Source: Terrimicrobiaceae bacterium
GTDB lineage: Bacteria; Verrucomicrobiota; Verrucomicrobiia; Chthoniobacterales; Terrimicrobiaceae
Length of the DNA stretch: 64,000 bases
Direction of reading: 5' to 3'
Assembly: GCA_044342325.1 (NCBI GenBank)
Contig: JBIIPZ010000014.1
Coordinates: 1 to 64,000 of the forward strand
Under the pieces are notes generated by a model. That model saw nothing but the letters and a program-made list of their open reading frames with translations, made no database searches and was not told the origin of the DNA. Numbering within the stretch: the stretch's first letter is position 1; each line of letters begins with the position of its first letter. Position numbers and translations under genes: made by a program. Positions 1-64,000 of the stretch are shown one piece after another.

Positions 1-747
1 CGGGAAAAATCGGGAGCTGGATTTGCGGCATACCCCACTATCAGCACACGAGAGGAAGTCCTTCAATTCGGTTCATTGCGCTTCCTCGAAAGCGGTGCAC
101 GCCTCCCGAAGGTCAGGATGTCTGAGCTTAAGGCGGATCACATGGACGTGGTCGATAGTGAACCGCCCCTTGGTGTTTCTATCTACGATCTGGCCGCGAC
201 CATCGGGGCTGTCGGTGGACGCGCCACCATGGATATTCTGAGCTTCTCTGCCTCGTGGAAACCCATCGAGCGCCTGGAATTTTTCGGCAAATACAAACTG
301 GCCGTATTGACGGGCGAGAGCATCCTCAACGACTACTATGTGAACGCCTCTTACAGCTTGCTGCGTTCGCCGCTCGTGCGGGTGGGCTATGGGTTCTCGC
401 AAACGCGCTTCAGCAAAGCCTCGCCGGTCTATCAAGACGGAGCGAACTCCACCTCGTTCTACTACGATCCAGCAGACTTGCTTGTGCAGAATTACTACGC
501 AGAGTTTTCGCAAAACCTGGGGAAAAATTTCGCCTACGGAGCGGAGGCTCACTTTTACCAGCAACCGCTCAATGGCGGCATAGGCGCCGGCTTCTTTGGG
601 CATGTCAAATACAGCCTGAGAGGCAACCAGGCGCTGCGGATCGATGTCAGCTACTTCAGTCAAGACCGAGGGCTCAATCGCGATGGAACCTCCTCGGCGC
701 ATTACGATTCCTTAAACATTGTGGCCAGTTATGAATTCCGATTCTAA
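1..747 (+). CDS. Putative outer-membrane beta-barrel protein (5' partial)
   Basis: Frame is open from base 1. Alternating aromatic/polar beta-strand pattern and C-terminal YEFRF (terminal Phe beta-signal). Overlaps the downstream GT2 start. Confidence 0.6.
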   Translation, partial: REKSGAGFAAYPTISTREEVLQFGSLRFLESGARLPKVRMSELKADHMDVVDSEPPLGVSIYDLAATIGAVGGRATMDILSFSASWKPIERLEFFGKYKLAVLTGESILNDYYVNASYSLLRSPLVRVGYGFSQTRFSKASPVYQDGANSTSFYYDPADLLVQNYYAEFSQNLGKNFAYGAEAHFYQQPLNGGIGAGFFGHVKYSLRGNQALRIDVSYFSQDRGLNRDGTSSAHYDSLNIVASYEFRF

Positions 748-2275
748 GACATTACCGGCATCGCCACAAGAACCGACGCGAAAGCGCCGATATCATGATC
801 AAATCCTCACGCAGCATGCGCGGCGGAATTTCCTCGCCTTTCTCATCACGGTGACCTGCGCACTGGCCTACCTCGTTTGGATCACCTTCCATATCGATTA
901 CAACTATTGGTATATAGCCTTCCCTTATATTTTTGCCGAAGTTATTAGCTTCATTAGCATGCTGCTGTGGAGTGAAATGATGATGCGCCGCCGAGAGCAC
1001 GCGCCATCCGGGTTGGCTATGGAAAATCCCCCGCCGCCGGTGGATGTGATCATTACCTGTTGTGGGGAGCCGTTTTCCATTGTGGAAAAAACACTGCGCG
1101 CTGCTGCGGCCATAGACTATCCCGATTTCTCGGTGACGGTGGCGGATGATCGGCATAATATTGATATCGAGAGGCTATGCACTGAACTGGGGGTGCAATA
1201 CTTGCTTCGCCCCACGCATGAGAACCGCAAGGCGGGAAATCTCAATTATGCCCTTCGGCACACCACAAATCCTTTCTTGCTTGTCCTTGATGCCGATCAG
1301 ATGGCGCACCACCGTATTCTCAAAGTCCTCATGGGCTACTTTGCTGTTGCGAAAATAGGCTTTGTCACGACCTACCAAGCTTTTGATGTGCCTGAAGGCG
1401 ACCCTTGGTCCAATCGTGACCGGGTTTTCTACGGGGCCATGCAAACGTCACGAAACGCCTCAAACTCTTCCATATCCTGCGGCTCTGGTGTCGTTTATCG
1501 CCGGCAGGCCCTGAATCAAATTGGCGGTTTCGCTACATGGAGTCTGGTGGAGGACCTTTACTCGTCGCTCCTGCTACATGCCGCCGGTTGGAAAAGCGTT
1601 TACCATCCCTATCCAGCCACGCATGGCACGGCACCGGCAGAAATCACCGGCCATGTCCGCCAGCGCTGGCAGTGGGCGGTGGATTCGCTCCGCTTGCTCT
1701 TTTGGCGAAACCCGCTTTTTACAAAAGGCCTGAGCTGGGAACAAAAGCTCAATTACATTGGCTTTGGCTATAATTATTTACTTTTTGGTCTGGCCTACCC
1801 GATTTTTTATCTCCTGCCGATCTGGGGGCTTTTTAGCGGGTGTTTTTTCCTGAAGACGAGCGCCTTGGCTTTTCTGCTTTGGCGCATGCCTTATGCGGTT
1901 GCTTTTTATATTTTTAACCGCTTCTCCACCGAGTGGCGGCATAGCTCCAAATCCTTCCGCGCACAGGCTGTGTTGTTTGAGGTTTACATCAGCGCGATTA
2001 TTACCGCGCTCTTGTCGCGCAGGCATTTACCCCACTACTTCGTCACAAAAAAAGTCTCCGAGATCCCGATGCTGATCGAGCGTTTGAACCATGTCTTGCC
2101 GCATATTGCTATTATGGCACTCAGCTTGACAGGAATTATTTATGGCTTTTTTCACAGTTCCGAAAACCAAGTTTTTTATTACATCAACGCAGGCTGGGCG
2201 CTCTGGGTCATATGGATCCTCCTCCCATTCACCATCCTCGCCTTACGCGATCCCGCAGAAAAAACCAAGTCCTAA
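731..2275 (+). CDS. Cellulose synthase-like GT2 glycosyltransferase, no PilZ domain
   Basis: Motifs DD, KAGNLN, DADQ, SCGS, VED and QRWQW; N- and C-terminal TM helices. ATG at 731. Confidence 0.85.
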   Translation: MNSDSKTLPASPQEPTRKRRYHDQILTQHARRNFLAFLITVTCALAYLVWITFHIDYNYWYIAFPYIFAEVISFISMLLWSEMMMRRREHAPSGLAMENPPPPVDVIITCCGEPFSIVEKTLRAAAAIDYPDFSVTVADDRHNIDIERLCTELGVQYLLRPTHENRKAGNLNYALRHTTNPFLLVLDADQMAHHRILKVLMGYFAVAKIGFVTTYQAFDVPEGDPWSNRDRVFYGAMQTSRNASNSSISCGSGVVYRRQALNQIGGFATWSLVEDLYSSLLLHAAGWKSVYHPYPATHGTAPAEITGHVRQRWQWAVDSLRLLFWRNPLFTKGLSWEQKLNYIGFGYNYLLFGLAYPIFYLLPIWGLFSGCFFLKTSALAFLLWRMPYAVAFYIFNRFSTEWRHSSKSFRAQAVLFEVYISAIITALLSRRHLPHYFVTKKVSEIPMLIERLNHVLPHIAIMALSLTGIIYGFFHSSENQVFYYINAGWALWVIWILLPFTILALRDPAEKTKS

Positions 2276-2277
2276 TT

Positions 2278-4641
2278 ATGTCAAACGATTCGAACACCAT
2301 CCCCAGTCCCTCTCTACTGAAAGATGAATCGCTTGCTAAATCACCAAATCTACATGATGCAAAGCGCATTTCTACTTTAAATGACCTTCCTCTTATCAAT
2401 ACGGAGTCCGATATCGCTTTTGACGATCTGATTGCTCTGGCCTCCCTTCTCACCGACACCCCGCTCGGCGCTATCTCATTTGTTGATAATGACCAGGCAT
2501 GGATTAAAAGCACACACGGCTTTGAACCAAAAAAGTTGGAACTCAGTCCCGCCTTTGCCGTTCAGACCATTCGAGAGCAAGAACCTTGCTTTGTTGTGCC
2601 AGATGCCACGAAAGACGAGCGGTTTGCAAATAATCCACTGGTCACGGGTGACCCCCATATTCGCTTCTATGCGGGCGTGCCGATGCTCGGTGCCGAAGGC
2701 GTGCCGCTCGGCAGCTTTTCCGTCATGGATCGCAAGCCCCGCGAATTAACACCTCATCAGATGGAACTGCTCCAGCATATCGCACGTATCGCCATGGATT
2801 TGGCCGAGCGCGAGCGGCGGCGGCGCATCCTGGAAAAACACGTCCTCTTCGGGGAGCAGGTTGGCTTGGGATTGCCTGACGTCATCTCCCAGCTTGCATC
2901 ACCCACCGGGCAGATTCAGGCCCTGATTTCCAATCTTGTCAAGGAATACACCCCGTTGCTTGGATGGGTTGCCGCGCGCATCCAGCGCTTTCACGACGGC
3001 GCTTCCGCCGAGCTGTGTCATACGCCTGATGAGCCGCCAACACCCTTACAGCAAGCAATATGGGAGAAGTTGGATCAGACGGCTCTCCTTGCTACGGATG
3101 TGTTGCGTCAAGGTGCGATCTACGGGAGTGAAGCGGAGGAGGGGCGGGTATTTTTTTATGCGGTTATTCCTCTCAAATTTACGAGCCATGTGCTTGCACG
3201 GGTGGATTTTCTTTGCACAGTCCCTCAAGATAGCCGGTTTGATAATCTCTTCAAGCTCATGCTCGCCTCATTTGGTGCCATGGCTGAGAAGGTCATTCAT
3301 TTGGAGGAGCTGAAATATTACGTCGATCATGACTCGCTGACAGGGCTTGCCAACCGGAGTCTTCTTATCAATGAGATCGATAAACTCATTCAACTCACAC
3401 GCGTTGAGAAACCGATAGGACTTCTTTTCCATATACGCTTCGACAGCATCACCGAGATCAACGACAACTTCGGCTACACTGCTGGAGATAATGCGCTTAT
3501 CGAGGCTGCAAAGCGTTTGAAATCACTCCAAGGTGGCAATGCTTTTGTGGCACGGGTCGGTGGCGATAAGTTTATGGTGCTCATGAGGGATCTGGATCTG
3601 GAGAAAAACTTCTCAAGCCTCCTCAGCGAGGTTGAGGTGTGTGTGGCGCTTCCATTTCGTATCAACCACGATGAAATCCGCATTTCCGCCGATGTGGGTT
3701 GCACCGTGATCAGCGACCCCACGGCCCACCCCATCGAAATGCTCCGCCGCGCAGAAGTGACTCTGCGCCATGCGACATCCCAGGAAGTCGGCGCTCACCG
3801 AAAAGTCTACACCTACCACGAGCAGATGTTTCAAGAGCGCCTCGAGCTCCATAAGACCAATCTTCTGATCAGGCAGGCTTATAGTGAAAACCGGTTTCTG
3901 CTCCGATTCCAACCTGTATACGATCTGACCACCAATAGCTTGATCGGCGCAGAGACGCTTCTGCGATTGAGACAAAAAGATGGCGAAATCTTGGATGCTG
4001 GCCAATTCATTTCAGCCATTCCACGCATCCGCTACCAAGCCAGTATTGACGAATGGGTTTTCAGCGAGTTTCTCCGACAATTTGGCGAACGCAGTTCAGG
4101 TCGAAAACTTCTGGAAATCAAAAATTTTATGCTCAGCTTGAATGTGACGCCTGTCTTTCTTTCCGTGAAAGGATTCGCAAAAAAATGGCTGGCCAAATTA
4201 TCCAATGCGGGCATCCCTCCCCATGTCATCGTCTTGGAAGTGGTGGAAAGCCCCCTCCTCCTCGCCAATGAGAGCTTGATCGATAACTTAAATCAGCTTC
4301 GCGCCGCCGGCGTGAGGGTGTCGGTGGATGACTTTGGTTCCGGATACAGCAATCTACGACATCTCATCCAATTGCCGGTGGATATCGTGAAATTCGACAA
4401 AGCCTTTTTGTCCGAACTTTCTGGTCAGGACAGCAGATCCCGAGTCCTCTTGCCAAGCCTCATCACACTCTGCCACGAGCTGGGCTACAGCCCCATGTGC
4501 GAAGGCGTCGAGACATCCGAGCAAGTCGAATTCCTCCGCCACACGAAATGTCGCTTCGTCCAAGGCTATTTCTACGGAAAAGCCATGCCGCTTGCCGATG
4601 TCCTGGCGCTTTCTTTACAAGGCTCTCCGTCGACCGCCTAG
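2278..4641 (+). CDS. GAF-GGDEF(degenerate)-EAL protein, likely c-di-GMP phosphodiesterase
   Basis: GAF (IRFYAGVPM), HDSLTGLANR, GGDKF, FQPVYDL..AETLLR, DDFGSGYS, EGVET, QGYFYGK. ATG at 2278, 2 nt after the GT2 stop. Confidence 0.9.
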   Translation: MSNDSNTIPSPSLLKDESLAKSPNLHDAKRISTLNDLPLINTESDIAFDDLIALASLLTDTPLGAISFVDNDQAWIKSTHGFEPKKLELSPAFAVQTIREQEPCFVVPDATKDERFANNPLVTGDPHIRFYAGVPMLGAEGVPLGSFSVMDRKPRELTPHQMELLQHIARIAMDLAERERRRRILEKHVLFGEQVGLGLPDVISQLASPTGQIQALISNLVKEYTPLLGWVAARIQRFHDGASAELCHTPDEPPTPLQQAIWEKLDQTALLATDVLRQGAIYGSEAEEGRVFFYAVIPLKFTSHVLARVDFLCTVPQDSRFDNLFKLMLASFGAMAEKVIHLEELKYYVDHDSLTGLANRSLLINEIDKLIQLTRVEKPIGLLFHIRFDSITEINDNFGYTAGDNALIEAAKRLKSLQGGNAFVARVGGDKFMVLMRDLDLEKNFSSLLSEVEVCVALPFRINHDEIRISADVGCTVISDPTAHPIEMLRRAEVTLRHATSQEVGAHRKVYTYHEQMFQERLELHKTNLLIRQAYSENRFLLRFQPVYDLTTNSLIGAETLLRLRQKDGEILDAGQFISAIPRIRYQASIDEWVFSEFLRQFGERSSGRKLLEIKNFMLSLNVTPVFLSVKGFAKKWLAKLSNAGIPPHVIVLEVVESPLLLANESLIDNLNQLRAAGVRVSVDDFGSGYSNLRHLIQLPVDIVKFDKAFLSELSGQDSRSRVLLPSLITLCHELGYSPMCEGVETSEQVEFLRHTKCRFVQGYFYGKAMPLADVLALSLQGSPSTA

Positions 4642-4656
4642 GCACACGCCGCCAAA
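4581..4656 (+). repeat. Direct repeat copy 1 (3' end of EAL gene plus downstream bases)
   Basis: Aligns to 5114-5192 with 6 substitutions and one 3-bp indel. Confidence 0.9.
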
Positions 4657-4661
4657 AAAAA

Positions 4662-5081
4662 GGGGTCAGGCATAAATTATTGACATGATTCTCCTGATTC
4701 ACGCCTGAAAGTCTCGGCATGGCGAGAGGTAAGTTCAATCATAAGATTCAGTCATTTAGACATTTGCTTACACATTTAGTGGAAGGATCATCGTCTCGCA
4801 TGGCCCAAGATTCAGCCGCGCAGCGGCGTCCGATTGTAGCCTGGTCGTCACGACCGTGCAGGGCGCCGGGCAAGGCGTGCTGGTGTCTGAGAGTGGGCCA
4901 TGCCAACCGAAGCACTGGGAAGTGCGAAGAAAGCACATCGCCGATAAAAAGGGGTCAGGCATAAATTATTGACATCCGTCTGTCGTGTTAAAAGACTTAA
5001 AAAGAGGTTGGACTTGATCGAAAGCAACGAAAAGTAGGGACCCAGAAATCGGAATTATGTCAATAATTTATGCCTGACCCC
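4662..5081. mobile_element. MITE-like or degraded transposon remnant with 25-bp terminal inverted repeats
   Basis: GGGGTCAGGCATAAATTATTGACAT at 4662-4686 and 4951-4975, exact reverse complement at 5057-5081. No intact transposase inside. Confidence 0.65.
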
Positions 5082-5113
5082 TTAACGCACCCGCAAAGCT
5101 ATTTTTACTTAAG

Positions 5114-5192
5114 AGCCATGCCGCTTGCGGAAGTTCTGGCGCTTTCTTTACAAGGCTCTCCGTCGAGAGCCTTGTAGGCACACGGCGCCAAA
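5114..5192 (+). repeat. Direct repeat copy 2 (orphan diverged EAL-gene C-terminus AMPLAEVLALSLQGSPSRAL*)
   Basis: Near-duplicate of 4581-4656. Confidence 0.9.
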
Positions 5193-5193
5193 C

Positions 5194-5796
5194 TTACGCC
5201 GCCATGTAGGGCAGGGTCGCGGCGCGGGTGCGCACGGCGTCGATGCCTTCGAGGAGATCGGCGATTGCGTCCCATTTGCCGGTCACAAGCGCCTCGTGGG
5301 CGTGTGGGGCGATGGTGATGGGGAAGTCCATGTCGGCGATGGAGAGTTTTTTCTCGGTGAGGTCGAGGGTGAGGAGTGCGGCGGGGTCGGACTCGATGAG
5401 TTTGGCGACGGAGCGGATGTCCTCGCCGGTCATCACGACGCAAGGCATGCCGAGGGTGATGGAATTTCCAAAGAAAATCTCGGCGAAGCTTTCGGCGATG
5501 ATGGCGCGGATGCCGAAGCGGTAGAGTGCCTGCGGGGCGTGCTCGCGGGAGCTGCCGCAGCCGAAGTTGGAGCCGGAGAGCAGAATGCTGGCGCCGGTGA
5601 AGCGGGCGTCGTCGAGCGGGTGGGTTTGTCCGTCGGCTTTGGCGAAGGCGCGGGCGTCGTAGAAGGCGAATTCGCCGAGCCCGTCAAAGGTGATGCACTT
5701 CATGAAACGGGCGGGGATGATGCGGTCGGTGTCGAGGTCGTCGCCGGGCACATAGACGCCGCGTCCGCCGACTTGGGTGATTTTTTCAAGAGCCAT
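5194..5796 (-). CDS. leuD: 3-isopropylmalate dehydratase small subunit
   Basis: DLDTDRIIPARF and NFGCGSSREHAPQAL; downstream of leuC. Confidence 0.97.
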   Translation of the reverse strand: MALEKITQVGGRGVYVPGDDLDTDRIIPARFMKCITFDGLGEFAFYDARAFAKADGQTHPLDDARFTGASILLSGSNFGCGSSREHAPQALYRFGIRAIIAESFAEIFFGNSITLGMPCVVMTGEDIRSVAKLIESDPAALLTLDLTEKKLSIADMDFPITIAPHAHEALVTGKWDAIADLLEGIDAVRTRAATLPYMAA

Positions 5797-5818
5797 AGTT
5801 TTTTAAAATGTGGAGTGT

Positions 5819-7228
5819 TTAGTTGATGCCGAAGACTTCGCGGGCGTCGGAGATTTCTCCAGAGAGGGCTGCGGCGGCGACCATGAGGGGCGACATGAGG
5901 ACGGTGCGTCCGGTCGGGCTGCCTTGGCGGCCTTTGAAATTGCGGTTGCTCGAGCTGGCGCAGAGTTGTTCGCCGACGAGTTTGTCGGGGTTCATGCCGA
6001 GGCACATGGAGCATCCGGCACCGCGCCATTCGAAGCCGGCTTCGCGGAAGATTTCCGCCAGACCCATGCTCTCGGCGACGCTGGCGACGCCTTGCGAGCC
6101 GGGGACGACGATGGCTTTCACGCCTTTATTGACCTTGCGGCCTTTGATATAGCGGGCGACTTCCTGGAGGTCGCTCAGGCGGCCGTTTGTGCAGCTGCCG
6201 AGGAAGGCGACATCGACTTTCGTGCCTTTGATAGGGTTGCCGGATTTCAACAGCATGTGCGCAAGCGCCTCTTCGGCGGTCGAGCGGTCTTTCTCCGGAA
6301 CCTCGTTCGGGAATGGCACCTTCTCATGAATGAAAATGGCCTGCCCGGGATTGATGCCCCAGGTCACGGTCGGCGAGATGTCGGCAGCGTCGAAGGTCAC
6401 GATGTCGTCGTAGTGGGCATCCGGGTCGGATGCGGTGGCATTCCAGCGGGCGACGGCGGCATCCCAGTCAGCACCCTTCGGTGAGTAGGGACGGCCTTTG
6501 AGATACTCGAAAGTAGTTTCGTCGGGGTTCACATAACCCACGCGCGCGCCGCCTTCGATGGACATGTTGCAAACGGTCATGCGCTCTTCTTGTGTGAAGG
6601 CGTCGAAGGTTGTGCCGCCGTATTCGTAGGCGTAGCCGAGACCACCGTTCACCCCGAGTTTGCGGATGATGTGCAGGATGACATCCTTGGCATACACGCC
6701 GGGAGTGAGTTTTCCATTCACATTGATCCGGCGAACCTTGGGCTTGTGGAGCGCCATGGTCTGTGTGGCGAGGACATCACGCACCTGGCTGGTGCCGATG
6801 CCGAAGGCGATCGCGCCGAAGGCACCGTGGGTCGAGGTGTGCGAGTCGCCGCAAGCGATCGTGGTGCCGGGTTGGGTGATGCCCTGCTCGGGGCCGACGA
6901 TGTGGACGATGCCCTGTTTGCCGGTGGGAAGGTCGAAGAAGGTGATGCCATTTTCCGCGCAGTTCGAGCGCAGCGCCTTGATCATGGCATCCGCGAGGTC
7001 GTCGCTGAATGGCTCGGAGCGTTCATCCGTGGGCACGATGTGATCCACTGTGGCGAAGGTGCGCGAAGGGTAGAGCACTTTGAGATTCAAGTCGCGCAAC
7101 ATGCCGAAGGCCTGCGGGCTGGTGACCTCGTGAATGAGGTGGGTGCCGATCAAAAGTTGGGTGGCTCCATTCGGAAGAGTGCGGACGGTGTGGGCGGCCC
7201 ACACCTTGTCGAGTAGCGTCTGGCTCAT
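5819..7228 (-). CDS. leuC: 3-isopropylmalate dehydratase large subunit
   Basis: [44 protein letters not shown]. Start set at ATG 7228 (MSQTLLDKV). Confidence 0.97.
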
Positions 7229-7384
7229 AGTTAAGAACGGTTGAGAATATCGGTTTAGCGGCTCCTTGCAAGACACGACACTTGCAAAAGCCACAAAATT
7301 CGCGAGGATGACCTGTGCTCGCAGTCCTAACAATACCGTGATCACCTAAGCGGCCGCCTGGTTCGGCTGCACCTTATCTGCCAC

Positions 7385-8527
7385 ATGAAAAATATCCTCA
7401 GCAAAATTCGAGTCACCAACAGCATCTTCCTCATCGGAACCTTCCTCGTCACCTGCACGGCCGTTCCTCTCTACATCTGGCAAAACGGCCTCAATTTCTT
7501 CCAGGTGGCTTTGTTTTTCTTCTTCACCTTTTCCACAGGCATGAGCATCACGCTCGGCTACCACCGCCTGTTCTCGCACCTTACCTTCCAAGCGAATCCG
7601 CTGGTGAAACTTTACACCCTGCTCTTCGGTGCGGCGGCTTTTGAAGGTTCCGCTCTCGCTTGGTCGGCCGACCACCGCCGCCACCACAAATTTGTCGACC
7701 ACGATGACGATCCCTATGACATCTCGCGCGGGCTTTTCCATGCCCACATCGGCTGGCTTCTCTTCCGCCGCAGCCCCGACACGCCTCTTACATGGGTGAG
7801 GGATTTGCAAAAAGACCGTCTCGCCTGGTGGCAGCACGAATATTATGTGCCGATTGCCATTTTCATGAGCTTCGGCCTGCCTGCGCTCATCGGCTACATC
7901 TATGGTGGTGCCAATGCCGCCCTTGGCGCGTTCCTGCTCTCCGGCTTCGCCCGCGTCGTGCTCGTGCACCACTCGACCTTCTGCATCAACTCGCTCTGCC
8001 ACTGGATTGGCGACCGCCCGTATTCCACCCACTGCTCCGCTCGCGACAGCTTCCTCATGGCGGTCTTCACCTTCGGCGAGGGCTACCACAACTTCCACCA
8101 CGAGTTCCAGTATGACTACCGGAATGGCGTCAAACCTTGGCAATACGATCCCACCAAGTGGGCGATCTGGATTCTCAACAAACTCGGCCTGACCAGCAAC
8201 CTCCGCACCGTGCCAGAGGAAAAAATCCTCAAAGCGCAAATCGCCGAGCATGACCGCCTGCTGGAGGCGAAATTGCTCGCCCAGCCCACCCCAATCTCCG
8301 ATTCGATCCATGCCATGGTCCAAAGTGCCCGCGCCCGCATGGATGAAGCCCTACTCCGCTGGGAAGAACTGCTCGTCGAATACCGCGCCGCCGCTGCAGG
8401 AAAAACCGAAATATCCCGTCGGGAAATGGCCGAACTCCGCAAGAGCCTGCAAAAAGCCAGCGATCAATTTCGCCAATCCCTGCGCGATTGGAAAAATACC
8501 TGGCAAAGCCTGCCTGCGGCTTGCTGA
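7385..8527 (+). CDS. Delta-9 acyl-CoA/acyl-lipid desaturase with C-terminal helical extension
   Basis: His boxes HRLFSH, HRRHH, HNFHH; GEGYHNFHH; YDPTKW. Confidence 0.92.
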   Translation: MKNILSKIRVTNSIFLIGTFLVTCTAVPLYIWQNGLNFFQVALFFFFTFSTGMSITLGYHRLFSHLTFQANPLVKLYTLLFGAAAFEGSALAWSADHRRHHKFVDHDDDPYDISRGLFHAHIGWLLFRRSPDTPLTWVRDLQKDRLAWWQHEYYVPIAIFMSFGLPALIGYIYGGANAALGAFLLSGFARVVLVHHSTFCINSLCHWIGDRPYSTHCSARDSFLMAVFTFGEGYHNFHHEFQYDYRNGVKPWQYDPTKWAIWILNKLGLTSNLRTVPEEKILKAQIAEHDRLLEAKLLAQPTPISDSIHAMVQSARARMDEALLRWEELLVEYRAAAAGKTEISRREMAELRKSLQKASDQFRQSLRDWKNTWQSLPAAC

Positions 8528-8536
8528 GGGGGGGAG

Positions 8537-8570
8537 AAGTTTTAAGTTTGTAAGTTTTAGGTTTTAAGTT
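8537..8570 (+). repeat. Short tandem heptamer repeat (AAGTTTT)n
   Basis: aagtttt-aagtttgt-aagtttt-aggtttt-aagtt. A related reverse-complement array lies at 37359-37388. Confidence 0.6.
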
Positions 8571-8755
8571 CGCGCGGCCGCGCGTAACTCTGGGAGGGCC
8601 TGTGTCCTCGCCTGACCCAAATTTCCTTTACGGACAGCGACTTGTAGACGAAGAGACCGTCTTTTCAAGGTGACAACGGCAGGGAGTGCAAAGAGCGTTC
8701 ACCGCGCTTTGCGGTTGGAGCCGATACTGTTCCAATGGAGCGCTCGGCTCTCTCT

Positions 8756-9382
8756 TCAGTTCTTTGGGAGCGGCTTGCCGCAGAGGGCGGCGAAGGCGTT
8801 TCGCTGGGCGGGGGTGAGGAGGGCTTTCATCTCCTCGGCTTGCCGCATGCGGTAGTCGCGGAGAATATCCACACGGTTTTTGTGGGAGACGGCACCGGAA
8901 CCATAGGAACGATTGATTTCGGCAACAAATTCCAGTCCGCGGATGCGCAGGGCTTCGACTGAAGCTCTTTGCCGGTATGTGAGGCGGAGTTGTTTTTGAA
9001 TCTGCGGGGAGACGAGCATGCTGTAGCTGAGAATCTGGTTTTGAATCTCGCTGAAGCGTGCAAATTGAGTCGGCGTGAGAAGCGCGAGCGCCCGGGCGTT
9101 GTTACCATCAATGAGCGCGAAGAGGCGCTGGTCTGGTGTGAGACCAGTATTGGGGGAGGCAGGGCTCTTGAGAAGGGATTCGGAGCGGGATTTCAACTCA
9201 CGCCGCAGGCTGTGGATTTGAGCGGTTTGCGTCGAACTGAGGCCGAGATCCGAGCGGACGCCGGGCATTTCCATGAGCAGGGTCACCGAGCCCGGATAAT
9301 CGGTCGCACGGGTGGTCGCTTGGAGCGGGGCGGAGGCGGCGAGGGCGAGACCGAAAATCGCGAGCAGGGTTTTTTTGAGCAT
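8756..9382 (-). CDS. Secreted protein with repeated LTxxQ motifs (Spy/CpxP-like chaperone)
   Basis: Signal peptide MLKKTLLAIFGLALAASAPLQA; LSSTQ, LTPDQ, LTPTQ, LTYRQ, LTPAQ. Confidence 0.6.
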   Translation of the reverse strand: MLKKTLLAIFGLALAASAPLQATTRATDYPGSVTLLMEMPGVRSDLGLSSTQTAQIHSLRRELKSRSESLLKSPASPNTGLTPDQRLFALIDGNNARALALLTPTQFARFSEIQNQILSYSMLVSPQIQKQLRLTYRQRASVEALRIRGLEFVAEINRSYGSGAVSHKNRVDILRDYRMRQAEEMKALLTPAQRNAFAALCGKPLPKN

Positions 9383-9388
9383 GGAATG

Positions 9389-10351
9389 TTAGAAGCTTTT
9401 TGCGATGATTTGTTCAAGCTGAACGATATCAGCGGCAAATTTCCGGATGCCTTCGGCGAGCTTGTCGGTGGCCATGGCGTCTTCGTTGAGCATCCAGCGG
9501 AAGGTTTTTTCGTCCATCGTAATTTTCTCAACGCTGTCGGCTGCGGCTGCGGAGGCGTCGAGCTTGCGTGTAACGGAGTCTGAGGAATCTTTGAGTTCCT
9601 TGAGAAGCTCGGGAGCGATCGTGAGGAGGTCGCAGCCGGCGAGTTCGCGGATCTGGCTGGTGTTCCGGAAGCTGGCACCCATGACCTGCGTGTGGTAGCC
9701 GAACTTTTTGTAATAGGTGAAAATTTTCTGCACGGATTCCACGCCTGGGTCTTCGGCGCCGACATATTCCTTGCCGGTTTTCGCCTTGTAGTAGTCGTAA
9801 ATGCGGCCGACGAACGGCGAGATGAGACGGACGCCGGCTTCGGCGCAGGCGATGGCCTGAGGAAGCGAGAAAAGAAGGGTGAGGTTGCAGTTGATGCCTT
9901 CCTTTTGGCAGATGGCGGCAGCTTGAGCGCCTTCCCAGGTCGAGGCGATCTTGATCAAAACGCGCTCACGGGGCGTGCCGAGCTTCTCGTAGAGGCCGAT
10001 GAGGTAGCGTGCTTTTTCCACTGTTGCTTCAACATCAAAGGAGAGACGGGCATCGACTTCGGTGGAAACACGGCCTGGAACGATAGAGAGAATCTCTCGT
10101 CCGAAGGCGATGAGCAGGTCGTCGATGACCTTGCGGTGAAGCGCGGAGCCGCTGAGCGCTGTGCTGCGGTTGTCAGCGATGGCTTTTTCCAAGAGCGGCT
10201 TGTATTCCGCCTGTTGGACGGCCTTGAAAATGAGCGTGGGGTTGGTGGTGGCATCCTGCGGCTCGTAGGCGCGGATGCTTTCGAAGTCTCCCGTGTCAGC
10301 GACGACGGTGGTGAATTGCTTAAGTTGGTCGAGTGCGTTGGATTGGCTCAT
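9389..10351 (-). CDS. tal: Transaldolase
   Basis: [36 protein letters not shown]. Confidence 0.97.
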
Positions 10352-10423
10352 GGTATGAAAAACGGAGTTACTTTGTGGAAGTGGGTGCCCGATTGCAATC
10401 GGTAAATCAGTCAGGCAGCGGTG

Positions 10424-11272
10424 TTATTTCAATCGGAAGAATGCCTCGGCGGTCTGTGTGGTGGTGGCGGCAATCTCTTCGAGGGTGGCGCCGCGCACTT
10501 CGGCGATTTTTTCGGCAACAAGCCGTGCGTGGGCAGGTTCGCAGCGCTTGCCGCGATGCGGCACCGGAGCCAGGTAGGGACAGTCGGTTTCCACCATGAA
10601 GGCGTCCAGAGGAATGGCGGCGACAACATCCCTCACGAGCGCTGCATTCTTAAAGGTGACGATGCCAGTGAAGGAAACCAGATGGCCGAGCGCGAGGATT
10701 TCCCTCGCCTGATCTGGCGTGTTGCCAAAGCAATGGAACACACCGCGAAGCCGGCCGGTGTAGTCTTTTAAAATATCCAGCGTGTCATCCCACGCGTCGC
10801 GCTGATGAATGACCACATTGAGTCCGAATTCCGCAGCCAGGTCGAGTTGCGCCGTGAAAGCCTCCGCCTGCGCGGCTTTGTAGGCGCCATCCATGATTGC
10901 CGCCTCGGTGTCATCGGCTGTTTCCGCTTGCAGGGCGCTGATGCCTGCCGACGAGGCAAGTTTCTCTGAGGGGAGACGGTGGTAGTCCATGCCGGTCTCG
11001 CCGATGGCGGCGACTTTCGGATGGGATGCCAGAGCGCGGATGCCTTCGAGCCAGCCTTCCGATTCCTCATCGACGAAGGTGGGATGCAATCCCACGACCG
11101 CATGCACGCAGTCGAACCTCTCCGCCATCGCGACCGCCCGGCGGCTGCTTTCCAGTCCCGTTCCGATGCTGATGATCCGCTGCACGCCGGCCTTCCTGGC
11201 GGCGGCGATGACCTCCTCGAGGTCGTTTTGAAAGTCCGGGTAATCGAGGTGGGCGTGTGTGTCTATGAGCAT
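10424..11272 (-). CDS. tatD: TatD family deoxyribonuclease
   Basis: MLIDTHAHL, AIGETGMDY, GVFHCF, VETDCPYLAP. Start set at ATG 11272. Confidence 0.92.
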   Translation of the reverse strand: MLIDTHAHLDYPDFQNDLEEVIAAARKAGVQRIISIGTGLESSRRAVAMAERFDCVHAVVGLHPTFVDEESEGWLEGIRALASHPKVAAIGETGMDYHRLPSEKLASSAGISALQAETADDTEAAIMDGAYKAAQAEAFTAQLDLAAEFGLNVVIHQRDAWDDTLDILKDYTGRLRGVFHCFGNTPDQAREILALGHLVSFTGIVTFKNAALVRDVVAAIPLDAFMVETDCPYLAPVPHRGKRCEPAHARLVAEKIAEVRGATLEEIAATTTQTAEAFFRLK

Positions 11273-11330
11273 GGGATGATCGTTCGGTAAAGGGGTGGAA
11301 AGGTTCAAGGGTAAAAGACCTCGCTCCCCG

Positions 11331-12194
11331 TCAGGCTTGAGTCCGTTTCGCGAGCCATGCGGCGATATCCGAGACCACGAGGTCGCGGTCCCAATCGTGC
11401 CAGAGCAAATGGTAGGCCTCTGGATAGTGGCGCAGCGATTTGTCCGGCGATGGGATTTTTTCAAACCACGCGTCGATCTGTGTGGGTTTCACAAAGCAGT
11501 CATTGCCTGCCGCAAGGACAAGCGTCGGCGCATGGATGCCCGCAGCCAACGAGACGCTATCTTGAATGAGATCTCCCAGCTCGACCAGGAAGCGCAGACT
11601 GAAGCCGCGGATGTGGTGTGGTTTTTCGCTGAGGGAATCTTGATACGCGCGGTCTCTCGTAAGCGGCGGGGCGATCGATTTTCCATTCACGAACCGGCTT
11701 GGCGTGAGCCTGAAGCCTGGCGCAACGGTTGCGATGCGGCGTAGAATCCATCGCACAGTTCCAGGCACCGGCCGCCGCAAGCCCACCACAGGAACGGATA
11801 AAATCACACCATCCACCGCATGGCGGGAGTCACCGCTTCTGCTAGACCATCCCGCATATCCTGCCGTGAGGAGAGAGCCCATGCTCTCGCCCATGAGAAA
11901 AACAGGTCGTCCCTCGTAGGACTTGCGCAGGGCGGCAACGAAGGCCGCGATGTCGAGCATTTGAGTCTCAAAATCTAGCGCCGACCCACGCCGCGCGGCG
12001 ATGTGGTCACTGCCTTGCCCGCGCAGATCGAGCGCGTGGAATGCATAGCCTGGAATCCGCGCCGGGAGCGGATGAAATTGCTCGCCGGAGCCATTCATTC
12101 CGTGGACGCAAGCGACGACCGCCCGGCAGTCTGCTGTCGGCCAAGAATGCGCGCGGCGCGGCTCCCGGTCATGCGTGGTCCATGAAAATCTCAT
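11331..12194 (-). CDS. Alpha/beta hydrolase (lysophospholipase/monoglyceride lipase-like)
   Basis: VHG, DLRGQG, GESMG nucleophile elbow, D (GND) and H (AYH) triad residues. Start uncertain (12194 or 12230). Confidence 0.85.
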   Translation of the reverse strand: MRFSWTTHDREPRRAHSWPTADCRAVVACVHGMNGSGEQFHPLPARIPGYAFHALDLRGQGSDHIAARRGSALDFETQMLDIAAFVAALRKSYEGRPVFLMGESMGSLLTAGYAGWSSRSGDSRHAVDGVILSVPVVGLRRPVPGTVRWILRRIATVAPGFRLTPSRFVNGKSIAPPLTRDRAYQDSLSEKPHHIRGFSLRFLVELGDLIQDSVSLAAGIHAPTLVLAAGNDCFVKPTQIDAWFEKIPSPDKSLRHYPEAYHLLWHDWDRDLVVSDIAAWLAKRTQA

Positions 12195-12228
12195 TGCCAA
12201 TTCAGCGCGCAGTAATAAATCCGAAGGC

Positions 12229-12741
12229 ATGATCCGCCTTGCAGCCCTTGTTTTTCTTTTCCAGACGCTTTCCGCATTTGCCGCTCAACTTGATCTCGCC
12301 GTGGTGCAATTTCCAGAAGTAAAAACCGCCGCCGAACTCAACACAGCGCTCGCCGGCGTGAACCTTGCCGAAATCACGAATGCCGACCGCACCGTCACCA
12401 GCGTGCGGTATCTCCAAGGCGGCAAGGTCCTCTTTTGCCAATCCATTCCATCCACCGCCACGCTCAGTTCCTCTACACGCCTCGGAAACTCCCGCGCTGA
12501 TGTGACAGGCAGCTTGAAAAACAATTCACTCCAAGTGGAAATCCGCCTCACCGAGGGTGTCGATTCCGGTCTTCGGCGCTTTACCAGCCGCACCCACGCC
12601 GGCTCCGCTCCGCTTCCCACCGGAGCGCCGCGCGTCATCGCCATGCGCATCATCACGGGAAAAACAAATTCAGTCACCAAAGGGAGCGCCGAGGTCAAGG
12701 AATCCGTGTCCTGCCATGTAGTCCTCGCGCAGCTTCGTTGA
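12229..12741 (+). CDS. Hypothetical secreted protein
   Basis: Signal peptide MIRLAALVFLFQTLSAFA; fills the gap between flanking genes. Confidence 0.7.
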   Translation: MIRLAALVFLFQTLSAFAAQLDLAVVQFPEVKTAAELNTALAGVNLAEITNADRTVTSVRYLQGGKVLFCQSIPSTATLSSSTRLGNSRADVTGSLKNNSLQVEIRLTEGVDSGLRRFTSRTHAGSAPLPTGAPRVIAMRIITGKTNSVTKGSAEVKESVSCHVVLAQLR

Positions 12742-12747
12742 CGCGCC

Positions 12748-13815
12748 TCAGAACCAATGCTTGCGTTTGAAGAAAGCCAGCATCCCGCCGGAGATCAGCG
12801 CGCACAATCCCCAGAAGAAAACATAGCCGAGGGGCCAGGAAAGCTCCGGCATGTTCGCTGGAAACTCGGTCTTGAAATTCATCCCGTAAACGCCGGCTAA
12901 AAATGTCAGCGGAATGAACAAAACCGAAACGATGGTCAGCACGCGGATGATTTCGTTTGTGCGGAATCCCACGCTCGAGAGGTAAAGATCCATCAAGCCC
13001 GCGCTGAGATCGCGGTAGCTTTCGATAATGTCGATGATCTGCGTGACATGGTCGTAGCAGTCGCGCACATAGACCTGCGTCGCCCGTGTCACGAGACCGG
13101 AGTCATCGCGCATGAGCGTGCTGAAAATTTCCCTGTGCGGCCATGCCGCTCGCCGCAGTGCCAGAAGAAGCCGCTTCGCCTCGTAGAGTTTCCTCAGGCT
13201 GCTCCGCACCGGCTTTTCCAACAACTCCTCCTCGACCTCCTCGATGCTGTCGCCGACAGATTCCAGGACGGGAAAAATCTGATCCACGGTCGCGTCGAGA
13301 AGAGCATACGCAAGGTAGTCGGGCTTCATGCGGCGGGCATACCCGCGGCCTGATTTCAAGCGGGTCCGCACGGTTTCGAATACATCATGTCCCGCGTCCT
13401 CTTGAATCGTGATCAAAAACGATTCACCCAAAAACAAGCTCACCTGCTCGAAGCACAATTCGTCGCCTTCCTCAAAATAAACCATCTCGCTCACGATGAA
13501 GAAGTGGTTTTCAAAAGGCTCAATCTTGGGCCTCTGCGCCGTGTTCAAGACATCCTCCACCGCCAGCGCATGCAGACCAAAACGCTCAGCCACCCGCTCC
13601 AGCAGCGGCACATCGCCCAGTCCCTCGATGTCGATCCAGTTTACTTTCGAGGGATCGTATTTCACCATGAGCGAATCCCAGTCTGAGAATTCCTCGTCCA
13701 GCAGCGAGTCGGCGTCATACTGGATCAATCGCATTTTTGCGGCGCCTGATGAACCCGCGGGCGCGCTCAGAGTGCCCGGCGGCGTTCCAGATGGCTTATA
13801 GCAGAAGCGAATCAC
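12748..13815 (-). CDS. corA: Magnesium/cobalt transporter CorA
   Basis: WIDIEG, LHALAVED, QRPKIE, YGMNF signature and MPEL loop. Confidence 0.95.
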   Translation of the reverse strand: MIRFCYKPSGTPPGTLSAPAGSSGAAKMRLIQYDADSLLDEEFSDWDSLMVKYDPSKVNWIDIEGLGDVPLLERVAERFGLHALAVEDVLNTAQRPKIEPFENHFFIVSEMVYFEEGDELCFEQVSLFLGESFLITIQEDAGHDVFETVRTRLKSGRGYARRMKPDYLAYALLDATVDQIFPVLESVGDSIEEVEEELLEKPVRSSLRKLYEAKRLLLALRRAAWPHREIFSTLMRDDSGLVTRATQVYVRDCYDHVTQIIDIIESYRDLSAGLMDLYLSSVGFRTNEIIRVLTIVSVLFIPLTFLAGVYGMNFKTEFPANMPELSWPLGYVFFWGLCALISGGMLAFFKRKHWF

Positions 13816-14018
13816 ATCCCTGCGCTACATCAAACCTACTTCTCAACACACGATCTTTTTTGTTACAAGAATAGTTACTTCAACCGCACCGCAGGCAACA
13901 AGCTACGCTCGCATATCGGTTCGGCGTGGTTTTTAACCGCTTCGTCAAATTTTTTATTTTTCGCTGTGCATTCCCCACGGACACGAGTAGTGAGTGCGAA
14001 ATTCTCACACACAAAAGA

Positions 14019-14048
14019 TTGCATGGGTATTTCACCCCGTTAGTAACG
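14019..14048 (+). promoter_or_regulatory. Putative sigma70 promoter with palindromic operator over the -10
   Basis: TTGCAT (14019-24), 16-nt spacer, TAGTAA (14041-46); palindrome CGTTAGTAACG at 14038-14048. Confidence 0.35.
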
Positions 14049-14050
14049 AC

Positions 14051-14150
14051 TTGTCATGTGGTGGGACTTGAACGATTGAAGAGGTAAGAAACCTCAAGCA
14101 AAAGACAGACTTTCGAGCATCACTTTTCGGTTGAGTTTCTTACACGACAA
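14051..14150 (+). ncRNA. Candidate structured 5' leader or small RNA
   Basis: GTAAGAAACCTCAA (14084-97) pairs with TTGAGTTTCTTAC (14131-43); inner AAAAG/CTTTT stem and CT-TTCG-AG loop; TTGTCATGT (14051-59) can pair with ACACGACAA (14142-50). Confidence 0.3.
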
Positions 14151-14166
14151 AAATAAAACTATTCCT

Positions 14167-14457
14167 ATGATCAACGACCAAAAAATGGATCAGCGCATCA
14201 CAGTGCGGCTGACAGACGACGAACTCAACGCAGCCGAGCGAGCAGCAATCGCTGAAGGCGACCGAAAAATAAGCACCCTTATTAGACGCGCGCTTTTGGT
14301 TTTTTTGCGCGACCGGGGTTACACAAATATGGGCGCCGCACAATTTGCTCCTGGGTATCTGAACCCGAACGCGCAAATTCCCCAGCCAGTCACACAGGCA
14401 CAGCCGCAATATGGAGCCGCCGCTCCACAATACGGTCAGCCAAACACTCTCTCGTAA
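14167..14457 (+). CDS. Ribbon-helix-helix (CopG/MetJ-like) DNA-binding protein with Q/P-rich tail
   Basis: RITVRL beta-strand, then helices ELNAAERAA and ISTLIRRAL; low-complexity tail containing PQYG twice. Confidence 0.7.
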   Translation: MINDQKMDQRITVRLTDDELNAAERAAIAEGDRKISTLIRRALLVFLRDRGYTNMGAAQFAPGYLNPNAQIPQPVTQAQPQYGAAAPQYGQPNTLS

Positions 14458-14526
14458 AAAATCACAGCGACTGAGCCACAGAGCGAATCACTTTCGCTTT
14501 TGCGGTCGGTTGATTAAGCTCGCGGC

Positions 14527-15762
14527 ATGATTGCCATTGTAGGAGGCGGGCTTGCTGGGTTGGCGTGTGCAGTGGAGCTACGCCGTGTTGGCAGAGAATT
14601 TGTGCTCTTCGAGGCGGCCCCCGTTTTGGGAGGCCGCCAGCGCACGACGCGCCGGGAAGGCTTTACGCTGGATCACGGCTTTCAGGTCGTGCTCAGTTCC
14701 TATGATGCAGTCGCGTCTATTTGCAACATCGCTTCTCTGCAGCCCCGCTGGTTTGAATCAGGTGCCTTGTTGCACGACGGGCGACGCCTCACGCATCTGG
14801 AGAGTCCGTTTGAAAATCCGATCGCTGCGCTGACTTCGTCGGCTTTTTCCATTCCAGATAAAATCCGCTTAGCGAGGCTGGGAGCGGAGTTGCTGCTCAC
14901 TCCAACGGAAAACCTCATCACCCGTTGCGCCTCACCGGAGGATGTCTCCACACGCGTCTTTTTGAAGCAACGCAGGTTCTCAGAGTCATTTTTCGCCCGC
15001 TTCGCTCAACCCTTTTTTGGCGGCGTGCTGCTCGACAACGACCTCTCAACGAGCGCCGGGCTCTTCCTCTATTACCTGAAAAAATTCCTCACTGGCCGAG
15101 CTTGGATTCCCAGCGGCGGCATCCAGGCGCTTCCCGACGCCCTTGGTTCGCAGTTGCCATCCACCGCGCTTCGCCTCCACACGCGCGTTGCCGCGATCTC
15201 CCACGACCCTCACGGCCTCGTTCTGGAAAATGGTGACACCGTGCGCGCCGACAAAATCATCCTCGGGCTTGATGAACCATCTCTCTGCCAACTCCTCCGT
15301 CTGCCAGCCCCAGCTCCTGCGCGCAGTGTTTCCGTTGTTTATTTCAAAACGAAAACATCACTCTACAACCAGCCATGCCTCGTGCTACCAGAGGGTGCTC
15401 ACAGACGAGTGCGCCACTTTGTTCAAATCACAAACATCGCCCCCGAGTTTGCGCCATCCGGTTGGCATTTGATCTCCGCCACCGTCCTTGAGGATGCGGG
15501 CCTCTCCAAATCGCAGCTTGCCGACGAGGCTGCGCGCGAGATTGCTGATGTTTTGCCTCACGCGGCAGGCGCGCTCGAGCATCTGGAAACAATCCATGTG
15601 CCTTATGCGGTTCCCAGCCAGCCGCCGGGCTTTGCTGCAAGGAATGCCTTCCCCGATCTGCCTCACAATGTCTATGCTTGCGGAGACTGGGAGCGTGGAG
15701 CCAGCATACAGGCGGCTCTGCGATCCGGTATTGAAACAGCAAAAAGCGTCCTCTGTGGTTGA
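14527..15762 (+). CDS. FAD-dependent oxidoreductase (flavin amine oxidase/phytoene dehydrogenase-like)
   Basis: GGGLAG, GGR, LDHGFQV, CGDW..ASIQAALRSG. Confidence 0.88.
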   Translation: MIAIVGGGLAGLACAVELRRVGREFVLFEAAPVLGGRQRTTRREGFTLDHGFQVVLSSYDAVASICNIASLQPRWFESGALLHDGRRLTHLESPFENPIAALTSSAFSIPDKIRLARLGAELLLTPTENLITRCASPEDVSTRVFLKQRRFSESFFARFAQPFFGGVLLDNDLSTSAGLFLYYLKKFLTGRAWIPSGGIQALPDALGSQLPSTALRLHTRVAAISHDPHGLVLENGDTVRADKIILGLDEPSLCQLLRLPAPAPARSVSVVYFKTKTSLYNQPCLVLPEGAHRRVRHFVQITNIAPEFAPSGWHLISATVLEDAGLSKSQLADEAAREIADVLPHAAGALEHLETIHVPYAVPSQPPGFAARNAFPDLPHNVYACGDWERGASIQAALRSGIETAKSVLCG

Positions 15763-15768
15763 TCTGAA

Positions 15769-16680
15769 ATGAAACTTTCCCTTTCCACCTGCTGGAACTC
15801 TTGGCGGCATTCGGATGGCCGCAGCATGGTGGAGGAAATCCTCTCCCTCGGCTTCGACTCGCTGGAGCTGAGTCACGGCATACGCTCCTCGCAGCTCGAA
15901 GGCGTGCTGCAGGCCCGCGAGCGCCGGAAGTTCAAGGTCTCCAGTGTTCATAATTTCCTACCCATGCCGGTGGAGGTTCTCACCGATTCGCCGGATTGCT
16001 ACGAGTTCACCTCCCACCGCCCCAAAGACCGTGACCGCGCCCTGCGTCTGACCCTTTCCACTATCGACTGGGCTGAAAAACTCGGCGCGCCCTTTGTCGT
16101 GGTGCACACCGGCCGCATCCGCTCCCTCAAGCTCACCGCCCCGCTGCGCAAGATGGTGGAGCAGGGAAAAATTTACTCCCGCGAATTCATCAAACGAAAA
16201 CTCGAGGCGGTCCAAGCGCGCGAAAAAGTCGCGGATATTCACAACGCGCGCGTCTTGGAAATCCTCGGCGAAGCCGTATCCCATGCCGGCAAGCGCGGGG
16301 TGAAGCTCGGCATCGAAAACCGCGAGTATTACGAAGCCGTCCCCTCCGAACGCGATTTTCCCGATTTTCTTCAGCGCCTCGATGCCGCGCACACCGGTTA
16401 CTGGCACGACTTCGGCCACGCCCAGATCAAGCACAACCTCGGCCTCATCGACCATGCCCAGCATCTGGAAAAGATGGCTCCCCGCCTGCTCGGATGCCAC
16501 ATCCACGACACGCGCCCGCCTTTCCGCGACCACTGCCCGCCTTTCACCGGCGAGACACCCTTCGACCAACTCGTTCCTCTTCTACCCAAAAAATGCGCCA
16601 CCATTTTGGAAATGTCCCCGCGCACAGAAGCGGCTGACATTGTGAAGGCCGTTGAGGAGTGGAATAAAAAATTCAAGTAA
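15769..16680 (+). CDS. Sugar phosphate isomerase/epimerase (AP endonuclease 2 TIM barrel)
   Basis: Metal ligands in GIENR, WHDFGHA, HIHD and ILEM. Confidence 0.85.
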   Translation: MKLSLSTCWNSWRHSDGRSMVEEILSLGFDSLELSHGIRSSQLEGVLQARERRKFKVSSVHNFLPMPVEVLTDSPDCYEFTSHRPKDRDRALRLTLSTIDWAEKLGAPFVVVHTGRIRSLKLTAPLRKMVEQGKIYSREFIKRKLEAVQAREKVADIHNARVLEILGEAVSHAGKRGVKLGIENREYYEAVPSERDFPDFLQRLDAAHTGYWHDFGHAQIKHNLGLIDHAQHLEKMAPRLLGCHIHDTRPPFRDHCPPFTGETPFDQLVPLLPKKCATILEMSPRTEAADIVKAVEEWNKKFK

Positions 16681-16683
16681 TTC

Positions 16684-17727
16684 ATGAAACGGCACCTTCT
16701 CACAGCCATCCAGGTCATCATCACCATCGGCCTCCTCTGGTGGATTTTTCGCAATCCTGAGCAAAACCAAAAACTCCTCGCTGCGCTGGATGCCGCCAAT
16801 AACTGGTGGCTCGTGCCAGGCTTGGCCGCGCTCGGCGGCGGACTCCTCCTGCAAGCCAAACGCTGGCTCCTCCTCCTTGAGGTGCAGGGCATCGTCATTT
16901 CCTACTGGCGGAGCCTGCGAATTCTCCTGATCGGAATGTTTTTCAACCTCTTCCTGCTGGGGTCAACAGGCGGCGACATCATCAAAATTTTTCTCATCAT
17001 GCGCGAGGCTCCGGATAAAAAAGCCGGGGCGCTCCTGAGTGTTTTCATCGACCGCGTCGTAGGCGTGCTCGCGCTGGCACTTGTTTCCTCTGTGGTCATC
17101 ATCCTGCGTTGGGACGATCTCATGAAGCATGAGGTGACCCGCTACGGCGTCTTCACCGCAGCCGTGATCCTTGGAGGTTCGATCGGCTTCATCCTCGTAG
17201 CTTGGCTCACTGGGCGTCTCGACCTCGCCACCAAACTGCCGCACTGGCTTCCCGCACGCGACAAGATCGCCGAGGCCGCCGGCGCATTCGTCCAATATGC
17301 CCGGGCAGGAAAATCCGTCGGCTTGGCATTCCTACTGTCTATTCCTGCACACATTCTCATGTTCTCGACATTCTGGTTCGGTGCCAAAGCCTTCGCCGCT
17401 GGGCTGAACCTGCTGAGTATTTATTGCGTAATGCCGATCGTGGCGACCGTCACAGCGCTGCCAATCAGCGTTGGAGGAGCGGGCCTTCGCGAGGGCCTCT
17501 TCATCAAAATCCTCGGCGCTCTTTACGCAACTCCCGAGCCAATCGCTACACTGGTCTCGCTTTCCGGATTCATGATGCAGGTCTTCTGGAGCCTGATCGG
17601 CGGCGCCATCTACCTCGCCTACCGCTCGACTGAACACACCTCCCTCGCTGAAATGGAAAAATCCGTCGACGACCTCGAAAAACGCGTTGAGCACAATATC
17701 GAAGCCGGCCGCGCACCCGAGGCATGA
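16684..17727 (+). CDS. Lysylphosphatidylglycerol synthase TM-domain / flippase-like membrane protein (UPF0104)
   Basis: RW, FFNLFLLGSTGGD, DR, PISVGGAGLREG. Confidence 0.85.
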   Translation: MKRHLLTAIQVIITIGLLWWIFRNPEQNQKLLAALDAANNWWLVPGLAALGGGLLLQAKRWLLLLEVQGIVISYWRSLRILLIGMFFNLFLLGSTGGDIIKIFLIMREAPDKKAGALLSVFIDRVVGVLALALVSSVVIILRWDDLMKHEVTRYGVFTAAVILGGSIGFILVAWLTGRLDLATKLPHWLPARDKIAEAAGAFVQYARAGKSVGLAFLLSIPAHILMFSTFWFGAKAFAAGLNLLSIYCVMPIVATVTALPISVGGAGLREGLFIKILGALYATPEPIATLVSLSGFMMQVFWSLIGGAIYLAYRSTEHTSLAEMEKSVDDLEKRVEHNIEAGRAPEA

Positions 17728-18416
17728 GGCCGAAAATCCACGCCCATTTCGCCATGACGGCGGATGGCAAGATCAGCACCAAAAACCTCACGCCCTCGCA
17801 GTTCACCTCACCGGCCGACAAGGCGCGCATCGGGGAAATCCGCGCACAGCACGATGCCATCCTCGTGGGACGCGGCACAGTGGCCGCCGACACCATGTCG
17901 ATGCGCCTCTCCAGTGAAAAACTCCGCGCAGCTCGCATCGCAAAAAACCTGCCGCCCGAGCCGCTCCGCGTTGTCATCAGCAATGCCGGGAAAATCGATC
18001 CCGCATGGAAAGTCTTCCAGCACACCGGCTCGCCAATCGTCATCCTTTCCACCACGCGCATGCCGCAAAAACTCCGCGCCACCCTCGCGCCGCTCTGCGA
18101 CCTCCATCTTTACGAATCCCCAACCGTTCCCCTCCCCGCCGTCCTTGCAATGCTCCGAGCCGAGTATGGGGTGAAATCCCTCGTCTGCGAAGGGGGTGGA
18201 GCCCTCTTGCGCTCCCTCGCCGCCGCCGACTTCCTCGATGAAATCCACCTCACGCTGGCGCCCGTCCTCTTCGGAGGAGCCGCCGCACCCACGCTCACCG
18301 GCCTGCCCGGCGACTTTCTCCCGAAGCCGCTCGAGTTCCGGTTGGCAAAGATGGAGCCCCTCGGCGACGAGTGCCTCCTCCATTTCAAAAGGAAAAGACC
18401 AATGGCAAAAAGTTGA
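17724..18416 (+). CDS. RibD C-terminal domain (pyrimidine reductase/DHFR-like) protein
   Basis: AMTADGKI, DAILVGRGT, CEGGG, DEIHLTLAPVLFGG; ATGA overlap with the upstream gene. Confidence 0.88.
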   Translation: MRPKIHAHFAMTADGKISTKNLTPSQFTSPADKARIGEIRAQHDAILVGRGTVAADTMSMRLSSEKLRAARIAKNLPPEPLRVVISNAGKIDPAWKVFQHTGSPIVILSTTRMPQKLRATLAPLCDLHLYESPTVPLPAVLAMLRAEYGVKSLVCEGGGALLRSLAAADFLDEIHLTLAPVLFGGAAAPTLTGLPGDFLPKPLEFRLAKMEPLGDECLLHFKRKRPMAKS

Positions 18417-18448
18417 CGCTCCACCCAAACCAAGCCTAAGGTTATTTC

Positions 18449-19111
18449 ATGAAAACGCGCCTATTTTGCTCCCTCCTTGCGTCGCTCGCTTTATTAGCAG
18501 GTTCCGCTCGAGCCCAAGTTCTCATCTATGACCTCGCCTTGGACAAAACCGGGCCCAGTGTGAATTACACATTCTTCGACAGCGGATATCTCGTAGTCGA
18601 TCTCTCTGCCTCCACATTTTCATCCGTAATCGTCCTCACAGACCCAAATACATTCCGTTACTACCAGACAGCTGGGCTGGTAGCTGGCAGTTACGAAACA
18701 ATGCTCAATTACTCTGGCTACAACCATGCTGTTATGTATGGAACATCGTCAGGCACAGACAATGCCTCCTTGCAGGTCATTGGTGCCATCGAGTCGAACA
18801 GCAATATCGGTGGAGAGCAGCGCTCCATTCTTGCGAAAAAACTCCAAGGCTACTTTCTGGCCAGTGGTGCTCAAGTTGATGCCACCACGACAAACGGCAC
18901 AACTTCCAACTCCACGATTACAAGCTTTGAATACGGCTATGCTGGCTTCAGCAAAGCTACCGCGACTTACAACACAAAACTGACCAAGCAAGCGAACAAT
19001 CAAGGTTATGGCGGCGCAGCGGCGCTAGATTTGGTAGGCCAGATTCTTGCCAACCGAGGCGTGCCCGGCTACACGCCCACCCCGACTCCTACTCCCACGC
19101 CGACGCCCTGA
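18449..19111 (+). CDS. Hypothetical secreted protein, Ser/Thr/Tyr-rich, C-terminal (TP)6 repeat
   Basis: Signal peptide ending ARA-Q; ends YTPTPTPTPTPTP. Confidence 0.75.
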   Translation: MKTRLFCSLLASLALLAGSARAQVLIYDLALDKTGPSVNYTFFDSGYLVVDLSASTFSSVIVLTDPNTFRYYQTAGLVAGSYETMLNYSGYNHAVMYGTSSGTDNASLQVIGAIESNSNIGGEQRSILAKKLQGYFLASGAQVDATTTNGTTSNSTITSFEYGYAGFSKATATYNTKLTKQANNQGYGGAAALDLVGQILANRGVPGYTPTPTPTPTPTP

Positions 19112-19166
19112 GCGCTCCCCGTTCGGGAGGCCAGGCACATATTCTCGCGGCATCTGGATTTATTTC

Positions 19167-19193
19167 TAAATCCGGGAAGAGAAATGCCGATGT
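19167..19193 (+). promoter_or_regulatory. Sigma28 (FliA)-type promoter
   Basis: TAAA (19167-70), exactly 15 nt, GCCGATGT (19186-93); consensus TAAA-N15-GCCGATAA. About 70 nt upstream of the flagellin-like ORF. Confidence 0.75.
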
Positions 19194-19229
19194 TTTACCT
19201 TGGCAGGCGCAAACCCGCGTGAGCCCGAA

Positions 19230-19263
19230 AGCGGAACGGAATCCGCAAAACAAGACAAAGGAT
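19230..19263 (+). promoter_or_regulatory. Putative CsrA/RsmA-binding sites in leader
   Basis: Hairpin GCGGA-ACGGAA-TCCGC with GGA in the loop, and AAGGA overlapping the SD just before ATG. Confidence 0.45.
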
Positions 19264-19962
19264 ATGTCGTTCATCATCAAATCTAACGCTTCTTCCGCAT
19301 TTGCCGCACGCGGACTACAGGAGAGGCACGCCCACGACCGGCGCACCGAGCACCGGCCGAACCTGACCTCACGCCATCAAGAATCGCTCGGCGATTCCTG
19401 CGACCTGACGAATTCCGGCAAATCCGCCGCCGCTATTCGTGAAGCGGGGTATTTTCAAGCACGCCTCAACGAATCCCTTTCCTTTCTCCAGACGCAGGAT
19501 TCCGCCCTCGGGCAAATCCAGAATCTGTTTGTGAACGCCCCCGAGCAGCAGGATTTCCTGGATATTTTTGACTCCCTCAGCGGCGAAAAATTCAACGGTT
19601 TCGACCTTTTCACTCACGACGGCGAAGAGCAGCCTCTCTTTGTGCAGGCTTCGGAAATCGCAGATATGGTGTGCATCCACCGGCCGCTCATGAGCGCGGA
19701 AAGCCCTTCAGCCTCGCTGCAAGAAGCCGTTCTCGCCGCCCGCGAGGAAAATCAAAAGGAACAAGCCAAGCTCCGCGAGATCTCGGTTTCCACCGCAAAA
19801 ATCCAGCTCTGCCCCGACATGGCAGCTGAAAAAATTTCAACGGCCCAATCCGCAAAAGAAACCATAGCTCGCTCCCAAAAATATGTCCTCTCGGATGCCG
19901 CCACGGCGCTCTCCGGACAGGCGAACTCGGCCCACGAGGCCGTCTTAAGGCTCTTTGCCTAA
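19264..19962 (+). CDS. Divergent, shortened flagellin-like protein (232 aa)
   Basis: N-term MSFIIKSNASSAFAARGL, SLSFLQTQDSAL, GEKFNGFDLF; C-term VLSDAATALSGQANSAHEAVLRL resembles the flagellin D0 helix. Sigma28 promoter upstream. Confidence 0.75.
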   Translation: MSFIIKSNASSAFAARGLQERHAHDRRTEHRPNLTSRHQESLGDSCDLTNSGKSAAAIREAGYFQARLNESLSFLQTQDSALGQIQNLFVNAPEQQDFLDIFDSLSGEKFNGFDLFTHDGEEQPLFVQASEIADMVCIHRPLMSAESPSASLQEAVLAAREENQKEQAKLREISVSTAKIQLCPDMAAEKISTAQSAKETIARSQKYVLSDAATALSGQANSAHEAVLRLFA

Positions 19963-20033
19963 CAGTTCATGCAGGGCTCTCCCTTTCGCCGTGGCTCCCC
20001 GGCGTATCGGTGCAATTCGCCTGATTTCAAGGG

Positions 20034-20444
20034 GTGAAAAAAGGCGCTCAAAACCCCTCGCTATGGATTGCGATTGGCGGCGCCTTGGGTGCGCTATCGC
20101 GACATGGAGTTGACCTCGCAGCGACTTGTTTGCTCCATCCAAGTGTAGGATTCCCCTGGGGCACATTGACCGTGAATCTAGCCGGCGCGTTCTTTCTCGG
20201 CTGGATTCTGGCGCGAGCTGAAACGGGCGGAGCGGATGCCGAGTGGCTGCGTTGCTTTGCGGGAATCGGCTTCTGCGGAGCGTTCACGACTTTTTCCACG
20301 GTGAATCTCCAGATGCTCGAAATGATGCGCTCAGGCTCGTTGGCGCACGCGGCGATTTATTTTGCCGTCAGTTTTGTTTTAGGCATCGCCGTGGTCTGGG
20401 CCGGCGCAAAGCTCGGTGTGGAAAAGCGGGCTGCCCGGCCATGA
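20034..20444 (+). CDS. crcB: Fluoride efflux channel Fluc/CrcB, subunit 1
   Basis: GGALGALSR, FPWGTLTVNL, GFCGAFTTFST. Confidence 0.93.
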   Translation: MKKGAQNPSLWIAIGGALGALSRHGVDLAATCLLHPSVGFPWGTLTVNLAGAFFLGWILARAETGGADAEWLRCFAGIGFCGAFTTFSTVNLQMLEMMRSGSLAHAAIYFAVSFVLGIAVVWAGAKLGVEKRAARP

Positions 20445-20833
20445 TCGAAATTCTGCTCATTGCCTTGCTGGGTTCCATCGGCGCGCTTGTGCGCTATCAC
20501 CTCGGAGGCTTTGTCCACACAAGCGCAAACCGCGCGCTGGCATCCGAAGCAGATTTTCCTTTCGGGACGCTTTTTGTGAACGCACTTGGTTCGCTTATTC
20601 TGGGCCTGATCGCCGGGCTTTGTTCACAAGAAATGATTCCACAAATTTTCTATGTCGCCATTGGCGTGGGCTTCTGCGGATCACTCACCACATTTTCCAC
20701 GCTGGCGGTCGATCTGCAGCGCTTTCTTCGCGACGGGCGGTTTTCTTTTTTTGCGCTCTACCTTGTCGCCTCGGCTGCGAGCGGTCTCGGTGCCACAACG
20801 CTCGGCTTGGCAGTGGCCCAGATTGTCCGCTAA
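20441..20833 (+). CDS. crcB: Fluoride efflux channel Fluc/CrcB, subunit 2
   Basis: GSIGALVRY, FPFGTLFVN, GFCGSLTTFST; ATGA overlap with the first crcB. Confidence 0.93.
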   Translation: MIEILLIALLGSIGALVRYHLGGFVHTSANRALASEADFPFGTLFVNALGSLILGLIAGLCSQEMIPQIFYVAIGVGFCGSLTTFSTLAVDLQRFLRDGRFSFFALYLVASAASGLGATTLGLAVAQIVR

Positions 20834-20954
20834 AGCCGGTTTTTAGGTGACGCAGGGAGGATAAAATTTGTCGGACGATGGCGCAGATTGCACTTCATTT
20901 TTCGAGCAAATAGCTTGCATTTTTTTTCAAAAAAACCTATCACAGCGGGCTCTT

Positions 20955-21275
20955 ATGCCAAACCTTACCAAAAATAATCTTGTCAAACAAATCAGCGAAA
21001 AAACCGGCCTCACTCAACAGGAGGTTTTCAGCGTGGTTCAATTGACACTCGAAGGAATCACCGAGGGGCTCGCCACGGGAAACAATGTGGAACTTCGCAA
21101 CTTTGGTGTTTTTGAAGTCCGCCTCACCAAAAAACGCATCGGTCGCAATCCTAAAAAGCCACAGGAAACAGTGGAAATTCCTCCGCGCGCCATCGTTAAA
21201 TTCACCTCTGGAAAGATCATGCGTCAGCGCGTGCTCCTTCGCACCGAAGAGTTGCACCAAGCAAAAGCTGCATAA
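20955..21275 (+). CDS. HU/IHF family DNA-binding protein
   Basis: LTKNNLV, VELRNFGVFEVR, RIGRNPK, VEIPPRAIVKF. Confidence 0.95.
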   Translation: MPNLTKNNLVKQISEKTGLTQQEVFSVVQLTLEGITEGLATGNNVELRNFGVFEVRLTKKRIGRNPKKPQETVEIPPRAIVKFTSGKIMRQRVLLRTEELHQAKAA

Positions 21276-21306
21276 TTTGAGCTTCCGCTCACGATAAGCA
21301 TTGAAA

Positions 21307-21334
21307 AGGCCCTCCGAACTGGAGGGCCTATTTT
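21307..21334 (+). terminator. Intrinsic terminator, probably bidirectional
   Basis: AGGCCCTCC-GAACT-GGAGGGCCT followed by ATTTT and preceded by an A-run; lies between convergent genes. Confidence 0.8.
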
Positions 21335-21446
21335 GTTTCATCCCAAATTTGCGCAAAATCCGAATTAGCTGCTTATTACAGCGGATGCCCATTCGAGATA
21401 AACGCCTCGCGCTGATTCGCAGGTGGCAAGTTCTGAGGATTTGATA

Positions 21447-23075
21447 TCAGACGCGACGAATCCAGCTGTAGGGGATGGCTCCATGCGAGAGCATCCAATC
21501 GTTGAATTTCTTCAACGGCCAGCCGACATCCATAACAAAGTGGCGATGAAGTTTTTCGACTTCGAGGCGCCCGAGGAGATAGCTCATCGGAACCGTCGGA
21601 CTGGAGGTATACCAGTTCACATCGGCTGCTGCACGAGCGGCGGTGAAGCCCACGCCGCTTTGGAGCCTCTTGGCGGCCGCCGCATGGCTGAGCGTGCCGT
21701 CGTGCAAGCCGCAATCGATCACGATGCGGTGCGCGCGCCAAAGGGCATCGTGGAGCTGGATCAGCTCGGCACCAGGGATATCCACAAGACCATGCTCCAC
21801 GGCGAGTTTCTCGCACCACATCGTCCAGCCTTCGTAGAAAATGGAGTGCGCGAAAAGGCGGCGCAGGCGGCTGGCGTGCTGGAACTGAACGACAAATTGC
21901 AGGTGATGCCCGGGATAGGCTTCGTGAACCGTGGTGAGTTCCAAGCCATGGTGCTGACGGATTTCAGCGAGTTTTTTTTCCGGATTCTCTTGGTCCAGAC
22001 TCAGATCGTTCACCCAGAAGATGCCGGTTTGGTCGCGTGAAAACGGCTCCGGCGCGCTGTAGGCGGCGGTCGGAAATTGGTGCTTCAGAAAAGGTGGCAC
22101 AGAAAGAACCTTCAGGGTGTCGCCCTTTGGAACTGTGACGAGGCCGAGCTTCCCGAGGCGGGCTTTGATGTCTGCTGTGGCTTGGCGGTAAATATCGAGC
22201 AGCGGAAGCTCGGGGGTCCATCCGGCAGCGGCGCGGTCAATGATCTCGCGGGCGGTTTTTCGCCCGTGACGGCGGGCGGCGCGCTCGAGAAGGAATTCGT
22301 GGCGCTGGATTTGATACTCCCCGAGGGCGCGGGCCTCGGGAAGCGAGAGGTCGAGACCGAGTTGCTCGCGGATTAGAAATTCGAACCGCTCCCGCCCGAT
22401 GGAAAAGCCCCCTTTCGGCCCGGTCTTTTTCTGGGCGATGCCAGCGGCGTATTCTTCGAACGCCTTGGCGGCGGCTTTCAGAGTCGAAGCGAGGGCCTTG
22501 GGTTTGGTGGAAAGGCCGCACAACTCCTGCTCCAAACCGTGCAGAAATTCCACTGCTCCAGCGCAGGATTGGACCCCGAGCGAGGTCCAAAGCGGATCGG
22601 GTAATTCCACACATTCCAAACCGGCCCGCAGGTAGGCGGGGATTTTTTTCAACCGGGATTCGATGGCAGGGAGGGCTTGGCTTAATTTGCCGGAGTTCCT
22701 CACGACGAGTTCGAAAATCGCATCGATCGCGGAGTTCGAGTGCGTCTGGGGATTTGTGCGCCAGCGGAGGAGATCGCGTTCGGAAAGCAAATCCGTGCGA
22801 AGTCTCGCCAGAAGCCCCCGCCGGTCGAGCCAGTCGTCGCCATAAAAAGCTGCTTCGGGCAAGGCCTCCGCCGCAGCAAGTGTCCGCTCAAGAAGGGCGA
22901 TATGTTTTCGGTGAGTCTCTGGCGTGTTACGGCTCAACAGGGAATCATACTCGTGAAACCCAAGCTTGCTGGCCTGCTCGGGAAAAAGTTCGCAGGATTC
23001 CTCAAGCCACTTTTTGGCGAGGGATGCGAAGCTGGCGCGGATTTTAGTCTCGGTGGGGTCTGCTTTTTGGGGCAT
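21447..23075 (-). CDS. DUF885 family protein
   Basis: HEAYPGHHLQ, FYEGW, LWRAHRIVIDCGLH, SYLLG. Confidence 0.9.
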   Translation of the reverse strand: MPQKADPTETKIRASFASLAKKWLEESCELFPEQASKLGFHEYDSLLSRNTPETHRKHIALLERTLAAAEALPEAAFYGDDWLDRRGLLARLRTDLLSERDLLRWRTNPQTHSNSAIDAIFELVVRNSGKLSQALPAIESRLKKIPAYLRAGLECVELPDPLWTSLGVQSCAGAVEFLHGLEQELCGLSTKPKALASTLKAAAKAFEEYAAGIAQKKTGPKGGFSIGRERFEFLIREQLGLDLSLPEARALGEYQIQRHEFLLERAARRHGRKTAREIIDRAAAGWTPELPLLDIYRQATADIKARLGKLGLVTVPKGDTLKVLSVPPFLKHQFPTAAYSAPEPFSRDQTGIFWVNDLSLDQENPEKKLAEIRQHHGLELTTVHEAYPGHHLQFVVQFQHASRLRRLFAHSIFYEGWTMWCEKLAVEHGLVDIPGAELIQLHDALWRAHRIVIDCGLHDGTLSHAAAAKRLQSGVGFTAARAAADVNWYTSSPTVPMSYLLGRLEVEKLHRHFVMDVGWPLKKFNDWMLSHGAIPYSWIRRV

Positions 23076-23080
23076 GGCTT

Positions 23081-24442
23081 TCAGTCGGATTTACGGTTTG
23101 AAAAGTAGCGCTTGGATTCTGCCGCGATCACACCGCTCAACAAGAGCAGTGCAACGAGGTTAGGAATCGCCATGAGGCCGTTCATTATGTCCGAGAAATT
23201 CCACACGGCGTCACTTTTCCAGACACAGCCTACGAAAACGGCCGCGACCCACAGCCAGCGGTAGGGCATAATGGCTTTCACTCCGGCGAGGTATTCCACC
23301 GCCTTCTCGCCATAGTAGGACCAGCCGAGAATTGTTGAGAAAACAAAGGTCAACAGACCGCCAACAAGAATGATGTCGCCCAATATTCCGACCTTGTGGA
23401 AAGCAGCATCGCACAGGGTGGCTTTGGTAAGACCGCCGGTCTGCCAATCTCCGGAAGAAACAATGACGAGGCCGGTGAGAGCGCAGACGACGACTGTGTC
23501 CCAGAATGTGCCGGTGCTGGAGACGAGTGCCTGTCGCACGGGATCGCGGGTGCGCGCGGCGGCGGCGACGATCGGCGCGCTGCCGAGTCCGGATTCGTTC
23601 GAGAAAAGCCCACGGGCTATTCCATAGCGCATGGCCTCGGCGATGCCCGCACCGACGAATCCTCCCACAGCCGCCTGGCCAGTGAACGCGCTCGTGACGA
23701 TGAGATGCAGCGCGCCGCCGAGCTTGTCCCAGTTCAAGCCGAGCATGATCAGGCACCCGAGAATGTAAAATCCCGCCATGAACGGGACGAGAATTGTGCA
23801 GAAATTTGAAATCGAACTAATGCCGCCAAGGATGACGGCGGCTGTAATGGCGGTAAGCAAAATGCCGACGCCTATTTTCAAATTCATGTCCGAAACCGCA
23901 AACGGGAGAAGTTCCTTTTTGGCGACGATCATGTCCGCAATGGCGTTTGATTGAACCATGTTGCCGATGCCGAACGCAGCGATGGCCGTGAAGATCGCAA
24001 ACAAAACCCCCGCCCAGCGTGCATTGAGGCCTTTTTCCAACACATACATTGGGCCGCCGGACATCTGACCGCGATCGTTGGTGACACGGTATTTCACCGC
24101 GAGCAAGGCCTCCGCATACTTGGTGGCGATACCAAAAACGCCCGTAAGCCACATCCAAAGCACCGCGCCAGGCCCACCCATAAGCACCGCCCCCGCCACG
24201 CCGTAGATGTTCCCCGTGCCAATCGTCGCCGCCAGCGCAGTGACCAGCGCGCCAAATTGGCTGATATCCCCCGGCGAGCCCGCATCCTTCGTCACAGACA
24301 ACTTGATGGCATGGCCGAGATGTCGCTGCATGAATCCCGTGCGGATAGTCAGGAAAAGATGTGTGCCAAAGAGAAGAGCGATGAGCCATGGCCCCCAGAC
24401 CAATGATGCCACCTGTTCCGTGAGTTTGTTGAGAGTCTCCAT
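23081..24442 (-). CDS. Sodium:alanine/glycine symporter (AgcS/AlsT family)
   Basis: ATIGTGNI, GGPGAVLWMW, GGPMY, RGLFSNESGLGSAP. Start 24442 or 24451. Confidence 0.95.
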   Translation of the reverse strand: METLNKLTEQVASLVWGPWLIALLFGTHLFLTIRTGFMQRHLGHAIKLSVTKDAGSPGDISQFGALVTALAATIGTGNIYGVAGAVLMGGPGAVLWMWLTGVFGIATKYAEALLAVKYRVTNDRGQMSGGPMYVLEKGLNARWAGVLFAIFTAIAAFGIGNMVQSNAIADMIVAKKELLPFAVSDMNLKIGVGILLTAITAAVILGGISSISNFCTILVPFMAGFYILGCLIMLGLNWDKLGGALHLIVTSAFTGQAAVGGFVGAGIAEAMRYGIARGLFSNESGLGSAPIVAAAARTRDPVRQALVSSTGTFWDTVVVCALTGLVIVSSGDWQTGGLTKATLCDAAFHKVGILGDIILVGGLLTFVFSTILGWSYYGEKAVEYLAGVKAIMPYRWLWVAAVFVGCVWKSDAVWNFSDIMNGLMAIPNLVALLLLSGVIAAESKRYFSNRKSD

Positions 24443-24599
24443 GGGCGCCATGAAAATCCCACAACTCACACGCTGCAAGGAATCAAATCCCTCATGGCTC
24501 CGAAATACTGACGTCCCTGCCGACAATTTGTCCTTAGAAAAAATCCGGTTGAGACAAAGGCGTGCTTGAAGACAAAAAAGGCAAAGCTATTTTTTAAGT

Positions 24600-24797
24600 A
24601 TGTCCACAGTTCAAGAAATCGAGACGGCAGCCGACCTTCTGCCTATTGAACAAAAAGAGGGGCTTTTGCGTTTCCTTGCAATCAGGTTGCGAAAAGACCG
24701 CGCACAAGCGCAACCTCGCCTTTACTCCCAAGAGGAACTTTCTTCCATGCTCGCCGAGGACGAAGCCGACGGTGAACGTTTTCGGAAAGGCCTTTGA
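24600..24797 (+). CDS. Putative antitoxin (small addiction-module protein)
   Basis: MSTVQEIETAADLLP-type small helical protein; TTGA overlap with the PIN gene. Confidence 0.7.
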   Translation: MSTVQEIETAADLLPIEQKEGLLRFLAIRLRKDRAQAQPRLYSQEELSSMLAEDEADGERFRKGL

Positions 24798-25216
24798 GAA
24801 TCTTTGTCGACAGCTGCGTGGCTCTCGCCGCCTGCCTCTCTAAAACAGGGGCATCGCGACTGATCTTCGAACTGGCAGCCGCGCAGGGATGGGAGTTAGT
24901 TATTTCCCAGTGGGTGCTCCGGGAGATGCGCGAGAATCTGGCGGATTTGCCTCTTTCCGCAACCCGCGTCTGGCTTGACCTCAGAAACCAACTCGTGGTC
25001 GAGGATGACGAACTGTCTTTTGATTGGCCTCTTCTTTTCCATGTCACCAAGGACAAACCAGTCCTTTGCACCGCGCTCGCGTGCGCCGATGTGCTTCTTA
25101 CGCTCGATCGCAGAGATTTTGGCTCCCTCCTTGACCAGTCGGTCTACGATCTCCGCGTGCTCACCCCTGGAACGTTTCTCCATGCAGAAAGACAAGCGGG
25201 GCGCCTGCAAGAATGA
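24794..25216 (+). CDS. PIN-domain (VapC-like) putative toxin
   Basis: MRIFVDS, E in VLRE, KDKPVL, LLTLDRRDF acidic PIN residues. Confidence 0.85.
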   Translation: MRIFVDSCVALAACLSKTGASRLIFELAAAQGWELVISQWVLREMRENLADLPLSATRVWLDLRNQLVVEDDELSFDWPLLFHVTKDKPVLCTALACADVLLTLDRRDFGSLLDQSVYDLRVLTPGTFLHAERQAGRLQE

Positions 25217-25224
25217 AGAGAAAT

Positions 25225-26289
25225 TCAGTGTCCGTGCAGCGTATTTAAAAGTGCCAGCGTCTCGGCTGCATTGCGCTCGATGGAAAAAGCCTCGGCAAGC
25301 CTGAGGCAGGCTGGACGCGCCTCGGCTCGGCGGTGCGCATCGCGCCAAGACTCAATCGCTTCGGCCAGCGCGAGGGCATCCCCCGGTGGGACGATGCTGC
25401 CATGGATGCCGGGGGTGAGAATTTCGGAAAAGCCGTTCGCCGTGGTGGTGATCACCGGCAGCCCGGCAGCGAGGGCCTCGAGGCATGCGTTCGAGAAGGG
25501 ATCATACCAAGTCGGTAGCGTCAGGACATCCGCTGCCGCAAAGAGTGCGGCGATATCCGAAACGGGGCCTAGAAAGCGGGCGTTTGTGCCGCGATAAAAA
25601 TCCGCCGGTCCACGACCCGCCACGAGTAGCGTGGCGTTATCGACCATTTCCATCGCTTTGATGGCGGTTGAAAGGCCTTTCCGTTCCCAGCCGGTGCCAA
25701 GGAAAAGAATACAGAAGGTGTCGGGTTCGATGCCGAAACGGCGGCGCGCTTCATCTCGCGGCGGAAGGCTGGCGAAGGGCTGAATGCCATTGTAAACGAC
25801 ACGCACGCGATCTTGCGGGAAGGAAAAGCGCGAAAGGATTTCATCGCGGATCATCTGCGAGTTCGCAATGACGAGGCGGGTGTTTGCGGGATCGAAAACA
25901 CGACGCTCCAGTTCCAAAATCTCGCCGTGCTTGCGATTCAGCCAGCGGGTAGCCTTTTTCCAAAAAGGCTCGAACGCGTCGCGACGCGCAAGCCAGGCTG
26001 CGTGCACGCCATCGCCCGCCCGGTAGACGTCGCAACCGGGAACGCGCTCCATGCTGAAATGGATATCGCAGCCCGTGCGGGCACTTCGAAAAGCGGCGGC
26101 GAATTCGCGGGGCGATTTACCGCTTAGGCGTTGGATATCTCCAAACGGCCAGCGTTCGGCGGGCCAATCGGAGGTGGTGATGAGCGTGGTCTCCTCGCCC
26201 CGGCGGCGGAGCTCGGAGGCGAGTCGGATGAGGTAGGCTTCTGCTCCTCCAGTGCTCGAGTGCCCGCGGCGAACGAAGCCGATTTTCAT
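25225..26289 (-). CDS. Glycosyltransferase family 4 (WaaG/RfaG-like)
   Basis: GGAE, RKG, YDPFSNACLEALAAGLPVI. Confidence 0.9.
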   Translation of the reverse strand: MKIGFVRRGHSSTGGAEAYLIRLASELRRRGEETTLITTSDWPAERWPFGDIQRLSGKSPREFAAAFRSARTGCDIHFSMERVPGCDVYRAGDGVHAAWLARRDAFEPFWKKATRWLNRKHGEILELERRVFDPANTRLVIANSQMIRDEILSRFSFPQDRVRVVYNGIQPFASLPPRDEARRRFGIEPDTFCILFLGTGWERKGLSTAIKAMEMVDNATLLVAGRGPADFYRGTNARFLGPVSDIAALFAAADVLTLPTWYDPFSNACLEALAAGLPVITTTANGFSEILTPGIHGSIVPPGDALALAEAIESWRDAHRRAEARPACLRLAEAFSIERNAAETLALLNTLHGH

Positions 26290-27305
26290 CAGCCGCGTGT
26301 GCTTGAATGCTCGCTCTCCGGCTTCGGTGGACGCCCGAGCAGGCAGGACATGGATTCACGCGGCGGCTTGCCCTCGTGGAGAACGGCGTAAACCTCGGCC
26401 GTGATCGGGGCGTCGATGCCGAGCCGCTTCGCACACTCGGACGCGCTCAACGCCGTCGGCACGCCTTCGGCTACAGTTTTGAGCGATGCTATGATCTCGG
26501 CCGGCTTTTCCCCGCGCCCGAGCCGCTCGCCGAACTGGCGGTTCCTGCTTTGTTTGCTGAAGCAGGTGACCATGAGATCGCCCGCTCCGCTGAGGCCGAA
26601 GAAAGTTTCGCGGCGACCACCCATGGCGATGCCAAGGCGGGTCATCTCGGCAAGCGAGCGGGTCACAAGCGCCGCCTTGGCGTTGTCGCCCATGCCAAAG
26701 CCGTCGCACACGCCGGCGGCAATGGCGTAAATGTTTTTCAACGCGCCGCCGAGTTGGATGCCAGTGATGTCATCACTCGTATAAGCGCGGAATGCCTTGG
26801 ACGAAAAAACACGCTGCAGTGGCTCCAGTAAATCGGCGTGCGCGGATCCGATCACGCTGGCTGCGGGAATTTGGCGGGCGATTTCCGGAGCGAGGTTCGG
26901 GCCGGAGAGCACTGCCAAGCGGCATTGGGGAAGGAATTCTCCGAGAACCTGGCTCATGAGAAGACCGGTTCCGGATTCAATGCCCTTCGTGCAGGAAACA
27001 ACCGCTGTGCCCGCTGGCAGATTCAAGGCCGCGAGGGACTGGGCGGTTTCCCTCATCACTTTTGAAGGAACGACAACCACGATGAGATCGGAGCCGGCGA
27101 GGGCATCCAGTTGCGATGTGGCGTGGATGTTTTCCGGGAGGTTGATACCAGGCAGGTAGTGGGAGTTCGCGTGACGGGCGTTGATTTCCTCTGCCACGGC
27201 GGGGTTGTGCGCCCAGATCGTCACAGGCATGCCGTGCTCGGAGATGAGGAGCGCGAGTGCCGTGCCCCAGCTGCCGCCGCCGATGATGCTGATTTTTTTA
27301 AACAT
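26289..27305 (-). CDS. gpsA: NAD(P)H-dependent glycerol-3-phosphate dehydrogenase
   Basis: GGGSWGTAL, KGIE, LSGPN, GALKN, GDLMVTC..SRN. Confidence 0.97.
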   Translation of the reverse strand: MFKKISIIGGGSWGTALALLISEHGMPVTIWAHNPAVAEEINARHANSHYLPGINLPENIHATSQLDALAGSDLIVVVVPSKVMRETAQSLAALNLPAGTAVVSCTKGIESGTGLLMSQVLGEFLPQCRLAVLSGPNLAPEIARQIPAASVIGSAHADLLEPLQRVFSSKAFRAYTSDDITGIQLGGALKNIYAIAAGVCDGFGMGDNAKAALVTRSLAEMTRLGIAMGGRRETFFGLSGAGDLMVTCFSKQSRNRQFGERLGRGEKPAEIIASLKTVAEGVPTALSASECAKRLGIDAPITAEVYAVLHEGKPPRESMSCLLGRPPKPESEHSSTRG

Positions 27306-27308
27306 GGT

Positions 27309-27959
27309 TCAGGCGGAGGGGCGGGGTTTCTTTTCGAACCGCTTTTCCGTTCCAGACAGGAGGCGTGAGATATTCGATTTGTGGCGCCAGATAGCGAGCA
27401 GGCACATGATGCCGGCGATGCTCGTGCGCAAAGCATCTCCCTGCCCAAGCGCCCACATGGCGGCAGCTCCCGTGGGCAGCGCGACGGCGGCTCCAAGCGA
27501 CGCGACCGAGACATAGCGCGTCGTGTAGAAAAGTGTAAGCCACACAAAAAGTCCAAAGGCGAAAACCGGCGGGGGAAACAGCGCCAGCATGATGCCAGCG
27601 GCCGTGGCAATGCCCTTTCCGCCTTGGAACCGCAGCCAGATCGGATAGGTGTGCCCGACCATCGCAAAGATGGCTCCCACGACGCCGGCAGTGCTCACCA
27701 CGGATTGCGGCGCCCCATACGCTTTCAAGGCGATCAGGAACCCAACCATCACAGCGAGCCAGCCTTTCAAGGCATCCAGCGCAAACACGGTGTAGCCCCA
27801 CTTTTTTCCAAGGATGCGCAACGCATTTGTCGCGCCGGTGCTGCCGCTGCCTTGCGTGCGCAGATCGATGCCTTGCATCCGCCCGGCAAGGAATCCCCAT
27901 GGAATCGATCCAAGCAGATAGGCTTGAAGGGCGGCGATGAGGTAAAGAGTCACGCGCAA
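27309..27959 (-). CDS. plsY: Glycerol-3-phosphate acyltransferase PlsY
   Basis: YLLGSIP, GSGSTGATN, DALKG, GH, GGKGIAT, HKSNI. Confidence 0.95.
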   Translation of the reverse strand: MRVTLYLIAALQAYLLGSIPWGFLAGRMQGIDLRTQGSGSTGATNALRILGKKWGYTVFALDALKGWLAVMVGFLIALKAYGAPQSVVSTAGVVGAIFAMVGHTYPIWLRFQGGKGIATAAGIMLALFPPPVFAFGLFVWLTLFYTTRYVSVASLGAAVALPTGAAAMWALGQGDALRTSIAGIMCLLAIWRHKSNISRLLSGTEKRFEKKPRPSA

Positions 27960-28101
27960 AGGTAATCCCCGTTGCCGCCCTCCGTCTCAAGAAAAATCCT
28001 GCGACCGCCCGGACTCTGGCCTTTTCGGAAAAGGCTCGGGGTTTCGACAGGAATGTGCCAATTTGCTAGCCGGATCGAACTCGCATCCCCACTGGATATT
28101 C

Positions 28102-28485
28102 ATGCAACAGGTCAAAGACACACTCCGCGCCACCGTGCGTATCGGCTACGATGGCAAGGTCTATAAACAATTTCGCGGGCCCAAGGCCGATGAGCGATTT
28201 GCGAATGAAGTCAAAGTGCTTCGCTACCTCGAAAAGCGCGCCTGCCCGTTTGTTCCACGGCTCGTGGAAAGCGATGCCGAAGAGCTGAGAATAGTAACGA
28301 CCAATTGCGGCACGCGCGTTGACCATCTGGACGACACCCGCTGCCGCGAGTTGTTCGCCGAACTCGAACCCTACGGCGTGCGTCACGACGACGCCGACAT
28401 ACGGAATGTCACCTACCGCCAGTCCGACGGAAGATTTTGCCTCATCGATTTCGAGTTCGCTACAATCTTGGAGCCTGAGGAATGA
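28102..28485 (+). CDS. Minimal protein-kinase-like protein (127 aa)
   Basis: VYK (beta-3 Lys), NE (helix C), HDDADIRN catalytic loop, LIDFEFA (DFG-like). ATGA-coupled to the PP2C gene. Confidence 0.75.
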   Translation: MQQVKDTLRATVRIGYDGKVYKQFRGPKADERFANEVKVLRYLEKRACPFVPRLVESDAEELRIVTTNCGTRVDHLDDTRCRELFAELEPYGVRHDDADIRNVTYRQSDGRFCLIDFEFATILEPEE

Positions 28486-29303
28486 GCGACAATCCCACCT
28501 CGATCAAAGGCCTCACGTGGTCCGGCCACACGGACTGCGGGAAGGTGCGTAAAAACAATGAGGATTCTTTCCTCGGCCTGCTCGTCGATGCGCACGGGGC
28601 TCAATGGCTCGGAAAGATAGGCGAGGCGGATGTCGCCAAATCCGACTTCGTATTTGCCGTAAGCGATGGGATGGGCGGCGCAAAGGCCGGGGAGTTCGCG
28701 AGCAAGATTGCCGTGGAAAAAATTACCAAGCTTCTGCCATCGGTCTTCGCACAGGGCGCTTCGGGCATTTCCAGCGGATTTCGCGATGTGCTTCAGGAAG
28801 TCTTCGTCGAAATCCACCGCGCGCTGCTGTATCTCGGCTCCTGCTACGAGGAGTGTCGTGGCATGGGAGCCACGCTGAGTCTATGCTGGTTCACTCCGGG
28901 ATGGATGTATTTCGCTCATATCGGCGACAGCCGTATTTACTTCCTCCCGGCGTCGGGCGGCATGAAACAGATCACCAACGACGACACCTATGTCGGCTGG
29001 CTTTATCGAAACGGCCAAATCAACGAGCGCGAAGCAAAATGCCACCCTCAGCGAAATGTCCTCCAAAAAGTCCTCGGCGCGGACCCGCAACAGATCGAAC
29101 CCCAGACAGGCGCCGTGGGACTCGAGCCTGGCGACCGGTTTCTGCTCTGCACGGATGGCGTGACCGATGGCCTCTTCGACAGCCGAATAGAGGATATCCT
29201 GCGCAACACACCCCGGGAGGCTGCTCCGGTTCTCATTCACGAGGCGATAGCCGCCTCCGGCCGCGACAATACCACTGCAGTGGTGGTGGATATTGTCGGG
29301 TAG
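28482..29303 (+). CDS. PP2C-family Ser/Thr protein phosphatase
   Basis: RKNNEDS, VSDGMGG, HIGDSR, LLCTDG, GRDNTT. Confidence 0.95.
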   Translation: MSDNPTSIKGLTWSGHTDCGKVRKNNEDSFLGLLVDAHGAQWLGKIGEADVAKSDFVFAVSDGMGGAKAGEFASKIAVEKITKLLPSVFAQGASGISSGFRDVLQEVFVEIHRALLYLGSCYEECRGMGATLSLCWFTPGWMYFAHIGDSRIYFLPASGGMKQITNDDTYVGWLYRNGQINEREAKCHPQRNVLQKVLGADPQQIEPQTGAVGLEPGDRFLLCTDGVTDGLFDSRIEDILRNTPREAAPVLIHEAIAASGRDNTTAVVVDIVG

Positions 29304-29356
29304 CCCTTTTGAAAACTTGGCGCGGCGGCTTTTGCGGTGCTACCCTTACGCACTCC

Positions 29357-31018
29357 ATGCAACCGCCGCCTGTCACCAAATACCGGCCCTTTCCACAAGT
29401 CGATCTTCCCGATCGTCAGTGGCCAAGCCGCGCTCTGACCTCCGCTCCCATTTGGTGCAGCGTTGATCTCCGCGACGGCAATCAAGCGCTCGCACAACCG
29501 ATGAGCGTGGAAGAAAAGCTCGAGTATTTTGCCATGCTCGTCGGCATTGGCTTCAAGGAAATCGAAATTGGTTTCCCCTCCGCCTCACAGATCGAATTCG
29601 ATTTCTGCCGCCGCCTCATCGAGGAGAACCTGATTCCGCAGGATGTCTCGATTCAAATCCTCTGCCAGTGCCGGGAAGACCTCATCGTGCGCTCGCTCGA
29701 GGCCTTGCGCGGCGCGCGCAGCATTATTTTTCACCTCTACAACTCGACCTCGCCGAAGCAGCGCGAGTATGTCTTCAACTCGACCCGAGAGCAGATCGTC
29801 TCCATCGCCACGCATGCGGTTTTGTTTTTAAAGGAGAAAATGCAGCCACTGGTGGCTGAAGGCTCGCGCATTCGTTTGGAATACTCGCCCGAGAGCTTCA
29901 CGAGCACGGAACTCGATTTCGCGCTCCAGATTTGTGAGGCCGTGACTGATGTCTGGCAGCCGACTTCCGAAAACAAAATCATTCTCAATCTCCCGGCCAC
30001 GGTCGAATACGCGACGCCAAATATCCACGCCGATCAGATCGAGTGGATGTCCCGCCACCTGACCCGCCGCGATCTCACTACGCTCTCGCTTCACACGCAC
30101 AACGACCGCGGCACCGGCACCGCCGCCACCGAGTTGGGACTCCTCGCAGGAGCCGATCGCGTAGAGGGCACGCTCTTCGGAGTCGGTGAGCGCACCGGCA
30201 ACCTCGATATCGTCACGGTCGCACTGAATCTCTACACACACGGCATTCATCCCCACCTCGACCTCAGCCGGCTCAACGCGATCCGCGATGTTTACGAGCG
30301 TTGCACCCGTATGGAGGTTCATCCCCGCCACCCCTACGCCGGCGACCTCGCTTTCACGGCCTTCAGCGGTTCGCATCAGGATGCCATCAAAAAATCATGG
30401 GCCCTCCAAGCCGAAGGCAAGCCGTGGGATACTCTCTACATTCCGATCGACCCCGCCGATATCGGCCGCAGCTACAAAGCGATCATCCGCATCAATTCCC
30501 AGTCCGGCAAAGGCGGCGTCGCTTACATCCTCGAAACGGAATTCGGCTACCAGCTTCCCAAGTCTCTCCAAAAAGAACTCGGCCGCATCGTCAATGCCGT
30601 CTCGGACGAAAAAGGCACCGAACTCGAAGCCGAGGAAATCCACGGGCTTTTCCTGAAAACCTATGTCCTGCGTGAAGGCGCAGTGAGCCTGCGCGAGTTT
30701 CGCGCCATCGAGCGCGGCGAGCAGGTCACCATCGAAGCCGACATCGTCCTCCAAGGGCAACCCGTCACAGTCCGCGGTTCCGGCAATGGCCCGATCGCCG
30801 CATTCGTCCACGCCCTCGGCCAAACGAACATCCCGCCTTTCGAAATCCAAAGCTACTCCGAGCACTCGCTCGGCGCCGGAGCCGATGCCCGCGCCGTGAG
30901 CTACATCGAAATCAAAACCGCCGCCGCCCGCTCCTACTTCGGCGTCGGCAGCGACACCAACATCGAACTCGCTTCCATCCACGCCATCATCAGCGCCCTG
31001 AACCGCGCCATCCAATAA
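29357..31018 (+). CDS. leuA: 2-isopropylmalate synthase (yeast/actinobacterial-type LeuA)
   Basis: [55 protein letters not shown]. Start at ATG 29357. Confidence 0.96.
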
Positions 31019-31025
31019 TTCCTCC

Positions 31026-32072
31026 ATGAAAACCCTCGTTACTGGCTCCTCTGGCCTCATCGGTTCCGAAGTCTCGATTTTTTTTGCCCGACAGGGCTGT
31101 TCCATCTACGGGGTGGACAACAACCAACGTGCGGCATTTTTTGGACCCCAAGGCGACACGCGCTGGAACCAAAAACGCCTCGCCGATCTCATCCCCGGCT
31201 TCACCCACCACGAACTCGACATCCGAGACCGGCAGGGCGTTCTCGACCTCGTTGCAAAAGTTAAACCCGACATCATCATCCACACCGCCGCACAGCCTTC
31301 GCACGATCGCGCGGCGGCGATTCCTTTTGACGACTTCGACACCAACGCCGTCGGCACACTGAACCTCCTCGAAGCCGCCCGGCAAGCCTGTCCCCAGTCG
31401 CCGTTCGTCCACATGTCCACGAACAAAGTTTACGGCGATCGGCCAAATACCATCCCGCTCCGCGAACTCGACACGCGCTGGGATTACGACGATCCCACCT
31501 ATGAACACGGCATCACCGAATCCTTTTCGATCGACCAATCGAAACACTCCCTCTTCGGCGCATCCAAAGTCGCGGCGGATGTCATGGTGCAGGAATACGG
31601 ACGCTATTTCGACATGCCCACCTGCTGTCTGCGTGGGGGCTGCCTCACTGGCCCGAACCACTCCGGCGTGGAACTCCACGGATTCCTCAGCTACCTCGTG
31701 AAATGCAATCTCGAAGGCCGCGAATACAAGGTTTTCGGCTACAAAGGCAAGCAGGTGCGCGACAACATCCACAGCGAGGATGTGGCCCGCTTCATGTGGG
31801 AATTCTGCAAAGCCCCCCGCATCGCGGAGGTCTACAATCTCGGCGGCGGAAAACAAAATTCCTGCTCCATTCTCGAAGCCTTCCAAATCGCAGAATCCTT
31901 CACCGGAAAGAAACAAGCCTTCACCTATGTGGACCAAAACCGCATCGGCGACCACATCTGCTACTACAGCGACCTCCGGAAAATGAAATCCCACTACTCG
32001 GCGTGGGACATCACCATCAGCCTCACCGAAACCATCCGCCAAATCGTCGAAGCCTGGAAGACACGCGGGTAA
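31026..32072 (+). CDS. NAD-dependent epimerase/dehydratase (CDP-paratose 2-epimerase-like)
   Basis: [29 protein letters not shown]. Confidence 0.88.
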
Positions 32073-32082
32073 CATCCTCCCC

Positions 32083-32274
32083 ATGAGCAAATACCGCCCG
32101 GATGTGGAAAAGCAAAATCCCGTTGCCTCGCCAGTATTGATTGAAGGAAACTTGCTCGATGTTTTAGGAGATTCCGAAGCTGGGGAGATGGAATTGGAAA
32201 TTCCACAATTCAAAGAAAGCCTGGCTCCTACCGACCTTCAGGCCCAATACCTGTATGTTGAGAGACTTCTGTAA
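32083..32274 (+). CDS. Small hypothetical protein, possibly an antitoxin C-terminal remnant
   Basis: NLLDVLGDSEAGEMELEIPQF..PTDL resembles the acidic tails of VapB/Phd-type antitoxins. Confidence 0.35.
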   Translation: MSKYRPDVEKQNPVASPVLIEGNLLDVLGDSEAGEMELEIPQFKESLAPTDLQAQYLYVERLL

Positions 32275-32280
32275 ATTTGC

Positions 32281-32541
32281 ATGAAAAACGAGTATTCCGT
32301 CGAAGAAGCACAGGTGAGCCTTCCACGCATTCTGCGCGAAGCAGAGGAGCAGACAGTTATCATAACCCGCCGGGACAAGACGGTCGGCTACCTTCTTTCT
32401 CCGGAAAGATTCGAGGCGATGCTGGAGACGATGGAAATCATGTCGAATCCTTTAGCTATGGAGGCGATACGGGATCACAAATCCGGAAAAACGAAATTCT
32501 TGCCTCTTGATACCTTGAACGAGAGCCTGCAGAGCCGCTAA
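32281..32541 (+). CDS. Phd/YefM family antitoxin (orphan)
   Basis: YSVEEAQVSLPRIL, VIITRR, LLSPERFEAMLETMEIMSNP. Confidence 0.85.
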   Translation: MKNEYSVEEAQVSLPRILREAEEQTVIITRRDKTVGYLLSPERFEAMLETMEIMSNPLAMEAIRDHKSGKTKFLPLDTLNESLQSR

Positions 32542-32556
32542 AAAGCCCATCATCAC

Positions 32557-33639
32557 ATGAAACTCTTCCTCACCGGCATTTGCGGCTTCGCCGGATCTGT
32601 GATCACACGCACTCTGCTCGAGCATCGGTCGGGCCTCGAAATCCTCGGCCTCGACAATCTCTCCCGTAAAGGCAGCGAGACGAATCTGGAGCCGCTCCGT
32701 GCTCTGGGCTGCGATATCCGCATCGGCGATGTGCGCGACCGGACTTTGCTTGAAAGCCTTCCGGCAGTGGATTGGATCATCGACTGCGCGGCGAATCCCA
32801 GTGTGCTTGCCGGGGTGGATGGTTCCTCGAGCCGCGATCTGGTGGACCAGAATCTTTACGGCACCGTGAATCTCCTGGAACTCTGCAAAACATGGAAAGC
32901 GGGGTTCACGCTACTCTCGACAAGTCGCGTCTATTCGATCGCCGCGCTGGCAGGATTGCCGATGGAAAAAACTCCGGCCCGCTTTGAGTTGCCATCCACC
33001 GCATCCGGCCCAGGCTGGTCGCGCAGCGGAATCACCGAGCGGTTTTCCACAGCGCCACCGGTCAGCCTCTACGGCAGCACGAAGCTCTGCTCCGAATGGC
33101 TCGCACTCGAATACGGCGACGCCTACGGCTTCCCCGTCTGGATCAATCGCTGCGGCGTCCTCGCGGGCGCAGGTCAATTCGGCAAAGCCGACCAAGGCAT
33201 TTTCTCATTTTGGATCCACTCTTGGCGCGCTGGGCGTCCGCTGAAATACATCGGCTTCGGCGGCTCGGGATTCCAAGTCCGCGACTGCCTACATCCGAGG
33301 GATATCGCCCCGCTCCTCCTCAAGCAGATTGATTTCCGTGGCGCGGAAAAACCCCGCACCGTCAACCTCGCCGGCGGTCACGAAAACTCCATGTCCTTGC
33401 GAGAACTCTCCGCATGGTGCGCGGATAAAATCGGCCCCGCTCTCGCCATCAACGACCCGAATCACATTTCCAGCGACCAATCCAGCCGCCCCTTCGACAT
33501 TCCGTGGGCCATCCTCGACCCAGCCCTCGCCCGCGAAGCTTGGGGATGGGAACCCACCACCACCTTGCCTCATATCCTTGAGGAAATCCGGTCGCATGCA
33601 GAATCAAACCCCGACTGGCTCGATCTCGTCACTGGCTGA
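32557..33639 (+). CDS. NAD-dependent epimerase/dehydratase (CDP-paratose 2-epimerase-like)
   Basis: TGICGFAG, STSRVY, YGSTK, GFQVRDCLH. Confidence 0.88.
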   Translation: MKLFLTGICGFAGSVITRTLLEHRSGLEILGLDNLSRKGSETNLEPLRALGCDIRIGDVRDRTLLESLPAVDWIIDCAANPSVLAGVDGSSSRDLVDQNLYGTVNLLELCKTWKAGFTLLSTSRVYSIAALAGLPMEKTPARFELPSTASGPGWSRSGITERFSTAPPVSLYGSTKLCSEWLALEYGDAYGFPVWINRCGVLAGAGQFGKADQGIFSFWIHSWRAGRPLKYIGFGGSGFQVRDCLHPRDIAPLLLKQIDFRGAEKPRTVNLAGGHENSMSLRELSAWCADKIGPALAINDPNHISSDQSSRPFDIPWAILDPALAREAWGWEPTTTLPHILEEIRSHAESNPDWLDLVTG

Positions 33640-33685
33640 AAGTTGATCTTAAAATGGACACGGGAGTGTGATTGGATATCGCCCG

Positions 33686-34375
33686 ATGTCTTCGCCCTCT
33701 TTCATCCGCTCGCCGCTGGCGGCTTATATGACGCCGTTTTTCGTTTTCATGGGCGGGTTGATGTTGGTGTCTCTCGTCAAAAATCCCGCTGCCGATTCAC
33801 TCTGGTTGCGGAGTCCGGAGTATTGGGTTTATCCGCTTCAGACAGCGCTCTGCGGAGCGGTGCTGGTTTTTTACTGGCGTCAATATGACTTCGGGAAACG
33901 CGGAGGAACTGGTCTGGCGCTGGCTGCCGGGGTGGTGGTGCTGGCTCTCTGGATCGCTCCACAGGCTTTTCTGGGAGCGGGCGCGAGGGTGGATGGGTTT
34001 GATCCCTCGGTGTTTGGCGAGGGTTCCGCGCTTTACTGGATGACTGTCGCCGCGCGGTTTGCGCGGTTGGTGATCATTGTTCCTTTGGTGGAGGAAATTT
34101 TTTGGCGTGGGTTTTTGATGCGGTATCTGATTCGAGAGGATTTCACCTCACTGCCGGTGGGTGCATTTCAATGGAAATCCTTCGCCGCAGTGGCGGTTTG
34201 TTTTATGTTGGTCCACGGCATGGCGGATTGGCCGGCGGCCTTGCTCTGCGGAGTGATTTACAATTTCGTGGCTGTGCGGACGGGCAGTCTCGGCGCCTGC
34301 GTGCTCGCACACGGGGTGACAAACCTCGGTCTCGGCCTTTACATTATGACAACGAGGCAATGGGGATTCTGGTAA
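33686..34375 (+). CDS. CAAX prenyl protease-related (Abi/CPBP) membrane protein
   Basis: EEIFWRG, FMLVH, HGVTN. Confidence 0.88.
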   Translation: MSSPSFIRSPLAAYMTPFFVFMGGLMLVSLVKNPAADSLWLRSPEYWVYPLQTALCGAVLVFYWRQYDFGKRGGTGLALAAGVVVLALWIAPQAFLGAGARVDGFDPSVFGEGSALYWMTVAARFARLVIIVPLVEEIFWRGFLMRYLIREDFTSLPVGAFQWKSFAAVAVCFMLVHGMADWPAALLCGVIYNFVAVRTGSLGACVLAHGVTNLGLGLYIMTTRQWGFW

Positions 34376-34379
34376 TTTT

Positions 34380-36002
34380 ATGAAAATCGGTTTGGCTCAG
34401 ATTAACTCGACGGTGGGCGATTTGGCGGGGAATTCCCGCCGGATTGTGGAGGCATGCCGATCGCTGGAGGCTCAAGGTGCGGATGTCATTCTCACGCCGG
34501 AATTGGTCCTCACTGGCTACCCGCCGCAGGATTTACTTTTTCAGTCCGACTTTGTGCCGATGAGCTTGGCGGCTCTCGAGGAAATCCACCGCGAAGTGGG
34601 CTCAGCGGCATGGATTGTTGGCTGTGTGCAAAAGAACCCCACTTCATCGGGACGGCCATTTTTCAATGCGGCAGCTGTTCTGGAGCGCGGATGCGCGATT
34701 CGCTGGGTTCATAAGACACTCCTGCCGACCTATGATGTCTTCAACGAGTCGCGGTATTTTGAACCCTGTCAAAAACCGGCGCCGGTCGAAATTCGTGGCA
34801 CGATTTTCGGTATTACGATTTGCGAGGATATCTGGACCTCGGATTATCTACCGCGCCCATTGTATTCGTGTGATCCGGTGGAAACCCTCTGTGCCGCTGG
34901 AGCCACGGCGATTCTGAATCTGAGCGCATCGCCTTTCCAGCTCGGGAAGCCACAGCGCCGGGAAGAAATGATTAAAAATCAGGCCCTCCGACATGGTGTT
35001 CCTTTTTATTACTGTAACGCCATCGGTGGAAACGATGAACTGGTGTTCGATGGTCATTCGCTCGCAGTTGACGCGGATGGGGAAATCCAAACACGGCTTC
35101 CCGGCTTTGAAGAATCCACTCAAATCGCATGCGATCGATTGGTTGAAAAGGAATCCAGCGACCTTGAGGATTTGCGCCGCGCCTTGGTCCTCGGCGTTCG
35201 AGATTATGCATCCAAATGCGGCTTCAAGTCGGCTGTGCTGGGATTGAGCGGTGGCATAGACAGCGCAGTTGTAGCCTGCCTCGCAGTAGAAGCTTTGGGA
35301 GCAAATAAGGTGACCGGTGTCGCGATGCCGTCGCCCTTTTCCTCCTCGCATAGCGTGGAAGATGCGCTGACCCTTGCCAAGAATCTTGGCATCGAGTGCT
35401 TCAAAATCCCGATCGGCGAAAGCTTCGAAGTTTTTAAAAACCAGATGCGTCCAGTCTTTGGCGACCGACCGGAGGATGCCACGGAAGAAAACATGCAAGC
35501 GCGTCTTCGCGGGCTCACGCTGATGTCTCTCTCAAACAAATTCGGCCATCTTCTGCTCACGACTGGCAATAAAAGTGAACTCGCCGTGGGTTATTGCACA
35601 CTCTACGGGGATATGGCTGGCGGACTCGCTGCCATATCGGATGTGCCAAAGACTCTTGTTTACAAACTGGCCGAGCATCTGAATCGCGACAGGGAAATCA
35701 TACCTCGCCGCACGATCGACAAACCGCCAAGCGCGGAACTCCGTCCCGATCAGAAAGACCAGGATACGCTGCCGCCTTACGATGTCCTCGATGCTATTCT
35801 TAAACTCTATGTGGAAGAAAATCGCGGTGTGGGCGAAATCGTGGCCGCTGGCTTCGATGCTGAAACCGTGCGCTGGGTGACGCGCAAAGTGGACTTCAAC
35901 GAATACAAACGCGAACAAGCCGCTCCCGGTCTCAAAATCACAAGCCGCGCATTCGGCATGGGACGGCGCATGCCAATCGCCCAAAGATTTTTCTCAAAAT
36001 GA
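34380..36002 (+). CDS. nadE: Glutamine-dependent NAD+ synthetase
   Basis: Nitrilase domain (PEL, K, ICEDIW) fused to GLSGGIDS, ENMQAR, TGNKSE, PPSAEL. Confidence 0.97.
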   Translation: MKIGLAQINSTVGDLAGNSRRIVEACRSLEAQGADVILTPELVLTGYPPQDLLFQSDFVPMSLAALEEIHREVGSAAWIVGCVQKNPTSSGRPFFNAAAVLERGCAIRWVHKTLLPTYDVFNESRYFEPCQKPAPVEIRGTIFGITICEDIWTSDYLPRPLYSCDPVETLCAAGATAILNLSASPFQLGKPQRREEMIKNQALRHGVPFYYCNAIGGNDELVFDGHSLAVDADGEIQTRLPGFEESTQIACDRLVEKESSDLEDLRRALVLGVRDYASKCGFKSAVLGLSGGIDSAVVACLAVEALGANKVTGVAMPSPFSSSHSVEDALTLAKNLGIECFKIPIGESFEVFKNQMRPVFGDRPEDATEENMQARLRGLTLMSLSNKFGHLLLTTGNKSELAVGYCTLYGDMAGGLAAISDVPKTLVYKLAEHLNRDREIIPRRTIDKPPSAELRPDQKDQDTLPPYDVLDAILKLYVEENRGVGEIVAAGFDAETVRWVTRKVDFNEYKREQAAPGLKITSRAFGMGRRMPIAQRFFSK

Positions 36003-36025
36003 ACGCCTCATGGACATTTCCCAAA

Positions 36026-36261
36026 GTGTCAACAGTGTGTGAACAACTTGTGAATCTATGCCAGCAAAGTTTAACAACTCGCCGAAAATCCAGAGTTTTT
36101 CAGAGCCATTATTTTTCACTCACAGCTTCTTCACAAAGTCAAAAACGCGTGGAACACCCACTGGGAGCCTGAGGAACACACTTCTTCGCGGTTGTTCACA
36201 GCATTAAGAAGAAGAAGTTTCCTGAAAAATAATTTCTTTATTATTAAAGCATGTGAACAAC
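36026..36261. other. Putative replication origin oriC (DnaA-box cluster plus unwinding element)
   Basis: TTGTTCACA boxes at 36038-46(-), 36192-200(+) and 36252-60(-); variants at 36049-57(-), 36112-20(+) and 36127-35(+). AT-rich 36201-36251 with TAA-GAA-GAA-GAA trios. Confidence 0.6.
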
Positions 36262-36354
36262 CTCTCAGCAGATGGAATTTCAGAGCGCTGAACACACTTT
36301 GCACTTGCTGCCCAACCTGCTAAAAATCCGCGCCAACCATTCAATTTAACCACC

Positions 36355-37332
36355 ATGTCACAAGGCCCCGTTTCGCAATTCATCGACCTTCACTATCGCC
36401 ACTTCAATGCCGCTGCTCTCAAAGATGCCGCTGAAGCCTACACGCGCCATCTCGACCAGGGCGGTATCATGCTCATGACACTTGCCGGCGCCATGAGCAC
36501 GGCGGAGTTGGGCATTTCCCTCGCCGAGATGATTCGTCAGGGAAAAGTCCACGGCATCGTTTGCACAGGAGCTAATCTTGAGGAGGATATCTTCAATCTA
36601 GTGGCTCACGATTTCTACGAGCGTATTCCGAACTATCGCGACCTCACACCGGCTGATGAGCAGGCACTTCTCGCCCGCCACATGAATCGCGTTACCGACA
36701 CCTGTATTCCTGAGATGGAGGCCATGCGCCGGATCGAGGATGTGATTCTCAAAGAATGGATGGCCGCCGATGCCAAAGGGGAGCGTCTATTCCCTCATGA
36801 GTTCTTCTGGCGGATTCTTGATTCACCCGAACTCCAAAAGAGCTTCCAGATCGACCCCAAGAATAGCTGGATGATCGCCGCCAAGGAGAAAAACCTCCCT
36901 ATGTTTGTTCCTGGTTGGGAGGATTCCACTCTCGGAAACATGTATGCCGGTCATTGCATCGAAGGGGATGTGAAAAATGTTCACACGGTCCGCTCTGGCA
37001 TCGAATACATGATGTCGCTGGCTGAATGGTATGCGCCGACTAGCCACAAAACGCCCATCGGCTTTTTCCAAATAGGCGGCGGTATCGCAGGCGACTTCCC
37101 GATCTGCGTGGTTCCGATGCTCCACCAGGACCTACGCCGCACCGATGTGCCGTTGTGGGGTTACTTCTGCCAGATTAGCGATTCCACAACGAGTTATGGA
37201 AGTTATTCCGGTGCAGTTCCAAATGAAAAAATTACTTGGGGCAAGCTTGGGGAAAACACGCCAAAATACATAATTGAGTCTGATGCCACGATCGTTGCCC
37301 CGCTCATCTTTGCAAAAGTCCTCGGCTGGTAA
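36355..37332 (+). CDS. Deoxyhypusine synthase-like protein
   Basis: LAGAMSTAELG, TGANLEED, IGGG, SYSGAVPNEKITWGK, ESDATIV. Confidence 0.9.
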   Translation: MSQGPVSQFIDLHYRHFNAAALKDAAEAYTRHLDQGGIMLMTLAGAMSTAELGISLAEMIRQGKVHGIVCTGANLEEDIFNLVAHDFYERIPNYRDLTPADEQALLARHMNRVTDTCIPEMEAMRRIEDVILKEWMAADAKGERLFPHEFFWRILDSPELQKSFQIDPKNSWMIAAKEKNLPMFVPGWEDSTLGNMYAGHCIEGDVKNVHTVRSGIEYMMSLAEWYAPTSHKTPIGFFQIGGGIAGDFPICVVPMLHQDLRRTDVPLWGYFCQISDSTTSYGSYSGAVPNEKITWGKLGENTPKYIIESDATIVAPLIFAKVLGW

Positions 37333-37358
37333 TTACACCCTCATTCCGAGTCGTGCAT

Positions 37359-37388
37359 CTTAAGACTTAATCCCTAAAACTTAAAACT
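37359..37388 (-). repeat. Short tandem heptamer repeat (AAGTTTT family, reverse strand)
   Basis: cttaagacttaatccctaaaacttaaaact. Confidence 0.45.
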
Positions 37389-37395
37389 CCGGCAT

Positions 37396-38283
37396 ATGCA
37401 CATCCTCGACATTCTCAAACCCGGAAAACCGACCGTATCGTTCGAGTTTTTCCCGCCGAAGACCACCGAGGCGCAGCATGCTCTCTACGACACAATCCGC
37501 GAGCTGGAAAAAATCCATCCGAACTTCGTCAGTGTGACCTATGGCGCAGGCGGATCGACTCGTGAACTCACGCACGATCTGGTTTTGCGCCTGAAGACCA
37601 CCACAACGCTGGACCCGGTGCCGCACTTGACTTGCGTTGGACATACCCGCGAAGAGATCACAGCCATCCTCGAGCGCTATGCCGCTGCAGGAGTGAGCAA
37701 CATTCTCGCCCTCCGAGGCGATCCCCCGCGCGACAAACCCGACTACAACCATGCGGGGGATACATTTCCGCAGGCTGTGGATCTTGTGAGTTTCGTCAAA
37801 AGTTTCAGCGGACATCCCGATGCGCGCGGCTTCGGCATCGGTGTGGCTGGGTTTCCAGAAGGCCACCCTGCCACGCCCAATCGCCTGTTGGAGATGGACT
37901 ACCTCAAAGCGAAAGTAGACGCAGGAGCGGATTACATCTGCACCCAACTTTTTTTCGATAACCACGACTTCTACGACTTTCGTGAGCGGTGCGCGCTGGC
38001 AGGTATTAATGTGCCGATCATTGCCGGCATCATGCCCGTGACCAGCCAATCCTCGATGCGTCGAATGGCCGAACTCGCAGGCGGCGCCCGTTTTCCTGGA
38101 CGGCTTCTCAAGGCCTTGCAACGCGCTGGCGACTCGAGTGAGGCCTTCCGCCAGATCGGACTCCACTACGCCACCGAGCAATGCGCCGACCTTCTCGACC
38201 AAGGCGTTGCCGGCATCCATCTCTACACGCTCAACCAATCCACCGCCACGCGCGAAATCTGCCAGCGGCTGGGCATTCTCTAA
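37396..38283 (+). CDS. metF: 5,10-methylenetetrahydrofolate reductase
   Basis: SFEFFPPK, SVTYGAGG, HLTC, LRGD, TQLFFD, HLYTLN. Confidence 0.97.
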   Translation: MHILDILKPGKPTVSFEFFPPKTTEAQHALYDTIRELEKIHPNFVSVTYGAGGSTRELTHDLVLRLKTTTTLDPVPHLTCVGHTREEITAILERYAAAGVSNILALRGDPPRDKPDYNHAGDTFPQAVDLVSFVKSFSGHPDARGFGIGVAGFPEGHPATPNRLLEMDYLKAKVDAGADYICTQLFFDNHDFYDFRERCALAGINVPIIAGIMPVTSQSSMRRMAELAGGARFPGRLLKALQRAGDSSEAFRQIGLHYATEQCADLLDQGVAGIHLYTLNQSTATREICQRLGIL

Positions 38284-38294
38284 ACCCTGCGCCC

Positions 38295-38549
38295 ATGGCT
38301 GAAACACCAGACGCCATCGCAAAAAAAGAGGCCAAGCTTCTTAGAATCCTTTCCTCCGATATTCTCGAGATCGAGCCGGATTTCAAATGCACCGACGACC
38401 TCTTTGAAGCCGGCCTGGACTCCATGGCGATCATGCGTCTCCTCATCCATGTCGAAACCGCCTTCGGATGCCGCCTACCTGTGTCTCAAGTGAACCGTGA
38501 GAATTTCTCCACAGTGCAAAAAATCGCCGCCCTCATTCCGGCCGAGTAA
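38295..38549 (+). CDS. Acyl/peptidyl carrier protein
   Basis: DLFEAGLDSMAIM phosphopantetheine site; 84 aa. Confidence 0.9.
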   Translation: MAETPDAIAKKEAKLLRILSSDILEIEPDFKCTDDLFEAGLDSMAIMRLLIHVETAFGCRLPVSQVNRENFSTVQKIAALIPAE

Positions 38550-38558
38550 TTCCGTGCT

Positions 38559-39770
38559 GTGAGTTCCCCGGAAAAAATCGACATTTTGGTCGTGGGCGGA
38601 GGCACGGCAGGAATCGCTGCCGCCGTGTCAGCTGCACGCGCCGGGGCAAGGACGCTGCTCGTGGAACGCCGAAACGCCCTTGGTGGCATGGCTTCTAACG
38701 CCCTCGTGCACACGCTCTGCGGCCTTTACCTGCTGCGAAATGACGACGCCCAGCCTTTGGCCTACGCCAATGAGGGATTTCCCCGCGAGTTAGCCGAGAG
38801 TGTCATCAGAGCAGGAGGTGCTTCAGGGCCGGTGCGAATGGGAAAACTCGATGTCCTCCCGCATCAACCCGCCGCCCTCGCCGCCGTGGCGGATGACATC
38901 ACCCGACGCACTCCAAACCTCACCGTTCTTCTCCACACAGACCTCACAGGCCTCGACTCAGGTTCAGGTAAAATCCAAGCCGCGCGTCTTCAGTCGCGAG
39001 GTCATGTCTTTGATGTCGAAGTGAACTCGCTCATCGATGCCTCGGGGGATGCCGAAGCCGGTGCGCTTGCAGGTGCCGCTTTCGAGTGTGCGCCAGCGGA
39101 TCGACTTCAACGGCCGGCCTATATTTTTGGGATTGGTGGCGCACATGAAACCGCTCTGGCTGGTGATGCCCGCCTCAGGCTTGCCCACCTCATCAGCGGC
39201 GCCGTGGCATCAAGCCAGCTTTCCCTCGAAGCGCTGGGCGTGGCTTTTCGCCATGGTGTGAGCCAAAACGAAATCTGGGCGACAATCGATCTGCAGGCTG
39301 ATCCCTATGGCCCCTGTTCGCCGGAGTGTCTCACTCGCGTGGAGGAATGCGGACGCCGCGTCTCATTTGAAATCATCCGTCAGCTGCGGGCTCATGCCGA
39401 GGGTTTTGAAAACGCTCGCATCACCTGCACGCCCGCGCAGGCAGGCATTCGTGAGAGCCGACGCATGAGCGGCTTGGCGTGCCTCACGGAGAAGGACATC
39501 CTCCAAGGCAGGCAGGTTGACAATCACGCCGCACTCGCCTGTTGGCCATTGGAGCTGCGTGAGAATGCGAAGGGTCCCCGATTCCGGTTTCCCGAGGAAA
39601 ACCGTTCCGCTGGCATCTCGCTCGATTGCCTGCGCTCGCGAACCTTTACGAATCTCCTCGTCGCCGGCCGTTGCATTTCCTGCACGCACGAGGCGCAAGC
39701 ATCGATCCGCGTTACCGGCACATGCCTTGCTACGGGTGAGGCTGCAGGCAAAGCGGCAGCTGCATTTTGA
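38559..39770 (+). CDS. FAD-dependent oxidoreductase
   Basis: GGGTAG, IDASGDA, GIRESRR, NLLVAGRCIS, GEAAG. Confidence 0.9.
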   Translation: MSSPEKIDILVVGGGTAGIAAAVSAARAGARTLLVERRNALGGMASNALVHTLCGLYLLRNDDAQPLAYANEGFPRELAESVIRAGGASGPVRMGKLDVLPHQPAALAAVADDITRRTPNLTVLLHTDLTGLDSGSGKIQAARLQSRGHVFDVEVNSLIDASGDAEAGALAGAAFECAPADRLQRPAYIFGIGGAHETALAGDARLRLAHLISGAVASSQLSLEALGVAFRHGVSQNEIWATIDLQADPYGPCSPECLTRVEECGRRVSFEIIRQLRAHAEGFENARITCTPAQAGIRESRRMSGLACLTEKDILQGRQVDNHAALACWPLELRENAKGPRFRFPEENRSAGISLDCLRSRTFTNLLVAGRCISCTHEAQASIRVTGTCLATGEAAGKAAAAF

Positions 39771-39771
39771 G

Positions 39772-41133
39772 ATGAACATCGCCGAGGAGATTTTTAAAAA
39801 AGCCGATCCCAACGCGGTGGCCGTTTTCTACGACGGGCAAGAAACAACCTACGCCGCTCTCGATGAAAAAAGCGCCAGGCTCGCTCGGCAACTCTGCCCG
39901 CTGATCGAGTCCCTGCCTTGTCCGCGAGTCGGTCTTCAATGTGCCGATGGGGTGGATTACATCGCACATGCCCTCGGCATCCTGCGGGCTGGCGGGTGCT
40001 TCGTCCCCATCGCTCCCGAGCTTTCCGTTTCCGAGCGGGGCCTCCTCATTGAGGAGGTTCGACTCGATGTCATCGTGAAACAAACCGCATCCGATGCTGT
40101 AGTGCTCGAGTCACAGGACCATTCTTCCCCGGTTCCCGAGTGGATCAAACCGCTTGCGGAAATACACCCCGCCTTCATTCGATTCACTTCCGGCACCACT
40201 GGCCATGCCAAGGGCATCACTCTTTCCCATCAAACCCTTCTGGATCGCATTACAGCTGCAAACGACGGTCTCGGCATCACGCCTGCCGACCGCATCCTCT
40301 GGGTGCTTCCCATGTCACACCACTTCGCTGTCTCGATCATGCTCTACCTCTGGAACGGTGCCGGCATTGTTCTGCCGCTTTCGAGCCTGCCAGGCGATTT
40401 GCTCGAAGCTTCGAAGCGCACCCGCGCCACAGTCCTTTATGCGGCACCTTTTCATTACGAGATGCTCTCTGGCTGTGACGGGCCCGCCGACGTTCACTGG
40501 CGACTGGCTGTCTCCACCACGGCGGCATTGGCGCCATCCACCGCTGAGAAAATTTCCCAAAGGTTCGGCATATTTCCATCTCAAGCACTCGGCATCATTG
40601 AAGTCGGCCTCCCCTGCCTGAATTTTCCCGCACCCGATTTGCGCCCAGCATCGATCGGTCTTCCCCAGCCTTCGTTTCAAGCCAAGCTCAAGGATTCGCA
40701 GCTTCTTCTGCGCGGCCCCGGATGCCTCGATGCCTATCTGTCTCCCTGGCAACCACGCTCTGAAATCCTGGATGAGGAGGGGTGGTTTGCCACTGGCGAT
40801 ATTGCTGAAATCGACACGGAGGGTTTTATCACCCTCCTTGGCCGCACGAGCACGGCCATTTCGATTGGCGGAATGAAGTTTTTTCCCGATGAGGTGGAGG
40901 CAGTTCTCAATACCCACCCCGCTGTGGAACTCAGCCGCGTCTTCGCCCGCTTGCACCCGGATTTCGGCATGGTTCCGATCGCGGAGGTTGTCATAGCCGC
41001 TGGTGTCGAAGCCCCACCCCACCTCGATCTGCTCAAGCTTTGCCGCCGCGAATTGTCCGCCCACAAAGTTCCCGTCGAAATTCATTTTGTGGACGACATT
41101 CCTCAAACCCCAAGTGGGAAAATCAAACGCTAA
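39772..41133 (+). CDS. Class I adenylate-forming enzyme (acyl-CoA/acyl-ACP ligase)
   Basis: FTSGTTGHAKG, WFATGD, GR, PDEVE, TPSGKIKR. ATG at 39772. Confidence 0.9.
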   Translation: MNIAEEIFKKADPNAVAVFYDGQETTYAALDEKSARLARQLCPLIESLPCPRVGLQCADGVDYIAHALGILRAGGCFVPIAPELSVSERGLLIEEVRLDVIVKQTASDAVVLESQDHSSPVPEWIKPLAEIHPAFIRFTSGTTGHAKGITLSHQTLLDRITAANDGLGITPADRILWVLPMSHHFAVSIMLYLWNGAGIVLPLSSLPGDLLEASKRTRATVLYAAPFHYEMLSGCDGPADVHWRLAVSTTAALAPSTAEKISQRFGIFPSQALGIIEVGLPCLNFPAPDLRPASIGLPQPSFQAKLKDSQLLLRGPGCLDAYLSPWQPRSEILDEEGWFATGDIAEIDTEGFITLLGRTSTAISIGGMKFFPDEVEAVLNTHPAVELSRVFARLHPDFGMVPIAEVVIAAGVEAPPHLDLLKLCRRELSAHKVPVEIHFVDDIPQTPSGKIKR

Positions 41134-41777
41134 TGAAAAGCCTCTTCCTTCTTGTTTTACTCCTCCTGTCTTCGCCGCTGCATGCCGAGGATACGGAAAA
41201 AATCCTTCTCGAGTGGATTTCCAAACAAGCCGCTATCCGGTCGCTGCGTGCCGATTTCATCCAGACCCGCCGCCTGCCTGCGCTTCGTATCCCGCTGAAG
41301 AAATCCGGCACCGTCTGGTTCGGCACCGAGGGGCGCTTCCGCTGGCAAGTCGGTGATCCAGCCGAATTGCTCTTGCTCAAGTCGCCGAATGACTTCCTCG
41401 TGATCGAACCCAAAAAATCCCTCGCCCGCAGGTTCAGCGCATCCTCCGCCGCTGCCCGTGCCATGCAGGAACTTCCCATGCCAATCGCCATCTCGCTCGA
41501 TGAGTTTCAGCGCCGATTTGAAGTCGTTTCCCTCAAGGACGATGGTGGTCGCATGGACCTTCGTCTCACCCCCAAGGACCCCCGCCTCGCCGAAGGTCTC
41601 AAGTCACTCCGCATCCTCTTTGATCCAGTCAGCGGGGCCGTTTCCCTGTTTGAAATGACCTTCCGCGACGGGAGCGAGGTTTCGACCGAATTCACCCGCA
41701 TCGAGCGGAATCCCACACTCCCCGCTGAGCTTTTCCAACACGATCTCCGGGATTTCAAAATCGAAGACCAATCTTGA
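41133..41777 (+). CDS. LolA-like outer-membrane lipoprotein/lipid carrier
   Basis: Signal peptide; LRADFIQTR, SGTVWF, FRW, NPTLPAELF; TAATG overlap. Confidence 0.85.
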   Translation: MKSLFLLVLLLLSSPLHAEDTEKILLEWISKQAAIRSLRADFIQTRRLPALRIPLKKSGTVWFGTEGRFRWQVGDPAELLLLKSPNDFLVIEPKKSLARRFSASSAAARAMQELPMPIAISLDEFQRRFEVVSLKDDGGRMDLRLTPKDPRLAEGLKSLRILFDPVSGAVSLFEMTFRDGSEVSTEFTRIERNPTLPAELFQHDLRDFKIEDQS

Positions 41778-41915
41778 AACATGCCGCTCTGCCATTGGAT
41801 CACACGCGTTGAAAAAATGATTTTGCCGCCCTCTTCCAAAGTTTTTATTCGCAGAGCAAGAAATCCTGTGCTGACATGAGTCGTCAGTTCTCAAAGATGA
41901 ATTCATTCTACTTCA

Positions 41916-43661
41916 ATGAGTAATCTTCCGATGCCTGTGGCAGCGCAGCTCTGGAGCTACGTTCGCCGCTACAAAGGCCTGCTGGGAATTTCTGCTCTCG
42001 GCAACCTCATCACAGTCACCATAGCCTCTATGGCGCCGCTATTTGTGAAGCTGGTGATTGATGAAGCCATACCAGGGCGGAATGTGCCGTTCCTTGCCGG
42101 AATTGTGGTCGTATTCCTGGTCTTCGAAGCCGTGCGCTATTTTGTTGGCTATGGACACCACTACCTCCTCTTCTATGCCGGCCAGCGCGTTGTTTTCGAC
42201 ATCCGCCGCGCCCTTTTCCACCACTTGCAGATGCTGCACCTCTCGTTTTACGAAACCCAGCGCACAGCGAGTTTGGTGAACCGCGTCGTCCACGATGCCG
42301 CCGCCGTGCAGCAATTCATCACCACAGCGCTCTCGACGGTGTCGAACAGTCTCGTCTCCCTCGCTTTGGCGACGACGATCATGTTTTTCCTGAACTGGAA
42401 AATGGCCCTCTTCTGCACAGCAAGCCTCCCCCTTTATTTTTCTGTTGTTCACCTTTATCGGCGAGGCCTTCACACCCGCTCGCACGATGTGCAGGAGCGC
42501 CAGTCCGCTCTGGCTGGGACGCTTGGCGAGACATTCAGTGGCATCAAGGTGGTGAAATGTTTTGCCCAAGAGGACCACGAGCGCAGGCGCTTCCTCCAGC
42601 GCATCCGCGAAAACCTCCCGCATGAACTCGAGCTCACCCTCATGGGAGTCCGCATGTGGCTCCTCCTGGCTGGAATCTTTGCCGTTGTCTACGGATCCGT
42701 GCTTCTCTGGGGCGGCACCAGCGTGATGTATGGCACCATGTCGCTCGGCTCATTTGTGGCTTTCACAAGCTACCTCATGATGCTCTACGGCCCGCTGCAA
42801 AACCTCTCCAACCTCATCCAAATCGCCACCAGCGCCCGCACCGGATTCGAGCGCATTCTCAGCCTCCACGACATCCGCCCTCACATCACGGAAATCGCGA
42901 ATCCCATCGCTCTTCCCAACCTTCGCGGTGCGGTGGATTTCGACCACATCGCCTTTTCCTATGATCGCGGCATCGCCATCAATGACTTCAGTCTCAGCGT
43001 TCCAGCCGGCGAGATCGTCGCGCTGGTCGGCCCAAGCGGCAGCGGAAAATCAACGCTCATCAGCCTGCTCACCCGTTTCTATGATCCTTCGGCAGGCGTC
43101 ATTCGCATCGATGGCCATGATCTGCGAACGCTCGATTACGACCTCTACCGCCAACAAATCGGCATCGTGCTTCAGGACAATTTTCTCTTCTCCGGTTCGA
43201 TGGATGAAAATATCCGCTACGGCCGCCCGGATGCCACCGAGGACGAAGTGCGGCGCGCCGCCGAGTTGGCGAATGCCTGGGAATTCATCGCCAAAATGGA
43301 AGGCGGTCTCAAAGCGCAGGTGGGACAAGGAGGTGCCACGCTCTCCGGCGGCCAACGCCAGCGCATCGCCATCGCTCGCTGCCTGCTCAAAGATCCGCGG
43401 ATTTTGATTTTCGACGAAGCCACAAGCGCGCTCGATAACGAAAGTGAGGCGCTCGTCCAGCAGTCGCTTGATACCTTGATGGAGGGCCGCACGGTCTTCA
43501 TTGTAGCCCACCGTCTCAGCACGATCCGCCGCGCCAATCGGATCGTCGTGATGGAATCGGGCCGTCTCGCCCAGCTGGGCACGCATCAGGAACTCATGGC
43601 GGTGGATGGCCCGTATCGCAATCTCCAGAAGCTCTCCGTCGTCCACGAGGCCGCAGCCTGA
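41916..43661 (+). CDS. ABC transporter ATP-binding/permease (exporter)
   Basis: TM domain plus GPSGSGKS, LSGGQRQR, DEATSALD, AHRLST. Confidence 0.95.
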   Translation: MSNLPMPVAAQLWSYVRRYKGLLGISALGNLITVTIASMAPLFVKLVIDEAIPGRNVPFLAGIVVVFLVFEAVRYFVGYGHHYLLFYAGQRVVFDIRRALFHHLQMLHLSFYETQRTASLVNRVVHDAAAVQQFITTALSTVSNSLVSLALATTIMFFLNWKMALFCTASLPLYFSVVHLYRRGLHTRSHDVQERQSALAGTLGETFSGIKVVKCFAQEDHERRRFLQRIRENLPHELELTLMGVRMWLLLAGIFAVVYGSVLLWGGTSVMYGTMSLGSFVAFTSYLMMLYGPLQNLSNLIQIATSARTGFERILSLHDIRPHITEIANPIALPNLRGAVDFDHIAFSYDRGIAINDFSLSVPAGEIVALVGPSGSGKSTLISLLTRFYDPSAGVIRIDGHDLRTLDYDLYRQQIGIVLQDNFLFSGSMDENIRYGRPDATEDEVRRAAELANAWEFIAKMEGGLKAQVGQGGATLSGGQRQRIAIARCLLKDPRILIFDEATSALDNESEALVQQSLDTLMEGRTVFIVAHRLSTIRRANRIVVMESGRLAQLGTHQELMAVDGPYRNLQKLSVVHEAAA

Positions 43662-43671
43662 GCCTACTTCC

Positions 43672-44772
43672 ATGTCTGCATTTCCCGCATCCATACAAAC
43701 GCGCCTTCGTCGTATGAGCCGCCTCATTTTTGCGGCTGCATTTGTTGCTATTCCACTCATTGCCGCCACGGCACTGCTTCTGCCGGTTGATGAAAAAGTC
43801 CCTGCCACAGGCGTTGTGCGGGCGCAGGAGGACGTGCATGTTTTTTCGCCTCAGGATGGACTCCTCGCCGGTATCCGTTCCCCGGAGGGCAGCGCGGTCA
43901 AAAAAGGTGATGTGCTTTTTGAACTCGATTCCATCCTGCATGCCCAGCGGCTCGCATCAGCAGAGGCCTCACTCGCCGAAGCCCAGGCCACATTTCATCT
44001 CAAGGAAGCCCAACTTCAAAAGACGAGTGGGCTCCCTTTGCCAAAGGAATTCTGGCATGTGCCTGAGGAACTCAAGCAGGCCAATGAGCGTCTTGCCCTC
44101 GCAGAGAGAGAATGCGCCCGCTACGAAACCCTTTCCAGAACAGGCGGGGCGAGCCGTCAGGACTACGACCGCTCCCTCGCCCAGCGCGAGGTCGCCCGAG
44201 GTGAAGTGGAGAAAATCCAGGAAAAGCTCGATGTCCTCAGCCGTGGCTACCGCGAGCAGGTCATCGCCGAAGCAGAGGCTGAAGCCGCCGCCGCAAAAGC
44301 TGTCGTGAGCCGATGGAAGGTTGAGAGGGACAACGCCTCCGCCTTGGTCGAACGCTGCCTTATCCGAGCCTCCCAGGACGGCACGGTCACCCTCGTGCAA
44401 AAACGCCGCCCCGGAATGCCCGTCACTGCAGGCGAAAAACTGGCCCACATTTCCCGGGGCCCGGCCAACCGCGTCAAAATCTTCCTCGCCGAAGAAAAAA
44501 TCATCCGCGTCGCCCCCGGCCAGCAAGTCATCATGCGCCCGCTCTCCATCCCCTGGTTCAAATACGGCCACGCCCACGGCACGCTTCGAAATGTATCCAC
44601 CGAACCCTCCTTGCCCGATGGAAACCAAACCGGCCCCCAACGCTACGAAGCCACTGTTGATATCACCGATTCCCCCGTCCCTCTGGCTCTTGGCTCAACC
44701 GTCGACGCCGATGTCATCCTACGCCGCCGCCCCCTTTGGCAACTCTTCCTCCCGGCGATCCTCGATCGCTGA
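43672..44772 (+). CDS. HlyD family membrane fusion protein
   Basis: N-terminal TM, lipoyl halves (EGSAVKKGDVL; IRASQDGTV), long coiled coil, KYG motif. Confidence 0.9.
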   Translation: MSAFPASIQTRLRRMSRLIFAAAFVAIPLIAATALLLPVDEKVPATGVVRAQEDVHVFSPQDGLLAGIRSPEGSAVKKGDVLFELDSILHAQRLASAEASLAEAQATFHLKEAQLQKTSGLPLPKEFWHVPEELKQANERLALAERECARYETLSRTGGASRQDYDRSLAQREVARGEVEKIQEKLDVLSRGYREQVIAEAEAEAAAAKAVVSRWKVERDNASALVERCLIRASQDGTVTLVQKRRPGMPVTAGEKLAHISRGPANRVKIFLAEEKIIRVAPGQQVIMRPLSIPWFKYGHAHGTLRNVSTEPSLPDGNQTGPQRYEATVDITDSPVPLALGSTVDADVILRRRPLWQLFLPAILDR

Positions 44773-44778
44773 TCTTTC

Positions 44779-44837
44779 TGTAGCGGCGGTCTGCGACCGC
44801 CGATGGTCAAAAATTCGGCGCTCTAAGGCCGCTTACA
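44779..44837. repeat. REP-like palindrome pair (GTAG-type)
   Basis: TGTAG-CGGCGGTC-TGC-GACCGCCG, then a degenerate inverted partner CGGCGCTCTAAGGCCGCTTACA. Confidence 0.65.
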
Positions 44838-44868
44838 GGGAAAAGGTCGCAACCGCTCGCTGCTGGCT

Positions 44869-45804
44869 TTAAAGCGATGAGGTTTTTAAAAAATCGAGGA
44901 TCACTTGCTCGGCAGCTGCGGCAGCTTCGGGAACGAGGCCGTGTTGCATATGAAACCCATGCGGCATTTTCTCGCCGATATGGAGTTGCACCGGGGCACC
45001 TGCGCTGAGGGCCCGCTTCGCAAAATCGACCCCATCGTCACAGAGGGTGTCATCCTCTCCGACGATCACGAGGGTTTGAGGCAGACTCCCGAGATCGCCA
45101 TGAGCCGGACTGGCGCAGGGATCCGTCCACAGCTCCTGGTCGGGAGCATAAATGGCTCGCTGAAAGGCCAGAAGTTCGAGGCCATTGTAGGGATGATCCT
45201 TCCCCAAGCGCTTCATGCAGGCGTTGTTCTCGAGTTCGAGGTCCAATACTCCGCAGTTCAGCATCAATTTGTCTGGAAGGCACTCGCCTTTCCCCCGGCA
45301 ATAAAACCAGAGCGCCGCAGCCAGATTGGCCCCCGCCGAGTCGCCGCCAACCGTGATCTCGCCGGTGAACATTTTTTTTATGGCACGAAAAACGCCGACG
45401 CAATCATGCAAAGCGCACGGGTATCTATCCTCTGGTGCCAGCCTGTAATGCACGGCCGCCACCGTCTGCCCGGATAATGCCGCCACGCGCTTCGCCCAGC
45501 CGATGTGTTTTCCCGATGCGGGCGCAATCCATCCGCCACCATGCAAATACACAAAAGCCTGAGCAGAGGCTCCGGGTGGCGTGCAAAGTGTCACCGGCAC
45601 ATCGATTCCGGCATCAAGCGAAGGCAGGCTGATCTCCGAGACTTCGACCTCAGGGAAATCGTTTAGGCTGGGATGGGCTTTTTTTCCCCACAATTCCCGA
45701 ATCTCCGCCACCCAGCGATCGCGCATGGGAACTCCCGGCACGAGTTGACGATACAAATCCGCCGCCGGCCCGCTCAACATCTCTTCTGTGAGGCCGTTTC
45801 TCAT
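44869..45804 (-). CDS. HSL-family alpha/beta hydrolase (esterase)
   Basis: HGGGW, YRLAPE, GDSAG, D and HGF; ATGA overlap with the upstream gene. Confidence 0.9.
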   Translation of the reverse strand: MRNGLTEEMLSGPAADLYRQLVPGVPMRDRWVAEIRELWGKKAHPSLNDFPEVEVSEISLPSLDAGIDVPVTLCTPPGASAQAFVYLHGGGWIAPASGKHIGWAKRVAALSGQTVAAVHYRLAPEDRYPCALHDCVGVFRAIKKMFTGEITVGGDSAGANLAAALWFYCRGKGECLPDKLMLNCGVLDLELENNACMKRLGKDHPYNGLELLAFQRAIYAPDQELWTDPCASPAHGDLGSLPQTLVIVGEDDTLCDDGVDFAKRALSAGAPVQLHIGEKMPHGFHMQHGLVPEAAAAAEQVILDFLKTSSL

Positions 45805-46418
45805 CGGGCACCGGCTTTTGAGGATTTCACTTCCTCCATCGCCGCCTGCAATTGATTCAATCGCTGCTCCCTCGGACCCCACAACTCCACCAGAAGTGGA
45901 CGATTCCTTTCCGGCAAAACCTGAAACCGACCCTCGCGATAGATTTGTTTGAAAATCGCATCCACCTCATCGCGATAAGCATGATCGACCGGCCGGATGC
46001 CATCCGCCTCCATCTCGACCGGCCAGGCGTCGGATTTCGGCACAAATGCCAGAATGTCCAGATGATCCAGCGATTCCCGCACGGCAGGAACCATCGACTC
46101 CACAAAAGCGGCGTCGATATCTGTGCTGCCCCGGTTCGCAGTGTATTGCGAATAAGCGATATAATCAACAGGCGCACGGTCAAAAATCACATCATCCGTG
46201 AATTCGCCATATCGATGAATCCGGCTGATGTTGTAATACATCTGAATGCCATTGTGCAGCTTCGTCGAGGCATCGCGGAAAAGAATTTCATATGGTCCAT
46301 AAAGCCCGAGCGCTCGGTAAGGCTCCTCTTCGCGACGGAATGCAGGATTGTTTGCAACCCACTCGTTGACAACAGTCGATTTCCCCAAGGAATGGGATCC
46401 GGATATGGCAATGCGCAT
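45801..46418 (-). CDS. P-loop ATPase/kinase (AAA_28-like)
   Basis: IAISGSHSLGKST, IFDRAPVDYIAY, DGIR. Confidence 0.8.
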   Translation of the reverse strand: MRIAISGSHSLGKSTVVNEWVANNPAFRREEEPYRALGLYGPYEILFRDASTKLHNGIQMYYNISRIHRYGEFTDDVIFDRAPVDYIAYSQYTANRGSTDIDAAFVESMVPAVRESLDHLDILAFVPKSDAWPVEMEADGIRPVDHAYRDEVDAIFKQIYREGRFQVLPERNRPLLVELWGPREQRLNQLQAAMEEVKSSKAGAR

Positions 46419-46699
46419 GCTCGATTTTGTTGGGCAGAGTCTGCATTTTAAAAACCGATTGGAAAACAAAATCTTGCCTCCGGCAGCGCGGAGGCGAGTT
46501 TTTCAGATACGGACTATTTCAGCTTGGCAAGAAACATGCAGGATTCGCCCTTGGTGTTGACGATATCCATTTTGAGTTCCGGTCCGCCGGTCTTCCCCGC
46601 AGGCTGCGACACAGTTGCGGTTCCTATTCTCCTAAAATGGCTCATATCGATGGGAGATCACCCCATTTCGAAGCGCGCCGAGCCATCCGATCTTGAGCT

Positions 46700-47134
46700 A
46701 TGAAAACGTCCATTTTGTTGCTGTCTGCTGGTCTTGCCGGAACTGCGGCTATGACATTCTTTCTCCTCCTGCCACGCTGGCTGGGCCGCGTGCATGTGGA
46801 TGTCATTCGAGCGGGAGGCGCGTTGGTTATGGGTTCAGGCAATCGATCGGCTTTCCATGTCGGTTTGGCCATTCACATCGCCATGGGCATCGGCTTCGCG
46901 TTCGTCTACTTCGCATTTCTGAGTCTTTCCTCGCTGCCATTTAACGCCCTCACCGGCTTGCTGCTTGGCAGCATTCACGGAGTCATAGCCATGTTGTTGG
47001 TTTCGATTTTGATCATGGAACACCACCCAGACGCGCGCTACCACGACCGTGGCCCCTCCACTGGCTTGGCCCAACTCGGAGCCCACATGCTCTACGGAAC
47101 CGTCGTCGGATCGGTCGTGGGTTTATTGCGTTAG
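46700..47134 (+). CDS. Hypothetical four-TM membrane protein
   Basis: Hydrophobic helices with His residues (IHIAMG, IHG, AHMLYG). Confidence 0.75.
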   Translation: MKTSILLLSAGLAGTAAMTFFLLLPRWLGRVHVDVIRAGGALVMGSGNRSAFHVGLAIHIAMGIGFAFVYFAFLSLSSLPFNALTGLLLGSIHGVIAMLLVSILIMEHHPDARYHDRGPSTGLAQLGAHMLYGTVVGSVVGLLR

Positions 47135-47196
47135 CCAAGCGATTTTCGCAGAGGGCTCCGCGCCAACCCCCGCGCGGCAGCGCGCTCGTCTACATT

Positions 47197-47316
47197 GGAG
47201 GGACATCCTCCGGCATGTCCCATTTCTCTCGGTCGGCGTGGCAACCTCATCGATAACCAACCACGCTCAGCGCCTGCACAACCGGGACGGTTGTGCCCCC
47301 CTCTTTCGCGCGGTGA
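47197..47316 (+). repeat. 120-bp REP-like element, copy A
   Basis: 100/120 identical, ungapped, to the reverse complement of 51034-51153; two internal hairpins. Confidence 0.9.
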
Positions 47317-47331
47317 CGCATTTGTTTAGGT

Positions 47332-48186
47332 TTATGCGGCGGAAATGCGTGGGCTTGGCGCGGCGGCTTTTCTCCAATTTTGCGGAGACATTTTCATTTG
47401 CAGGCTGAAGCGCCGGTAGAAGTGCGAGATGTCTTGGTATCCGCACTCGAATGCGATGGTTTTGATCGGCAGGGCGCTTTCTTTGAGCAGGCGTGCGGCG
47501 TGGTGGATGCGCAGGTCGTGGATGTAGTCCAACCAGGATTTTTCGAAGTGTTTTCGAAACAGGCCAGAAAACGATCGGCGGCTCATGCCCATTCGGGCGG
47601 CCACGGCGTCCATGCGTTCATCGATCCAGAAGGACTGCTCCAACTCCCGGCCGTAGGCTAAAATCCTCGCCTCGGCCGTGCGGGTGGTGCTGGTTTGCTC
47701 GGTGAGTCGAGCCGCGCCGACCATCAACTGCATGGCCAGACTCAGGCTCAATTCCTGCGATCCGATGTCACCTTGACGGGATTCAAAAACAATGCGACGC
47801 AGGGCACTGAATGCCTGATCGACAAATAGACCGTCTTCGATGATGCGGCTATTTCCAAACACGGCATCGAGCAATTCCTGCGAAGGGAAAACCTTTCGGC
47901 GCAGACAGAGCGCGTAAAGCGTGAGCGGATCGGCAAGATTATCCTCCAAGCGATACTCGGTTCCTTCGGGAACGGAAATCAGAACCGGCGCCCGAAGCCG
48001 ATGAGTTCTTTCTCGCAGATGAATGGCTCCTTGCCCCTCGAAGATGAGAATCCATTTCGGGAAGGCGTCTTTGCGCCAATCCATGAAAAACCTCGTGCTG
48101 TGATGGCTCTCAATCACAGCCACTCCATTGGCTCCAAAAACAGGTTCAACCGGGCGGTTGGTGAGATTTTTTCGGGACTTCGCCAC
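47332..48186 (-). CDS. AraC family transcriptional regulator
   Basis: Cupin-like N-terminus; C-terminal LRIHHAARLL, IAFECGYQDISHFYRRF, SPQNWR. Start (GTG 48186) uncertain. Confidence 0.9.
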   Translation of the reverse strand: MAKSRKNLTNRPVEPVFGANGVAVIESHHSTRFFMDWRKDAFPKWILIFEGQGAIHLRERTHRLRAPVLISVPEGTEYRLEDNLADPLTLYALCLRRKVFPSQELLDAVFGNSRIIEDGLFVDQAFSALRRIVFESRQGDIGSQELSLSLAMQLMVGAARLTEQTSTTRTAEARILAYGRELEQSFWIDERMDAVAARMGMSRRSFSGLFRKHFEKSWLDYIHDLRIHHAARLLKESALPIKTIAFECGYQDISHFYRRFSLQMKMSPQNWRKAAAPSPRISAA

Positions 48187-48283
48187 GGATGTTTTCTCCA
48201 ATATTTTGCCCAATCTGCAAATGACATTTTCTCGTGCCCGCGAACCCCCTCCGACACGCTGGTGCTCCAACCCTGTCCACTCC

Positions 48284-49330
48284 ATGGCCACCGAATCCAC
48301 CCCTCTCTCCGAAGAATTGCCGTTTCAAGTCCTCCGCACCACTTGGCAGCCTGTGATAAACTCCGCCGACCTTCCTGTGGGAAAAGTCACCGGCGCCACG
48401 CTCTTGGGAGAGTCCCTCGTCATCGCCCGTTTTCCCTACGGTTCGCTCCTCGCCGCGCGGAATGCCTGCCCGCACAAAGGCTACGACCTCAGCAAGAGCC
48501 ATATTTGCAATGGCCGCCTGCAATGTGGATACCACGGCTGGCGGTTTAACAGCGCTGGCGAGTGTCTGGACATTCCATCCCTGGTGAACCCTCCGGCCAA
48601 CAAGCTTGAACTCTCGCATCTGCAAAATTTCGCCGTTCAGGAGCGCTACGGAATGGTCTGGGTGCGCCTCTCCGAGCACGAATCCGCTCCGCTGCCCGAA
48701 GTGCCCGAATTTGAAAATCCCGACTGGACCTACATCGTCGCTCCGCCGATGCGCTTTCAGTCCGGCTACCGCAGGGAAGTCGAAAACTACCTCGACATGT
48801 CGCACTTCGCCTTTGCCCACAGCACCACGCTGGGCGTGGCCGCTAATCCCATCATTCCTCCCATGAAGATCGAGGAGTATGAGGATGGATTCCTCATGGA
48901 TGCGCCGTTCCCCGCGCTCGAGAGTCCGCACGAGCAGCCCGGCAAACTCCAGGAAGCCCACCGGCGCCGCCAGCGTTGCTATTTGCCGAACTTCACGACC
49001 ATCCGCCAAAGCTTCGCCGACGGCGACGAACGCGTGCTGGTGCACATCCCCAGCCCGATCTCATGCGAGGAATGCAAGGTCTTCTGGGCCCTCGCCATCT
49101 CGCCCGGCTTCCGTGGCCCCGCGCCAGAATGCCAAGTCGAATTCGCCACGGCCGTGCTCAATGAAGACCGCGAAATGTGTGAAAACCAAATCCCGCACGA
49201 GGTGCCGGTGAACCCCGTGAAAGGTGGCTGGGGCGTGCTGGTGATGCCCGGCGACACGCTCGCCAACACTTTCCAGAAAACACATCGTCAATGGCTCATG
49301 CGTTCCGCAAAGCAAGCCGTGCCGGTTTAA
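48284..49330 (+). CDS. Rieske non-heme iron oxygenase (VanA/demethylase-like alpha subunit)
   Basis: CPH...CGYHGW Rieske motif; ENYLDMSHFAFAH; NED. ATG at 48284. Confidence 0.92.
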   Translation: MATESTPLSEELPFQVLRTTWQPVINSADLPVGKVTGATLLGESLVIARFPYGSLLAARNACPHKGYDLSKSHICNGRLQCGYHGWRFNSAGECLDIPSLVNPPANKLELSHLQNFAVQERYGMVWVRLSEHESAPLPEVPEFENPDWTYIVAPPMRFQSGYRREVENYLDMSHFAFAHSTTLGVAANPIIPPMKIEEYEDGFLMDAPFPALESPHEQPGKLQEAHRRRQRCYLPNFTTIRQSFADGDERVLVHIPSPISCEECKVFWALAISPGFRGPAPECQVEFATAVLNEDREMCENQIPHEVPVNPVKGGWGVLVMPGDTLANTFQKTHRQWLMRSAKQAVPV

Positions 49331-49615
49331 GCACAACTTCCAAACGCCCGCCCCAAGCAGAATTTCCTCAACGGCCTGCACACCGACCACCTTGTGCTGG
49401 AACTCGCCCACCGCCCGGAAACCGACATCAAAGTGAACCATGTCGAAACAGCCGACGAAGTCGCATCCCGCATCGACCGCGCCGTCAAAAAAGCCAGACC
49501 CGGCCGCGTCCGCTGGGTGCACCCTGATTGCGGATTCTGGATGCTCAAACGCTCCATCGCCGACCGCAAAATCGAAGCTTTCGTCGCCGGCCGCGACAAA
49601 TACCTTGGTCGCTGA
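49331..49615 (+). pseudogene. C-terminal fragment of a cobalamin-independent methionine synthase II family gene
   Basis: FLNGLHTDHLVLELAHRPE/DIKVNHVETADEVA...VHPDCGFWML. No N-terminal part and an apparent internal deletion. Confidence 0.75.
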
Positions 49616-49643
49616 CCGGCAAAGCGCACGATTTGCAGGTGGC

Positions 49644-50981
49644 TTAAGAATCGCGGGCTGGCCAGACCACGAGAACAGGGCGTTCACATTTTTGGAGGAC
49701 ACCGAGGGCGACCGACCCCGCGAGGCGGGCGGCTGCTCCAGGTCTCGTGTGCGCTCCGATGCAGACGAGGTCGGCGTTGAACGACTCCGCAGCTTGGCAG
49801 ATCGCTTCGACGACATGGGAATTTTCAACGACGCGAATCTCGGATTTGACGGAGGAAACGCTGGGAGCGTCGGGTATTTGCGCGCGCAATTGTTCCGTGC
49901 ACTCGGCGATTTGCCGGGCTCTTTTGGTGGATTCCGAAGGTTTGCAGACATGGGCGATGCACACGGTGCCATCTTGATCGACGACAGAGTAGGCGTAGGA
50001 GAGAGCATGCGCGCCACTTGGTTTCAGGTCTGTCGCGACCAGCACACGGCGGCATGGATGCAAGGCCGGAGAGGATTCCAGAGCCTTTGGCACGCAGACA
50101 ACACTCATCGGAGCATGCCGTAGAATGCCGCTGGAGAATGACCCATTCGCCAAGCGCTTCAGGCCTTGGCGTTGATGTGTGCCGACTACGAGTAGGTCGG
50201 CCTGGTTTTTGATAGCGAGATTCACAATCTGGAGATCGGCTTTCCCCTCGCTGGCGCGCACCAAAATTTCAAAGGACTCGAATCCAAAAATCGCCGAAGC
50301 CTTTTCCCGTAAATCCCGCTCAAGTATCGCCTGGACGGTGGGCTGGTTTTCATTTGATTCCTGTGAGTCGCAAAGGCCGAGGCGCTTTTCTTCGCGATAC
50401 GGAGAGTTCACATGACCCAGCACCACTTCACACGGACCGATCTCCTTCAATTTGCCGACCCAGTGCAAGGCGGCGTCCGAAGAAGGCGAGAAGTCCGCGG
50501 CGACAAAAACCCTCAACGCCCGCTCCCCGCGGCCCCATGCCTCGAAAGGTTTGGCTGAGCGGACAGTGAGCGTGGGCACGGGAGCGGCTTCCGATATTTC
50601 TTCGGAAACACTCCCGAGCGTCCAGCGATCATAGGCCGTCTTGCTCACTGCTGAAACCACCAGCAAATCCACGGGATTTTTGGCTACGAAATCGACCAGG
50701 GCATCCTCGGCATATTGCCCGTGCAAGACCTCCCCGCTCACGCGCTCCAAGCTTGAAGATGCGGATTCGATCGCGTGCTTCAGCTTCTCGCGGGCAGGCT
50801 GCAGATACCGGGTTGCTTCCGCCTTCGTATCGCAGTGCACATTGAATTGGTCCGCCACATGCAGAAGCGTGAGCGGCTTGTGAAACCGCCCGGCCATGGC
50901 TGCGGCGGCGGCAACACCCTCAGTGGAATTTTCAGAAAAATCCGTGCCGCAAACAATCAATCGATCGGTCTTTGTTTTCAT
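49644..50981 (-). CDS. Universal stress protein (three tandem USP domains)
   Basis: IVCGTDFS, VFVAADFS, VLVATDL repeats; LGSVSEE, GSFSS, GSVAL motifs. Confidence 0.92.
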   Translation of the reverse strand: MKTKTDRLIVCGTDFSENSTEGVAAAAAMAGRFHKPLTLLHVADQFNVHCDTKAEATRYLQPAREKLKHAIESASSSLERVSGEVLHGQYAEDALVDFVAKNPVDLLVVSAVSKTAYDRWTLGSVSEEISEAAPVPTLTVRSAKPFEAWGRGERALRVFVAADFSPSSDAALHWVGKLKEIGPCEVVLGHVNSPYREEKRLGLCDSQESNENQPTVQAILERDLREKASAIFGFESFEILVRASEGKADLQIVNLAIKNQADLLVVGTHQRQGLKRLANGSFSSGILRHAPMSVVCVPKALESSPALHPCRRVLVATDLKPSGAHALSYAYSVVDQDGTVCIAHVCKPSESTKRARQIAECTEQLRAQIPDAPSVSSVKSEIRVVENSHVVEAICQAAESFNADLVCIGAHTRPGAAARLAGSVALGVLQKCERPVLVVWPARDS

Positions 50982-51033
50982 GCTTCAGCATAGCACTTCC
51001 AAGGCGAGTGCTCGTTTTTTGCGCGTGGGGTGT

Positions 51034-51153
51034 TCACCCCGCGAAAGAGGTGGGCGCGACCGTCTCGGTTGCGTAGGCTTAGGGTGTGGTTGGTCATCGA
51101 TGAGGCGGCCATGCGCATCGAGAAAAATGGGACATGCCGGAGGATGTCCCTCC
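51034..51153 (-). repeat. 120-bp REP-like element, copy B (inverted relative to A)
   Basis: See 47197-47316. Confidence 0.9.
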
Positions 51154-51168
51154 CAGTTTACGGTTGGG

Positions 51169-51205
51169 CCAGGCTGCATGGGGGGGGATTATCCATGCAG
51201 CCTGG
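51169..51205. repeat. Perfect 13-bp stem hairpin (REP-like)
   Basis: CCAGGCTGCATGG-N11-CCATGCAGCCTGG. Confidence 0.6.
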
Positions 51206-51593
51206 GCTGGGGAGAGTTGGTTCTTTTATCGGCTGACTCTGGGGAGGAGTTGTTTTTTGCGGAGCGTGACTGGTGTGGCGGAGTTACGCGCGGCGGCGTA
51301 GTTCCAATCATTCACCGGCTTTTTCCAGCACGGCATCCATGCGGCTCTCTTCGATTTGGGTCATTTGAGCAACGACCGGCTCGCGCTCTTCAGGATTGCT
51401 CATGTCTGCCGATTACAGGAGTATAACAATCGGTTTCGTAGGCCCTGCTGGACCGCTTGCAGCCGCGCTTGACGAAGCAGGGCCTTGTCGATGGGCGGGG
51501 TTCGGCGAATTCCGGTTGCTTACAAGTGATCACAGCACGCCCGTTTGAAAGAATGCTGTCTTTCTCCCATGTAATTTAATAAAGAAGCCCTTT

Positions 51594-53138
51594 ATGAAGA
51601 TCTCATCCTCTCCTGCGCGAATTGTTCTCGCCATCTTGGGCGTTGTTCTCGCCACAGCCTCGGTGCATGCCTCAACGAAGCAAAAAAAACCCAATATCCT
51701 CGTCATCTGGGGAGACGACATCGGCCAGTTCAACATCAGTGCGATCAATCGTGGTATGATGGGTTATCGCACTCCGAACATCGACAGCATCGCAAACGGG
51801 GGTGCGTATTTCACCGACTGGTATGGCCAACAATCCTGCACCGCGGGGCGCGCGGCTTTTATTACTGGCCAGTCCCCTATTCGCACCGGCCTGACCAAAG
51901 TCGGTCTCCCCGGCACTCCCGAGGGTATGAAAAAAGAGGATCCAACCATCGCGACACTTCTCAAGGCGCAAGGTTATGTAACCGGCCAGTTTGGAAAAAA
52001 CCATCTCGGTGACCGAGACGATATGTTACCGACCAGTCATGGTTTTGATGAATTTTTTGGAAATCTCTACCACCTCAACGCAGAGGAGGAGCCGGAGAAC
52101 CCCGATTATCCGAAGAACCCGGAGTTCAAAAAGAAATTTGGCCCGCGCGGCGTGATTCATAGCTTCGCGGATGGTCGTATCAAGGACACCGGGCCTCTCA
52201 CGAAAAAGCGCATGGAGACCATCGACGAGGAGGTGACGGAAAAGGCTATTGATTTCCTGGAGCGCGCCAAGGAGGAGGACAAGCCGTTTTTCCTCTGGTG
52301 GAACTCCACGCGCATGCACATCTTCACGCATCTCAAAGAAGAGTCCGATGGCAAAACAGGGCTTGGCATTTACGCCGACGGAATGGTCGAGCACGATGGA
52401 CAAGTCGGCGAGTTGCTCGCGAAACTCAAGGAGCTCGGCTTGGATGAAAATACGATCGTCATGTATTCCACCGACAACGGCGCTGAGGCATTTACTTGGC
52501 CTGATGGCGGCTCAACCATGTTCCGTGGTGAGAAAAATACGCAGTGGGAGGGCGGTTATCGCGTGCCGACTTTCATCCGCTGGCCCGGTGTGATCAAGCC
52601 CGGCACTGTGATCAATGAGATCGGCGCACATGAAGACATGTTGCCAACATTTCTTGCTGCGGCAGGCGACACGACCGTGAAGGAAAATCTGCTCAAAGGG
52701 GCAAAAGTTGGTAACAGCACCTACAAAGTGCACCTTGATGGCTACAATCTCCTGCCCACGCTCATGGGAGAGGCGGCTTGGCCTCGCAAGGAGTTCATTT
52801 ATTGGACGGATGATGGCAGCGTAGCGGCGCTGCGATACGAAAATTGGAAGATCACCTTCCTCAAACAAAACGCCCACGGCATGGATGTGTGGCTCCAGCC
52901 CTTTGAGGAACTGCGCGCACCGATGGTCACCAACCTCCGAATGGATCCCTTCGAGCTCGCTCCCGACATCGGCATGGGCTACCAGCGTTGGTATCTGGAC
53001 CACATGTTCGTCATTGCCCCGGCTGCGAGCTATGTGGGCACTTGGCTGCAGAGTTTCCGTGAGTTCCCGCCGCGCCAGAAGCCAGGCAGCTTCAATCTCG
53101 ACCGCGTGATGGAGTCGGTCACCAAAGTCTCCCAATAA
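51594..53138 (+). CDS. Arylsulfatase (Cys-type FGly sulfatase)
   Basis: Signal peptide; PNILVIWGDD, SCTAGR, GKNHLG, TDNG. Confidence 0.95.
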   Translation: MKISSSPARIVLAILGVVLATASVHASTKQKKPNILVIWGDDIGQFNISAINRGMMGYRTPNIDSIANGGAYFTDWYGQQSCTAGRAAFITGQSPIRTGLTKVGLPGTPEGMKKEDPTIATLLKAQGYVTGQFGKNHLGDRDDMLPTSHGFDEFFGNLYHLNAEEEPENPDYPKNPEFKKKFGPRGVIHSFADGRIKDTGPLTKKRMETIDEEVTEKAIDFLERAKEEDKPFFLWWNSTRMHIFTHLKEESDGKTGLGIYADGMVEHDGQVGELLAKLKELGLDENTIVMYSTDNGAEAFTWPDGGSTMFRGEKNTQWEGGYRVPTFIRWPGVIKPGTVINEIGAHEDMLPTFLAAAGDTTVKENLLKGAKVGNSTYKVHLDGYNLLPTLMGEAAWPRKEFIYWTDDGSVAALRYENWKITFLKQNAHGMDVWLQPFEELRAPMVTNLRMDPFELAPDIGMGYQRWYLDHMFVIAPAASYVGTWLQSFREFPPRQKPGSFNLDRVMESVTKVSQ

Positions 53139-53278
53139 TTTAGGTTGCTCAATTTTTCGATTCAAAAGCCGTTTCGATTGATGCCCTTTTATTTCTTTGT
53201 CTTCCGAAAGTTTGCGCTGGCACAATTGAAAGTCGAACAGGGCTCCGATGACGCCGAAATCCAAGCCATCCTCATGAA

Positions 53279-54262
53279 ATGAAGCTCACGCCACATATTC
53301 TTGCCCTGCTTCTCGCGTCGGCTCTGCCGTCTCTTGCTTTGGCCGACCCCCTTCCTTCTTGGAACTCTGGCGCGGCTAAGCAAGCCATCCTCGACTTCGT
53401 CGAAAAAACCACCGCCCCAGATTCCAAGGATTTCGTTCCTCTGCCAGAGCGTATCGCTGTTTTCGACAACGACGGAGCACTCTGGCCTGAGAACCCGGTG
53501 CCTTTCCAACTTGCCTTCACGCTCGACGAATTGCGCCGCCGCCTGCCCGAGGAGCCCTCGTGGAAAGACGATTCCGCTGTGAAAGCCGCGCTTGCTGGTG
53601 ATGTGCCGGCATTGCTTGCAGATCATTACAAGGGCCTTTCCCGCATCATCGAACTGGTTGGGTCTGGAATGACCACGGAAGACTTTGCCGCCCGCGTGCG
53701 CGCTTGGTTTTCCACCGCGCGGCACCCGCGTTTCAAGCGCCCTTACGATCAACTTGCCTACCAACCCATGCTGGAGGTGTTGGAATTTCTCCGCGCCAAT
53801 GGATTCAAAACTTTCATCGTTTCCGGTGGCGGGGCGGATTTCCTGCGAGTCTTCACGGAAAAGACCTACGGCATTCCGCCCGAGCAGGTCGTCGGCTCCA
53901 ATACCCGGGCCGTTTTTGAATTAAGAGATTCCGGGCCCGTGCTGGTGAAAACAATGGACGACCTCTTCATTGATGACAAATCGGGCAAGCCTGTCGGTAT
54001 CCATCAATTTATTGGCCGCCGCCCCATCGCTGCATTCGGCAATAGCGATGGTGATAAGCAAATGCTGGAATACACCACCATCAGCAATCCCCGTCCCTCC
54101 CTCGGGCTGATCGTCCACCACACCGATGCCGAACGCGAATACGCCTACGACGCGAAGCCCAAAAGCACAGGCCAACTTGTCGCAGCTCTGGCCGAAGCAG
54201 GGGATCGAGGGTGGATCGTTGTTGATATGAAAAAAGACTGGCGACGGATCTTTTCGGAGTAG
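53279..54262 (+). CDS. Secreted HAD-family hydrolase (nonspecific acid phosphatase-like)
   Basis: Signal peptide; VFDNDG, IVSGG, GK, FGNSDGD. Confidence 0.9.
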   Translation: MKLTPHILALLLASALPSLALADPLPSWNSGAAKQAILDFVEKTTAPDSKDFVPLPERIAVFDNDGALWPENPVPFQLAFTLDELRRRLPEEPSWKDDSAVKAALAGDVPALLADHYKGLSRIIELVGSGMTTEDFAARVRAWFSTARHPRFKRPYDQLAYQPMLEVLEFLRANGFKTFIVSGGGADFLRVFTEKTYGIPPEQVVGSNTRAVFELRDSGPVLVKTMDDLFIDDKSGKPVGIHQFIGRRPIAAFGNSDGDKQMLEYTTISNPRPSLGLIVHHTDAEREYAYDAKPKSTGQLVAALAEAGDRGWIVVDMKKDWRRIFSE

Positions 54263-54290
54263 TTTTTAGCTTCTCGCGAAGCCACATCTT

Positions 54291-55523
54291 ATGAAACGAC
54301 TCGTTCTTTCCTTCTCAATCAGCCTGACCACGCTCCTGGCGCAGATGGAATCCCAGCCTGCAACTTATGAGGCGCTTCAGTCGGTCTCTGTGGCCGATTT
54401 CGTTCCCGCCGCAAAGCTGAGCAGCTCGCTTTACACCATTGCTCCGGCCGCGCAGCCGGACGGCCTGCATCTCACCTACACGCTTCAAGGCCCCCATGGC
54501 GCCGAATCCGTCACAGGCACGCAAAGCCTTGCTGTTCGCACCAGCGAGATCCAAGCGATCACGGCGCTCGATGCGCTTGATGGATCCGAGGAGTTCGGAA
54601 AGGCACTCGTCAAAGCGGGCGCCGAGAAGGTCGAGAGTGTGAAGGAAGCCGCAAAAGATCCCCTCGGCACGGTTCAACGCCTTCCCCAAGGCGCTGCCCG
54701 CTTGCTCGGACGCGTCGGCGACGCTGTCAAAAACACTGCCGAGGGCAAAGCGAATCCACGCTCCGGAGCCGAGGCGGTTCTTGGTGTTTCGCGCAAAAAA
54801 TCCGCGCTGGCCGTCCAGCTCGGAGTCACACCTTATTCTAGAGATGTCCTCCTGCAGGAAAAGTTGGATGCCACCGCACGAGCCATGGCAGGCGGCGCGC
54901 TTGTGGTCGACCTCTCCGGCTTCTTGCTCAGCGGGGGAGTGGGCACCGCGATTTCCGTGGTGAATGTGAACCAAACACTCCAACGCACGCTCATCGAATC
55001 CACGCCGCAGGAAATGAGCATCAAAAACCGCGCTGCGCTCACAGCCCTCGGAGCCTCTCCCACCGAGGTGGAAGGGTTTCTTTCCAACACCTCCTTCTCA
55101 CCTTGGCAGAAGACAATTCTCACCACCGATCTGCAAGATATCGGCCGAAATCCCGATCCGTTTCTTCGCCTCGCATCCAAGGCCACCACGCCGGAGCAGG
55201 CTCTCGACTTCATGCAAGTCGCGCATATTTTGCGGAAGCACCACCAAGATTCCGCAGCCCTTGTGTCGTTTCGGGAAGAAGCGGGTGTTCTTGCAGCTCT
55301 GGATTCCCAGGGCGTCCTGGTCGCCCCTCTCGCGGGTGATCTCATACTTTGGATGGAACCGACTGAATCCCGCGCGAGCACGCTTCGCAAGATGGCGCAG
55401 GACGATCCCAATGTGAAATCCCTCGCCCTCGCGACCGACGGAGTCCTCTCTGCACGAGCTGTGGATGAATTCACCAAACGAGGCATCGTCACGATCCCTC
55501 AAGCCCTTGGCCCGATTCGTTAA
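54291..55523 (+). CDS. Hypothetical secreted protein
   Basis: 410-aa ORF with signal-like N-terminus inside the sulfatase operon. Confidence 0.8.
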   Translation: MKRLVLSFSISLTTLLAQMESQPATYEALQSVSVADFVPAAKLSSSLYTIAPAAQPDGLHLTYTLQGPHGAESVTGTQSLAVRTSEIQAITALDALDGSEEFGKALVKAGAEKVESVKEAAKDPLGTVQRLPQGAARLLGRVGDAVKNTAEGKANPRSGAEAVLGVSRKKSALAVQLGVTPYSRDVLLQEKLDATARAMAGGALVVDLSGFLLSGGVGTAISVVNVNQTLQRTLIESTPQEMSIKNRAALTALGASPTEVEGFLSNTSFSPWQKTILTTDLQDIGRNPDPFLRLASKATTPEQALDFMQVAHILRKHHQDSAALVSFREEAGVLAALDSQGVLVAPLAGDLILWMEPTESRASTLRKMAQDDPNVKSLALATDGVLSARAVDEFTKRGIVTIPQALGPIR

Positions 55524-55534
55524 AATTCACCGTT

Positions 55535-56584
55535 TTGAATACGCTCCCACTGATCCTGACACTGGGAGCGTTTCTTTTTGTTGGATGCCAGCCCGCGCCA
55601 CAAACAGACGGCATGGTTTTGATTCCGGGCGGCGAATTCGTGATGGGCTCCGATGCCGAGTATGCGTTTCCCAATGAGCGGCCGGCGCATCGCGTAAAGG
55701 TGAAGCCATTCTTTTTGGATATCTATCCGGTCACGAATGCCGAGTTTTCCAAATTCGTGAAAGCCACCGGCTATGTCACCCTCGCCGAGCGTGCTGTGGA
55801 TTGGGAAGAAATGAAAAAGCAAGTCCCACCAGGCACGCCTAAACCGCCTGCCGATGTTCTTGCGCCCGGCTCTTTGGTTTTTCAATCCACCAAGGGCCCG
55901 GTGGATTTACGCGATCTATCCGCATGGTGGCGATGGACGCATGGCGCGTCGTGGTCACATCCCGAAGGGCCCGGCAGCAGCATTGCGGGCAGGGAGAATC
56001 ATCCCGTGGTCCACATCGCTTGGGAGGATGCGAATGCCTACGCTGCATGGGCCGGGAAGCGGCTTCCCACCGAGGCGGAGTGGGAATTTGCGGCGGTTGG
56101 AGGCAACGAGGGACACCGCTATGCTTGGGGCAACGAGGAACGGCCCGTCGGGCGCTTCATGCTGAATCGCTGGACGGGTCAATTTCCATACCGTAACGAC
56201 GCCTCGGACGGATTCGCAGGAACTTCGCCGGTCGGCTCCTTTCCCGCGAATGGCTACGGGCTTTACGACATGGGTGGCAATGTCTGGAACTGGTGCAGCG
56301 ACATTTATCGCGCCGATGCCTTTGCCGAGCGCTCCCAGAGCGGCGAGATCTGTTGCGATCCCGCCGGCCCTAAAACCACGCAAGGCGAAAAAGTCATTCC
56401 AGGCGACCCTTCGCCGCCCACAGTTCCTGGAGTGGAACGCCGTGTCACCAAGGGTGGATCGTTTCTCTGCCATCCGGATTACTGTGAAAGCTATCGCCCC
56501 TCGGCGAGGCGTGGCACACCGCCGGATACGGGAAGTAGCCATGTCGGTTTCCGCTGCGCGAAAGATGCTGCTCCGGTAGAGTAG
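55535..56584 (+). CDS. Formylglycine-generating enzyme (SUMF1) family protein, predicted lipoprotein
   Basis: LFVGC lipobox; RLPTEAEWE, NGYGLYDMGGNVW, GGSFLCHPDYC, GFRC. Confidence 0.92.
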   Translation: MNTLPLILTLGAFLFVGCQPAPQTDGMVLIPGGEFVMGSDAEYAFPNERPAHRVKVKPFFLDIYPVTNAEFSKFVKATGYVTLAERAVDWEEMKKQVPPGTPKPPADVLAPGSLVFQSTKGPVDLRDLSAWWRWTHGASWSHPEGPGSSIAGRENHPVVHIAWEDANAYAAWAGKRLPTEAEWEFAAVGGNEGHRYAWGNEERPVGRFMLNRWTGQFPYRNDASDGFAGTSPVGSFPANGYGLYDMGGNVWNWCSDIYRADAFAERSQSGEICCDPAGPKTTQGEKVIPGDPSPPTVPGVERRVTKGGSFLCHPDYCESYRPSARRGTPPDTGSSHVGFRCAKDAAPVE

Positions 56585-56735
56585 TGTGGCAATTTGCGTT
56601 CAACTTATCCCCGTCCGAATTTGAAAAATGTATGATCACAAAGGATGTCTCTTCCTTTTCAGCGCGACTTCGTTTCGTTCACGGATCGTCTTTTTGTCTC
56701 TTGCCCGTGATCTCGGGCAGGCTTAAGTTTCGGCC

Positions 56736-56954
56736 ATGCATCCCGTGGTGAATATCGATGATCCGGTTGGGAAGGTCGTCGGCAAGCGCGCCAACCTCAC
56801 GCAAGAGAATTACATCGATTACGCAATGAGCCTGCAGAATAGCTTGCGAGGGTTTCCACAACCGAAAATTCCGAAAGGGGTTTTTCGATTCAAAACACAT
56901 GAGGATGCCGACCAATGGCTAATGGACCATTTGATCCGGAAACCGGCGAATTGA
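56736..56954 (+). CDS. Small partner protein of a nucleotidyltransferase (putative TA module)
   Basis: 72 aa with GVFRFKTHEDADQW; promoter TTGCCC-N17-TAAGTT lies 6 nt upstream. Confidence 0.7.
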   Translation: MHPVVNIDDPVGKVVGKRANLTQENYIDYAMSLQNSLRGFPQPKIPKGVFRFKTHEDADQWLMDHLIRKPAN

Positions 56955-57439
56955 TCCCCCGCTCGCCCGAGCGCAAGGATTTAGTTGAACTCTGCCGCGA
57001 GCTGCACCACCGCGGCGCTAAGTTCATGGTCGTAGGAGGGTTTGCCATCATTTTATCTGGCTATCCTCGAACCACTGGCGACATCGACATTCTCATCGAC
57101 ACCGACTTGGAAAATGAGGCACGCGTTTACGAGGCTCTCGCCACTCTTCCGGACGGCTGTGTGCGGGAACTCGAAGCCGGTGAAGTCGAAAAATACACCG
57201 TCGTGCGCGTGGCAGACGAAATCCTTGTGGACCTCATGGCAAAAGCTTCCGGCATCGACTACCACGAAGCCTCCCAAAGTCTCGTCATTCACGAAATCGA
57301 TGGCGTTCCGATCCCCTTCGCCAGCCCCGAGCTGCTCTGGCGCATGAAGTGCCGCGCCGGCCGTGAAAAAGATCGCGGCGATATCGAATTCCTGCGGCAG
57401 TATTTCATGGCTAAAGGCATTCAGCCTCCGATGCCTTGA
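56951..57439 (+). CDS. Minimal nucleotidyltransferase (DUF6036/AbiEii-like)
   Basis: VVGGFA, RTTGDIDILID, K..REKDRGD. Start TTG 56951 (TTGA overlap) or ATG 56915. Confidence 0.85.
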   Translation: MIPRSPERKDLVELCRELHHRGAKFMVVGGFAIILSGYPRTTGDIDILIDTDLENEARVYEALATLPDGCVRELEAGEVEKYTVVRVADEILVDLMAKASGIDYHEASQSLVIHEIDGVPIPFASPELLWRMKCRAGREKDRGDIEFLRQYFMAKGIQPPMP

Positions 57440-57454
57440 CTGGTTCAGAAGGGG

Positions 57455-57475
57455 GCATGGCCGTCCCGGCCGTGC
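57455..57475. repeat. REP-like palindrome
   Basis: GCATGGCCG-TCC-CGGCCGTGC. Confidence 0.5.
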
Positions 57476-57654
57476 AGGCGCTGGATATCTTTGACTCGGG
57501 TTTTTCGGGCCGAATCAACAGCGTCATCTCTTCAAAAAATTCGCGTCCCTCCGAGCATCTGTCTGGGTGGAGTGTTCGTAAGACTTGGTAAGCGCCACAT
57601 TTCGGCGAAAAGTATGAGTCTCTTGAACTCCCAATCTTTGATTCAAATTGTCCC

Positions 57655-57906
57655 ATGAAAACCACGCTTTTGCCCGAGCAGATTTCCCGGATCGTGCGGT
57701 TGGCTTGGGAGGATAGGACGAGTTTCGAGGAAATTGAGAAGCGCACAGGCTTTGTGGAGCGGGATGTCATTGAGGTCATGCGCCGCGAGTTGAAGCCCTC
57801 AAGTTTTCGTCTTTGGCGTAAAAGAGTGAACGGCCGCATCACCAAGCATAGGCGCCTGCTCGAGCGCAAGCTCAAGGGACCACCGACTGCGGACTTCGAT
57901 GACTGA
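57655..57906 (+). CDS. TIGR03643/DUF2805 family protein
   Basis: RLAWEDRTSFEEI, MRRELKPSSFRLWRKRVNGRITKH. Confidence 0.9.
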   Translation: MKTTLLPEQISRIVRLAWEDRTSFEEIEKRTGFVERDVIEVMRRELKPSSFRLWRKRVNGRITKHRRLLERKLKGPPTADFDD

Positions 57907-58049
57907 AATCGGCAAGGCTTTGCCGCAAACAACGGGTTGGTGGAATCAGGCCTACGCCGATGCGGAGTCGGTGGACTACACTGATCCGGACATGAAATCC
58001 GACGCTTTTTACTATTGCCCCGTTTAGCCGGGGGATATACATTTCGAGA

Positions 58050-58310
58050 GTGACAACGACTTTACAAGCATGGGGAAACAGTCAAGGAGTGCGTCTGCCT
58101 AAAGCCCTGCTTGCGTCTTTGGACCTGAAGTCAGGAGCTGCTGTCGAAATCGAGCTAAGCTCGAAGAAAGATGCGATCATCGTGAGACCTGCGAAGTCGC
58201 CGCCGCGCGTCCGAGGTCGGCATCGCATCGAAGATCTCGTGGCGGCCATTCCGAGGGGCTACAAAACTGCCGAATTTGAGTGGGGAACAAGCGGCCGCGA
58301 GGTCTGGTAA
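58050..58310 (+). CDS. mazE: AbrB/MazE family antitoxin
   Basis: WGNSQGVRLPK, IEDLVA, EWGTSGREVW; TAATG coupling. Confidence 0.92.
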   Translation: MTTTLQAWGNSQGVRLPKALLASLDLKSGAAVEIELSSKKDAIIVRPAKSPPRVRGRHRIEDLVAAIPRGYKTAEFEWGTSGREVW

Positions 58311-58645
58311 TGACTGCTTGGATTCCGAAGCAGGGAGATTTGGTGGCGTTGGATTTCGATCCGCAGGCTGGCCATGAACAAAAAGGACGCCGTCCGGCGC
58401 TGGTAGTGAGCAAGGAGGCTTTCAACAAAGGCACCGGTATGGCGATCTGCTGTCCCATAACCAATACGGACCGGAGGATGCCTTTTCATGTTTCCATCGT
58501 AGGGCGCACATCACTAACGGGTTTCGTGATGTGCGAGCAGGTGAAGTCGCTCGATTTTCGATCGCGCGGAATGAAGCTTATTGAACAAGCTCCGCAGGAT
58601 GTGCTGGAGGATGTGCTCTCTATCATTGACGCGTCAGTGTTTTGA
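58310..58645 (+). CDS. mazF: MazF/PemK family endoribonuclease toxin
   Basis: FDPQAGHEQKGRRPALVVS, CPIT, QVKSLD. Confidence 0.95.
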   Translation: MTAWIPKQGDLVALDFDPQAGHEQKGRRPALVVSKEAFNKGTGMAICCPITNTDRRMPFHVSIVGRTSLTGFVMCEQVKSLDFRSRGMKLIEQAPQDVLEDVLSIIDASVF

Positions 58646-58658
58646 TTTCAGCAGAATT

Positions 58659-58747
58659 AACCACAACCGAGCGGAGCGAGATGGAGCGCCGAAGGCGGCC
58701 TCGCAGGGGTGAGCGAAGCGAATCAAAGGACACAGAGAGCACGGAGA
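58659..58747 (+). repeat. CACAGAG-family repeat interrupted by a GAGCG(G/A)AGCGA-bounded insert
   Basis: AACCACA..[GAGCGGAGCGAG...GAGCGAAGCGAATC]..GGACACAGAGAGCACGGAG; compare 60407-60434. Confidence 0.55.
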
Positions 58748-58832
58748 ATGAGTTATTTGCTTCGAAAAGCATCCGGTCTTTTGGGCAATCTCCAATACTC
58801 CACAAGGCATTCCTGTGAATCTTTTTTTGGGT

Positions 58833-59570
58833 TCAACCTGATTTGACGCCTGCCAAATTTGCCCACTCGAAAACCTCCTCGGTGGCAAGGGATGCTATCG
58901 CATCAAAAAGGGCTATAGCTCCATCGACGACTTTGACATTCCTGGGAGCCGCATCGGTTAGAAGAATACGGGTTTGTGGATTCATATAGGCATCCAGACT
59001 GAGTGGAAGAAAACCAAATTGTGCCAAGGCGGCATGAATTTCACTCCGTGAGGGGTTTGGAGTATTGATTACGGGTTGGCTGACACAGATGCGCGGCATC
59101 TTGAGTCTATCTTCGGGTGGAAGGAACCCCTCGAAGCGGGTTTGGTATTCACCCAGTTGGTTCAATAACATCCACCTTCTCAGGTAAAAAATTGGATCCT
59201 CGTTGATTGATCCGTGAAAGTTTTTTCCAGTTCCATCCGGATCAAATCGCGAAAAATAGGGTTGGCATCCGAAACAATCCCCGTGGGTGAGTTTGTAAAC
59301 GCGGCCCGAGTCTTCCTCCAAACGCAAGACCAGATGTTCATCTCCGCCGATCTCGTATTCTTTGTCTTGGAGCCTGCCTGCCAAGGAAGGGTTGTTTTCG
59401 GGCGAATTCAGCGCGTTCGTGAGAACCTCAAGACACCGCCTCCGAGATTCCTTCCAATCGAGCGGTGGATTTCCGCCGTGAAGCCCTTCCAACCGCCGTA
59501 GGATTTGACCCAGTCTCCGGTTTTCGGGGCTGGCATCTTCGATAAGCCGTCAGTCGATTTCAAAGGCCAT
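58833..59570 (-). pseudogene. Polyvalent-protein-type kinase domain gene with in-frame TGA at codon 7
   Basis: GGDEHLV, RVYKLT, YLRR..LN, VSQP, DAAPRNV, FD. AAGGAGG RBS 10 nt before ATG 59570; TGA at 59552-59550; frame is open from there to 58833. Confidence 0.65.
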
Positions 59571-59668
59571 GTAGATGGAACCTCCTTTTGAGAAACAGAA
59601 TTTTCAACGAGCGAATGCACAGTCCTTAACTTAATCGTCCGACAGCTTGGGGAAGTCCAATAAAAACC

Positions 59669-60397
59669 TCAGATATTACTGCCGAGGAAGGTGTGGATGC
59701 CGCACTCACTTTTGTCGAAGCCGGTCCAGCGGCCGGCGCGTTCGTTTTCGCCGTCGCCGGTGGGGCGAGTGCAGGGTTGGCAGCCGATGGAGCGGTAGCC
59801 GCGTGCGGTGAGGGCGTTCACGGGAAGGTCGTGTTTTTTGATGTAGTCTTGGACTTCGTCACGGCTCCAGGCGGCCATGGGGTTGAGCTTCACTATGTAG
59901 AGGTCGCGGAGGACATCGAAGTGGTAGAGTTCGACGATCTTTGTTTTCTCGCGTGAGTCGTTTTGCTGGCGGCGAACTCCGGTGATCCAGACATCGAGCG
60001 TGGAGAGTTTTTTTTGAAGGGGAATGACCTTGCGGAGGGAGCAGCAGAGGTCGGGCTTGGTGTTCCAAAGCTCAGGGCCAAGCTCGGCGGATTGTTGATC
60101 GACGGTTTGCTCGGGGACGAGCGGCTCGATGGTGATGCCGAAGCGTTTTTCAACGGCAGCTTTCAGGTCGAGCGTCTCGGGGAAGAGCAGGCCAGTGTCG
60201 ATCGTGAAGACGGGGAAATTCAGGCCGTTTGAGAAGGCTTCGTTCATGACGACGAGACCGGCACCTTGAAAGCTGGTGCCGATCGCGGCGCGTGTGCCGA
60301 ATTTTTCCCATGCCCAGGACAAAACCTCCCGCAGGCTGGCGGATTCCAGCTCCTCAGCCTTGCGACGGATTTCCTCGGGATCGAATTTCGACGGCAT
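59669..60397 (-). CDS. cysH: APS/PAPS reductase
   Basis: IDTGLLFPET, CC..RKV, GYRSIGCQPCT, RAGRW, ECGIH. The four Cys indicate a 4Fe-4S APS-type enzyme. Confidence 0.95.
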   Translation of the reverse strand: MPSKFDPEEIRRKAEELESASLREVLSWAWEKFGTRAAIGTSFQGAGLVVMNEAFSNGLNFPVFTIDTGLLFPETLDLKAAVEKRFGITIEPLVPEQTVDQQSAELGPELWNTKPDLCCSLRKVIPLQKKLSTLDVWITGVRRQQNDSREKTKIVELYHFDVLRDLYIVKLNPMAAWSRDEVQDYIKKHDLPVNALTARGYRSIGCQPCTRPTGDGENERAGRWTGFDKSECGIHTFLGSNI

Positions 60398-60406
60398 AAA
60401 AGATTG

Positions 60407-60499
60407 AACCACGGAGATCACAGAGGGCTCGGAGGTGAAGAAAAATCTTCTCTACCTGCCAGGCTTTACCAACTCTGTGCTCTTTCTGTCCTCTGTGGT
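60407..60499. repeat. CACAGAG-family inverted repeat pair
   Basis: AACCACGGAGATCACAGAGGGCTCGGAG (60407-34) and CTCTGTGCTCTTTCTGTCCTCTGTGGT (60473-99). Confidence 0.7.
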
Positions 60500-60505
60500 G
60501 AAAAA

Positions 60506-62488
60506 CTACAGGCTTTTTGCTGCGGCGGCGACATGGGCGGCAGTGATGCCGAGTTTTTCCATGACGATGTTGCCTGGGGCGCTGAGGCCGAAGCGGTCGA
60601 TGGCTACTGTTTTGCCGTCGAGGCCGACATAGCGGAACCACGGGTCGGAGATGCCGGCTTCGATTGAGACGCGTTTGCGGCAGGATTTCGGCAGGACGGA
60701 TTCCTTGTATTCCGCGCTCTGCGCTTCGAAGCGTTCGAAGCACGGCATGGACACGACGCGGGCGCTGGCACCGAGTTCGGCGGCGGCATTCATGGCGTGT
60801 TGGAGTTCGCTACCGCTGGCGAGGAGGATGAATTCCAGCGCGGCGGTTTCTTTTTTGGCGATGTAGCCGCCCTGGAAGGCGCCTTCGCGGCGTGTGGCGA
60901 CGGGGATGCTGTTTTGTGTGGGCAGGTTCTGGCGAGAAAGCACGAGCATCGTCGGCCCATTGGTCTTCTGGAAAGCCGCTGCGAAGGCGCCGGCGGTTTC
61001 CTCGGGGTCCGCGGGACGAATGACATCCAGGCCAGGAATGGCACGCAGGGCAGCAACGGTCTCGACAGGCTCGTGGGTCGGGCCGTCTTCTCCAACGCCC
61101 ACGGAGTCGTGAGTGAAAATGTAAACGGTCGGGAGATGTGACAGCGCAGCGAGGCGGATTGATGGACGTCCGTAATCGCTAAACACGAGGAATGTCGCAC
61201 CGCTGGCGCGGAAGATGCCGTCGTAGGCGATGCCGTTCATGATGCCGCACATGGCGTGTTCGCGGATGCCGAAGTGGAGGTTGCGTCCGGCGTGGTTGGT
61301 GCGGTTGAAGTCGCCGCCGTCCTTGATGTAGTTCAGCGTCGAGCCGTGCAGGTCTGCGCTGCCGCTGGTGACGAGTGGCATGGCGGCGCAGATCGGCTGG
61401 AGCACATCGCTGCCGGCCTTGCGGGTGGCGATATTGACGGCCGGATCAAACGGCGGGATGACATCGAGGAGGTTCGGAGTTTTTCCAGCGATGGCGTCAT
61501 CGATTTCCTTGGCCAAGTCGGCGTTGGCAGTGCGCCAAGCGGCGTAGGATTTTTCCCACGCGGCGTATTCGGCCTTGAGGGCGGCTTTGCGTTTTTCGAA
61601 ATACTCCTTGGTCTCAGGGGCGACGAAGAAGGTTTCCTCGGGTAGGCCGAGGGCTTTGCGGGATTCGGTGACAAATTTCACGCCGGCCTCGCCGTGGGCC
61701 TTGTTTGTGCCGCTGACCTCGGGAATGCCTTTTCCGATGAGCGTCTTTGCGATGATGAACTGCGGCTTTCCGCTGGTGGCGGACTTCGCTTTTTCAATGG
61801 CCTCGGCGATCTCGTGGAGGTTGTGTCCATCGATCTGGTGGACATCCCAGCCGATAGCGGCGTAGCGCGCGGCGGTGTCCTCGCTCTGCGTGACTGGGCC
61901 CATGGCGTCGAGGGTCACATTGTTGGAATCGTAAATGAGGATCAGGTTGTCGAGGCCGAGGTGGCCTGCGAGCGCGCTGGCTTCCATCGCCACGCCTTCC
62001 TGCAGGCAGCCATCACCCGCGAGTGCGATGACATGGTGGTTGAAAATGCTGTGCGCGGATGTGTTGAAACGGGCCTCGCACATTTTGGCCGAGATGGCAT
62101 AACCAACGGCATTCGACACGCCTTGGCCGAGCGGGCCTGTGGTGGCTTCGACGCCGGGTGTTTCGTGGAACTCCGGATGGCCGGGAGTGATGCTGCCGAG
62201 TTGGCGGAAATTTTTCACCTCATCCATCGAAACGCCGTATCCCGCGAGATGGAGCCAGCTGTAGAGGAACATGCTGCCGTGGCCTGCGGATAGGATGAAG
62301 CGGTCGCGATTCAGCCAGCGGGGCTCATCAGGATTGAAGCTCATGGAGGCTCCGAAGAGAACGGCTCCGATGTCCGCCGCGCCAAGTGGGAGGCCGAGGT
62401 GGCCGGATTTGCATTTCGTGACGGCGTCCATGGCCAATCCGCGTGCGTCGCGGGCGGCGATTTCGAGAGTAGCGGTGTCTAAATTCAT
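60506..62488 (-). CDS. tkt: Transketolase
   Basis: [39 protein letters not shown]. Start at ATG 62488. Confidence 0.97.
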
Positions 62489-62564
62489 ATGGGATTCGTT
62501 TTTGAGCCTGCCAGAAAAGCCGCTCTGGCGGCTGATGGCAAGAGACAATCCCGTGACGATTCCG

Positions 62565-62774
62565 CTACGAAGCGGCCCGCTCGGCGCGGCGGAATTCTTC
62601 CATCTCGCGCTTGAGGGCCTTCAAAATTCTCCGCGTCGAGAGAATAAGAAAATCGATGTCTTTGCTAAACTGCGCTGCGCCGTAAAACACGCAGGCCTGG
62701 CCGCCCATAAGCAGCGCCTGAACCTGATGTTTCTGGATCGTAGAAAGGACTTGTCGGATCGGGGTCGGGATCAA
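62565..62774 (-). pseudogene. Internally deleted nucleotidyltransferase
   Basis: LLMGGQACVFYGAAQFSKDIDF jumps directly to a C-terminal-like [12 protein letters not shown]; only 69 aa. Confidence 0.7.
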
Positions 62775-62889
62775 GGCTACCTCCCATGGCTAAATATTGA
62801 GCGAAGATTTTCTCGCTTTCCCGGAAGCGCTCGAGCGGAGTGAGCTTTGCCCACTCCTGCCACTCTTCAGGCCAGTCCTCGAATTTCAT
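62665..62889 (-). CDS. Small partner protein overlapping the nucleotidyltransferase
   Basis: EWAKLTPLERFRES (antitoxin-like), GGSLDPDPD; 110-nt overlap. Confidence 0.65.
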   Translation of the reverse strand: MKFEDWPEEWQEWAKLTPLERFRESEKIFAQYLAMGGSLDPDPDPTSPFYDPETSGSGAAYGRPGLRVLRRSAV

Positions 62890-62987
62890 CGCGAGGGCAC
62901 AATAACGCGGGGGGTGTGATTGTTGAGTGGCTGCTGAACGACTCCCTCCTCGCGCGCTACAGTCCGTATTCCAATAAATCTCGGGTA

Positions 62988-64000
62988 TTACTCGTCGTCT
63001 TCATCGCTCTCGCCTTTTTTGTAGGTGAGGCCACGGAGTTTTCCTTCGATGAAGGCATCGATGTCGCCATCCATCACCGCTTGAATGTCGCCGGTTTTCA
63101 CGCCGGTGCGGAGGTCTTTCACCATCTGGTAGGGCTGGAAGACATAGCTGCGGATTTGGTTTCCCCAGGCCACATCGCCTTTCTCGCCGTATTGGCGGTC
63201 CACCTCGGCGCGCTTTTTGTCGCTTTCGATTTGGAAAAGTTTCGCCTTGAGGAGTTGGAGGGCGAGTTCGCGGTTGCGGCCTTGGCTGCGCTCAGCCTGG
63301 CAGGCAACGACGATGCCCGTGGGGATGTGCGTGAGGCGGCAGGCGGTTTCGACCTTGTTCACATTCTGCCCGCCTTTACCGCCGGCGCGGAAGGTGTCGA
63401 GCTTGATGTCCGCCTCGTTGACTTCCACTGGCACATCCTCGATTTCCGGCACGGCATCCACACTGGCAAATGATGTGTGGCGGCGCTTGTTCGAATCGAA
63501 AGGCGAGATACGAACGAGGCGGTGCACTCCGCGTTCGGTCTGCAGGTAGCCGTAGGCGTTCTGGCCAGTGACGCGCAGCGTGGCGGATTTGATGCCTGCC
63601 TCGTCGCCGAGCTGGATATCTGTGATGGCGCACTCGAGTCCGTGGCGTTCCATCCAGCGCTGATACATGCGCAGCAGCATATCGGCCCAGTCGCAAGACT
63701 CGGTGCCGCCCGCTCCGGCATTGATGGAAAGGAAGGCAGGGCAGTTATCGTAGGGCCCGGAGAGCAGGGCGGTGATCTCGAATTTATCGAGGTCTTTTTG
63801 GATCGCGGAAAATTCTGCCATCACTTCGGCGGCAGCGGCGGCTTGATTCTCCGGCGGCTCTTCCATTGAGAGTTCACGCAGAACATCAAGGTCGGCAGCG
63901 CGGGACTCCAGCGCCTGCATGGGTTGAATCTTCGAGCGCAGCGAGGATACCTCGGCGACATCGCGCTGGGCGCGTTCGCGGCTGTCCCAGAAATCCGGCT
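62988..64000 (-). CDS. prfB: Peptide chain release factor 2 (5' partial)
   Basis: [20 protein letters not shown] (SPF), [12 protein letters not shown]; frame open to the window end. Confidence 0.97.

Follow-up and report, generated by a model that had tools for sequence, protein, structure and literature searches.

Within a window of 64,000 nt, which is the whole stretch of DNA analyzed and comes from a Terrimicrobiaceae bacterium, the forward strand carries at 19264..19962 a CDS for a 232-aa shortened flagellin paralog (here called mini-flagellin), identified by its translation, homologues, and profile and structure matches. The ORF runs from an ATG at 19264 to a TAA stop at 19960-19962 and specifies the protein MSFIIKSN...AVLRLFA, in agreement with the preliminary description of this DNA, which had reported a 232-aa ORF beginning MSFIIKSN; the locus start given there, 19167, is that of the promoter and not of the ORF. 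Homologues found by database search share 37–96% identity with the protein, identity among copies falls to 33%, and an alignment of 27 family members has 35 invariant columns. Flagellin export signals are located at the extreme N-terminus, and this part of the mini-flagellin (MSF.I) is invariant in 27/27 family sequences, although part of that invariance may be an RNA constraint exerted by the UGUC stem described below. Metal binding by the His-rich stretch ERHAHDRRTEHRP was considered and ruled out, as the histidines vary in more distant homologues.

The gene is surrounded by two crcB genes and an HU/IHF gene (Pfam, NCBIfam), and its upstream neighbor is a 220-aa ORF whose N-terminus is hydrophobic and whose tail reads TPTPTPTPTP. 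This is the neighborhood described previously, and the orphan position that had been claimed for the gene, far from any flagellar gene, also holds, since none of the 60 ORFs of the window matched flagellar families at E ≤ 1e-8. A check of the whole genome, as had been proposed, found fliA (231 bits against a cut-off of 189.6 bits), csrA, fliW and fliS, along with nine ordinary, full-length flagellins of 265–452 aa. The csrA and fliW genes are adjacent and lie downstream of flgK-flgL, in a flgK-flgL-fliW-csrA operon; the genome's own flgL, next to flgK, encodes 388 aa.

Homology to flagellin

The 232-aa protein is homologous to flagellin and is a divergent paralog made of D0 and D1 only. Its flagellin-like termini had been noted by eye, and the three types of evidence that bear them out are a profile match to PDB flagellins, profile-profile alignment and D1 superposition. 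The direct search with Flagellin_N and Flagellin_C that had been suggested was negative: a Pfam scan of the protein gave no flagellin match at E ≤ 1 (neither PF00669, Flagellin_N, nor PF00700, Flagellin_C), and an NCBIfam scan gave no match at E ≤ 1e-8, whereas ordinary flagellins of the same genome score 60–92 bits with Flagellin_N. Flagellin_C matches weakly in 13 of the 27 family members (best E 4.1e-4, below the cut-off), and Flagellin_N is missing from the 15 Pfam families matched by any of the 27. The family profile, on the other hand, does find flagellins. Searched against PDB (hmmsearch), it matches them at E 1.1e-7 to 1e-4, with residues 4-230 aligned to 2-284, and hhalign against verrucomicrobial flagellins gives a probability of 99.5% and E 1.2e-22 over 226 columns, the domain order ND0-ND1-hairpin-CD1-CD0 being preserved from end to end.

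Structure prediction, also proposed earlier as a check, agrees with this. The AF2 model (pLDDT 69.7) shows the D1 helices and beta-hairpin, and superposes on flagellin D1 (VIA) at Z 12.8 with an rmsd of 2.1–3.2 over 125–142 residues, such a Z being common for helical proteins. The top Foldseek matches of the model are all flagellins (best E 4.4e-4), and FlgL of B. cereus and a Vibrio HAP are also among the fold matches. Because the N-terminal 51 residues are modeled at pLDDT <50, the loss of the ND0 helix discussed below is a sequence-based reading and not a structural one.

Promoter and leader

A sigma28 (FliA)-type promoter is found at 19167..19193 (+), with TAAA at 19167-19170, a 15-nt spacer and GCCGATGT at 19186-19193; we take an element of the TAAA-N15-GCCGAT type to be the FliA consensus. 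The strict pattern (TAAA-N15/16-GCCGAT) is present in 18/22 mini-flagellin copies, 71–74 nt upstream of the ATG, and a looser one (T[AC]AA / G[AC]CGAT) in 21/22, so the promoter that had been recognized from the single sequence is borne out and fixed in position. Both a TAAA-N15-GCCGATAA-type promoter and a genomic fliA are thus present. In the 2.93-Mb genome the pattern occurs 10 times against about four expected, three of the ten occurrences preceding flagellin-type genes, and the identical promoter type stands ahead of canonical flagellin genes on contigs C9 and C20. A scan of the locus for sigma70 promoters returned 0 sites. A terminator scan returned two sites, both inside the CDS, against 2.1 expected from shuffles, and no terminator was defined.

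Downstream of the promoter, leader hairpin 1 (19202..19225, +) is specific to mini-flagellin leaders; it is predicted by single-sequence RNAfold in 19/20 of these, and its sequence is variable to the point of being wholly different between subgroups. Hairpin 2 (19231..19246, +; GCGGA-ACGGAA-TCCGC) carries a GGA in its loop (19238-19240) and is candidate CsrA site 1. Over 27 leaders (20 mini-flagellin and seven canonical flagellin) it is paired in 135/135 cells, with compensatory double changes in three of its five pairs; the covariation score was reached by 0/500 shuffles, and slid controls were 23–44% paired. Candidate CsrA site 2 is the hairpin GACA-AAGGAUA-UGUC (19254..19268, +), which encloses the Shine-Dalgarno GGA (19260-19262) and the start codon (19264-19266), and is predicted in 16/20 mini-flagellin leaders and in four MSVVINTN-type flagellin leaders. 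The sequence A[AC]GGA[TA]ATG is found in 22/22 mini-flagellin copies, and hairpin 2 and the Shine-Dalgarno motif are likewise present in 22/22. The AAGACAAAGGATATGTC segment of the leader is identical to the same stretch in canonical flagellin genes, and the genome has four canonical flagellin genes that share promoter, hairpin 2 and AAGACAAAGGATATGTC with the mini-flagellin. A leader model run over the 2.93 Mb recovered only seven flagellin leaders and that of the mini-flagellin, which are the same eight leaders on which it was trained, and the next match had E 0.22. As an Rfam search of 18900-20200 gave 0 families at E ≤ 1, neither a known leader family nor a fluoride riboswitch before crcB was recognized. 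The GGA-containing sites of the preliminary description therefore number two, each in a hairpin and the first of these covarying, within a leader homologous to the flagellin leaders of the genome. One lies in a loop and the other overlaps the Shine-Dalgarno sequence, as in a CsrA/FliW-type mRNA, and csrA and fliW are both in the genome; judged by sequence, these hairpins are of the kind that CsrA binds and are candidate CsrA sites.

RNA-library contigs span the mini-flagellin gene in 4/4 runs from four studies, although contigs alone are no proof of transcription. Their first position is 19214 in two studies and 19222 in a third, 21–29 nt past the -10 box, these positions being contig ends and not mapped transcription start sites. 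One X1 contig extends through the promoter, and parts that include the upstream gene and 19607-19748 are without contig cover in runs X2-X4.

Lost motifs, distribution and selection

Profile alignment shows where the mini-flagellin departs from ordinary flagellins. The RLSSG..DDAGG block is substituted at unchanged length, which accounts for the earlier observation that it is unrecognizable, and after LQTQD..AL about 21 columns are absent (residues 1-120 correspond to 1-141 of ordinary flagellins), in line with the earlier remark that the helix there looks deleted. In all, helix ND1 is shorter by about 21 residues and the central loop by about 20–35. The accompanying remark that this helix bears the TLR5 epitope in canonical flagellins is anatomically right, yet what it would signify in a lake bacterium is not obvious. 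The CD1 motif SRI.D.D (SRI.D.D.A.E in canonical flagellins) is replaced as well. Neither this motif nor the ND0/spoke motif RLSSG.RIN..DDAGG varies among 14 canonical verrucomicrobial flagellins, and by their joint replacement the mini-flagellin lacks the motifs of a filament former. Constraint is unevenly distributed along the protein: omega is 0.13–0.15 in the ND0 start, ND1a, ND1b-FNG and CD0, and 0.40 in residues 21-50, the least constrained part and the counterpart of the block that is invariant in the 14 canonical proteins. The C-terminus, the region of FliS binding in flagellins, is conserved in the family. According to the available part of PMC6070490, FliW of B. subtilis protects flagellin residues 11-34 and 50-72, N72 being enough for binding, and FliS wraps D0-C; on that account, the FliW-binding N-terminal block is where the mini-flagellin sequence is replaced. 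The FliW-binding data come from Bacillus and Campylobacter, neither of which belongs to the Verrucomicrobiota.

The mini-flagellin is confined to one freshwater clade, Chthoniobacterales/Terrimicrobiaceae (Verrucomicrobiota). In a quick tree its members are monophyletic (support 100) on a stem of 2.17 substitutions/site, amid verrucomicrobial flagellins and away from FlgL, with the genome's own FlgL outermost; its partner in the tree is the 452-aa flagellin, likewise on a long branch. No copy was found in G098, a flagellated member of the genus that is 97% complete. Matches in the single-match genomes G087, G143 and G174, considered as mini-flagellins in otherwise flagellin-poor genomes, were set aside as ordinary flagellins because they coincide with strong Flagellin_N matches and FlhA is present.

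The gene is under purifying selection. Reading frames are intact in 21/21 full-length copies (that of the window and 20 other loci), with no frameshifts or internal stops, and the dN/dS comparison of orthologs that had been proposed gives 0.11–0.35 among these copies, not near 1, across a dS span above 2. Together with the conserved promoter and leader, this upholds the earlier view that the gene is not a decaying pseudogene. The protein nonetheless evolves quickly relative to its surroundings, with an omega of 0.16–0.29 against 0.01–0.12 for most neighbors, and an identity that falls to 47–53% where neighbors keep 84–93%. Divergence this fast is unlike that of a core filament subunit.

Interpretation and comparison with known systems

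The homology, the intact frames, the conserved promoter and leader, the presence of fliA, csrA, fliW and fliS, and the RNA-library contigs over the gene support the original proposal of a repurposed flagellin derivative that retains flagellar regulatory signals. The best reading, which we hold tentatively and with somewhat less than even confidence, is that of a FlaC-like, exported, non-polymerizing flagellin. Among the three roles offered at first (minor filament component, FliW/FliS decoy or flagellar-T3SS cargo), cargo fits best and a FliW decoy worst, because the block matching the FliW-binding N-terminus of B. subtilis flagellin, as given in the available part of PMC6070490, is the least constrained one (omega 0.40). 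A canonical flagellin gene would have been duplicated together with its promoter and leader in the freshwater Chthoniobacterales/Terrimicrobiaceae clade. FliA would turn the copy on late in flagellar assembly, CsrA and FliW would gate its translation alongside that of the real flagellins, and the conserved C-terminal D0 helix would still be bound by the export chaperone FliS, so that the protein would presumably exit through the flagellar type III export gate. A polar segment under little constraint apparently stands in for the RLSSG..DDAGG spoke and the latter half of ND0, and D1 has lost its tip, so that the protein would probably neither polymerize normally nor titrate FliW. Its behavior would in that case resemble that of FlaC from Campylobacter, a non-structural flagellin, with the protein either secreted or, at the most, in loose association with the filament. 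No precedent for the role of a secreted flagellin in a free-living bacterium was found in the literature. A narrower version of this reading, which we think somewhat unlikely, makes the protein a FliW-blind passenger of the flagellar export/CsrA circuit, produced and exported only once the flagellum is finished and flagellin is flowing, without feedback on the sensor. If true, this would make it the first non-structural flagellin of the FlaC type from an environmental, free-living bacterium, and it could serve as a released signal, as a decoy (e.g., for flagellotropic phages or grazers) or as a surface-conditioning protein.

The protein could instead be exported and placed at a special site of the flagellum, such as a hook-proximal or cap-proximal segment or as a sparse filler, where its shorter D1 would tune filament shape. 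Mixed filaments are plausible since the genome uses nine flagellins of 265–452 aa, the promoter and leader are those of filament genes, and the D0 N-terminal start, D1 core, beta-hairpin and CD0 all persist in their usual sequence, under the tightest constraint within the protein. We nevertheless consider such a minor structural subunit unlikely: the second half of ND0 and the spoke block, invariant in canonical flagellins, have given way to sequence under weak constraint, the protein diverges far faster than the neighbors do, flagellated G098 has no copy that we could find, and a true flgL, with which the mini-flagellin clade does not group, exists in the flgK-flgL-fliW-csrA operon. A protein that stays in the cytoplasm and binds FliS (or FliW or CsrA), and so times or buffers the export and translation of flagellin, like a chaperone partner such as Helicobacter HP1076, would suit the conserved C-terminal FliS-binding region, the co-regulation with its presumed targets, and a superposition of the D1 model on HP1076 at Z 12.2 (rmsd 2.1 over 111 residues); HP1076, however, is level with dozens of flagellins in that list, and helical bundles easily reach such a Z. 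The invariance of MSF.I in 27/27 sequences, in the export-signal region of flagellins, and the weak constraint on the counterpart of the FliW site also speak against a cytoplasmic regulator, which seems to us improbable.

Conservation is higher in the leader than in the protein (22/22 copies have hairpin 2 and the Shine-Dalgarno motif, against protein identities down to 33%), as would be expected if the locus acted mainly as RNA, an extra CsrA-binding leader titrating CsrA, with the protein secondary. A pure RNA role, however, would not maintain a frame intact in 21/21 copies at an omega of 0.11–0.35, nor constraint that tracks flagellin domain borders, and this makes the idea quite remote. 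That the gene is a functionless duplicate in decay has in its favor the loss of hallmark motifs, the failure to find a copy in one genus member, and an omega (0.16–0.29) above that of most neighbors (0.01–0.12), yet is scarcely credible in view of 21/21 copies free of frameshifts and internal stops at a dS above 2, 35 invariant columns over 27 sequences, a conserved promoter and leader, and coverage of the gene in RNA libraries.

The preferred reading, an exported and non-polymerizing flagellin, can be set against systems that are already known. Canonical verrucomicrobial flagellins of the short, D0/D1-only type (about 265–295 aa, including those of this genome) have the same domain order and D1 fold as the mini-flagellin, the same promoter type, a homologous CsrA-type leader, and a similar C-terminus ([IV]L..A.TA[ML]..QAN....[IV]LRL); the mini-flagellin differs from them in being solitary and in its long stem, its ND1 and loop deletions and its replaced motifs. 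FlaC of C. jejuni consists of D0-D1 only, is secreted and binds FliS but not FliW (PMC5466977), and is exported by the flagellum and dispensable for motility (PMC5466977, PMC4863622), according to the available parts of these reports. Compared by that published description, the two proteins are alike in being small, D0-D1 only and encoded away from filament genes, and the anatomy of the mini-flagellin would predict the same chaperone pattern (FliS yes, FliW no). FlaC acts on animal hosts (TLR5, cytokines), whereas the organism here is a free-living lake bacterium, and an origin independent of FlaC is likely since the mini-flagellin clade nests among verrucomicrobial flagellins. The idea of a non-structural flagellin would thereby be widened beyond the host-associated Campylobacterales.

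The hag leader of B. subtilis has a two-site CsrA architecture, and the mini-flagellin leader resembles it in combining a GGA site in a hairpin loop with another that covers the Shine-Dalgarno sequence. A further likeness is that csrA and fliW are neighbors behind flgK-flgL. Unlike hag, the verrucomicrobial leader also drives a non-canonical flagellin with a remodeled FliW-contact region. The Hag-FliW-CsrA partner switch of B. subtilis is described in the available parts of PMC6529632 and PMC6070490. A conserved, covarying CsrA-type flagellin leader, absent from Rfam, is hereby documented in the Verrucomicrobiota. Few segments of bacterial proteins are as conserved as flagellin D0 and D1, and here the polymerization and FliW-contact block is relieved of constraint, whereas the lineage has kept the export-chaperone end along with the entire regulatory front end. 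Such a natural dissection could help to assign export, sensing and assembly to particular parts of flagellin. The FliS-binding co-chaperone HP1076 of H. pylori has a flagellin-like bundle without D0 termini, and its structural likeness to the D1 model of the mini-flagellin is no closer than that of flagellins themselves. FlgL (HAP3) belongs, like the mini-flagellin, to the flagellin superfamily, but the genome has a separate 388-aa flgL, the most distant sequence in the quick tree, and the mini-flagellin gene is by that tree not an ortholog of flgL and does not lie beside flgK. The family escapes the Pfam and NCBIfam flagellin models, and present annotation calls its members hypothetical or, mistakenly, FlgL, one homologue being labeled 'flagellin-like hook-associated protein FlgL' in one public source.

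Homology and anatomy of the mini-flagellin

The mini-flagellin CDS runs from an ATG at 19264 to a TAA at 19960-19962 (+ strand) and encodes 232 residues (MSFIIKSN...AVLRLFA). Initiation at a GTG further upstream (19219) would lengthen the product to 247 aa, and comparable starts occur in some database entries; this GTG falls within the conserved leader, and AAGGA lies at the usual distance before the ATG in 22/22 copies. Among 5.8 billion proteins, a word-seeded search recovered 40 homologues (37–96% identity), mostly 222–268 aa long, with two shorter ones spanning 77% of the query. Nearly all are unnamed or 'hypothetical', and one is labelled FlgL-like.

The flagellin-like termini noted in the preliminary description escaped the curated models, with a Pfam scan of the 232-aa protein giving only noise at E ≤ 1 and an NCBIfam scan no match at E ≤ 1e-8. 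When 27 family members were scanned singly, 13 touched Flagellin_C (best E 4.1e-4), and Flagellin_N was absent from the 15 families matched. Family-level and structural comparisons, however, bore the claim out. A profile of the query and 26 of the 40 homologues matched flagellins in the PDB from E 1.1e-7 downwards (flagellins make up nearly all of the 60 matches listed), with one full-length alignment (4–230 to 2–284). By hhalign it aligned end to end (226 columns) with 14 canonical verrucomicrobial flagellins, at 99.5% probability and E 1.2e-22. The AF2 model (pLDDT 69.7; residues 1–51 below 50) has helices at 48–91, 95–106, 149–182 and 194–231 and a beta-hairpin at 125–138, and its top Foldseek matches are flagellins without exception (best E 4.4e-4). 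VIA superposition of residues 43–186 on flagellin D1 gave a Z of 12.8, a value easily reached by helical proteins, and an rmsd of 2.1–3.2 over 125–142 residues. Since sequence similarity and fold agree, homology to flagellin is secure.

Anatomy was read from the hhalign alignment and from alignments with flagellins of the same genome. ND0 and the spoke (the RLSSG..DDAGG block) are equal in length to those of canonical flagellins, but in place of the canonical NLQRSLNRLSSGSRINS..DDAGGLAVS there is a polar stretch, rich in Arg and His and containing a proline, and the block is indeed unrecognisable, as first described. The suspected helix deletion corresponds to about 21 columns missing after LQTQD.AL....L (end of ND1a and start of ND1b), and query residues 1–120 map to 1–141 of ordinary flagellins in a scan of 1.84 billion proteins. 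The TLR5 epitope of Salmonella flagellin lies in this missing stretch. The central loop is also shorter, by about 20–35 residues, while CD1 and CD0 are full length. Despite loss of the canonical SRI.D.D motif, the C-terminus clearly resembles that of flagellins.

Promoter, leader and RNA-library contigs

A sigma28-type promoter, TAAA (19167–19170, + strand) followed by 15 bases and GCCGATGT (19186–19193), precedes the ATG by a leader of about 70 nt. The sigma28 consensus is TAAA-N15-GCCGATAA. The FliA-type assignment held across the family, the promoter lying 71–74 nt before the ATG in 18/22 copies under a strict pattern and 21/22 under a loose one; the genome contains 10 instances of the pattern, where its composition predicts about 4. 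The mini gene and the four canonical MSVVINTN-type flagellin genes of this genome have in common TTTCTAAA-N15/16-GCCGAT, the block CCCGA..GCG[AG][AG]ACGGA[AC]T[TC]CGC and an identical AAGACAAAGGATATGTC. With these shared blocks, the mini gene has inherited its regulatory front end from flagellin genes. The tandem flagellin genes of contig C9 show two leader subtypes, an ACGGA-loop form with MSVVINTN proteins and a GCGGAA-loop form with MIS.NTN proteins; the 452-aa flagellin and a 388-aa flagellin on contig C12 have no leader.

In flagellin mRNAs, CsrA binds GGA motifs that lie in hairpin loops and across the ribosome site. The CsrA-type leader proposed earlier is supported by hairpin 2 (19231–19246), a 5-bp stem around an ACGGA loop. 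When 20 mini leaders were aligned with 7 from flagellin genes, this stem was paired in 135/135 cells, with compensatory double changes in 3/5 pairs. Its covariation score was reached by 0/500 shuffles, and slid registers gave 23–44% pairing. A second, predicted hairpin (GACA-AAGGAUA-UGUC) has the Shine-Dalgarno GGA in its loop, while its stem includes the AUG. A leader covariance model found only the eight training loci in the 2.93-Mb genome (next match E 0.22), and no Rfam family matches the leader.

Part of the stretch is present in six metatranscriptome runs, and in all four examined (X1–X4, from four studies) contigs cover the mini-flagellin gene; their 90–97% likeness indicates that they come from relatives. 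Contigs start at 19214 (X3 and X4) or 19222 (X2), 21–29 nt past the -10 box, and one in X1 crosses the promoter. One X3 contig of 794 nt shows a match at 19222–19281 only, and probably represents a canonical flagellin mRNA with the shared leader. Such contigs attest presence, neither transcription nor transcript ends, and are at most a weak hint of expression.

Genomic setting, distribution and selection

As first described, the gene is remote from flagellar genes, with no flagellar-family match among the 60 window ORFs, and the crcB, HU and TP-tail neighbours recur: 15/21 related loci show amine oxidase, sugar-phosphate isomerase-like, LPG-synthase-like, RibD_C, TP-tail protein, mini-flagellin, crcB, crcB and HU. 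In five more distant loci (33–39% identity) it lies amid other non-flagellar genes, and one locus (L029) was too short for its neighbourhood to be judged. At one distant locus the MAG encodes, about 7 kb from the mini-flagellin on the same contig, a 407-aa flagellin (L035:4001–5224, + strand) whose Flagellin_N and Flagellin_C parts are separated by a C-type lectin domain (PF00059, E 4e-7). The upstream 220-aa protein (18449–19111, + strand), which matches no Pfam family, starts with a hydrophobic N-terminus and ends in a TPTPTPTPTP tail. Its omega stays at 0.06–0.08, but its dS is saturated (1.85–2.29) even against loci whose other genes are at 0.14–0.5, which looks like allele replacement or recombination confined to that gene.

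The genome has a flagellar background, and the flagellar genes sought elsewhere in it are all present: fliA (231 bits, above cut-off), fliS, and a single cluster of flgK (3' end), flgL, fliW and csrA. The ten Flagellin_N matches comprise nine flagellins (265–452 aa) and a 388-aa FlgL. Six tandem flagellin genes, one of 452 aa, occupy about 400–7700 of contig C9 (L001, L003, L005–L008). The CsrA encoded directly 3' of fliW (L087:469–759, - strand) is 96 aa long, with a long C-terminal extension past the 53-position CsrA domain.

Orthologue records are titled Terrimicrobiaceae, 'Spartobacteria' or Chthoniobacter-labelled lake MAGs, and 15 clusters matched at E ≤ 1e-30 among 1.84 billion representatives. 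Of 201 sampled genomes of the order, 21 gave a flagellin-like match of any kind. Mini-flagellin matches that are full-length, with scores of at least 144 bits, were seen in this genome and 8/9 others of its genus, and none was found outside the genus in this sample. The ninth genome (97% complete) has seven Flagellin_N matches and FlhA; the mini-flagellin was not found at its syntenic site, where an unrelated gene in convergent orientation comes after the TP-tail gene. A quick ML tree of 54 rows (21 mini, 10 from this genome and 23 canonical loci picked from 55 others, L031–L085) groups the mini sequences as one clade (support 100) with a stem of 2.17 substitutions/site. The clade falls within the flagellin radiation, FlgL being outermost, and its placement beside the 452-aa flagellin, itself a long branch, may be artefactual. 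The preliminary description held in all its details, and its cautious interpretation found support. The mini-flagellin is a new, lineage-restricted variant within the known flagellin superfamily, with a clear regulatory pedigree.

The gene is under purifying selection. All complete genes (window and 20 loci; L028 and L029, cut by contig ends, were left out) have a single terminal stop, and pairwise Nei-Gojobori dN/dS is 0.11–0.35 wherever dS is unsaturated. Between the window and five loci, omega is 0.16–0.29 for the mini-flagellin, 0.01–0.12 for four neighbour genes, up to 0.18 for RibD_C and 0.09–0.27 for crcB1, and mini-flagellin protein identity falls to 47–53% at loci where neighbours are still 84–93%. 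Summed over 10 pairs, regional omega is 0.13–0.15 for the ND0 start, ND1a, ND1b-FNG and CD0, 0.22–0.28 for the beta-hairpin, CD1 and loop, and 0.40 for residues 21–50, whereas the equivalent block is invariant in the 14 canonical sequences.

Possible roles and other features of the window

Like filament genes, the mini-flagellin would be transcribed late in a FliA-dependent manner, and its translation would probably be gated by CsrA/FliW. The Hag-FliW-CsrA system is described in PMC6529632 and PMC6070490. According to the latter, B. subtilis FliW protects flagellin residues 11–34, 50–72 and 240–260, residues 1–72 are enough for binding, and FliS wraps D0-C. C. jejuni FlaC, as described in PMC5466977 and PMC4863622, consists of D0-D1 only, is secreted by the flagellum, requires FliS, and binds FliS and not FliW. 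By analogy with D0-C and FlaC, the conserved C-terminal end of the mini-flagellin is predicted to bind FliS, while the block matching the B. subtilis FliW site is, with the spoke, replaced and relaxed. Because of these features and its fast evolution, we tentatively favour an exported, non-polymerising, FliW-blind flagellin.

A minor structural subunit, keeping CD1 and CD0 but with an altered spoke, seems unlikely, and a cytoplasmic chaperone-binding regulator, for which the predicted FliS-binding end would likewise serve, somewhat more so. A mainly RNA-level role for the locus is improbable; the leader is strongly conserved, and the protein is itself constrained. Decay hardly comes into consideration given the intact frames and low dN/dS, which support the earlier view of a repurposed gene.

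Several further features were observed. Two crcB genes (20034–20833) lie 3' of the mini-flagellin after a 72-nt gap (19962–20034), in which neither a fluoride riboswitch (Rfam, E ≤ 1) nor a terminator-like site was found, and contigs in X1 and X2 span the mini-flagellin end into crcB. The match of the prfB ORF (62991–63920, - strand) to release factor 2 begins only at model position 61, as it would in a gene split by the usual programmed +1 frameshift. At 719–4638 (+ strand) the gene for a cellulose-synthase-like glycosyltransferase precedes one for an 809-aa GGDEF-EAL protein, and 58280–58642 (+ strand) encodes an endoribonuclease toxin of the MazF type (NF007386, E 2.9e-28).
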